From the NCBI GenBank assembly GCA_036785375.1, contig JAWMAR010001356.1, positions 248,001 to 293,931 of the forward strand: a stretch of DNA of 45,931 bases, written 5' to 3'. This document shows, in pieces, positions 1 to 45,931 of the stretch (position 1 is the stretch's first letter; the number at the start of each line of letters is the position of its first letter). The notes under the pieces are model-generated. The model ran no database searches. It saw nothing but the letters and a program-made list of their open reading frames with translations, and was not told the DNA's origin. Position numbers and translations under genes: made by a program. This DNA is from Leucoraja ocellata (taxonomy: Eukaryota).

Positions 1-245
1 TAGCATAGAAATAGACCCTTCTGCCAACAAAATCCAGGGCCACTCACAAGTTCCACGTTATCACACTATCGCATTCACCCCCGACCCACCCGGGTCAATC
101 ACCCAGGTCATTTAACCTGCAAACCTGCACTCTTTTGGGTTGTGGGAGGAAAGCTGAGCACCAGTAAGAAACCACAGGGAGAACGCACAGTTCTCACCGT
201 CTGCACCTGATTTCGGGAACGAAGTCTGGTCTCTGGCGCTACAAC
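1..245 (-). mobile_element. Degenerate tRNA-derived V-SINE (HE1-like)
   Basis: Reverse complement of the V-SINE core (GTTCTCCC...TTTCCTCCCACA) plus a LINE-derived tail. Similar to 13955-14255. Confidence 0.6.
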
Positions 246-810
246 TTGTCATTCGGCTCCCCTCTATGGGACTTGTCTTTCGCCACAGGCTGCGTGACCC
301 TCTAGGCGTTTGCAACATTTACTGTTCCTATTTATGATTTCTAGTAATATATTCTTATTTTTATTTTTAAACATATATCTTCTTTGCGTTCATTGAAATA
401 ACATAATCGGACAACAGAAATACCCGGTCGCTGCCACTCGAATTGAACGTACAAACACGTCAAACTGCGCAACAATATCGTCTCCCACAGTGACCGGCTG
501 AATCATACCGCCGATGGGATTAATCACATAACACAAATTTGCTGAACCTCCACAAAAATCCAAATATCTCTGTCTAAAAACCACCGAAATTCATTGTTCC
601 AATGACCACAGAGCCAATTATTGTTGAAATTAAGATGAATAACACAATACACGTGGATTAACATTTCCATATAATGTGAATTTCCTTCAGTTCCTCTGTA
701 CCCAGTACACCCGGTACATTGTCATTCTATAGATCGCGTTTCACGGATTTTGCTTTCTTAGCTTTGCTGTAACATTGGTTCACATGGCCAACTCATTGTA
801 CTTCAAGATA

Positions 811-906
811 GACAAAACAAGTTGGAGTAACTCAGCGGGAGAGGCAGAGTTACTCCAGCTTTGTGTCAATCGGCAGCGTAAATCAGCATCCACTATTCCT
901 TCCTAT
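811..906. mobile_element. Short Penelope-derived hairpin insertion with 18-bp TSD
   Basis: TCATTGTACTTCAAGATA at 793-810 and 907-924. Internal inverted repeat TGGAGTAACTC/GAGTTACTCCA. Similar to the arms of the 1106 and 3320 elements. Confidence 0.65.
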
Positions 907-1105
907 TCATTGTACTTCAAGATATATAACTGCGCAATTAACCCTGACCCTTGCACTTCTGTGTGTTGCTGCAAGATATTTTTACTTCTTCCATGCAAGT
1001 TTTGTTAGCGATTGGATTAAAGGTGGCAAGGCGATTTCACCAATTAATACATACACTTTAAAAACTTGAACATTTTACACCCAGGATTTATCCGTTACTA
1101 TGTTT

Positions 1106-1331
1106 AAGAAGGAACTGCAGATGCTGGAGAATCGAAGGTAGACAAAAAAGCTGGAGAAACTCAGCGGGTGCAGCAGCATCTATGGAGCGAAGGAAATAGG
1201 CAACGTTTCGGGCCGAAACCCTTCTTCAGTCTGAAGTCTGAAGAAGGGTTTCGGCCCGAAACGTTGCCTATTTCCTTCGCTCCATAGATGCTGCTGCACC
1301 CGCTGAGTTTCTCCAGCTTTTTTGTGTACCT
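1106..1331. mobile_element. Palindromic Penelope-derived non-autonomous insertion in the J-C intron, 19-bp TSD
   Basis: 95-bp inverted arms (1135-1229 and 1238-1332) with one mismatch. TSD TTTATCCGTT(A/C)CTATGTTT at 1087-1105 and 1332-1350. Confidence 0.8.
1238..1265 (+). ncRNA. Minimal type I hammerhead ribozyme motif (mirror copy on minus strand, 1229-1202)
   Basis: CTGAAGA, A-GGGT TTCG GCCC (helix II), GAAAC GTT. This is the CUGANGA/GAAA/NUH core with a palindromic ACGT helix III, as described for Penelope-like elements. Confidence 0.65.
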
Positions 1332-1740
1332 TTTATCCGTTCCTATGTTTGTTTCATATGCGCTGAGAAGAAACAAACTGAGACCAAGTGAGACCTGCTG
1401 TTGATTAGAAAATACAGTTCGATGCATCGCAGATCAAGGACCACCACAATCTCAAACAATTAGAAAGCACAGTGAAAGCAAATTGATGCACAATGTTCCA
1501 CTAATTTGGAACTAAACCGCATCCACTTCATAGTCAAAGGATCGAAAGTCATAGCACATAAGGCGTTTAAATCGGCAATCTCACTGCAGCAAAATCACAT
1601 AACATTCTAAAGCAACATCGAACCAGCATTGCAATGAATGGGTAATTAATGTAGAAGAACAATTTAATATAATTATTAGAAATATAGGTTAAAATTACAA
1701 CTGGATACATCTAGAGACTGAATATGATGAAGTTTCTTAC

Positions 1741-1783
1741 CGCTGGTTACCGTCACCATGCTGCCTCCTCCCCAGTATTCAAG
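1741..1783 (-). CDS. IGHJ: Heavy-chain-type J segment LEYWGGGSMVTVTS
   Basis: WGxG and VTVTS motifs, 14 codons plus 1 nt, then a GTAAGA phase-1 donor. Preceded by the 12-RSS. Confidence 0.93.
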
Positions 1784-1811
1784 CACAGTGAGACAGACCC
1801 GCACAAAAACC
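1784..1811 (+). other. J recombination signal sequence, 12-bp spacer, perfect consensus
   Basis: CACAGTG (1784-1790) + AGACAGACCCGC (12 nt) + ACAAAAACC (1803-1811), abutting the J coding end. Confidence 0.96.
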
Positions 1812-2147
1812 TCACATACAGTCCACACTCAGGTTTCATTTGAAACACGATTTTAAATGGTCCAGCAGTTCACAGAGAACACAGTAAATATACATAACAC
1901 CAACAATCTCCCTTCGTCTCACTTGCGTTATGGAATGAGTATATTTTCGTGGTCTATGATTTTACACAACGCTATCGGTATGCGTGAGGCGAATATAAAA
2001 AACCTCATACATTTGGTTACATTTTTGAATATCGTGTTGGATTTGCGAATGGTAGTTTGCCTCCATTTCCCGACTGTTATTATAGCTGTTGAAATAATTG
2101 CTCACCTCTAGTCTTTGATGGTAAAAGCTGGACTTCCCAACCGTTGC

Positions 2148-2186
2148 CGTTGTTGTACGGGTCTGACATTGAATGCTCACACTGTG
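2148..2186 (-). other. V recombination signal sequence, 23-bp spacer
   Basis: CACAGTG (2186-2180) + 23 nt + ACAACAACG (2156-2148). The nonamer matches ACAAAAACC at 7/9 positions. Confidence 0.88.
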
Positions 2187-2490
2187 TCTGTCGCACAGTA
2201 ATAGACAGCGGTGTCTTCGATCTTCAGGTTCCTGGCGATCACGGTGAACATATTATTCGAATTGTCTTTGGACGGAGTAAATCGGCTCTCGATCCCTGGA
2301 GCGAAATGCTTGTTAGAAGAACTGTAGTAGCGAAGCAGCCACTCCAGCCCCTGCCCGGGGACCTGACGGACCAAATGCATCGCGTAGCTGCTAAGAGTGA
2401 ACCCGCTGGTTTTACAGGTCAGTGTGATGGAGCCTCCAGGAACGGCGGTCCCTGTCTTGGGCTGAGTGAGAACGACATCGGAATGGACAC
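2187..2490 (-). CDS. IGHV: Unrearranged VH exon, chondrichthyan IgM-like: (R)[100 protein letters not shown]
   Basis: Open frame with both V-domain cysteines, the GQGLEW and EDTAVYYC motifs, a splice acceptor, and an RSS directly downstream. Isotype is not fixed without the C exons. Confidence 0.93.
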
Positions 2491-2667
2491 CTGCAAGTTA
2501 AAAAAAGGCATGAATGGCGAGGATAAAATATTGACCATTAATCCCCCACTCTAATTATCAATAGGAAATACATTGAGAGGGTTCTAGAGTGGGTAGAAGG
2601 GGAATGGTGTCTGTAGGGGATATGCCACTGACAAATGCGTGAGGAATTTGTCCAACTCATTACTCAC

Positions 2668-2713
2668 GGACTATTAACGCCAGGAACAGACTGAGTGAAA
2701 CCGCAGACATCAT
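2668..2713 (-). CDS. IGHV: Ig heavy-chain V gene leader exon (MMSAVSLSLFLALIV, phase-1 intron)
   Basis: ATG at 2713, 15 hydrophobic codons plus 1 nt, then GTGAGT donor. Splices in frame across a 177-bp intron to the V exon (TTGCAG acceptor ending at 2491). Confidence 0.9.
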
Positions 2714-2805
2714 CCCGCTGGGAAGTGTGACCCGGTTGTTTCTGTACAGAACCTCGCAACAAACCCACTGCAAGGAAGTTGGACTTCGGCCCCTCTTAGA
2801 GAGAA

Positions 2806-2914
2806 TTAAATACCCGGCAAAAGTGGGCGCGGCTGTGGGTGGGACCAGTGGTGCAGCGGGCGGAGCTGAGACACGGCTCCAAACTCAACAGCGAGATGGA
2901 CTCACGATATCACA
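2806..2914 (-). promoter_or_regulatory. Putative V promoter: TATA-like TATTTAA, GC box, decamer-like TGTGATATCG
   Basis: TATTTAA at 2812-2806 is ~95 bp upstream of the ATG. GGGCGG is at 2858-2863 and TGTGATATCG at 2914-2905. No ATGCAAAT octamer was seen. Confidence 0.45.
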
Positions 2915-3146
2915 TCTATTAACTGATACACATGCACACGAGGTTAATAAAACAGCGTACTAATCCGCCCCTTACACAATATAAACTCACGGTATAGTTG
3001 TAAATAAGATGAATAAGATGGTTGAAAGATTGGTCTCATCGTGCAGTTTTTCGTAAAATATGTTCGGAATTCCTCAAATTTATATTAAAATGCTTCGTGG
3101 TGTGCGTGTGCTTGCGTGTGTGAGAGGGAGAGAGAGGAGAGAGGAG

Positions 3147-3318
3147 NNNNNNNNNNNNNNNNNNNNNNNNNNNNNNNNNNNNNNNNNNNNNNNNNNNNNN
3201 NNNNNNNNNNNNNNNNNNNNNNNNNNNNNNNNNNNNNNNNNNNNNNNNNNNNNNNNNNNNNNNNNNNNNNNNNNNNNNNNNNNNNNNNNNNNNNNNNNNN
3301 NNNNNNNNNNNNNNNNNN
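3147..3318. other. Assembly gap after a (GA)n tract
   Basis: Run of N. Confidence 1.
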
Positions 3319-3319
3319 T

Positions 3320-3505
3320 TAGGTAGACATAAAATGCTGGAGAAACTCAGCGGGCCAGGCAGCATCTCTGGAGAGAAGGAATGTGTGACGTTTTGGGTCG
3401 AGAGCCTTCTTCAGACCTCCAGAGACACTGCCTGTCCCACTGAGTTACTCCAGCATTTTGTGTCTAGCTTCATTTAAAGCAGCATCTGCAGTTCTTTCCT
3501 ACACA
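3320..3505. mobile_element. Penelope-derived inverted-repeat element with a degenerate hammerhead motif on the minus strand
   Basis: Arms ATGCTGGAGAAACTCAG / CTGAGTTACTCCAGCAT. The minus strand reads CTGAAGAAGGCTCTCGACCCAAAACGTC. Confidence 0.7.
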
Positions 3506-3852
3506 TTCGTTGTTATCAATATGAGCCGTTCGAACAATATTGGGACTGTCCATTCCAATATCAAGATACATTTATTTGTCACATGTCCCAGTTGGTACAG
3601 TGAAATGTGTGGTCACCGTACAGCCATACAGATAACATGTCAATATCGAGATTGGTTACAAAAAAGGCAGTAGAGGAAATTGGTAACAAAGCAAACACAA
3701 CATTCTATTAAAATGTCATGAAGAGATGGGAAGGAAATTAATGGATGGCATAGTGCAGGAGGGGAATTGTAGATCTGTGGAGCGATTGGAGAAATGATCG
3801 GCATTAGGGATGATTCATGTGATGTTGATTTTCAGATGCTGCTTCCAATGAG

Positions 3853-4441
3853 CATAGAAACATAGAAACATAGAAAATAGGTGCAGGAGTAGGCGATTCG
3901 GCCCTTCGAGCCTGCACCGCCATTCAATATGATCATGGCTGATCATTCAACTCAGTATCCCGTACCTGCCTTCTCTCCATACCCCCGATCCCTTTAGCCA
4001 CAAGGGCCACATCTAACACCCTCGTAAATATAGCCAATGAACTGGCCTCAACTACCCTCTGTGGCAGAGAATTCCACAGATTCACCACTCTCTGTGTGAA
4101 AAATGTTTTTCTCATCTCGGTCCTAAAGGATTTCCCCTTTATCCTTAAACTGTGACCCCTTGTCCTGCACTTCCCCAACATCGGGAACAATCTTCCTGCA
4201 TCTAGCCTGTCCAACCCCTTAAGAATTTTGTAAGTTTCTATAAGATCCCCCCACAATCCTCTAATTTCTAGCGAGTACAAGCCAAGTCTATCCAGTCTTT
4301 CTTCATATGGAAGTCCTGACATCCCAGGAATCAGTCTGGTGAACCTTCTCTGCACCCCCTCTATGGCAAGAATGTCTTTCCTCAGATTTGGAGACCAAAA
4401 CTGTACGCAATACACCAGGTGTGGTCTCACCAGGACCCTGT
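3853..4441 (-). mobile_element. CR1-type LINE, 5'-truncated 3' end
   Basis: ORF2 C-terminus RPHLVYCVQFWSP...RTRGHSL, 3' stem-loop, (TTTCTATG)n tail. Confidence 0.92.
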
Positions 4442-4560
4442 TGAATGAAGGCCCATTCTAACCAATCAATCATTGAGCATATTTGTTGGATAGTGTTTCA
4501 ATGGACTGGTAGGGCGGATGGTGTAGAAAAATCTAATAGAGATATCTGAAGAGATATCAC

Positions 4561-6000
4561 TGTACTCACTCTATACTCATGACTGCGTAGCCGGTCACAG
4601 TGCCAACTCCATCATCAAGTTCGCTGACGACACAACTATTATGGGACGTATCACTGATGGGGATGAGTCAGAGTATAGAAGAGAGATCGAGCAACAGTCC
4701 ATATGGTGCCAGCACAATAACCTGGCCCTCAACACCAGCAAAACCAAGGAATTGATTGTGGACTTTAGAAGGAGTAGGATGGGGACCCACAGCCCCATTT
4801 ATATCAACGGGTCGATGGTTGAAAGGGTCAAGAGCTTCAAATTCCTGGGCGTGCACATCTCTGAAGATCTTTCCTGGTCCGAGAACACTGATGCAATTAT
4901 TAAGAAAGCTCATCAGCGCCTCTACTTCCTGAGAAGATTACGGAGAGTCGGTTTGTCAATGAAGATTCTCACTAACTTCTACAGGTGTACAGTAGAGAGC
5001 ATGCTGACCGGCTGCACCGTGGCTTGGTTCGGCAACTTGAGCGCCCTGGAGAGGAAAAGACTACAAAAAGTAGTAAACATTGCCCAGTCCATCATCAACT
5101 CTGACTTCCCTTCCATCGAGGGGATTTATCGCAGTCGCTGCCTCAAAAAGGCTGGCAGTATGATCAAGGACCCACACCATCCTGGCCACACACTCATCTC
5201 CCTGCTACCTTCAGGTAGAAGGTACAGGAGCCTGAAGACGGATCATCAATCAGGCAAGCAAAATAACTGGCAAAACTCAAAATCAATTATCAGTACTCCA
5301 CACCCAGGCAGTTAAAAGGAAAGCCAATCTCATTACACAGGATCCCACCCACTCCCTGCACAAGTCTTTCCAACTTCTGCCATCAGGCCGCCGATATAAA
5401 GTCCCCCTATCCAAGAAAAACATCCACAAAAACTCATTCATACCCATTGCCATAAACAGCTTCAATAAACAATGAACAATGGACAAATTAACCCTGACGC
5501 ATTGTCACTTTACACGTATCCACAACTTTTATCTTGTCTATTTTTACAGTTTTTAATCTTTATATTTGCTTTTAAGATCGATACACACTGTGTGTGCTCG
5601 CAGAAATCTGTGTTGTATGACTGCTTATCAGTACATTGTCCTGTCTATATGTTGAGCCACGTCAAAGAAGATTTTCTGTTACGACAGACAATAAAGTTTT
5701 CTGAATCTGAATCTGAATCTGAATCTGAACAACCAGGTTCAGGAATAGCTACTTCCCCACAGCCATCAGGCTATTAAACCTGGCTCGGACAAAACTCTGA
5801 ACATTAATAGCCCATTATCTGTTATTTGCACTTCATCAGTTTATTTATTCATGTGTGTATATATTTATATTACGGTATATGGACACACTGGTCTGTTTTG
5901 TAGTCATGCCTACTATGTTCTGTTGTACTGAAGCAAAGCAAGAATTTCATTGTCCTATCAGTGACACATGACAATAAACTCTCTTAAATCTGGAATCTTG
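4561..6000 (+). mobile_element. Rex1/Babar-type LINE 3' portion, interrupted at ~5239-5727
   Basis: KFADDTT...WCQHNNLALNTSKTKELIVDFRR...LLPSGRRYRS. It resumes at ~5728 (ACAACCAGGTTCAGGAATAGC) and continues into the 3' UTR. Confidence 0.85.
5239..5727 (+). mobile_element. Nested second Rex1-like LINE 3' fragment ending in (TCTGAA)n
   Basis: Encodes DPTHSLHKSFQLLPSGRRYK, followed by AATAAA and a TCTGAA repeat tail. Confidence 0.75.
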
Positions 6001-6119
6001 AGTTATCTGAGGAGATAGATAGAAACAGTAGTTACCCGATTTGTGAGGAAAACACGAGGAGTATTGAAAATTTTAATGTGCATACGGGCAATTATAGTTT
6101 CCTGCACTCCAAAATAGCA

Positions 6120-7176
6120 TTCTTCTTAAACTTAAAGCATACGGTATTGGGGGATCAGTATTGATGTGGATAGAGAACTGGCTGGCAGACAGGATGCAAA
6201 GAGTAGGAGTAAATGGGTCCTTTTCACAATGGTAGGCAGTGACTAGTGGGGTACCGCAAGGCTCAGTGCTGGGACCCCAGCTATTTACAATATATATTAA
6301 TGATTTGGACGAGGGAATTGAATGCAACATCTCCAAGTTTGTGGATGACACGAAGCTGGGGGCAGCGTGAGCCCCCCAGCTTCCACAGTTTAAGGATAAG
6401 GGGGAAATTATTATTTAAATGGTGGCCGATTAGGAAAAGGGGAGTTGCAACGAGACCTGGGTGTCATGGTACACCAGTTATTGACAGTAGGCATGCAGGT
6501 GCAGCAGGCAGTGAAGAAAGCGAATGGTATGTTAGCATTCATAGCAAAAGGATTTGAGTATAGGAGCAGGGAGGTTCTACTGCAGTTGTACAGGGTCTTG
6601 GTGAGACCACACCTGGAGTATTGCATTCAGTTTTGGTCTCCTAATCTGAGGAAAGACATTCTTGCCATAGAGGGAGTACAGAGAAGGTTCACCAGACTGA
6701 TTCCTGGGATGTCAGGACTTTCATATGAAGAGAGACTGGATAGACTCGGCTTGTACTCGCTAGAATTTAGAAGATTGAAGAGGGATCTTATAGAAACTTA
6801 CAAAATTCTTAAGGGGTTGGACAGGCTAGATGCAGGAAGAATGTTCCCGATGTTGGGGAAATCCAGGACAAGGGGTCACAGTTTAAGGATAAATGTGAAA
6901 TCCTTTAGAACCGAGATGAGAAAAACATTTTTCACACAGAGAGTGGTGAATCTCTGGAATTCAATGCCACAGAAGATAGTTGAGGCCAATTCATTGGCTA
7001 TATTTACGAGGGTGTTAGATGTGGCCCTTGTGGTTAAAGGTATCAGGGGGTATGGAGAGAAGGCAGGTACAGGATACTGAATTGGATGATCAGCCATGAT
7101 CATATTGAATGGCGGTGCAGGCTCGAAGGGCCGAATGGCCTACTCCTGCACCTATTTCCTATGTTTCTATGTTTCT
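6120..7176 (+). mobile_element. CR1-type LINE RT/3' fragment with an internal rearrangement near 6365-6410
   Basis: [12 protein letters not shown] motif, ORF 6445-7080, standard tail. Confidence 0.92.
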
Positions 7177-7462
7177 AAATCTTTTAGGACCGAGACGAGA
7201 AAAATATTTTTCACACGGTGGTGAATCTCTGGAATTCTCTGCCACAGCAGATAGTTGAGGCCAGTTCATTGGCTATATTTAAGAGGGAGTTAGATGTGGC
7301 CCTTGTGGCTAAAGGGATCAGGGGGTATGGAGAGAACGCAGGTACAGGATACTGAGACATGGATGATCAGCCATGATCATATTGAATGGCGGTGCAAGCT
7401 CGAAGGGCAGAATGGCCTACTCCTGCACCTATTGTCTGTGTTCTATGTTTCTATGTTTCTAT
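7177..7462 (+). mobile_element. Second CR1-type 3' tail directly in tandem
   Basis: Repeats the last ~280 bp of the preceding element and ends in (TTTCTATG)n. Confidence 0.88.
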
Positions 7463-7915
7463 GACTTGAATTTTAATTTATCATTGTATTTTCTATGCAT
7501 CTGTGAATTTGTCACGTGTGGCATTCAAATGTATGCATTGATCCCAGCCATTGTTAAAGCAATAAATAAAGGGATATGATACATGTTCTCAGTTAACCTA
7601 GGTTTGTAGAAAATATTATTGACTAACATCATCCATATGCACTTCAACTTTATTTTTACAGGAGAGAATGTTGACAATTTAAAATAAATGTTTCTGATGT
7701 CATCTGTTCAGAGATTTGCATTTCTTTCTCACTTTATCTGTTTCTCGCCTCTGGGGAAATATTGATTCTGTTTCTGTCCTTCAGTAAACAAACCTGGGTT
7801 GGGGCTGTTGAAATCAGCGTTTATTTAAATCTGCTCATCTCTGTTTCCAGCCATTTTTAGACCACGACAAACAAGGCAATGAAGGTATCATTCTCGACGG
7901 CGATTATATGTTTTA

Positions 7916-8007
7916 ATGAAGGTACACAAAATTGTTGGAGAAACTCAGCGGGTGCAGCAGCATCTATGGGACGAAGAAAATAGGCGACGTTTCGGGCCGA
8001 AACCCTT
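7916..8007 (-). mobile_element. Single-arm copy of the Penelope-derived hammerhead repeat
   Basis: Close match to 1135-1222. The CTGAAGA part is missing. Confidence 0.75.
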
Positions 8008-8215
8008 AATGATATTGGCAGTTGGCGCGAATCAACTGAATTCTCACAGGGAGTCTATTTTATCATATCTTGTTCAAATAAAATTATGTGATTTTATATT
8101 ACGGATTCACTCCAGAATATTAGTTTGCTGTTCACTTGAATCTCCACTTGAAGAAATATCTAAGCATGCGAGGTCAATGGAGGAATCGAGTTCTTTCCAC
8201 ACCTCCACTGTAGGT

Positions 8216-8541
8216 NNNNNNNNNNNNNNNNNNNNNNNNNNNNNNNNNNNNNNNNNNNNNNNNNNNNNNNNNNNNNNNNNNNNNNNNNNNNNNNNNNNNN
8301 NNNNNNNNNNNNNNNNNNNNNNNNNNNNNNNNNNNNNNNNNNNNNNNNNNNNNNNNNNNNNNNNNNNNNNNNNNNNNNNNNNNNNNNNNNNNNNNNNNNN
8401 NNNNNNNNNNNNNNNNNNNNNNNNNNNNNNNNNNNNNNNNNNNNNNNNNNNNNNNNNNNNNNNNNNNNNNNNNNNNNNNNNNNNNNNNNNNNNNNNNNNN
8501 NNNNNNNNNNNNNNNNNNNNNNNNNNNNNNNNNNNNNNNNN
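8216..8541. other. Assembly gap
   Basis: Run of N. Confidence 1.
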
Positions 8542-8631
8542 CCATGTACTTCCAGGCCCAAGTAAGAATTTAATTGTACCGCTTTCAGCACATGAAAATT
8601 ATACATTCTTGATACTTGACGCGTCATGTGT

Positions 8632-10610
8632 TAGAAACATAGAGGAAACATAGAAACATGGAAAAATATGTGCAAGAGTAGGCCATTCGGCCCTCCGAAC
8701 AGGAACCACCATTCAACATAATCATGGCTGATCATCTAAATTCAGTACCCCGTTCGTGCTTTTTCCCCATATCCCTTGATTCCATTTGTCCTAAGAGCTA
8801 AATCTAACTCTCTCTTGAAAAGATCCAGAGAATTGGCTCTGCTGCCTTCTGTGGCAGATAATTCTGCAGATTTACAAGTCCCTGGGTGAATTTTTTTATC
8901 CTCATCTCAGTCCTACATGGCCTATCCCTTATTCTTAAACCATGACCTCTGGTTCTGGACTCCCCCAACGTCGGGAAAATGTTTCCTGCATCTAGCCCCT
9001 CAGTCCCACCATCCCGGGAATTAACCTGGTGAACCTACTCTGCACTCCCTCAATAGCAATAATGTCCTTCCTGAAATTTGGAGACCAAAATTGCACACAA
9101 TACTCCAGGTGTTGTCTCACCTGGGCCCTGTACAACTACAGTAGGACCTCCTTGCTCCAAAACTCAAATCCTCTCGCAATGAAGGCCAACATGCCTTTAG
9201 ATTTCTTCACTGCCTGCCGTACCTGCACGCTCACTTTCAGGACTGATGTACAAGCACACCAGGTCTTGTTGCACCTCCCCTTTTCCAAATCTGACACCAT
9301 TCAGATAATAAACTGCCTTCCTGTTCTTGCCACCAAAATGGGTAACCTCACATGTATCCACATTATACTGCATGCATCTGTCTTATTTTAAGTCACCTTG
9401 CAGCCTTATAGCATCCTCATCGCAGCTCCCACTGCCACCCAGCTTTGCGCCATCCGTAAATTTAACTTGGAAATGACACATTTAATTCCCTCGTCTAAAT
9501 CGTTAATAAATATTGTAAATAACTGGGGTCCCAGCCCCGAGCCTTGCCACACATCATTTGTCACTGCCTGGCATTCTGAAAAGGACCAGTTATGCCTACT
9601 CTTTGCTTCCTGTCTGACAACCAGTTCTCTATCCATGTCAATACCCTTCCCCCATTACCATGTGATCTAATTATGCACACTAATCTCTTGTGTGGGACCT
9701 TGTCAAAGGTTTTTTGAAAGTCCAGATACACCACATCTACTGGCTCTCCCTTATCCATTCTACTTGTTGCTTCCTCAAAAAATTCCAGAAGATTAGTCAA
9801 GCATGATTTCCCTTCATAAAGCCATGCAGGCTTTGACCAATCCTGTCACTGTTTTCCAAATGCGCTGCTATAACATCTTTAATAATCGACTCCAGCATCT
9901 TCCCCACGACCGATGTCAGGCTAACTGGTCTATAATTCCCCGTTTTCTCTCTTCTCCTTTGTTAAAAAGTGGAGTTACATCGGCTGCACTTCAGTCTACA
10001 GGAACGGATCCAGTCGGGAGAATATTGGAAAATGATCACCATTGCATTCACGATTTCTAGAGCCACCTGCTTGAGTACTCTGGGATGCAGACCAACAGGC
10101 CCTGGGGATTTATTTGTCTTCAGCCCCAACAGGTTGCATACACCATTTCCTGACTAACATGGGTTCCCTTCAGTTCCTCCCTCCCACTAAATCCTCGGTC
10201 CCCTTATATTTCTGGGAGATTGTTTGTGTCTTTCTTAGTAAATACTGAACCAAATTACTCGTTTAACTCATCTGCCATTTCCTTGCTTTCCATTAGAAAT
10301 TCACCTGTCTCTGATTGTAAGTGACCTAAGTTTTCTTCACTGATCTTTTCCTTTTTACATATCTAAAGAAGCTATTGCAGTCAGTTTTTATATTCCCCGC
10401 AAGCGTTCTTTCATGTTCTCTTTTCCCGCTCTTAATTAACCTTTTTTTCCTCCCATGTTGAGTTCTAAATTTCTCCCAGTCTTCTGGCCAATTTATATAA
10501 CCTCTTCCCTGGATTTAACACTATCCTTGATTTCCCTCGTTAGTCACGTTGAGCCGCCTTCCCCATATTGTTTCTTTCTCCAGCCGGGGATGAACACATT
10601 TTGGAGTTCA
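8632..10610 (-). mobile_element. Older CR1-type LINE ORF2 with deletions and frameshifts
   Basis: LTNLLEFFE...VDVVYLDFQKTFDKVPH in ORF 9561-9800. Tail at 8632-8660. Confidence 0.9.
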
Positions 10611-10659
10611 GCCACCATTCAATGATCATCAATGATAGGCTGTTTTATACAGTAAATTG

Positions 10660-11400
10660 CTAGATACTGAAGGACATGGATGTGCTGAGGGATCTTGGAG
10701 TCCAAGTTCATAGCTTGCTGCAGTTGGCAGCACATGTAGATGGTAAAGTGGATGTATGGTATACTTGCGTTCATTGCTAGAGGTGTTGAACATAAGGGTC
10801 AGGGACATGATGCAGTTCTATATGAGATTGATGAGGCAGAATTGGAGTACAGTTCCGATCGCCCCATTAAAGGGAAGAAATTGAGGTTTTGGAGAGGGTA
10901 GAAAACAGGTTAACCAGAATTATACTGCATCTGCCATGCATTTGCCCACTAACCCAGCCTATCCAAGTCACCTTGCAGCCTCCTAGCATCCTCTTAACCA
11001 GAATAACCAGAATGCTGCCTGGATCAGCCACAGGGAGAGATTGGATACCCGTGGATTGCTTTCTCTGGAATGTTGGAGGTTCGTGGGGGACTTGATAGAC
11101 GTATATACAATGATGAGAGTCATTGAAACGGTAGATATTTAGTATCATTTTCAAGGATGGAAATGTCCAACACGAGAAGACGTAGCTATAAGGTGTGAGG
11201 GAGAACATTCAATGCAGATGGGTGAGGCAAGTATTTTACATGGAAGGTACGGACCAGGAACACATGATGGTGGTGTGGGTGGATATGATAGCGGTGTTTA
11301 AGAGGCTCATTGTAGGTACAGGGAAGTGCAGAGAGTACAAGGATATGGATCAGGACAGGCAGGTCAGTGGGCTTGATGTTCGCTACAAACATTGCATTCT
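10660..11400 (+). mobile_element. Highly degenerate CR1-type 3' fragment with a small inverted CR1 piece at ~10920-10995
   Basis: Decayed RDLGV...LEY...RGDLI-type codons. Confidence 0.65.
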
Positions 11401-11412
11401 TAAGGTTCCTAA

Positions 11413-12085
11413 GGATTTGGACAAGGGAATTGAATGCAACATCTCCAAGTTTGCAGATGACACGAAACAGGGGGGCAGTGTTAGCTGTGAAGAGGATGCT
11501 AGGAGGCTGCAAGGTGACTTGGATAGGCTGGGTGAGTGGACAAATGCATGGCAGGTGCAGTATAATGAGGATAAATGTGAGGTTATCCACTTTGGTGGCA
11601 AAAACAGGAAAGTAGACTATTATCTGAATGGTGGCCGATTAGGAAAAGGGGAGATGAAACGAGACCTGGGTGTCATGGTACACCAGTCATTGAAAGTAGG
11701 CATGCAGGTGCAGCAGGCAGTGAAGAAAGCAAATGGTATGTTAGCATTCATAGCAAAAGGATTTGAGTATGGGAGCAGGGAGGTTCTACTGCAGTTGTAC
11801 AGGATCTTGGTGAGACCACACCTGGAGTATTGCGTAAAGTTTTGGTCTCCTAATCTGTGGAAAGACATTCTTGCCATAGAGGGAGTACAGAGAAGGTTCA
11901 CCAGACTGATTCCTGGGATGTTGGGACTTTCATATGAAGAAAGACTTGATAGACTCGGCTTGTACTCGCTAGAATTTAGGAGATTGAGGGGGGATCTAAT
12001 AGAAACTTACAAAATTCTTAGGGGGTTGGACAGGCTAGATGCAGGAAGATTGTTCCCGATGTTGGGGAAGTCCAGAACAAGGGGC
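11413..12085 (+). mobile_element. CR1-type LINE RT fragment
   Basis: ISKFADDTK...RPHLEYC...KSRTRGH in ORF 11195-12202. Confidence 0.92.
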
Positions 12086-12388
12086 CACACACAGTTCACC
12101 CCCTCTCCTCTTCCCCTCCGCTCCTCTGCCCACACTCTCTACAGCACCCCCCCATCCCCCCTCTCTAGATGTGACTGCAAGTTGGGGGCTATGCGTCAGT
12201 AGTTATGGGGTATGGGTTATGGGGTAAAAGGAGCAAATTAATAATATTAATATAATATCAAGGGGGGTAATTAGCGTAAGTGTGGGGGGGGGGGGGGTAG
12301 TTAGTGTGTGTGACGCTGCATGCCGCCTCCCCCCCCCACAACCGCACGTTGGGGGGAGCAGACCCAACGGGTCTGCACTTGGTCTAGT
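12086..12388 (+). mobile_element. Non-coding insert ending in a Helitron-type terminus
   Basis: Hairpin GCAGACCC-AAC-GGGTCTGC (12358-12376), 7 nt, then CTAG|T (12384-12388). Confidence 0.5.
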
Positions 12389-12432
12389 ATTTCCTAAATG
12401 TTGTGTTTGTCCCTACCTCCACCATCCTCCTT

Positions 12433-12967
12433 CCTCCTAATCTGAGGAAAGACATTCTTGCCATAGAGGGAGTACAGAGAAGGTTCACCAGACTGATTCC
12501 TGGGATGTCAGGACTTTCATATGAAGAAAGACTGGATAGATTTGGCTTGTACTCGCTAGAATTTAGAAGATTGAGGGGGGATCTTATAGAAACTTACAAC
12601 ATTCTTAAGGGGTTGGACAGGCTAGATGCAGGAAGATTGTTCCCGATGTTGGGGAAGTCCAGAACAAGGGGTCACAGTTTAAGGATAAGGGGGAAATCTT
12701 TTTGGACCAAGATGAGAAAAACATTTTTCACACAGAGAGTGGTGAGTCTCTGGAATTCTCTGCCGCAGAAGGTAGTTGATGCCAGTTCATTGGCTATATT
12801 TAAGAGGGAGTTAGATGTGGCCCTTGTGGCTAAAGGGATCAGGGGGTATGGAGAGAAGGCAGGTACGGGATACTGAGTTGGATGATCAGCCATAATTATA
12901 TTGAATGGCGGTGCAGGCTCGAAGGGCCGAATGGCCTACTCCTGCACCTATTTTCTATGTTTCTATG
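12433..12967 (+). mobile_element. CR1-type LINE 3' end
   Basis: ORF 12403-12876 and tail. Confidence 0.92.
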
Positions 12968-13109
12968 TCGCGTTACAGCCAATATTCAATAAATCTCTGC
13001 ACCTGTGTATATATTTTTAGCCTATTTTCTGTATTCACCACAATCAGAGGCAACATGCATTTTACCTGTTTATATCATGTTGTTTATTTAATCTCACGAT
13101 ATTATCATC

Positions 13110-13800
13110 ATATTCATACTTTATTAGCCAAGTATGTTTTGCAACACACGAGGAATTTGTTTTGCCATACAGTAATACCAATAAAAAGCAATAGAACACA
13201 CAAAATTCATTAGAACATGAACATCCACCACAGTGACTCCTCCACATTCCTCACTGTGTTGGAAGGCAAAAATTGTTCAACCTCTTCCCTTCTTTGATCT
13301 CCCGCGGTTCTGGGCCTCGAGCTTCCGTTGATCTAGACTCCTGTAGCCGGCGGTGGTCCCTCCGCATCAGGGTGATCAAGCTCCTGTATCAGGGGATCTC
13401 AGCTCCCCATGCCAGGCGATCTGACCCCCAGGTTGGGGCTGGTTAAACCTTCTGTGTCGTTGGAGCTTACCGACTCGGTCTCTCCCGAGACTGTGAGCTC
13501 TTTGATGTTAAAGTCCGCAGGCTGCGGTTGGAGCGTCGATCCAAGGCAAGGGATCGGCTGCGATGGTAAGTCCACAGCCCCGCAGTGGGGCACAAAGTCA
13601 GTCCCGAGCAAGGCCGCCAGCTCCATGATGTTAGGCCGCAGAGCGACCGGAGATATGATCCGGAAAACAATCGCATCTCCGGCAAGGTAAGAGATTGAAA
13701 AAAACTTTCCCGTGACCCCATCCCTCACCCCCCACATAAAACAAACCAGAGAACATTAGCACAAACTTTCAAAACACACAAAAATAATAAAAACGACGAT
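13110..13800 (-). repeat. Unclassified GC-rich interspersed repeat, related at both ends to 17700-18495
   Basis: Shared blocks CATCCA(C)CACAGTG...CTCACTGTG(T/A)TGGAAGG and AAGAGATT...TTTCCC...CCCCCACA. Confidence 0.6.
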
Positions 13801-13954
13801 ATATTGTCCAACTTGTTGTTTTATTTAACCTTGTCTTTGCCCCGCATAAACCATATTAGACGTACCCCCATATTCATTAAACTCACTGTACATGAAAAGG
13901 AAATAATGATCCGCTCTTTTCACAATGTATCGTGTTTTCTTTTCTCATATTTAG

Positions 13955-14255
13955 TTTTGTTTAGTTTGGAGACACAGCGCGGAAACAAGCCCTTCGGACC
14001 TCCGAGTCCACGCCGACCAGTGGCCCCCATACACCAGCATTATCCAACGCATTAGGGACAATCTACATTCCTTTCCAAAGCCAATTAACCAACAAAGCTA
14101 CACGTCTTTGGAGTGTGGGAGGAAACCGGAACAGCCGGAGAAAACGCACGCGGTCACATGGAGAACGGACATACACCGTACAGACAGCCTCCAGTCAGGA
14201 TTGAATCTGGATCTCTGGTGCTGTAAGGCAGCAACTCTACCACTATGCCAGCCTG
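13955..14255 (-). mobile_element. tRNA-derived V-SINE (HE1-like), near full length
   Basis: A box TGGCATAGTGG, B-box-like GATTCAATCC, V core CCGGTTTCCTCCCACACTCCAAAGAC, LINE-like tail CCGAAGGGCTTGTTTCC. Confidence 0.85.
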
Positions 14256-15099
14256 TCATCCCATATGCCACTGTGCCACCCCCTATATCTACTATAATAG
14301 ACAACGTCATTATTTATGGGCTGTATTTATTTATATAACATTTGGAATCTCTAAACTAAAAAAATAAATTAACTATAATACCATGAAGCACAATTCCATG
14401 TCACATTAGGCCTTACGTCTCCATACCTTACACTGAAACACGCATTCATCTGCCAAGCCCAACATCTGTCTCAACCTTCTGTATCTTACACTGAGCACAC
14501 TCCCCAATAGTCTTGCAAAGACACTATATAGACCATAGAAATGTACAGCACAGTTTCATGTCTTTCGACTCACAATCTCTCTACTAAATATAATGCCAAG
14601 ATAAACTAATCTCATCTATGTGCAAATAATTCACATCCCGCCACTCTCTGCATATCCATATGCCTGTTTAAATCCTTCTGGTACATTACACAATGTGTTT
14701 CAAGCACCTATCCACTTCATATGCTGCACTATGTCTACAATAATTACACCCCAAAATGCCGCCGGCTGTAAAGCACGAGGGCGCGTCTATATTTATTTCA
14801 GACTGTATTAATCCTACAGAGACTGTAGCAGTCTGGAATAAAGTTATCCGTGTTGGCAAGTTGGGTTAAGGCCACATATTTTCTCAGTTGCACTACCGGA
14901 CCTGGGCTGCGCCACTTTTTATGCAACAAATATACAAAAAATACAACAAGTATTTGAAAATTGTGAATAAACTTTATCAACAGATATAATCATTTTGGTT
15001 CTCGGTTAAAAGAAAGATGGAAACCTGCAATGATGGAAATACTGCACCTTGCATCTATTTTAATGTCACCGTAAATTATCTATCTTTATAGATGCAGAA

Positions 15100-15790
15100 A
15101 ATCTCAAAGCACTTGACTTTGTGGCCAAGTTAGCAGATGATATGAACGTAGGTAGAGGGACAGGTAGTGTAGAGGATCAGGAGCCTGCAGATGAACTGGA
15201 CATGTTGGTAGAATGGGCCAACAAGGATATGGAAAATGTTGAGCCATGTTTGGGCCCATATCTGTGGAGGGATAAGCTGGCCTTGGAGAGGGTTCCAATG
15301 AGGCTGAGAATAATGATCTGTGGGTGATTGGGGTAACCTATGATGAGCGTATGACGACGCTAGGCCGATGTATGCTGGACTTTAAAACGATGTGGTGAGA
15401 CCTTATTGCGACTGATTGAAGATGGAAAGGCCTGAGGAGGGTTGATGTGGAGAGGGTGTTTCCACTCATTGCAAAGTCTAGGACAAGAGAGCACAGCCTC
15501 AGTGTAAAAGTACATAGACTTAGAAAGGAAATGAGGAATTTCTTTGGTCAGCGGTGAATCTGTGGAATTCATTGCCACAGGCAGCCGTGGAGGCCAAGTT
15601 ATATGGTTATGTTTTTAAGCAGAGATTGGTAGATTTGTGTTTAGTTAGGAAGTCAAGGGCTTTGGCGGAAAGGCAGCAGAATGGGTACGAGAGAGAAAGA
15701 TAAACCAGCAGCCATTGAATGGCAGAGTAGACTCGATGGGCCGAATGATATAATTATGCTGCTATGATTCATGAATATCTGAACTTATGA
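15100..15790 (+). mobile_element. Old degenerate CR1-type 3' fragment; further decayed RT-like DNA to ~16730
   Basis: AKLADD motif, GTGAATCTGTGGAATTC, tail TTGAATGGC...GGGCCGAATG. Confidence 0.7.
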
Positions 15791-16734
15791 ATGTACACTG
15801 AATCACCAGAGAAAATGTAGTAAAATAATGCACTAGACATCGACAAGTCACCTGGACCTAATGACCTGAATGTGAGCGTTAGAAATAAGTAGATGTAGAC
15901 AAAGAGAGAGTATGGATTATAATATATTACAAAATGACGTAACATTGTGGGAAAACTCTAATTGAGTTAAAACTACAAAAGTGACCACGATTAAGAAGGA
16001 GGAGAGTCAGAAATGAGCACGAAAAAACGTGAAATAGTCGAACATCGATCAGAGGGGAGATATATTGAATGCCATGATTAAATAGATAATATCCGGGTAC
16101 TTAGAGTTCATAAGCGCTTCTAACAGATTGTTCATCATTTTTTGAAAAAGCAACGGTATTTGACAAAGTTGTTGTTAGATTTTGAAGATGGAATGTATGT
16201 CCTGGTTTGTTTTTGGATGAGGTACTTGCATAGATCAGTGATGATATTGTTTACAATGCATATTAATAACTTCAATAAATGCACCGATTACCGTGTTTAG
16301 GCTTTTTGACTGCACACATAGTGTTCCGGTGAGAAGTGTCAGGTTAACACAAAGAACCTGCAGTGTGATGTGTACAACGGGCACCAAATTGGACGATGCT
16401 TTATGAAACATTGAAGACATCATATTTGAAATGAAGAAGGAAAGCAAGTACTGACAATATTATCTAAGTGGGGTGTACCTTAAGTGGGGCGCAAACATTT
16501 CTGAGCAACCAGATTATGACACACAAAATATTACCCGGAGGTGCAGCAGCCGTCTTAGGAGGCTAATGGAATGAAGCGTGTATTGAAGTGGGATAAATAA
16601 GTAGTTTGTGGTACCTGCTGAGATTATCTCCTCCATTAACTGGTGAATAGAGGTGGGGACTGGATAAAGCCTGGGAAGTGACGAGTGGAGGGAATGTGTT
16701 GGGAGGATCTGCAATTGGTGGTTTACACCGATGA

Positions 16735-17190
16735 TAGACACAAATGGCGGAGCAACTCGGGGGCTCAGGTAGCATCTCCGGCGAAAAGGAATCGGTGACT
16801 TTCAGCTCCAGACCCTTCTTCTTCAGACTGAGAGTCAGAGGAGAGGGGCAATAGTAGACATACTAATATTGGATAACATTCTTACTTGTTTGGCTGAAAC
16901 ATCAAGGGGGGGGGGGGGGGGGGGGGGCAAGGCATGTAAGGGTACAAATAACAAATGAATGAAAGTTACGAAAATAAAAAAATAAAAGCCAGCCACAACG
17001 ATCAAGGAATGGTGGAGCCCACAATGGCCTCTTGTTGGCTGTGGAAAAGGTGATAACGAGTGTATACAAGCCGTAAAACTAAACAGGACGACAGTGAAAC
17101 TAGTAGGATGGCTTGGATGGGTGAGGAAGGGGAGTGATGGATTGCAAAGGTTACAGGAAATAAGGAAGATCAATATTCTTACCGCTGGGG
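16735..17190 (-). mobile_element. Penelope-like element 3' end (ORF end, UTR, terminal repeat with decayed hammerhead)
   Basis: The minus strand reads PSGKNIDL, resembling the PxGxNID end of the GIY-YIG ORF. It is followed by the same terminal repeat as the hairpin family. Confidence 0.65.
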
Positions 17191-17329
17191 TTCGGGATAG
17201 GGTTAGGGTTAGATTTAGGGAGAGTGCAGGTGAGGATATCGATTGGCAGATGGCTGGAGGAAGGATACGGATGAATAGGTTTCTAATTAGATCATGTCTG
17301 GAGACATCTCTAATGCCGAACTACAATGC

Positions 17330-17670
17330 TTGGGACATTTATAAGGGCGGTAGTGCAAGCTTCACTAAGCTGATTCTTGCATGACAGGATGACGTAGAGA
17401 GGCAGATAAGCAGAAAGAGGCCACTGCATAAACAAAGACCTTGAGATGACCTTACTATTGTTAATATTCTGAGCTGGGTTGATGGGCTAGCTGGTGAGAT
17501 TATTTTTTCTACAGTGGTGTTCAGGACTGAGGAGCGTGGATTCAGAATAAGGGGTAGCCAATGCAATTGGTGATTCAGAGTAATTTGTGACAGGGAGTTG
17601 TGACACTTTGGAATTCTCTATTCCCGACAACAATGGATATGAATATATTCACAATATTTGAATTGGATTC
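17330..17670 (+). mobile_element. Very degenerate CR1-type 3' fragment
   Basis: Decayed matches to the CR1 C-terminal coding region (TCAGAATAAGGGGTAGCCA, TGGAATTCTCT). Confidence 0.5.
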
Positions 17671-17699
17671 TGGTGCAGTTTAAAAAAATCAAACAAGGC

Positions 17700-18495
17700 A
17701 ATACAATACAATACCTTTATTTGAAATGTAGTTTCTGCAGCCATACAATAAAAGAACCAAAACACACACCAACACTATTCACATAAACATCCATCACAGT
17801 GGCTCTCCTCCTCACTGTGATGGAAGGAAAAGTTCTTGTCTCTCCCCTGCATTCCATTTCCCTCCCGAAGTCGAGGTCAAAGGCCCCGGCGGGCGCTAGT
17901 CCGCGGCAAATTAAGGCCGTGCCGGGCGTTGTAGGGCCCCCCTCCAGGTCACTCTCAACCCCGCAATTCGGGCGGGAGAAGTCGCCGCTGCCGGTGCCCC
18001 GCAAAGCAGCCTCCCACCGGGGATCCGCGAGCTCCCGATGTTCCATCCACCAGAGCCGGGCCGCAGCAACGCGCCACCGCCGCTCTCCACGCCCCGAAGC
18101 CGGCCAGCTCCACGGAGGTAAGTCCGCAGCAGCTCCACAGCAGCTCCACAACAGCTCCACAGCTCCACAGGCTCCGCGGCTCCACAACAGCTCCACAGCT
18201 CCACAGGCTCCGTGGCTCCACAGGTGCCGTGACTTGAGCCTCCAGGTCGTTCCGGTGGAGGCCGCTCCACGGCGCTAGGCCCCAACGGCAACGGAGACCC
18301 GACAGGGAAAAGGTCGGGTCTCCATGCAGGGAAGAGATTAAAAGTTTCCCCCACCCATCCCCCACCCCCCACACATACACATTTAAAAAAACCCCCAAAA
18401 AAACGCTAAACCGCTACAACTAAACCCTCAACAGGACAAAAAAAACAAAAAAAACACGGACAGACTGCAGAGGCCGCTGCGACACCGGTCGCGCC
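17700..18495 (-). repeat. Unclassified GC-rich interspersed repeat with an internal GCTCCACAG-like minisatellite (18130-18222)
   Basis: Similar to 13110-13800. It has a (CAATA)n end and tandem GCTCCAC units. Confidence 0.6.
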
Positions 18496-18626
18496 GCCCA
18501 CATCAAGGAGTACGGGGAATGAGAGGAAAGGTGATGAGGATTCTTAGACGGCATCCGCTGTGATCTTATGGAAGAGCGAAGTGACCCTGAATGATGGGAT
18601 AGCAACTTTCTGCAATGTTTCTCGAT

Positions 18627-20182
18627 TGACAATAGACAATAGGTGCAGGACTAGGGCCATTCGGCCCTTCGAACCAGCACCGCCATTCAATGCGATTATG
18701 GCTGATCATCCCCAATCAGTACTCCGTTCCTGCCTCCTCCACATATCCCCTGACTCCGCTATCTTTAAGAGCTCTATCTAACTCTTTCTTGAAAGCATCC
18801 AGAAAATTTGCCTCCACTGACTTATGAGGTAGAAAATTTCACAAATTCACAACTCTCTGGGTGAAAAGGTTTTTCCTCGTCTCCGTTCTAAATGGCCTAC
18901 CCCTTATTCTTAATATGTGCCCCCTGGTTCTAGACTCCCCCAACATCGGGAACATGTTTCCTGTCTTTAGCATGTCCAATTCCTTATATGTTTTAATAAG
19001 ACGCCCTCTCATCCTTCTAAATTGCAGAGTATACAAGCCCAGTCACTCCAGTCTTTTAACACATGACAGTCCCGCCTTCTCTGCCTCCTGCCTCACACAC
19101 TGACTACTTGCTTTCCCTATTTGAGTCCCTCCCCCCAACCATTCTAGTTTAAAATTTCCCCAGTAGCCTTTGCAAATCTCCCCGCCAGGATATTGGTCCC
19201 CCTTGAGTTCAAGTGCAACCCGTCCTTTCTGTACAGGTCGCACCTTCCCCAAAAGAGGCCCCAATGATCCAGAAACTTGAATCCATACCCACTGCACCAG
19301 TCCCTCATCCACTCATTTATCCTCCACCTCGCTCCATTCCTACTCTCACTGTCGCGTGGCACAGGCAGTAATCCTGATATTGTTACCTTTCCAGTCCTTC
19401 TCCTTAACTCTCTTCCTAACTCCCTAAATTCTCCTTTCAGGACCTCTTCTCTTTTTCAACCTATGTCGTTGGTACCTATATGTACCACGACCTCAGGCTC
19501 CTCTCCCTCCCATTTCAGGATTTCTTGGACATGTTCAGACACATCCCTGACCCTGGCACCAGGGAGGCAAACTACCATCCTGGTCTCCTGTCTGCGTCCA
19601 CAGAATCGCCTATCCGACCCCCTGACTATAGAGTCCCCTATTACAATTGCCCTCCTATTTTCCTTACCCTTCTGAGCAACAGGACTGGTCTTTGTGCCAG
19701 AGGCCCGGCCGCTGTCGCCGCCCCCAGGTAGGCTGTCTCCCCCACCCTTACTCAAACATGAGTACTTATTTTCAAGGTGCACAGCCACCGGGGTACTCAC
19801 CAGTCCCTGCCTCTGCCCATTGCCCTTCCTAACTGTGACCCAGTTGTCTGTCTCTCGGGGTCTTGGAGTGACCACCTCCCTGTAACTCCTCTCTATGACC
19901 TCCTCGCTCTCGCTGAGCAGACGGAGGTCATCGAGTTGCTGTTCCAGGTTCCTGACACGGTCCCTTAGGAGCCCATCTCGACGCACCTGGCGCAGATGTG
20001 GACGTCTGGAGGGGTATCAGACTCCATGACCTCCCACATCTGACATCCAGAACAGTAAACTGCCCTGGCCTTCATTCTCCCCCTTATCCTGGATACAATA
20101 CAAAGCCTTACCCGGGATACAAGCCAATAAGTTGCTTCCTCTAGTCTGTTCGACCAATCAGCGGCTTCCTCAAGCCCACTTA
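18627..20182 (-). mobile_element. CR1-type LINE retaining 5' UTR, ORF1 and 3' end, with most of ORF2 deleted (junction ~19075)
   Basis: ORF1 motifs are followed directly by the ORF2 C-terminus and tail. The 5' UTR seems to continue beyond the DNA transposon at 23660-23810. Confidence 0.85.
19144..20075 (-). pseudogene. CR1 ORF1 (Cys-rich finger, coiled coil, SGNH esterase), frameshifted
   Basis: CSGCQMW...CARC; IVIGDSIVRG, CLPGARV, VHIGTNDIG, DGLHLN. Split over three frames. Confidence 0.85.
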
Positions 20183-20290
20183 ATTTGAAGCAAAGATCGT
20201 AGAGGGACAAGATAGACCACTCCTCGAAAAACGCGTAGTATGACGTGTGTGACCGTCGACGCCATATTGTTAAGCATTTATTGGGCTGTA

Positions 20291-20400
20291 ATGGCGTCCT
20301 CAGCTAAATCTTCATCTCACTGCTCCGCTATCAAGTATTCTAATCGTAAATCTAAACGACCCAACCTGTCATTCTTTAGGTTCCCCAATAAAAAAGAAAG
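20291..20400 (+). pseudogene. THAP-domain N-terminal exon remnant MASSAKSSSHCSAIKYSNRKSKRPNLSFFRFPNKKE
   Basis: Matches the THAP pattern CSAxxCxN...SFFRFP with the second Cys replaced by Tyr. Ends at AG|GTGAG. No downstream transposase exons were seen. Confidence 0.7.
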
Positions 20401-20924
20401 GTGAGAAAATATTTTTATTATTTTCAGTCGATATTCTGTCGTGAAAATGGTATTTTCTGTTCTCCCATCAACAGCCATTGGGAAACATTAGTCGGTACAT
20501 TAGAAAGTTCTTAGACTTATTTTTAATAGTTCTTTACTCACCACAATAATAAAGACAATTTTAACACTTCTGTACGTTTTTGGTTTTGTTTTGTAAGGGA
20601 TTAGTCTGCACAATATGGCCCGCGGACACATTAGGTCCAGTGACCAGGAGATTTTTCGAGTCCGAGAATGGGCGGCTGTTACCCATTATATTCCTCGAAC
20701 ATAGGGACATAGCAAACAACACTCACATACATACAAGACATCACAAGCCCGCCGTGAAGAAGGGTGCAATCAAATATTATATAACTCTGCTCTATCATCT
20801 TTGGGTGCAATGGTGGGTCGGGGGGTTCGGTGGCGGCGGCCGCAATCAAAGATACTAGTGGAGCTCTGCTCTATAATCTTTGGTCGGAATGGGACGGCTG
20901 CGCGTTATAATGTGCTATCGTTCC

Positions 20925-21260
20925 ACTCTCCCTCTCCCCCTTCTCCCTCTCCCCCTTGTCCCTGTCCCCTTCTCCCTTCCCCCTTCTCCCTGTCCCCCCC
21001 TTTCCCCTTCTCCCTCCCCCTTCTCCCTCTCCCCCTTGTCCCTGTCCCCCTTCTCCCTGTCCCCCCCCCTTTCCCCTTCTCCCTCTCCCCCTTCTCCCTC
21101 TCCCCCCTTCTCCCTCTCTTTCGATCTCTCTCTCCCCTCCTCTCGATCTCTCGCTCCCCTCTCTTCTCTCGATCTCTCTCTCTCTCTCTCTCTCCCCCTC
21201 TCTTCGCGATCTCCTTCCCTTCCCTCTCTCCCACCCTTCCATCTCTCCCTCCCTTACCTC
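20925..21260. repeat. Polypyrimidine (CT-rich) low-complexity tract
   Basis: CCCCTTCTCCCT-like units and (CT)n. Confidence 0.95.
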
Positions 21261-21554
21261 TTCGTGAGAGTTGGCAGCTCTGCTATGCCTTGGGTCCAAA
21301 AGAGGATAGATAGAAAATACTTAATTGTCTTTGTAAGAAGATTTTAATAAGCTCTTCTACATTTAAGGTAAATTGACATATTAGAGGCAAAACACATTTT
21401 CAATATACAGGTCTCTCCACACAACTGAAAACAATTGCATTTAAGTGATATATCATCCATTGTTCAGGCAAGTAGCACTAGGTTACAATAAACTTCCTGC
21501 ATATTCCAGGAATTCATCTCATAAAAATGGGAGAGGCTTAAATGCATTGTAAAA

Positions 21555-22950
21555 TCATAAATCCATGTTGACTTGGACTAATGCTTTTACTGCTATCCAA
21601 ATGCCCCATTATTACATCTTTAATAATTGACTCCAGCATCTTTCACACCACCAAAGTCAGGCTAACTGGTCTGTAATTCCCCATTTTCTCTCTCGCTCCT
21701 TTCTTGAAAAGTGGGATAGCATTAGCTATCCTCCAATCCACAGGAACTGATCGTAAATCTATTGATCGTTGGAAAATAATAGAAACATAGAAATTAGGTG
21801 CAGGAGTAGGCCATTCGTCCCTTCGAGCCTGCACCGCCATTCAATATGATCATGGCTGACCATCCAACTCAGTATCCCGTACCTGCCTTCTCTCCATACC
21901 CTCTGATCCCCTTAGCCACAAGGGCCACATCTAACTCCCTCTTAAATATAGCCAATGAACTGGCCTCGACTACCCTCTGCGGCAGAGAGTTCCAGAGATT
22001 CACCACTCTCTGTGTGAAAAAGGTTCTTCTCATCTCGGTTTTAAAGGATTTCCCCCTTATCCTTAAGCTGTGACCCCTTGTCCTGGACTTCCCCAACATC
22101 GGGAGCAATCTTCCTGCATCTAGTCTGTCCAACCCCTTAAGAATTTTGTAAGTTTCTATAAGATCCCCTCTCAATCTCCTAAATTCTAGAGAGTATAAAC
22201 CAAGTGTATCCAGTCTTTCTTCATAAGACAGTCCTGACATCCCAGGAATCAGTCTGGTGAACCTTCTCTGCACTCCCTCTATGGCAATAATGTCCTTCCT
22301 CAGATTTGGAGACCAAAACTGTACGCAATACTCCAGGTGTGGTCTCACCAAGACCCTGTACAACTGCAGTAGAAACTCCCTGCTCCTATACTCAAATCCT
22401 TTCGCTATGAAAGCTAACATACCATTCGCTTTCTTCACTGCCTGCTGCACCTGCATGCCTACTTTCAATGACTGGTGTACCATGACACCCAGGTCTCGCT
22501 GCATCTCCCCTTTTCCTAGTCGGCCGCCATTTAGATAATAGTCTGCTTTCCTGTTTTTGCCACCAAAATGGATAACCTCACATTTATCCACATTATACTG
22601 CATCTGCCAAACATTTGCCCACTCACCCAGCCTATCCAAGTCACCTTGCAGTCTCCTAGCATCCTCCTCACAGCTAACACTGTCCCCCAGCTTAGTGTCA
22701 TCCGCAAACTTGGAGATATTGCCTTCAATTCCCTCATCCAGATCATTAATATATATTGTAAATAGGTGGGGTCCCAGCACTGAGCCTTGCGGTACCCCAC
22801 TAGTCACTGCCTGCCTAATGAAGAACTCAACCATATTATGGTCACTCTTGCCCAAGGGGGCAGTACAACAAGATTGCTAACTAACCCTTCCTCATTACTC
22901 AATACCCAGTCTAAAATAGCCTGCTCTCTCGTTGGTTCCTCTACATGTTA
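21555..22950 (-). mobile_element. CR1-type LINE fragments inside the P-like element
   Basis: ORF 21869-22855 fuses endonuclease-region DHNMVEFFIR to [10 protein letters not shown] through a deletion. Tail at 21780. A second fragment lies at 21555-21779. Confidence 0.9.
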
Positions 22951-22952
22951 AT

Positions 22953-23219
22953 CATATGTATAAATATATATGTATGTGTATATATATGCATGTATATGTA
23001 TATGTGTGTATATATGTATGTATATATGTTTATATGTGTGTATGTATGCATATAAATGTATCCATATGTATGTGTGTNNNNNNNNNNNNNNNNNNNNNNN
23101 NNNNNNNNNNNNNNNNNNNNNNNNNNNNNNNNNNNNNNNNNNNNNNNNNNNNNNNNNNNNNNNNNNNNNNNNNNNNNNNNNNNNNNNNNNNNNNNNNNNN
23201 NNNNNNNNNNNNNNNNNNN
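22953..23219. repeat. (TA/TG)n microsatellite followed by an assembly gap (23078-23219)
   Basis: Read directly from the sequence. Confidence 0.95.
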
Positions 23220-23809
23220 CCTTTATGGTTTATGTATATCATCTTACAAGACAAATAAATTAATAGCGATTATTTAAATCAAAGTAGCTTCTGATACATG
23301 AGAATAAACTATTATCTCTAACTTGCCTCTCACACACAGACACACATTCATATAAATATATTAAATATATATACGTTAAATTTAATTTTTGCAGTGTGTG
23401 TTAAAGCAATACAATGCAAGGGAAACTACACAAAGGAGGGGTCTGTTCCCGCTACAAGATACTTGAGGATCTTTGCTTTGGATCAAAGATTATAGCGGAG
23501 CTCTATAATCTTTGCTTTGAATCACAGCGGGTGGAATACCGGAAGTCGAGTGTCGCTGTAACAAATGGCGGCCGTGACGTTCCGTTGCGTACTACACGTC
23601 AGCCCATTGAATTTCGAAGGAGTGGTCTATCTTGTCCCTCTACGATCTTTGATTTGAAGTGTGATCTGCGAATGGAACATTGCAGAGTTGGGTTCCTCCT
23701 CCGTCACCAACAGCTCCTGGGCCTCTGTTGAAACAAGCCCCCGCGCTGGGTTTGTAAACCTACCGCACGGACATCGCTCCTCCCTCACCAACGGCTCCTG
23801 GGCCTCACC

Positions 23810-24127
23810 TACACCTGGAGTATTGCGTACAGTTTTGGTCTCCTAATCTGAGGAAAGACATTCTTGCCATAGAGGGAGTACAGAGACGGTTCGCCAGACT
23901 GATTCCTGGGATGTCACAGAAGGTAGTTGAGGCCAGTTCATTGGCTATATTTAAGAGGGAGTTAGATGTGGCCCTTGTGGCTAAAGGGGTCAATGGGTAT
24001 GGAGAAAAGGCAGGGACGGGATACTGAGTTGGATGATCAGCCATGATCATATTGAATGGCAGTGCAGTCTCGAAGGGCCGAATGGCCTACTCCTGCACCT
24101 ATTTTCTATGTTTCTATGTTTCTATGT
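23810..24127 (+). mobile_element. CR1-type 3' fragment with an internal deletion
   Basis: CACCTGGAGTATTGC...GGGATGTCA is joined to CAGAAGGTAGTTG. Tail present. Confidence 0.88.
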
Positions 24128-24129
24128 GG

Positions 24130-24610
24130 AGGGTGCAATGATTCTAAATTGGAGAAATCGGTGTTTATACTGTTCCATTGTAAGATATTCCAGCGGATCA
24201 TCATCGGGTGCTGCTCTCCACTGTGTGTGAGGCCAAGGTTAACAATGGAAGATGCTCGGTGTGGGAATGGGAAGCAGAGCTTAACTGACTGTGAACCTTA
24301 TGGAGAAAGCGTAAATGGTCATCAAAACGTTCGCCTAGTGTACGCTTGGTCTCACCAATGTACACGAATGAGCATCGCGGGAGACAAATGCTGCACACGT
24401 GATCTGCAGAGGTGGATGTGAATCTCAGTCTGAACTAGGACGACTGCCTGCGTGGCTGGTGAAACAGGAGCTGTCGGGCAAGGGGTTACATTCCATGCGG
24501 ATGTTGGGGAAATGCTTGGGAATGGTGCAGTTTCGGTGGGCAGAGATGAGCAGACCAAGCAACTGCGGACAATGTGGTCTCAACAGAAAGCAGAAGGGGT
24601 GGAAACGGAA
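24130..24610 (-). mobile_element. Penelope-like element GIY-YIG endonuclease fragment
   Basis: RCSFVYIGETKRTLGERFDDHLR in ORF 24201-24398. Confidence 0.8.
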
Positions 24611-24611
24611 A

Positions 24612-25020
24612 GATAGAGTCATAGAAACATAGAGTGATACAGTGTGGAAACAGGCCCTTCGGCCCAACTTGCCCGCACCAACCAACATGTCCCAGCTACA
24701 CTCGTCCCACCTGCCTGCGTTTGGTCCATATCCCTCCAAACCTGTCCTATCCATGTACCTGTCCAACTGTTTCTTAAACGATGGGATAGTCCCATCCTCA
24801 TCTACCTCCTCTGGCAGTTTGTTCCATATGCCCATCACCCTCTGTGTGAAAATGTTACCCATCGTATTCCTATTAAATCTTTTCCCCTTCACCTTGAACC
24901 CATGTCCTCTGGTCCTTGATTCCCCTATTCTCTTCATTTTGTACCCTATAAGATCACCCCTCATCCTCCTCCGCTCCATGAAATAGTGAAGTGGCCTACT
25001 CAACCTCTCCCTATAGCTAA
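24612..25020 (-). mobile_element. Second CR1-type LINE family (HER1-like) 3' end
   Basis: RTRGHGFKVKG...FTQRV motif. The tail GGGCCGAAGGGCCTGTTTCC resembles the V-SINE tails. Confidence 0.8.
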
Positions 25021-25169
25021 CACTCTCTGTAGACGTAAAGCCAGCCAAGCCGTCACTATGTTCTGCCAGATTCTGAAAGTATTTGACATTGTCAATGGGA
25101 ATTATCATCATTTATTCACATTTAAACTCTTTGACATGTCATTTTTACCATGTTATGCTGTTTATCATA

Positions 25170-25607
25170 TGCTGAGAGAATGGAGCAGCTGGGCTTGTAA
25201 ACTCTGGAGATTTGGTGGATGAGAGGGGATCTTATTGAAATATAAAATTATTCAGAGTTTGGACACGCTAGAGGCAGGAAACATGTTCCCGATGTTGGGG
25301 GAGTCCAGAACCAGGGGCCACAGTTTAAGAATAAGGGGTCGGCCATTTAGAACGGAGATGAGGAAACACATTTTCGCACAGAGAGTTGTGAGTCTGTGGA
25401 ATTCTCTGCCTCAGAGGGCGGTGGAGCCGGTTCTCTGGATACTTTCAAGAGAGAGCTAGATAGGGCTCTTAAAGATAGCGCAGTCAGCGGATATGGGGAG
25501 AAAGCAGGAACGGGGTACTGATTGGGGATGATCAGCCATGATCACATTGAATGGCGATGCTGGCTCAAAGGGCCAAATGGGCTACCTCTGCACCTATTGT
25601 CTATTGT
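25170..25607 (+). mobile_element. CR1-type 3' end
   Basis: ORF 25235-25459 and a (TATTGTC)n tail. Confidence 0.88.
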
Positions 25608-25690
25608 TGCATATGGGACATGCTCCAGGGTAATATTTATAATGCAATTTCATGAACAACAATGTTGTACACTGAAAAATATTATAGTAA

Positions 25691-26022
25691 TGCCCCTGTC
25701 CCACTTAGCAAACCTGAACGGAAACCTCTGGAGACTTTGCGCCCCACCCAAGGTTTCCGTGCGGTTCCCGGAGGTTGCAGGTGGTTGCCGGAGGTTGCAG
25801 GTAGTGGAAGGTAGACAAAAATGCTGGAGAAACTCAGCTGGTGCAGCAGCATTTATGGAACAAAGGAAATAGACAATGTTTCGGGCCGAAACCCATCTTC
25901 TTGCTGGTAGTGGAAGCAGGCAGGGGGACTGACAAAAACCTCTGGGAACCGCACGGAAACCTTAGGTGGGGCGCAAAGTCTCCAGAGGTTTCTGTTCAGG
26001 TTTCCTAAGTGGGACAGGGGCA
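25691..26022. mobile_element. MITE with ~90-bp TIRs (PIF/Harbinger-like), carrying a Penelope-derived insert at ~25811-25900
   Basis: TGCCCCTGTCCCACTTAG ... CTAAGTGGGACAGGGGCA, with flanks TAA and TAG. Confidence 0.75.
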
Positions 26023-26739
26023 TAGGATCATGAATAGACATGAACAATAACGATTGCAGCAAGGTAGGCCATTAGGCCTTTAAAACTGGTTCAGCCTTCA
26101 ACCCATTCATTGCTGATCGTCATGTGTCCGATTCTTCAAAATATTATTAGACCTCTCCAACTCCAAGAACTGCATCTAGCAGATTTGTGAATGGATGTAA
26201 TGAGTATTAATCATTTACACTTCTCACTTCCAGTCCAGAGTGGCTTTGGGTCCAAACTGTCAGAGAGCACAATTAAATGATGAATCCTAAAGACCCATTG
26301 GTTAACCAATTGCGTCGCCAGTTATGGGTATGAGACACGTGTTGCTGGGCAGATCTTGGAGTTGTTAGTTTGCAGTCAGCAGCTCTGTGCATCGGGCTGG
26401 AACCAGTACATTAATTTCTCTAAATAATCCACAGGTGCTTCCGTTCTCCTCCTGCTCTTTGCTAAGGGTGGAGTGTTGGACTCCAGCCACATCATATGTG
26501 GGAGAAAGGTGAAATCAAATGGAATCAGAATAAATATGAAATGCCATTCATTTTTTAAAATTCAGCCTGAACGGCGAGTTGTGAGGCTAATAACATTGTG
26601 AGACACAGATGTGGCAGGGAAAACGTAACATTTTGGACAATCATTCATGATCAAGTTTATAATAACATATTTTATTGCCATTGCACATATGTGCAACGAG
26701 ATTTGGTATGCAGCTTCCATCCGATGTTTCTATGTTTCT

Positions 26740-28196
26740 AACGTGTAATCTGAGATCAAACTGCCCACTCATGTGATCTATCTGTTATCTTTTGTACTCC
26801 TATGTTATATCAAATCCATTTTAATTCGCTGCCGTATCGATCAGGTTCCTCGTGTCTTGTCTAAGACTACATGTTCATTAAATCCATGTGGGGAAAACTA
26901 AATTAACTTTATTAACGCCTCACACTAATTGTTTGTGTTTATGTGGCTCTGCAAATACGGTCTTTGTTATCATAAGAGTACGCATTGAATAAATGACAGA
27001 ATGACTAATAGCATAAGGAAGGAATGCATTTAAGATTCTGCCGAATCAGAATATCCCCCCTCTTCTACATTTTCTGTGGCGAAATTATGAATGATGGGCA
27101 AGAGGTCACCATGTAACTGAAAGGAAACATCTGTGTCGGCCGTGCTGCTAAATTAATCAGGCACTTGCAGTCTGCTGCTCAAACACTGAAAACTGTGATG
27201 ATGAATTACAACTAACAAAATAAAAAACTACCTCGCAATCTATATCTCGCAAACTTCCAGCTACCAATCGTATTGATTGCATGCTGCATCATTTCAATTA
27301 AACTGTCAGGAGTATCAATTCTGATCGTGTAAATCCCGGCTACTGTGTTTGATTGGGATTAACTTTCACGTTTACAGTGGGATCAATGTCTCTTAGATTC
27401 TGTATGGAATCTGTTTAGAGATTATCTGACAGAGTTATAAGGTAGTTCATATAGTGGGTATGATTGCTAGTCACACACCACACAGATGAGTAAAAATGTG
27501 TAAAATACCGAATGGATACTCATTATATTCCAGTTTAGCGAAGGCCAGAGGTGTCCACATTGTTCCCCTTTGCACACTGAAGCCGCGTACATGAAATGAG
27601 CGCTTCTGCATGAAGGTCACTGGATGATATAATGTAGGCGTGTGTGAAAATGTAAAACATATCTGGGATGATCAGTGGGGTCTGGATTCCATGTTCTTTA
27701 GCCAGAGCACACAGACGTTTTACAAATCGACAAATGCTGTGATCCATGTGTTTCCCCGCGTATTTTCCTGCACCAGTCATCTCTTTCTGACTATTGTGGT
27801 AGAAATACTCCTTGGGCACATGCACTGCCCTACGCTTATGTTAAACCAATCAACCCTTATGATTTAATCGTCAATTAATTGTATATTTCACATTGTTTTA
27901 GTAAATTAATGCACCGCAATACAACAAAACCAATGATACTTTATTGCCACATGCAGCTAGGTACAGTGAAATTCTTTATTTTTGCATAAAATCTAGTAAA
28001 ATCGCACAGCAGACCTCACCCGAGGTAATGTACAAATAGTCGCCATGTTTCTGGGCCCAAGAAAGTTACAAAATGTTTATTGAACTGACATCAATGACAG
28101 GTCAGTCAAAAGTCAATGTCTTTGCACGGATAGAATCATTCCTTGATTTAACCATTTAATCACAGCTAAGCATTATCGGTACATCTGCTGGAGTCA
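26740..28196 (+). repeat. Copy 1 of a ~1.45-kb duplicated non-coding block
   Basis: Colinear with 39670-41991. Confidence 0.9.
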
Positions 28197-28509
28197 CTCC
28201 ACGGGCAATGACACCACTGGTAAATACATGGTTATCTCCATAAACATTGTTCGTTCCAATTCTACAAGAGTAGAGGGATGTACTACTAATATAGTGAGCA
28301 AAGCCCTCGCAACTGTTTTTCGGACAAATATTATAGGGGAGGGTAATCCTTGACGTGACCCAATGACAAAGTTCACTTGACTCTCTCGCATGAAATGCAC
28401 TGGGACAAATGCAGTGTTGGTTGGATGCGGAGACGATATCCCTCCATACACTATAAATCGCACGGAGCGTGTATTTAATATGATGCTCCTGCTCATGTCC
28501 TAATGTGCA

Positions 28510-28785
28510 CACTGCCACACAGTTGCACAGATCCAGGTTCGATCCTTACCTCTGGAACTGTCTGTGTGGAGGTTGCCACCGCGTAGATTTACTCCGGGGG
28601 CTCCGGTTTCCTACCACATCCCAAAGATATACGGGTCTGTAGGTGTAATGGGCTGTGTATTATTGCCTTTTATATGTTCGATGTGGAAGAGAGTGGGATA
28701 ACAATAAACTAGTGTGAACAGCAGGTCGATGTTCACCATGGACTCGTTACGCACAAGGGCCTGTATCCATGCGGCATCTTAAAAA
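28510..28785 (+). mobile_element. Degenerate V-SINE
   Basis: B box GGTTCGATCC, core CTCCGGTTTCCTACCACATCCCAAAGA, tail AAGGGCCTGTATCC. Confidence 0.75.
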
Positions 28786-28944
28786 TTACAATTAAATATA
28801 GTCACAAGGATAGATACCTAAAAGGGCTATTTCCATTAATTCTCATGAATGCTTCTCTTGCACTGCTCACTCTTCTACGCCCAAAATATTCTCAGGTCAT
28901 TGAAAATGTAGATCATGAAGATCGTGTTAAATCCAATAACCATA

Positions 28945-30810
28945 TAACAATTACAGCACGGAAACAGGCCATCTCGACCCTTCTAGTCCGTGCCGAACAC
29001 GTATTCGCCCTATGTCCCATACACCTGCGTTCAGACCATAACCCTCCATTCCTTTCCCGTCCATATAACTATCCAATTTATTTTTAAATGATAAAAACGA
29101 ACCTGCTTCCACCACCTTCACTAGAAGCTCATTCCACACAGCCACCACTCTCTGAGTAAAGAAGTTCCCCCTCATGTTACCCCTAAACTTTTGTCCCTTA
29201 ATTCTCAAGTCATGTCCTCTTGTTTGAATCTTCCCTACTCTCAGTGGGAAAAGCTTATCCACGTCAACTCTGTCTATCCCTCTCATCATTTTAAATACCT
29301 CTATCAAGTCCCCCCTTAACCTTTTGCGCTCCAAAGAATAAAGCCCTAACTTGTTCAACCTTTCTCTGTAACTTAGTTGCTGAAACCCAGGCAACATTCT
29401 AGTAAATCTCCTCTGTACTCTCTCTATTTTGTTGACATCCTTCCTATAATTAGGCGACCAAAATTGTACACCATACTCCAAAATTGGCCTCACCAATGCC
29501 TTGTACAATTTTAACATTACATCCCAACTTCTGTACTCAATGCTCTGATTTATAAAGGCCAGCACACCAAAAGCTTTCTTTACCACCCTATCTACATGAG
29601 ATTCCACTTTCAGGGAAATGTGCACAGTTATTCCCAGATCCCTCTGTTCACCTGCATTCTTCAATTCCCTACCATTTACCATGTACGTCCTATTTTGATT
29701 TGTCCTGCCAAGAAATAGCACCTCACACTTATCAGCATTAAACTCCATTTGCCATCTTTCAACCCACTCTTCCAACTGGCATAAATCTCTCTGTAGACTT
29801 TGAAAATCTACTTTGTATGCGTGTGGTACACCAGCTGCACAGCGGCTCAGAGGAAAGCGCTCCAGAGGGCCATTGACAACGCGCAGAGGATTGTCGGCTG
29901 CCCTCTCCTTACCTTGGAGGACTTACACAGTTCCCGCTGCACCAAAAAATCCCAGAATATCATAAAGGACATTTCCCACCCCGGACACTCCCTGTTTGAA
30001 CTGTTGCCGTCACGCAGACGGTACAGATCTACAAGGACAAGGACAAATAGATTAAAAAACAGTTTTTACCCCACTGCTATAAAAGCACTAAATGTAGCCG
30101 CCAAGGAACGCAGGGGCGATACAGACTAAGGGACTGGTACACTGTGAAATTGACAGAAGGATGGAGGGTTGGGTGTGTATGCGTGCTTTGTTCGTGATAT
30201 TTATTTAGTTGTATATCTTTTAATATTTTACCTTGTATGTATCGTTAGCTTTTAGAAATGTTTGAATGCTGCACTGACTGGCTGACATTTTAAATTTCGT
30301 TGTACATGGTTCATGTTACAATGACAATAAAGAAACTATTCTATTCTACTATTCTACTTCATTATCCACAACCCCACCTATCTTAGTATAATCTGCATAC
30401 TTACTAATCCAATTTACCACACCATGATCCAGATCATTGATGTACCTGACAAACAACAGTGGACCCAACACAGATCCCTGTGGAACCCCACTAGTCACCT
30501 GCCTCCAACCTGACAAACAACCATCCACCATTACTCTCTGGCATCTCCCATTCAGCCACTGTTGAATCCATCTTGCTACTCCTCCATTAATCCCCAACCA
30601 TTGAACCTTCTTAACCAACCTTCCGTGAGGAACCTTGTCAAAGGCCTTACTGAAGTCCATATATACAACATCCACTGCTTTACCCTCATCAATTTCCCGA
30701 GTAACCTTTTCAAAAAATTCAAGAAGATTAGTCAAACATGACCTTCCAGGCACAAATCCATGTTGACTGTTCCTAATCAGACCCTGTTTATCCAGATGCT
30801 TATATATTAT
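28945..30810 (-). mobile_element. HER1-like CR1-type LINE RT region, split by a Rex1 insertion
   Basis: ORFs 30349-30921 (QHGF...YADYTKIGG) and 28951-29775 form one continuous RT sequence. Confidence 0.9.
29814..30352 (+). mobile_element. Rex1/Babar LINE 3' end with TSD TCTACTT
   Basis: HPGHSLFELLPSRRRYRS...RLKNSFYP, (CTATT)n tail. TSD at 29807-29813 and 30353-30359. Confidence 0.85.
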
Positions 30811-31376
30811 AAAGAGGCATAAACATTGGCCAGAGGAAGCAGCAAACCGGAGGACTGGGAGACATTTAGAATTCAACAGAGGAGGACATTGAGGGGGGAA
30901 ATAGAGCATGAAAGAAAGCATGTGGAGAATTTAACAACTGACTGTAAAATCTTTTAAAGATATGTGAAGAGGAAGAGATTAGTGAAGGCAAATATAGGTC
31001 CCTTACAGTCAGAAACGGGTGGATTTATAATGGGAATTTATAATGGGAAACATGAAAAGGCAGACCAGTTAAACGAATACTTTAGTTTTGTCTTCACTAA
31101 GGACGACACAAACAATCTCCCGGAAAAACTAGGGGAGCGAAGATCTACTGGCAGGCAGTGACTAGTGGGGTGCCGCAAGGATCGCTGCTGGGACCCCCGT
31201 TATTTACAATATATATTAATGATTTAGATGATGGAATTAAATGAAACAATAAGTTTGCGGGTGACGCAATGCTGGGTGGTAGTGTGGGCTGCGAGGAAGA
31301 TTCTATGAGGCTGCGGGGTGACTTGTATAGGTTAGTTGAGTGGGAAGAAGCAGGGCAGTGCTGTTTAATGTGGATT

Positions 31377-34300
31377 AATAGTAAGATTAAACGAGAAATT
31401 ACCAGTTTGAAGTTTGATCTTTATTTTATGAGGAGTTACGATGAGGGATTACGTGAAGACCCCACCAGCACGCATGCGCGTATTTCTACAAAGCAGCGGT
31501 GTGGAATCACAGTAATAATAATTGAAATAAACATAGTAAGATAAGAAGAACTAGGATACCAGTTGACCTTTATAATAGAGGGTGGGAGCGGAGGGCACGT
31601 AATCCCTCATCGTAACTCCTTATAAAATAAAGATCAAACTTCAAACTGGTAAGTTCTCGTTTATCTTACTATTTTACTTCGGAGTCACATGAGTGACTAC
31701 GTGAAGATTTTAAAGATCTGTGATTTCATGCCGTGGAAACGAGTCCTTGCTTCACTCACTGCCTTAGTTGACCAGGGGAAGAAGTATGTTATCGTATTCA
31801 GACATGAATAATGATGATAGTAACCTCCCTCACCTGGGAGGAACTATGAACAGAACTTAACATAGAGTTTGTAAATACCCCAGATCTGGTAATGGGTTAG
31901 TACTAAATGTGTGGAAAATCGCTAGATTGACCATCCTGCAACTGCTAGGATGTGGTCCCGCTTACTTCCATGATCCTGCTGCTGAGGTTGTTGTAGCCTT
32001 GGTGGATTTGAAATGTCAGTATTTACTCCTGTATAAGCCAGACCCATAATCACCTGAAGATGGTCTGAAGTGATACCTTCTTTTGAGGGTAGATGTAACT
32101 AACAATATTGCTAGTTCAGAGTCTCTAGGCTCTTGTGATCTAACATTGTGGTGTAGATGTGTGACCATACACAATCGAAGCTTCATGGGATATGTGAACA
32201 TCTAGTTAGAGATCTGGTGCCCCTGGTCTATACTGCTTGACTAAGTCATAACATAAGTGTTATTTAGCCTGCAGATATAATCATCCTGTCCAGTCAACGT
32301 TTATGAAATGACTCGACCCGTAGTGCTGCATGCAGGGCTATGAGCATAACCACCTATAAGTGAGTTAGCCCAAGGACAGGGATGTAGCAGGAGCCCTTCA
32401 GCGAAGCGACGTGGCACAACGTTAACACCCCATATCTCTGCGTCCCTAGGCCTGGGAGGTTTCGAGTTGCTGATTTCCTTCATAATCTAGAACTCAGAGG
32501 GTGAGCCCCCCAGAGTGGATTCTACTCCTCCCAGCCAGTATGATGAAGCACTTTAGGTATGGTAGATGGCACTTTAGACATCATGATTTGTCAAGCCCTC
32601 ATATGAGCCTGAACTACAAGACGTCAGTCATCGTGCCAAATATGCAATATAATTATAAAACAAATACCTCCCATCTCCTTATGCGGAAATATTGTTATTT
32701 TTTGGTGCTATCCCTGCGATCTAAGGGGCAGAAAACGCTGAAGGAAATGAAACACTAAGGGGCAGAAAACGCTGGTGGGTGTTGTGTACAGGCCACCTAA
32801 CAGTAGTAGTGAAGTTGGAGATGGTATCAAACAGGAAATTAGAAATGCATGCGACAAAGGCAAAACAGTTATAATGGGTGACTTCAATCTACATATAGAT
32901 TGGGTGAATCAAATTGGCAGGGGTGCTGAGGAAGAGGATTTCTTGGAATGTATGTGGGATAGTTATCTAAATCAACATGTAGAGGAACCAACGAGAGAGC
33001 AGGCTATTTTAGACTGGGTATTGGGTAATGAGGAAGGGTTAGTTAGCAATCTTGTTGTACGTGCCCCCTTGGGCAAGAGTGACCATAATATGGTTGAGTT
33101 CTTCATTAGGATGGAGAGTGACATTGTTAATTCAGAAACAATGGTTCTGAACTTAAAGAAAGGTAACTTTGAGGGTATGATACGTGAATTGGCCAAGATT
33201 GACTGGCAATTAATTCTAAAAGGGTTGACGGTGGATATGCAATGGAAGACATTTAAAGACTGCATGGATGAACTACAAACATTGTTCATCCCAGTTTGGC
33301 AAAAGAATAAATCAGTGAAGGTAGTACATCCATGGATAACAAGGGAAATCAGGGGTAGTATCAAAGCGAAGGATGATGCGTACAAATTAGCCAGAAAAAG
33401 CAGCATACCGGAGGACTGGGAGAAATTCAAAGACCAGCAGAGGAGGACAAAGGGCTTAATTAGGAAAGGAAAAATAGATTATGAAAGAAAACTGGCAGGG
33501 AACATAAAAACTGACTGCAAAAGTTTTTATAGATATGTGAAAAGAAAGAGATTAGTTAAAACAAATGTAGGTCCCTTGCAGTCAGAAACAGGTGAGTTGA
33601 TCATGGGTAACAAGGATATGGCGGACCAATTGAATATCTACTTAGGTTCCGTCTTCACTAAGGAAGACATAAATAATTTGCCGGAAATAGCAGGGGACCG
33701 CGGGTCAAAGGAGTTGGAGGAATTGAGTAAAATCCAGGTTAGCCGGAAAGTGGTGTTGGGTAAATTGAATGGATTAAAGGCCGATAAATCCCCAGGGCCA
33801 GTTAGGCTTCATCCCAGAGTACTTAAGGAAGTAGCTCCAGAAATAGTGGATGCATTAGTAATAATCTTTCAAAACTCTTTAGATTCTGGAGTAGTTCCTG
33901 AAGATTGGCGGGTAGCAAACGTAACCCCACTTTTTAAGAAGGGAGGGAGAGAGAAAATGGGGAATTACAGACCAGTTAGTCTAACATCGGTAGTGGGGAA
34001 ACTGCTAGAGTCAGTTACTAAAGATGGGATAGCAGCACATTTGGAAAATGGTGAAATCATTGGACAAAGTCAGCATGGATTTACGAAAGGTAAATCATGT
34101 CTGACGAATCTTATAGAATTTTTCGAGGATGTAACTAGTAGCGTGGATAGGGGAGAACCAGTGGATGTGGTGTAACTGGACTTCCAGAAGACTTTCGACA
34201 AGGTCCCATATAAGAGATTAGTGTACAAACTTAAAGCACATGGCATTGGGGTTCAGTATTGATGTGGATGGAGAACTGACTGGCAAACAGGAAGCAAAGA

Positions 34301-37300
34301 GTAGGAGTAAACGGGTCCTTTTCACAATGGCAGGCAGTGACTAGTGGGGTACCGCAAGGCTCAGTGCTGGGATCCCAGCTATTTACAATATATATTAATG
34401 ATCTGGATGAGGGAATTGAAGGCAATATCTCCAAGTTTGCGGATGACACTAAGCTGGGGGGCAGTGTTAGCTGTGAGGAGGATGCTAGGAGACTGCAAGG
34501 TGACTTGGATAGGCTGGGTGAGTGGGCAAATGTTTGGCAGATGCAGTATAATGTGGATAAATGTGAGGTTATCCATTTTGCTGGCAAAAACGGGAAAGCA
34601 GACTATTATCTAAATGGTGGCTGATTGGGAAAGGGGGAGATGCAGCGAGACCTGGGTGTCATGGTACACCAGTCATTGAAGGTTGGCATGCAGGTGCAGC
34701 AGGCAGTAAAGAAAGCGAATGGTATGTTAGCTTTCATTGCAAAAGGATTTGAGTGTAGGAGCAGGGAGGTTCTACTGCAGTTGTACAGGGTCTTGGTGAG
34801 ACCACACCTGAAGTATTGCGTACAGTTTTGGTCTCCAAATTGCCATAGAGGGAGTGCAGAGACGGTTCACCAGACTGATTCCTGGGATGTCAGGACTGTC
34901 TTATGAAGAAAACTGGATAGACTTGGTTTATACTCTCTAGAATTTAGGAGATTGAGAGGGGATCTTATAGAAACTTACAAAATCCTTAAGGGGTTGGACA
35001 GGCTAGATGCAGGAAGATTGTTCCCGATGTTAGGGAAGTCCAGGACAAGGGGTCACAGCTTAAGGATAAGGGGGAAATCCTTTAAAACCGAGATGAGAAG
35101 AACTTTTTTCACACAGAGAGTGGTGAATCTCTGGAACTCTCTGCCACAGAGGGTAGTTGAGGCCAGTTCATTGGCTATATTTAAGAGGGAGTTAGATGTG
35201 GCCCTAGTGGCTAAGGGGATCAGGGTGTATGGAGAGAAGGCAGGTACGGGATACTGAGTTGGATGATCAGCCATGATCATATTGAATGGCGGTGCAGGCT
35301 CGAAGGGCCGAATGGCCTACTCCTGCACCTAATTTCTATGTTTCTATCTGCAGCGAGCACGTTCATGGTTGGTTTAACAACCCCAGTCGCAGGAACGGTC
35401 TTCTCAGTCTCTGTAAGTCAAAGAATTGATTATATCATGCTGAGGACAGTTTCCCGCGTCACGGCAAGACCAATACTTGTGTCTAGAATAACCATATATG
35501 GTTCTATCATTCCCCACATCAGTGGGAACCATGGCTGGCTAAGCCCGGCAGGCACTATAAAAATGCTTGAGGCGGGAACTTGCTGAATTTTGCAAACCCG
35601 TCTGATGAGGCAGAAATGGAGGAAGACATAAAAGAACATTCCTCCTTAGTGTAGCTAGAATGTAACCATCGCTACTGACATGCCACATATTTTCCACTGG
35701 TGATTGAGCCTCGATGGAAGCTTCTTGGTCTTTAATGTTGACAATGTATTTTAATACTTTGTGATCCAACACCCATATTGTGTACCATAATGAGGTTTGG
35801 GTAAACTATCACCGGATATTTTGACTTGTTTGCACCCATGTCATCAGACATTTGCCACCACGGAAGTGTATCAACTTGGACTAGAGCATGCAGATTAGGC
35901 ATATTCGCATAAACCTTTAATCCACAGGCACTCAGTGTCTATAGGTAGTTGATACCATGTAACTGAGGAATTGGTAACTCTCCCATCCACATCTGTAACT
36001 AGATGGCATGAGCAATTTCTCATCCTGAACAATAGCATCAGTTTGTAATTTAACTGAAGATTTACTGATTTAGTGGAGTAGCATAGAGCTGGTAACAATG
36101 ACCACATGGTACTTGAGTGCTTACTTCTTTTGCATGCTGTATTGTTTTGATTGTGCAAAGGCCCAAATAGCACAGCTGTAAGCCAATTATACTTGATGAA
36201 CAGAAGGCTGTTTGATCAGGTTTGTTACGGGTTTCAATTAATTCCAATCCTTTACCTCAGGGCGGAGTCTCAGATGATTAATAGAGTTAAAGGTAATCAC
36301 AATAATCAATAATTTCAGTTGGTATCAACTTAAATTTATCTGGACAGATGAGAACCCAATTTCTCAAATGGGTTTGTGGCTGATACAGCTAACTTAGCAA
36401 AATACAGCGTTTAAATCTCATCCAGATAGTTATTAACAATATTTTTTAGCTCTGAGCTGCCGAAGCATTCATTTAGTAAATAACCTGGGAGCTGGTTTCC
36501 CTATTTTGCTATATCATTGCCCCATCCAGTTAAATTTCAGATATTTCCGGCGCACTGTGAATGAAGCTGACCCCATGGGAATTAATAGTCACAAAGTTTC
36601 AATGTCTATACTACACATGCGAGTTGGGCTTGTTGATAATAAGCAGGCCTCATCTGTCATTATAGCGAATCTGCCTAAAGAGGCAACTCCAGCCATATTC
36701 CGAGACTGTCTCGCTTGTACTGTGCAGTATAAACTATCTCTTCCAACCTTCATGTAAATGGTCCACAACACTATGTTTCGGAAAAACCCAGACCCACCTA
36801 CCGTCATGGCTACCGGTGGTTTTATGGTAAGCCCAAAAGGCCCCCGATGCGGGTTTGATTTCCATCCTTGATTGGAGCATAGGGCTGCTGGTGTATGTGG
36901 ACCCCATGTCTTTCCAGGTGCATGGTATCTCCCAGCCGGCACCTGTTCCTCGGACATGCTCCCGAGTTCAGAGTCAGTTGCCAACTGACCCCTCGCACTC
37001 ACCTTCGCAGAAGGGAGTTTTGTAGGCAGCCCTGAAAAGGGTGTGGCCACAGGCTCTCGAGGAGACCTGAGCTGATATGGCCCTCCCTGGCCAATCAGAT
37101 GGGTAAAACATCCGAGGCCGAACCCATGTTGGAGGGGACCCTCTTGGCCTGACCTCCGTCACTGACTTCAGTCAGCCTTAACCTCGTGTGCATCATTTTG
37201 CACATTCTGCTCCTGGGAGGAAGAGAAGCTTCGATTACGGGGTTGGCGCATCTTCCAGAGTCAGCCCAGAAGTGTTTCCTAATGCTCCCCTCTGTCGAGG

Positions 37301-37947
37301 GAGATGCATTATGCAGCCCTCTATGAGGTGCAGCCATGGGTGTCCTAGGACCCCATGGTGACTAAACTCCATATACTGGAGCATGTCACGTTGGAGCATT
37401 TGCTCCATCAACCGCTCCATGCGGGATATGCGATCACAGTCTTCACAGCCCGACTCCCTTCGGTCTGTCCGACTTCTGCTTGGACTTCCCGCCAGTCTGT
37501 GATGTCCATATGGACTGTGCAGGTGCCAGGTGGGAGAATGATGATCGATTAGCGGTCCAGGTGTAGCCAACCGCTGCTGACTGCCCGCACTCCCGTGGTC
37601 CTCCGCAGTCAGTCTCCATTTGGACTTAGTCCATGGTTCCTTTCCTGTAACACATCCTCACAGAAATAGAACTAAACAACCTGAGAGTAAAGAATTTTCC
37701 CGCAGGTCCTGTTTTAAACCTTCTGCTGCGGGGGCAACGCTCTGGGCTTTAGCAGGACCTTTAAACAGAGGTACCTGCAGGAAGATAAAACCTGGAAAAA
37801 TTAAAAAAAAAACTTACCTTCAGGGCTGACTGCTGGCAGGAGAATCGCGCCTGCCAGCCAGTCGTTGCGCAATGCGATAGACGATATACCGCGCATGCGT
37901 GCTGGCGGGGTCTTCGCGTAGTCACTCACGTGACTCCAAAGTAAAAT
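31377..37947 (-). mobile_element. DIRS1-like tyrosine-recombinase retrotransposon with decayed ORFs and intact termini
   Basis: Inverted terminal repeats 31450-31480 and 37890-37920. Internal complementary region 31596-31707. YR-like remnant STKA...DHILAVAGWS near 31930-32010. Confidence 0.88.
32720..35346 (+). mobile_element. Young CR1-type LINE (most of ORF2) inserted in the DIRS element
   Basis: 466-aa ORF 32775-34175 (GVVYRPP, IMGDFN, SDH, NYRPVSL, QHGF), then stops and frameshifts, then tail. Confidence 0.93.
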
Positions 37948-38499
37948 GTGAGGTTATACAAAACAAGAAGGCAGATTATTACCTGAATGGTGTCAGATTA
38001 TGAGAAGAGGATGTGCAAGAGACCTGGTTGTGCTTGTACATCAGTCACTGAAAGTAAGCCTGCAGGTACAGTATACAGTGAAGAAAGCTAATGGCATGTT
38101 GGCCTTCATAGCGAGAGGATTTGAGTTTAGATGTTCTACTGCAGTTGTACAGAGCCCTGGTGAGACCGCACCTGGAGTATTGTGTGCCATTTTGATCCCC
38201 TAATTTGAGGAAGGACCTTATTGCTATTGAGTGAGTGCAGCATAGGTTCACCAGGTTAAACCCGGGATGACGGGACTGACGTATGATGAAAGAATGCGTT
38301 GACTGGACTTGTATTTGCTGGAATTTAGTAGGATGAGAGGGGATCTTATAGAAACATATAACATTATTAGAGCACTGGACAGGGTAGATGCAAACATGAT
38401 GGTCCCGATGTTGGGGGAGTCCAAAACCAGGGTCACTGTTTAAGATTAAGGGATAGGCCATTTAGGACTGAGATGAAGAAAAACTTTTTCACCTGGAGA

Positions 38500-39671
38500 G
38501 ACAATAGACAATAGGTGCAGGAGGAGGCCATTCAGCCCTTCGAGCCAGCACTACCATTCAATGTGATAATGGCTGATCATCCCCAATCAGTACCCCGTTC
38601 TTGCCTTCTCCCCATATCCCCTGACTCCGCTATTTTTAAGAGCCCTATCTAGCTCTCTCTTGACAGCATCCAGAGAACCGGCCTCCACCGCCCTCTGAGG
38701 CAGAGAATTCCACAGACTCACCACTGTCTGTGCGAAAAAGTGTTTCCTCGTCTCTGTTCTAAATGGCTTACTCCTTATTCTTAAACTGTGGCCCCTGGTT
38801 TTGGACTCCCCCAACATCGGGAACATGTTTCCTGCCTCTTGCATGTCCAAACCCTTAACAATCATATGTTTCAATGAGACTCCCTCTCATCCTTCTAAAC
38901 TCCAGAGTATACAAGCCCAGCAGCTCCATTCTCTCAGCATATGACAGTCCCACCATCCCGAGAATTAACCTTGTAAACCTTGTAGCCATGATCATATTGA
39001 ATGGCGGTGCAGGTTCGAAGGGCCGAATGGCCTACTCCTGCACCTATTTTCTATTTTCTAAACCTACGCCGCACTCCCTCAATAGCAAGAATGTCCTTCC
39101 TCAAATTAGGGGAACAAAACTGCACACAATACTCCAGGTGTGGTCTCACTCGGGCTCTGTACAACTGCAGAAGGACCTCTTATCACCAATCTAGCCACGA
39201 TTTCTAGAGTCACTTCCTTAAGTACCCTGGGAAGCAGACCATCAGGCCGTGGGGATTTATCAGCCTTCAGTCCCATCAGTCTATCCAACACCATTCCCTG
39301 CCTAATATGGATTTCCTTCAGTTCCTCCATCACCCCAGTACCTATGACCACTACTATATCCGGAAGATTGTTTGTGTCCTCCTTAGTGAAGACAGATCCA
39401 AAGTATCTGTTCAACTCATCTGCTATTTCTTTGTTCATGAGAGGTGTGAATCTGTGGGATTATCTGCCAGAGGAGGCAGTGGAGTTCAAGTCACTGGATG
39501 TTTTCAAAGAAGGTTAGATTTAGCTCTTAGCGTTAACTAATTCTAGGGATATGGAGAAAATGCTGGTACAGATTTTGGATGATCTGCAATGATCATATTG
39601 AATGGTGGTACTGGCTCGAAGGGCCGAATGGCCTACTACTGCACCTTAATTTCTAAGTTTCTATGTTTCTA
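38500..39671 (-). mobile_element. Mosaic of CR1-type fragments (minus 38500-39438; plus-strand tails 38981-39058 and 39440-39671)
   Basis: ORFs 38587-38874 and 39106-39438, plus tail motifs. Confidence 0.85.
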
Positions 39672-41991
39672 ACCTGTAATCTGAGATCGAACGGCCCAGT
39701 CATGCGATTCATCTGGAACCTTTTGTCTGCCTATGTAATATTAAATTCATTTAAATTCGGTAACATATCGATCATCTTCCCCATTTCTTCTACAAGACTA
39801 CATGTCCATTACATCAAAGTGGGGAAAACTTAATTAACTTTATTAACGCCTCAAACTTCCCTCTAATTGTTTGTGTTTATGTGGCTCAGCGGAGATAGTC
39901 CTTATTAACATAAGAATGCGCATTGAATAAATGATAAAATTACTAATAGCATAAGGAATTAATGCATTTTCAATTCTGCCGAATCAGAATATCCCCCCTC
40001 TTCTACAGACAAAACATTTAATTGTGAATGATGGGCAAGAGGTCACCATGTAACTGAAAGGAAACATCTGTGTCGGTCGTGCTGCTAAATTAATGAGGCA
40101 CTTTCAGTCTGCTGCTCAAACACTGAAAACTCAGATGGTGAAAAACAACGAACAAAATAAAAAACTACCTAGCAACAGATCTCGCAAATTCCAGCTACCA
40201 ATCTCATTGGTTGCATGCTGCATAATTTCAGTTAAATTGTCAGGAGTATCCATTCTGATCATGTAAATCCCGGCTACTGTGTTTGATTGGGATTAGCTTT
40301 CACGTTTACAGTGGGATCAATGTCTCTTAGATTCTGTATGGAATCTGTTTAGAGATTATCTGACACAGAGATATAATGTAGTTCATATGGTGGGTATGAT
40401 TGCTAGTCACACACCACACAGATAGTGACCTGAGTAAAAATGAGTAAAATACCGAATGGATGTTTCCCTTTGCACACTGCAGCCGAGTACATGAAGTGAG
40501 CGCTTCTGCGTGAAGGTCACTGCGTGATATAATGTAGGCGTGCGTGAAAATGTAAAACATATCTGGGATGATCAGTGGGGTCCATGTTCTTTAGCCAGAA
40601 CACACAAACGTTTTAAAAATTGACAAATGCTGCGATCCATGTGTTCCCCCGCCCATTGTATATTTCAATTTGTTTTAGCAAATGAATGCACCGCAATGCA
40701 ACAAAATCAATGATTCAATGATACTTTATTGCCGCATGCAGCTAGATGCAATGAAATTCTTTATGTTTGCATACAATCTAGTTAAATCGCACAGCAGACC
40801 TCACCTAGGCAGTGCACAAAGAGTCGCCATGTTTCTGGCACCATGAAAGTTACAAACTGTCTATCGAACAAACATCGATGACAGTTCAGTCAAAAGTCAA
40901 TTTCAAGTCAACGTCCTGAAAAAATATTTACAAGCATACCAAACTTTAAACTCTAGACTGATTGGAAGATGCAATGAACAATAAGGCTGAATCAAGGAAA
41001 TTAATATCATATTTATACAATAGTATCTTAAATATAGAATTACCACAGACAGAGGCACTTAGAGAAGAATGGGATGAGAACTACTGATAAAAATCCCAAA
41101 AGAAACTTGGGAAAAACACTTGATATATATACATAAATGTTCGATTAATGCAAGACATAATATAATTCAATTTAAAATTCTACACAGATGAAATTATTTG
41201 AAAACTAGATTGCACAAATTCTACCCAAATACTTCCCCCATTTGTGATAAATGTTTATCTCAGAATGCCACTATAGCACACTCTTTTGTTTCTTGTATAA
41301 CATTACACAAATTTTGGAGAGAAATCTTTGACATTTTCACAAAATTACTTAAGATAAAACTTGATCCGAACACTGAATTGATTATATTTGGATTACTGGA
41401 ACTCGAGAATAAATTGACTATGTTTCAAAAATCATTCCTTAATTATGGTTTAATAACGGCAAAAAAACGTATACTGACATTTTGGAAAAATACATCGATA
41501 CCAACACTTAAAATGTGGATTTCAAACATGTTGGAAACCCTACATCTTGAAGAAATACGATTCCTCCTAAGACAAAGTAGACCAATTCCAAAGGATTTGG
41601 TGTCCATTTGTCGACTTCTTACAAGCAAATGGTGCAACACAAACGTAGAAACGATCCGTTTCAGGACTGGGTGAATGGTGGTCAGGAATAACAAATCTCT
41701 CCTTTATTTTTCTGCTTTCTTCATCTGCTTTTCTCTTCATTTTCTTTCTTTTCTCATTTTCCTTTTCTCACTTTCTGATATCACACACTTCTCTATTTTT
41801 TTCTATACTTTTTCTGTCTCCTTTTCATTGTTAAAATAAAAATAATAAGAAGCTGTACATGAAATGTAGCATGCCAATATATACCATATTATTGTACTTG
41901 CATCTAATTTAAAAAAAGTCAATTTCTTTGCACCTATAGAATGGAACCATTTAATCACAGCTAAGCAATGTCGGTATATCTGCTGGAGTCA
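39670..41991 (+). repeat. Copy 2 of the duplicated block, interrupted by an L1-type insertion
   Basis: Colinear with 26740-28196. Confidence 0.9.
40905..41913 (+). mobile_element. L1-clade LINE 3' end with 13-bp TSD
   Basis: CDKC...TIAHSFVSC zinc knuckle, T-rich UTR, A tail. TSD AAAAGTCAATTTC at 40892-40904 and 41914-41926. The empty site is visible in copy 1. Confidence 0.85.
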
Positions 41992-44900
41992 TAGAAACAT
42001 AGAAAATAGGTGCAGGAGTAGGCCATTCAACCCTTCGAGCCTGCACCGCCATTCAATATGATCATGGCTGATCATCCAACTCAGTACCCTGCACCTGACT
42101 TCTCTCCATACCCCCTGATCCCTTTAGCCACAAGGTCCATATCTAACTCCCTCTTAAATACAGCCAATGATCTGGCCTCAACTACCTTCTATGGCAGAGA
42201 ATACCAGAAATTCACCACTATCGGTGTGAAAAACGTTTTTCTCATCTCGGTCCTAAAGGATTTCCCCTTTCCCCTTAAACTGTGACCCCTTGTTCTGGAC
42301 TTCCCCAACATCGGGAACAATCTTCTTGCATCTAGCCTGTCCAACTCCTTAAGAATTTTGTAAGTTTCTATAAGGTCCCCCCTCAATCTTCTAAATTCCA
42401 GCGAGTACAAGCCGAGTCTATCCAGCCTTTCTTCATATGAAAGTCCTGACATCCGAGGAATCAGTCTGGCGAGCCTACTCTGTACTCCCTCTATGGCAAG
42501 AATGTTTTTCCTCAGATTAGGAGACCAAAACTGTACATGATCATATTGAATGGCGGTGCAGGCTCGAAGGGCCGAATGGCCTACTCCTGCACCTAATTTC
42601 TATGTTTCTATAATACTCCAGGTGTGGTCTCACCAATAGCCTGTACAACTGCAGCAGAACCTCCCTGCTCCGATACTCAAATCCTATTGCTATGAATGCT
42701 AACATACCATTCGCTTTCTTCACTGCCTGCTGCACCTGCATGCCTGCTTTCAATGACTGGTGTACCATGACACCCAGGTCTCGTTGCATCTCCCCTTTTC
42801 CCAATCGGCCTCCATTTAGATCATAGTCTACTTTCCTGTTGTTGCCACCAAAGTGGATAACCTCACATTTATCCACATTGTACTGCATCTGCCATACATT
42901 TGCCCTTTCACCCAGCCTATCCAAGTCACCTTGCAGCCTCCTAGTATCCTCCTCACAGCTAACACTGCCCCCCACCCCCAGCTTCGTGTCATCTGCAAAC
43001 CTGGAGATGTTGCCTTCAATTCCCTCGTCCAAATCATTAATATATATTGTAAATAGCTGGGGTCCCAGCACTGAGCCTTGCGGTAGCCCACTAGTCACTG
43101 CCTGCCATTCTGAAAAGGACCCGTTTACTTCTACTTTTTTCTTCCTGTTTGCTAGCCAGTTCTCTATCCACATCAATACTGAACCCCCAATACCGTGTGC
43201 TTTAAGTTTGCATACTAATCTCTTATGTGGGACCTTGTCGAAAGCCTTCTGAAAGTCCAGATATAACACATCCACTGGTTCTCCCCTATCCACTCTACTA
43301 GTTACATCCTCGAAAAATTCTATAAGATTTGTCAGACATGATTTACCTTTCGTAAATCCATGCTGACTTTGTCCAATGATTTCACCACTTTCCAAATGTG
43401 CTGCTATCCCATCATTAATAACTGACTCTAGCAGTTTCTCATTTTCTCTCTCCCTCCTTTTTAAAAAGTGGGTTACATTAGCTACCCTCCAATCCTCAGG
43501 AACTACTCCAGAATCTAAAGGGTTTTGAAAAATTATCACTAATGCATCCACTATTTCTGGAGCTACTTCCTTAAGTACTCTGGGATGCAGCCTATCCGGC
43601 TCTGTGGATTTATCGGCCTTTAATCCATTCAATGTATCTACCACCACTTCCCGACTAACCCGGATTTCCTCCGTCTCATTTGACCCCTGGTTGATTATTT
43701 ATGTCTTCCTTTGTGAAGACGGAACCAAAGTAGTTATTCAATTGGTCTGCCATGCCCTTGTTCCCCTGCTGTGAGGAGGATGCTAGGAGACTGCAAGGTG
43801 ACTTGGATAGGCTGGGTGAGTGGGCAAATGTTTGGCAGATGCAGTATAATGTGGATAAATGTGAGGTTATCCATTTTGGTGGCAAAAACGGGAAAGCAGA
43901 CTATTATCTAAATGGTGGCCGATTGGGAAAGGGGGAGATGCAGCGAGACCTGGGTGTCATGGTACACCAGTCATTGAAGGTAGGCATGCAGGTGCAGCAG
44001 GCAGTAAAGAAAGCAAATGGTATGTTAGCTTTCATTGCAAAAGGATTTGAGTATAGGAGCAGGGAGGTTCTACTGCAGTTGTACAGGGTCTTGGTGAGAC
44101 CACACCTGGAGTATTGCGTACAGTTTTGGTCTCCAAATCTGAGGAAGGACATTATTGCCATAGAGGGAGTGCAGAGACGGTTCACCAGACTGATTCCTGG
44201 GATGTCAGGACTGTCTTATGAAGAAAGACTGGATAGACTTGATTTATACTCTCTAGAATTTACGAGATTGAGAGGGGATCTTATAGAAACTTTCAAAATT
44301 CTTAAGGGGTTGGACAGGCTAGATGCAGGAAGATTGTTCCCGATGTTAGGGAAGTCCAGGACAAGGGGTCGCAGCTTAAGGATAAGGGGGAAATCCTTTA
44401 AAACCGAGATGAGAAGAACTTTTTTCACACAGAGAGTGGTGAATCTCTGGAACTCTCTGCCACAGAGGGTAGTTGAGGCCAGTTCATTGGCTATATTTAA
44501 GAGGGAGTTAGATGTGGCCCTTGTGGCTAAGGGGATTAGGGGGTATGGAGAGAAGGCAGGTACGGGATACTGAGTTGGATGATCAGCCATGATCATATTG
44601 AATGGCGGTGCTGGCTCGAAGGGCCGAATGGCCTACTCCTGCACCTAATTTCTATGTTTCTATGTTTCTATGATCTATTCACCTGTTGCTGACTGCAAGA
44701 CACCTACATTTATTTTAACTTATCTCTTTCTCTTCACGTATCTATAAAAACGTTTGCAGTCAGTTTTTATGGTCCCTGCCAGTTTTCTTTCATAATCTAT
44801 TTTCCCTTTCCTAATTAAGCCCTTTGTCCTCCTCTGCAGGTCTTTGAATTTCTCCCAGTCCTCTGGTAGGCTGCGTTTTCTGGCTTATTTGTTCGCTTCA

Positions 44901-45931
44901 TCTTTTGTTTTGATACTATCCCTGATTTCCCTTGTTATCCAGGATGCACTACCTTCCCTGATTTATTCTTTTGCCAAACTGGGATGAACAATTGTTATAG
45001 TTCATCTATGCAGACTTTAAATGCCTTCCATTGCATATCCACCGTCAATCCTTTAAGAATCAATTTCCAGTCAATCTTGGCCAATTCACGTCTCATACCC
45101 TCAAAGTTACCTTTCCTTAAGTTCAGAACAATTGTTTCTGAATTAACGATGTCACTCTCCATCCTAATGAAGAACTCAACCATATTATGGTCACTCTTGC
45201 CCAAGGGGGCACGTACAACAAGACTGCTAACTAACCCTTCCTCATTACTCAATACCCAGTCTAAAATAGCCTGCTCTCTCGTTGGTTCCTCTACATGTTG
45301 ATTTAGATAACTATCCCGCATACATTCCAAGAAATCCTCTTCCTCAGCACCCCTGCCAATTTGATTCACCCAATCCATATGTAGATTGAAGTCACCCATT
45401 ATAACTGTTTTACCTTTGTCGCACGCATTTCTAATTTCCTGTTTGATACCATCTCCAACTTCACTACTCCTGTTAGGTGGCCTGTACACAACTCCCACTA
45501 GCGTTTTCTGCCCCTTAGTGTTTCACAGCTCTACCCATATGGATTCCACATCCTCCAAACTAATGTCCTTCCTTTCTATTGCGTTAATCTCCTCTCTAAC
45601 CAGCAACGCTACCCCACCTCCTTTTCCTTTCTCTCTATCCCTCCTGAATATTGAATATCCCTGGATGTTCAGCTCCCAGCCTTGGTCACCCTGGAGCCAT
45701 GTCTCCGTGATCCCAACTATATCATAATCATTAATAGCTATTTGCACATTCAACTCATCCACTTTATTACGAATGCTCCTTGCATTGAGACACAAAGCCT
45801 TCAGGCTTGTTTTTACAACACTCTTACCCCTTATACAATTATGTTGAAAAGTGGCCCTTTTTGATTTTTGCCCTGGATTTGTCTGCCTGCCACGTTGACT
45901 TTTCACCTTGCTACCTATTGCTTCTATAAGA
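41991..45931 (-). mobile_element. Near-complete CR1-type ORF2 (APE endonuclease + RT), decayed, interrupted at 42537-42611 and 43768-44672
   Basis: CLNARSIRNK...GITETWL, GVVYRPP and RT ORF 42541-43647. Tail at 41991. Confidence 0.92.
43768..44672 (+). mobile_element. Young CR1-type 3' end inserted in opposite orientation into the same family
   Basis: Open ORF 43752-44573 and tail. The host sequence resumes across the insertion. Confidence 0.92.

Follow-up and report, generated by a model that had tools for sequence, protein, structure and literature searches.

How did three short, TSD-flanked elements come to lie inside one transposon of a vertebrate genome? The window (the whole stretch of DNA that was analysed, 45,931 nucleotides) was initially annotated as holding the excision footprints of a P-family element, and with them fossil evidence of the 17-nt staggered cut, which is P transposase's most unusual trait and is, in the excerpted literature, established for the fly enzyme. 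The first part of that proposal has fared better than the second. The three elements are, somewhat more probably than otherwise, old excision scars of a P-superfamily-type transposon that is related to, and distinct from, the element that hosts them.

The host element and its hairpins

The host is a non-coding, TIR-bounded element, copies of which are common in the genome of origin, that of a jawed vertebrate. Its ends are intact (TIR identity 34/34, TSD identity 8/8); six internal frames gave no Pfam match, and the element gave no Rfam match. The features needed in what follows are these:

20183..20190, forward strand: 8-bp TSD to the left of the host, with its second copy at 23652-23659
20191..23651, no strand assigned: the host, a non-autonomous TIR element of 3,461 bp, later inserts and a gap counted
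20191..20224, forward strand: left TIR of the host, 34 bp
20771..20803, forward strand: h1, a 33-bp end-to-end fusion, decayed; its 8-mers at 20763-20770 and 20804-20811 are identical (8/8)
20847..20882, forward strand: h2, a 36-bp end-to-end fusion; 8-mers at 20839-20846 and 20883-20890, two mismatches (6/8)
20926..21261, no strand assigned: CT-rich simple repeat within the host
21555..22952, reverse strand: LINE fragments in the host, presumably of CR1/L2 type, separate from the scars; they include an ORF at 21869-22876 (reverse strand) and recur elsewhere in the window
23078..23219, no strand assigned: assembly gap, 142 N, following a TA-rich repeat in the host
23468..23475, reverse strand: extra end-like 8-mer abutting the left TSD of h3 and identical with bases 1-8 of the host TIR; a possible remnant of a tandem event
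23484..23514, forward strand: h3, a 31-bp fusion, end to end, in which the 12-bp arms are perfect; 8-mers at 23476-23483 and 23515-23522, one mismatch (7/8)
23618..23651, reverse strand: right TIR of the host, 34 bp

The coordinates, lengths and flanks of the three 31-36 bp TSD-flanked elements were given exactly as found here. When the window was scanned without regard to family for elements of 24-60 bp that run CA...TG, with arms matching in at least 9 of 12 bases and flanks in at least 6 of 8, there were six matches (h1-h3, two in a TA microsatellite and a weak one at 27891-27935); the same scan of 40 Markov shuffles returned 0.2 on average and at most 2. The label "hairpin" holds for h3 (z -6.1) and h2 (z -3.0), which fold, but not for h1, which is decayed and is now unfolded (MFE 0, z +0.4); h1 can be read as a decayed 15+3+15 form.

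The ends had been described as like the host's TIR. They are related to it, but only 8-10 of the first 12 bases are identical, so that the source must be sought in a related family rather than in the host's own ends; in that sense the suggested self-targeting is not exact, and, like the suggested local hopping, it stays a conjecture. Within each hairpin the two arms diverge past base 12, with the junction at a self-complementary GC, and left/right polarity is equal in all three (chance probability 1 in 4). A 19-base right arm is common to h1 and h2, with one mismatch, and the left 8-mers of these two share their last five bases. T stands at TSD position 2 in 7 of the 8 half-sites of the host and h1-h3 (four sites), and at position 3 likewise in 7 of 8 (p 8e-4 each, post hoc); host and scars have a common target preference.

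Occupied and empty sites

Twenty public runs, from four organisms, contain part of the stretch, and contigs from four of these runs were placed on 20100-20920, which spans h1 and h2, at 80% likeness. Summed depth over the hairpin bins in runs X1 and X15 is 59,000-353,000, of the same order as over the remaining host, and contigs of X19 and X20 have both h1 and h2. The contigs that skip hairpins are few, with a depth of 9-34 (contig depth is not copy number, and empty contigs may derive from sister subfamilies). Two contigs in X1 (depth 29.5) and one in X15 (depth 34.1) join 20770 to 20882/20883, retaining only 22-24 spacer-like letters; another X1 joint, 20837 to 20882 (depth 9.15), omits 44 bases at h2, that is, 36+8; and in five X20 contigs the letters that follow 20770 are spacer-like. 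Where h1 and h2 are absent, exactly one 8-mer is left per site, and the two targets differ. Host copies of this form make both hairpins true insertions with 8-bp duplications: the empty sites demonstrate insertion, not the prior presence of a longer element. A variant in some copies (20840 C>T) restores the match at one of the two h2 TSD mismatches.

Since most of the aligned depth carries h1 and h2, these are old events that were multiplied with the host and not events at the window's own locus: both hairpins were gained in the ancestor of an amplified host subfamily. The scar TSDs have 3 mismatches in 24 positions, as against none in 42 for the host TIR and TSD (p 0.044), that is, there is more drift in the scars. 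Loose ends at a hairpin center, such as a host copy with the parent would give, are absent from the 21 listed; 238 more exist, and the result bears neither way.

The same ends in other animal DNA

Metagenome contigs were scanned for the two 12-base arms of h3, exact and no more than 20 bases apart (at most 44 bp in total). At least 120 loci with such ends were found, and these collapse to 91 sites (90 once L014 and L035, which are the same, are merged; L121 is excluded from every count, and L011, probably a chance match, is kept among the 91). The loci are animal DNA, with isolated, exon-sized Pfam matches to laminin N, mitochondrial ATP synthase d, COX17 and signal peptidase, and they share nothing with the window except the hairpin. 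Their duplications are of 7 bp: exact in 48 of the 91 listed sites and with at most one mismatch in 67 (random pairings, 10/2000), while no 8-bp duplication within two mismatches occurs among the 91. Two sites, L040 and L095, have empty paralogues, which lack 41+7 bases in one case and 32+7 in the other. Flanks are common to another site in only 7 of the 91 listed sites. Position 2 of the target is T and position 6 is A, and the score for an ANAGT half-site is 1.83 in 48 listed related sites, against 1.07 +/- 0.09 at random (0 of 2000).

Two expectations about lengths and centers had been attached to the footprint proposal. Instead of peaking near 30-36 bp, the listed related sites spread over 28-44 bp (44 being the maximum of the scan), with peaks at 41 (17 sites), 37 (14), 35 (9) and 32 (8). 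Variable central junctions, on the other hand, are amply present: 68 different centers among the 91 listed sites, an excess of microhomology, and filler DNA.

Junctions and arms

Bases 13-19 split the listed sites into five families. Exact prefix-plus-suffix joins of family A ends account for 32 of the 91 listed sites; 25 of these 32 are made at 2-nt self-complementary microhomology (null 22%), and without the forms that define the 24-mer the count is 14 of 16 (null 31%, p 4e-6). Arms in the related listed sites are 15, 16, 19, 20 or 24 bases long. A model in which the two arms vary independently fits the five commonest GC joins (20 hand-tallied listed sites, p 0.54) and predicts about three unseen 46-bp sites per 20 GC joins for family A.

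A few sites are more elaborate. In L019 and L080, loop bases from two distinct ends stand together in opposite orientation. Within a single TSD, L032 holds a 15-base end, then a 47-base filler, then a complete 37-mer; as far as the filler can be traced, it is an inverted copy of the upstream flank. The mixed loops of L019 and L080 and the filler of L032 are marks of double-strand-break repair, and L032 and L038/L106 show templated synthesis.

The 41-mers form a class of their own (17 of the 91 listed sites). All are 19+3+19, with loops GAA (9), AAA (7) and AAT (1), and they span four families with different stems; the four that were folded are perfect stems (z -9 to -12.5). Both GAA and AAA loops recur in families A, C and D among the listed sites. 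Derivation of the AAA loops by CpG decay was considered and rejected: control CpGs have decayed in only 2 of 22 cases. Family A has 6 41-mers and 13 37-mers among the listed sites, and family B 5 and none (p 0.011).

What kind of transposon?

Several features of these elements point to the P superfamily. The 34-bp host TIR starts with CA, which is a weak sign alone; CA-starting ends occur in other superfamilies too. At the related listed sites the target resembles ANAGT, and the window shows only the T at positions 2-3. Single-target empty sites, as befit excision footprints, were found for h1, h2, L040 and L095. A homogeneous size and sequence, as would be expected of MITEs (excerpt of PMC3698922), is not seen (28-44 bp and 68 centers among the listed sites), save in part for the 41-bp class. 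TSDs are of 8 bp in P and of 7 bp in 1360 and Galileo (excerpt of PMC3698922), and one end motif that is found with both, 8 bp for the host and h1-h3 and 7 bp for the related sites, fits the P superfamily. Membership is inferred from TSD size, ends and target motif.

The elements here have 8-bp TSDs, as do hAT elements. In hAT and MULE excision the hairpins form on the flanking DNA and the scars are made from flank bases (excerpt of PMC5499845), so that TIR arms would not remain; the scars here, in contrast, consist of TIR-like arms between intact TSDs, which counts for a P-type scar.

The larger parent element with these TIRs that the initial annotation had called for was found neither in the window nor in the related loci (264 kb), nor in collections of viruses and prokaryotes. 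One scan of viral contigs gave no hairpins; others gave one end match, on a gene-dense contig and without hairpin or partner, and 5 and 7 further matches that were judged to be chance, without paired TIR. For prokaryote genomes one scan gave no matches, and another 24 that are near chance expectation and mostly within ORFs, none with paired TIR and TSD. No P transposase or THAP domain was matched by Pfam in 195 frames (50 + 145), these being 50 of the 68 frames of at least 130 aa and 136 of the 289 of 85-132 aa from the loci, with 9 from the window. A DUF4371 (hAT-type) match in L073 was considered as a trace of the parent and rejected: it belongs to another element, of 1,088 bp, that has an 8-bp TSD of its own.

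How deep was the cut?

The sequence of events proposed for the scars is as follows. Three insertions of a longer parent into ancestors of the host would have come first, at targets of the kind that the host also chooses. At each end the parent's transposase would then have cut one of the strands far inside the element, so that the flanks kept long single-stranded 3' tails of end sequence. Trimming of the tails, and their joining at a self-complementary GC of 2 nt, would have followed. The arms would then sum to 18+15-2 = 31 for h3, 18+20-2 = 36 for h2 and approximately 15+20-2 = 33 for h1. The scarred host would have multiplied afterwards. The tails would exceed the 17 nt of the fly, at no less than 18-20 nt here and some 24 nt in the sister families with 7-bp TSDs.

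That excess is where the case departs from the fly. Footprints of the fly P element keep about 15-17 bp per side. In the fly, the transposase's cut of the second strand lies 17 bp within the TIR (excerpt of PMC7776569), and plain end-joining consequently leaves no more than 17 per side. Total length is above 34 bp in 63 of the 91 listed sites (in 47 of the 67 with a good TSD), and retained arms in the listed related sites reach 19-24 nt. In the window h3 fits 17+17, h2 exceeds it and h1 probably does, these vertebrate arm lengths resting on three decayed elements, of which h2 could have taken its right arm from h1, 44 bp away. With h2 at 36 bp, a 19-nt arm in h1 and h2, and the majority of listed sites longer than 34 bp, fossil evidence of the 17-nt cut is not what this locus provides. 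The idea that a related P-family element had inserted and been excised is left standing by the TSD-flanked fused ends, the empty h1 and h2 sites and the variable joined centers; its 17-nt footprint is not.

Arms longer than 17 could reflect either a deeper cut, about 20 here and about 24 in the sister families (the parent ends being derived from the scars themselves, the 24-nt arm is partly circular), or repair that recopied a few bases. The deeper cut is favored by the absence of new family A sequence past base 24 where the scan would admit it: a 25- to 31-nt arm joined to a 15-nt arm would still pass the 44-bp maximum, seven long sites that are not exactly explained having been judged by eye.

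The alternative with recopying, which is possible but unlikely, keeps the same parent and an ordinary cut of at most 17 nt: abortive gap repair, templated by the sister chromatid or a neighboring scar, would add a few bases before microhomology joining. Abortive gap repair with microhomology joining is the accepted origin of internally deleted P, Ac and Tc1 elements and of MITEs (excerpt of PMC3814204), and P donor sites are repaired by HR besides NHEJ (excerpt of PMC7776569), which allows for it; h3 and the 28- and 30-bp classes stay within 17+17, and the templated synthesis at L032 and L038/L106 also speaks for it. Gap-repair tracts should, however, vary widely, whereas the listed family A sites carry no new sequence past position 24, and arms longer than 17 are the majority pattern (the same 63 of 91 listed sites) rather than the exception.

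The 41-mers are the awkward material for excision scars. To yield the 19+3+19 form, each parent end would need a covarying mini-hairpin; the form is more simply explained by taking the 41-mer as the unit, or by a tail that folds back on a mini-hairpin and primes its own repair. The gap between families A and B in the ratio of 37-mers to 41-mers (p 0.011) was not foreseen by the independent-arm model, and deletions within one master 41-mer would likewise end at microhomologies.

Could the short hairpins, then, have been mobile on their own account? On this rather improbable reading the 33- and 41-bp perfect stems with a purine triloop would be moved by a P-type transposase, and the shorter forms would be center deletions and slippage products of the palindrome. 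The 17 of 91 listed sites of 19+3+19 form in four families, with perfect stems wherever folded, suit it; so do the failure to find a parent, the legibility of h1 as a decayed 15+3+15, and the excess of 37-mers in family A among the listed sites, which would fit a 4-bp slippage. Against it stand the 68 centers among the 91 listed sites; the recurrence of GAA and AAA loops in families A, C and D, which is expected if left and right ends differ there; the union of two loop types in L019 and L080; and the existence of long elements with related ends, of which the host is one. P transposase also needs internal binding sites beyond the TIR (excerpt of PMC7776569), for which 41 bp is too small. It would be surprising if perfect hairpins of 33-41 bp had been moved by a P/1360-type transposase in animals, a vertebrate among them; short of that, the scars would mark a P-type lineage that cuts some 20-24 nt deep, against 17 in the fly.

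A last alternative does without separate insertions and takes the hairpins as fixed motifs in the subterminal parts of the host, or h2 as copied locally from h1. It is very unlikely, and for h1 and h2 it is largely refuted: it accounts for their presence on most of the aligned depth in all four runs, for their common 19-nt arm and for left 8-mers alike in the last five bases, but not for empty copies that keep one 8-mer at each of two different targets, nor for identical ends with TSDs at unrelated sites in other animal DNA, of which only 7 of 91 listed share flanks. A fixed family motif without a larger parent, or a broad distribution of lengths, had been named beforehand as the outcome that would count against footprints. 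Each was observed in part: h1 and h2 lie on most of the aligned host depth and the scans found no parent, yet copies empty of both exist, and the listed related sites spread over 28-44 bp.

Comparison with known systems

Drosophila P resembles these elements in its 8-bp TSD, its TIR of ~31-34 bp and its CA-starting ends, and also in that its donor site keeps TIR bases through a second-strand cut inside the element, with repair by NHEJ or HR (excerpt of PMC7776569). It differs in end sequence and in arm length, the arms here being longer than 17 nt, and the system described here is known from scars and not from a transposase.

The TIR of 1360 presumably starts much like these ends; a literature look-up gave no confirmation, and the likeness is a lead only. 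1360/Hoppel/ProtoP and Galileo have 7-bp TSDs, as the related loci do (excerpts of PMC3698922 and PMC4168063), and the Galileo TSD is sometimes of 8 bp (the same excerpts). The ANAGT target motif is printed for P and 1360 (excerpt of PMC4168063), and an ANAGT-like half-site, with T at position 2 and A at 6, is enriched in the related loci. Galileo, unlike the present elements, has very long TIRs and a higher target specificity (excerpts of PMC3698922 and PMC4168063), and the vertebrate family here differs from both 1360 and Galileo in its 8-bp TSDs. No footprint series for 1360 or Galileo was found in the open-licence literature searched, nor any description there of a natural P-type footprint series or of these ends.

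The zebrafish P-like element Pdre2/THAP9 is a vertebrate counterpart with an 8-bp TSD and CA-starting TIRs, and its excision has been demonstrated in cells; it differs in having 13-bp TIRs of another sequence and in the flanking deletions reported for it (excerpt of PMC10983969, which states no cut depth for the fish enzyme). The MITEs Gnome, Elf, Goblin and Made1 likewise consist of two parent ends joined at microhomology after excision, but they use 6-8 bp of microhomology and form homogeneous mobile families (excerpt of PMC3814204), whereas the scars here have 2-nt microhomology, are 28-44 bp long and vary from site to site among the listed sites.

Implications

Scars of this kind make cut depth legible in genomes, one family at a time. 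Those described here point to a stagger that is longer in a widespread lineage, whose members have 8-bp TSDs in a vertebrate and 7-bp TSDs in other animal DNA. If the hairpins were self-mobile instead, they would rank among the smallest cut-and-paste passengers.

A rare germline repair event that happens to lie inside a transposon can also be frozen there, and multiplied when the transposon later amplifies. Having been amplified with their host, frozen scars can be mistaken for functional subterminal repeats.

The window as a whole is rich in LINE fragments. That its source is a jawed vertebrate (probably a shark or ray) is shown by an antigen-receptor V segment (2177-2497, reverse strand), which has matches to antibody V domains and behind which stand a heptamer, a 23-base spacer and a nonamer.

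A further deletion and end-like stretches at the hairpins

The region of the first two TSD-flanked hairpins of the host element, h1 and h2, carries a further rearrangement in other copies: contigs from two public sequencing runs, X1 and X15, share an identical 37-base deletion with three filler letters (window 20799-20837) that starts within h1 and ends shortly before h2. At the third hairpin, h3, the left TSD is immediately preceded by an 8-base copy of the start of the host TIR, and shortly upstream of this copy lies a stretch similar to the left arm of h2. These end-like stretches (window 23448-23483) may mark an older, fourth scar, or an insertion in tandem into the target that h3 occupies; an outer TSD matching them was looked for and not found.

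Probable compound scars

Among the related loci in animal DNA from metagenome contigs, some of the probable scars are composite. The 99-bp scar at L032 220-318 lies within one 7-bp TSD and consists of a 15-base transposon end, a 47-base filler and a whole 37-mer (one length class of the related hairpins); the traceable part of the filler is an inverted copy of the upstream flank. At L038 104-159 and L106 286-341, a hairpin of the 41-mer class has 15 bases of the end, duplicated in part, directly before it, again within one 7-bp TSD.

Setting of the host element

Clusters of promoter-like motifs (ETS-, YY1- and CRE-like) lie immediately internal to both host TIRs (window 20241-20265 and 23539-23601), and open chromatin at these clusters could explain the repeated targeting. 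The host itself was probably inserted in the 5' region of a LINE, since a LINE ORF1-like frame adjoins it with its 5' part (window 19456-20190):

Window 19456-20016 and 19965-20303, minus strand: LINE ORF1-like frame

Other elements

Other elements, each with an 8-bp TSD, were found in the metagenomic loci:

L073 274-1361: separate element, 1,088 bp, with a broken hAT-type (DUF4371) frame
L002 1601-1971: unrelated MITE-like element, 371 bp
L028 1054-1380 and L072 3184-3510: unrelated MITE-like element, 327 bp

Single ends of other repeat families starting with similar CAA-GA motifs occur in L019, L022, L061 and L073; no paired second end or TSD was found for them.

Elsewhere in the window, an open antigen-receptor V segment (2177-2497, minus strand) precedes a recombination signal whose spacer is 23 bases long and whose nonamer departs from the consensus, and a weak, AT-rich inverted repeat of 45 bp (27891-27935), whose flanks match at 6 of 8 positions, is probably a chance occurrence.
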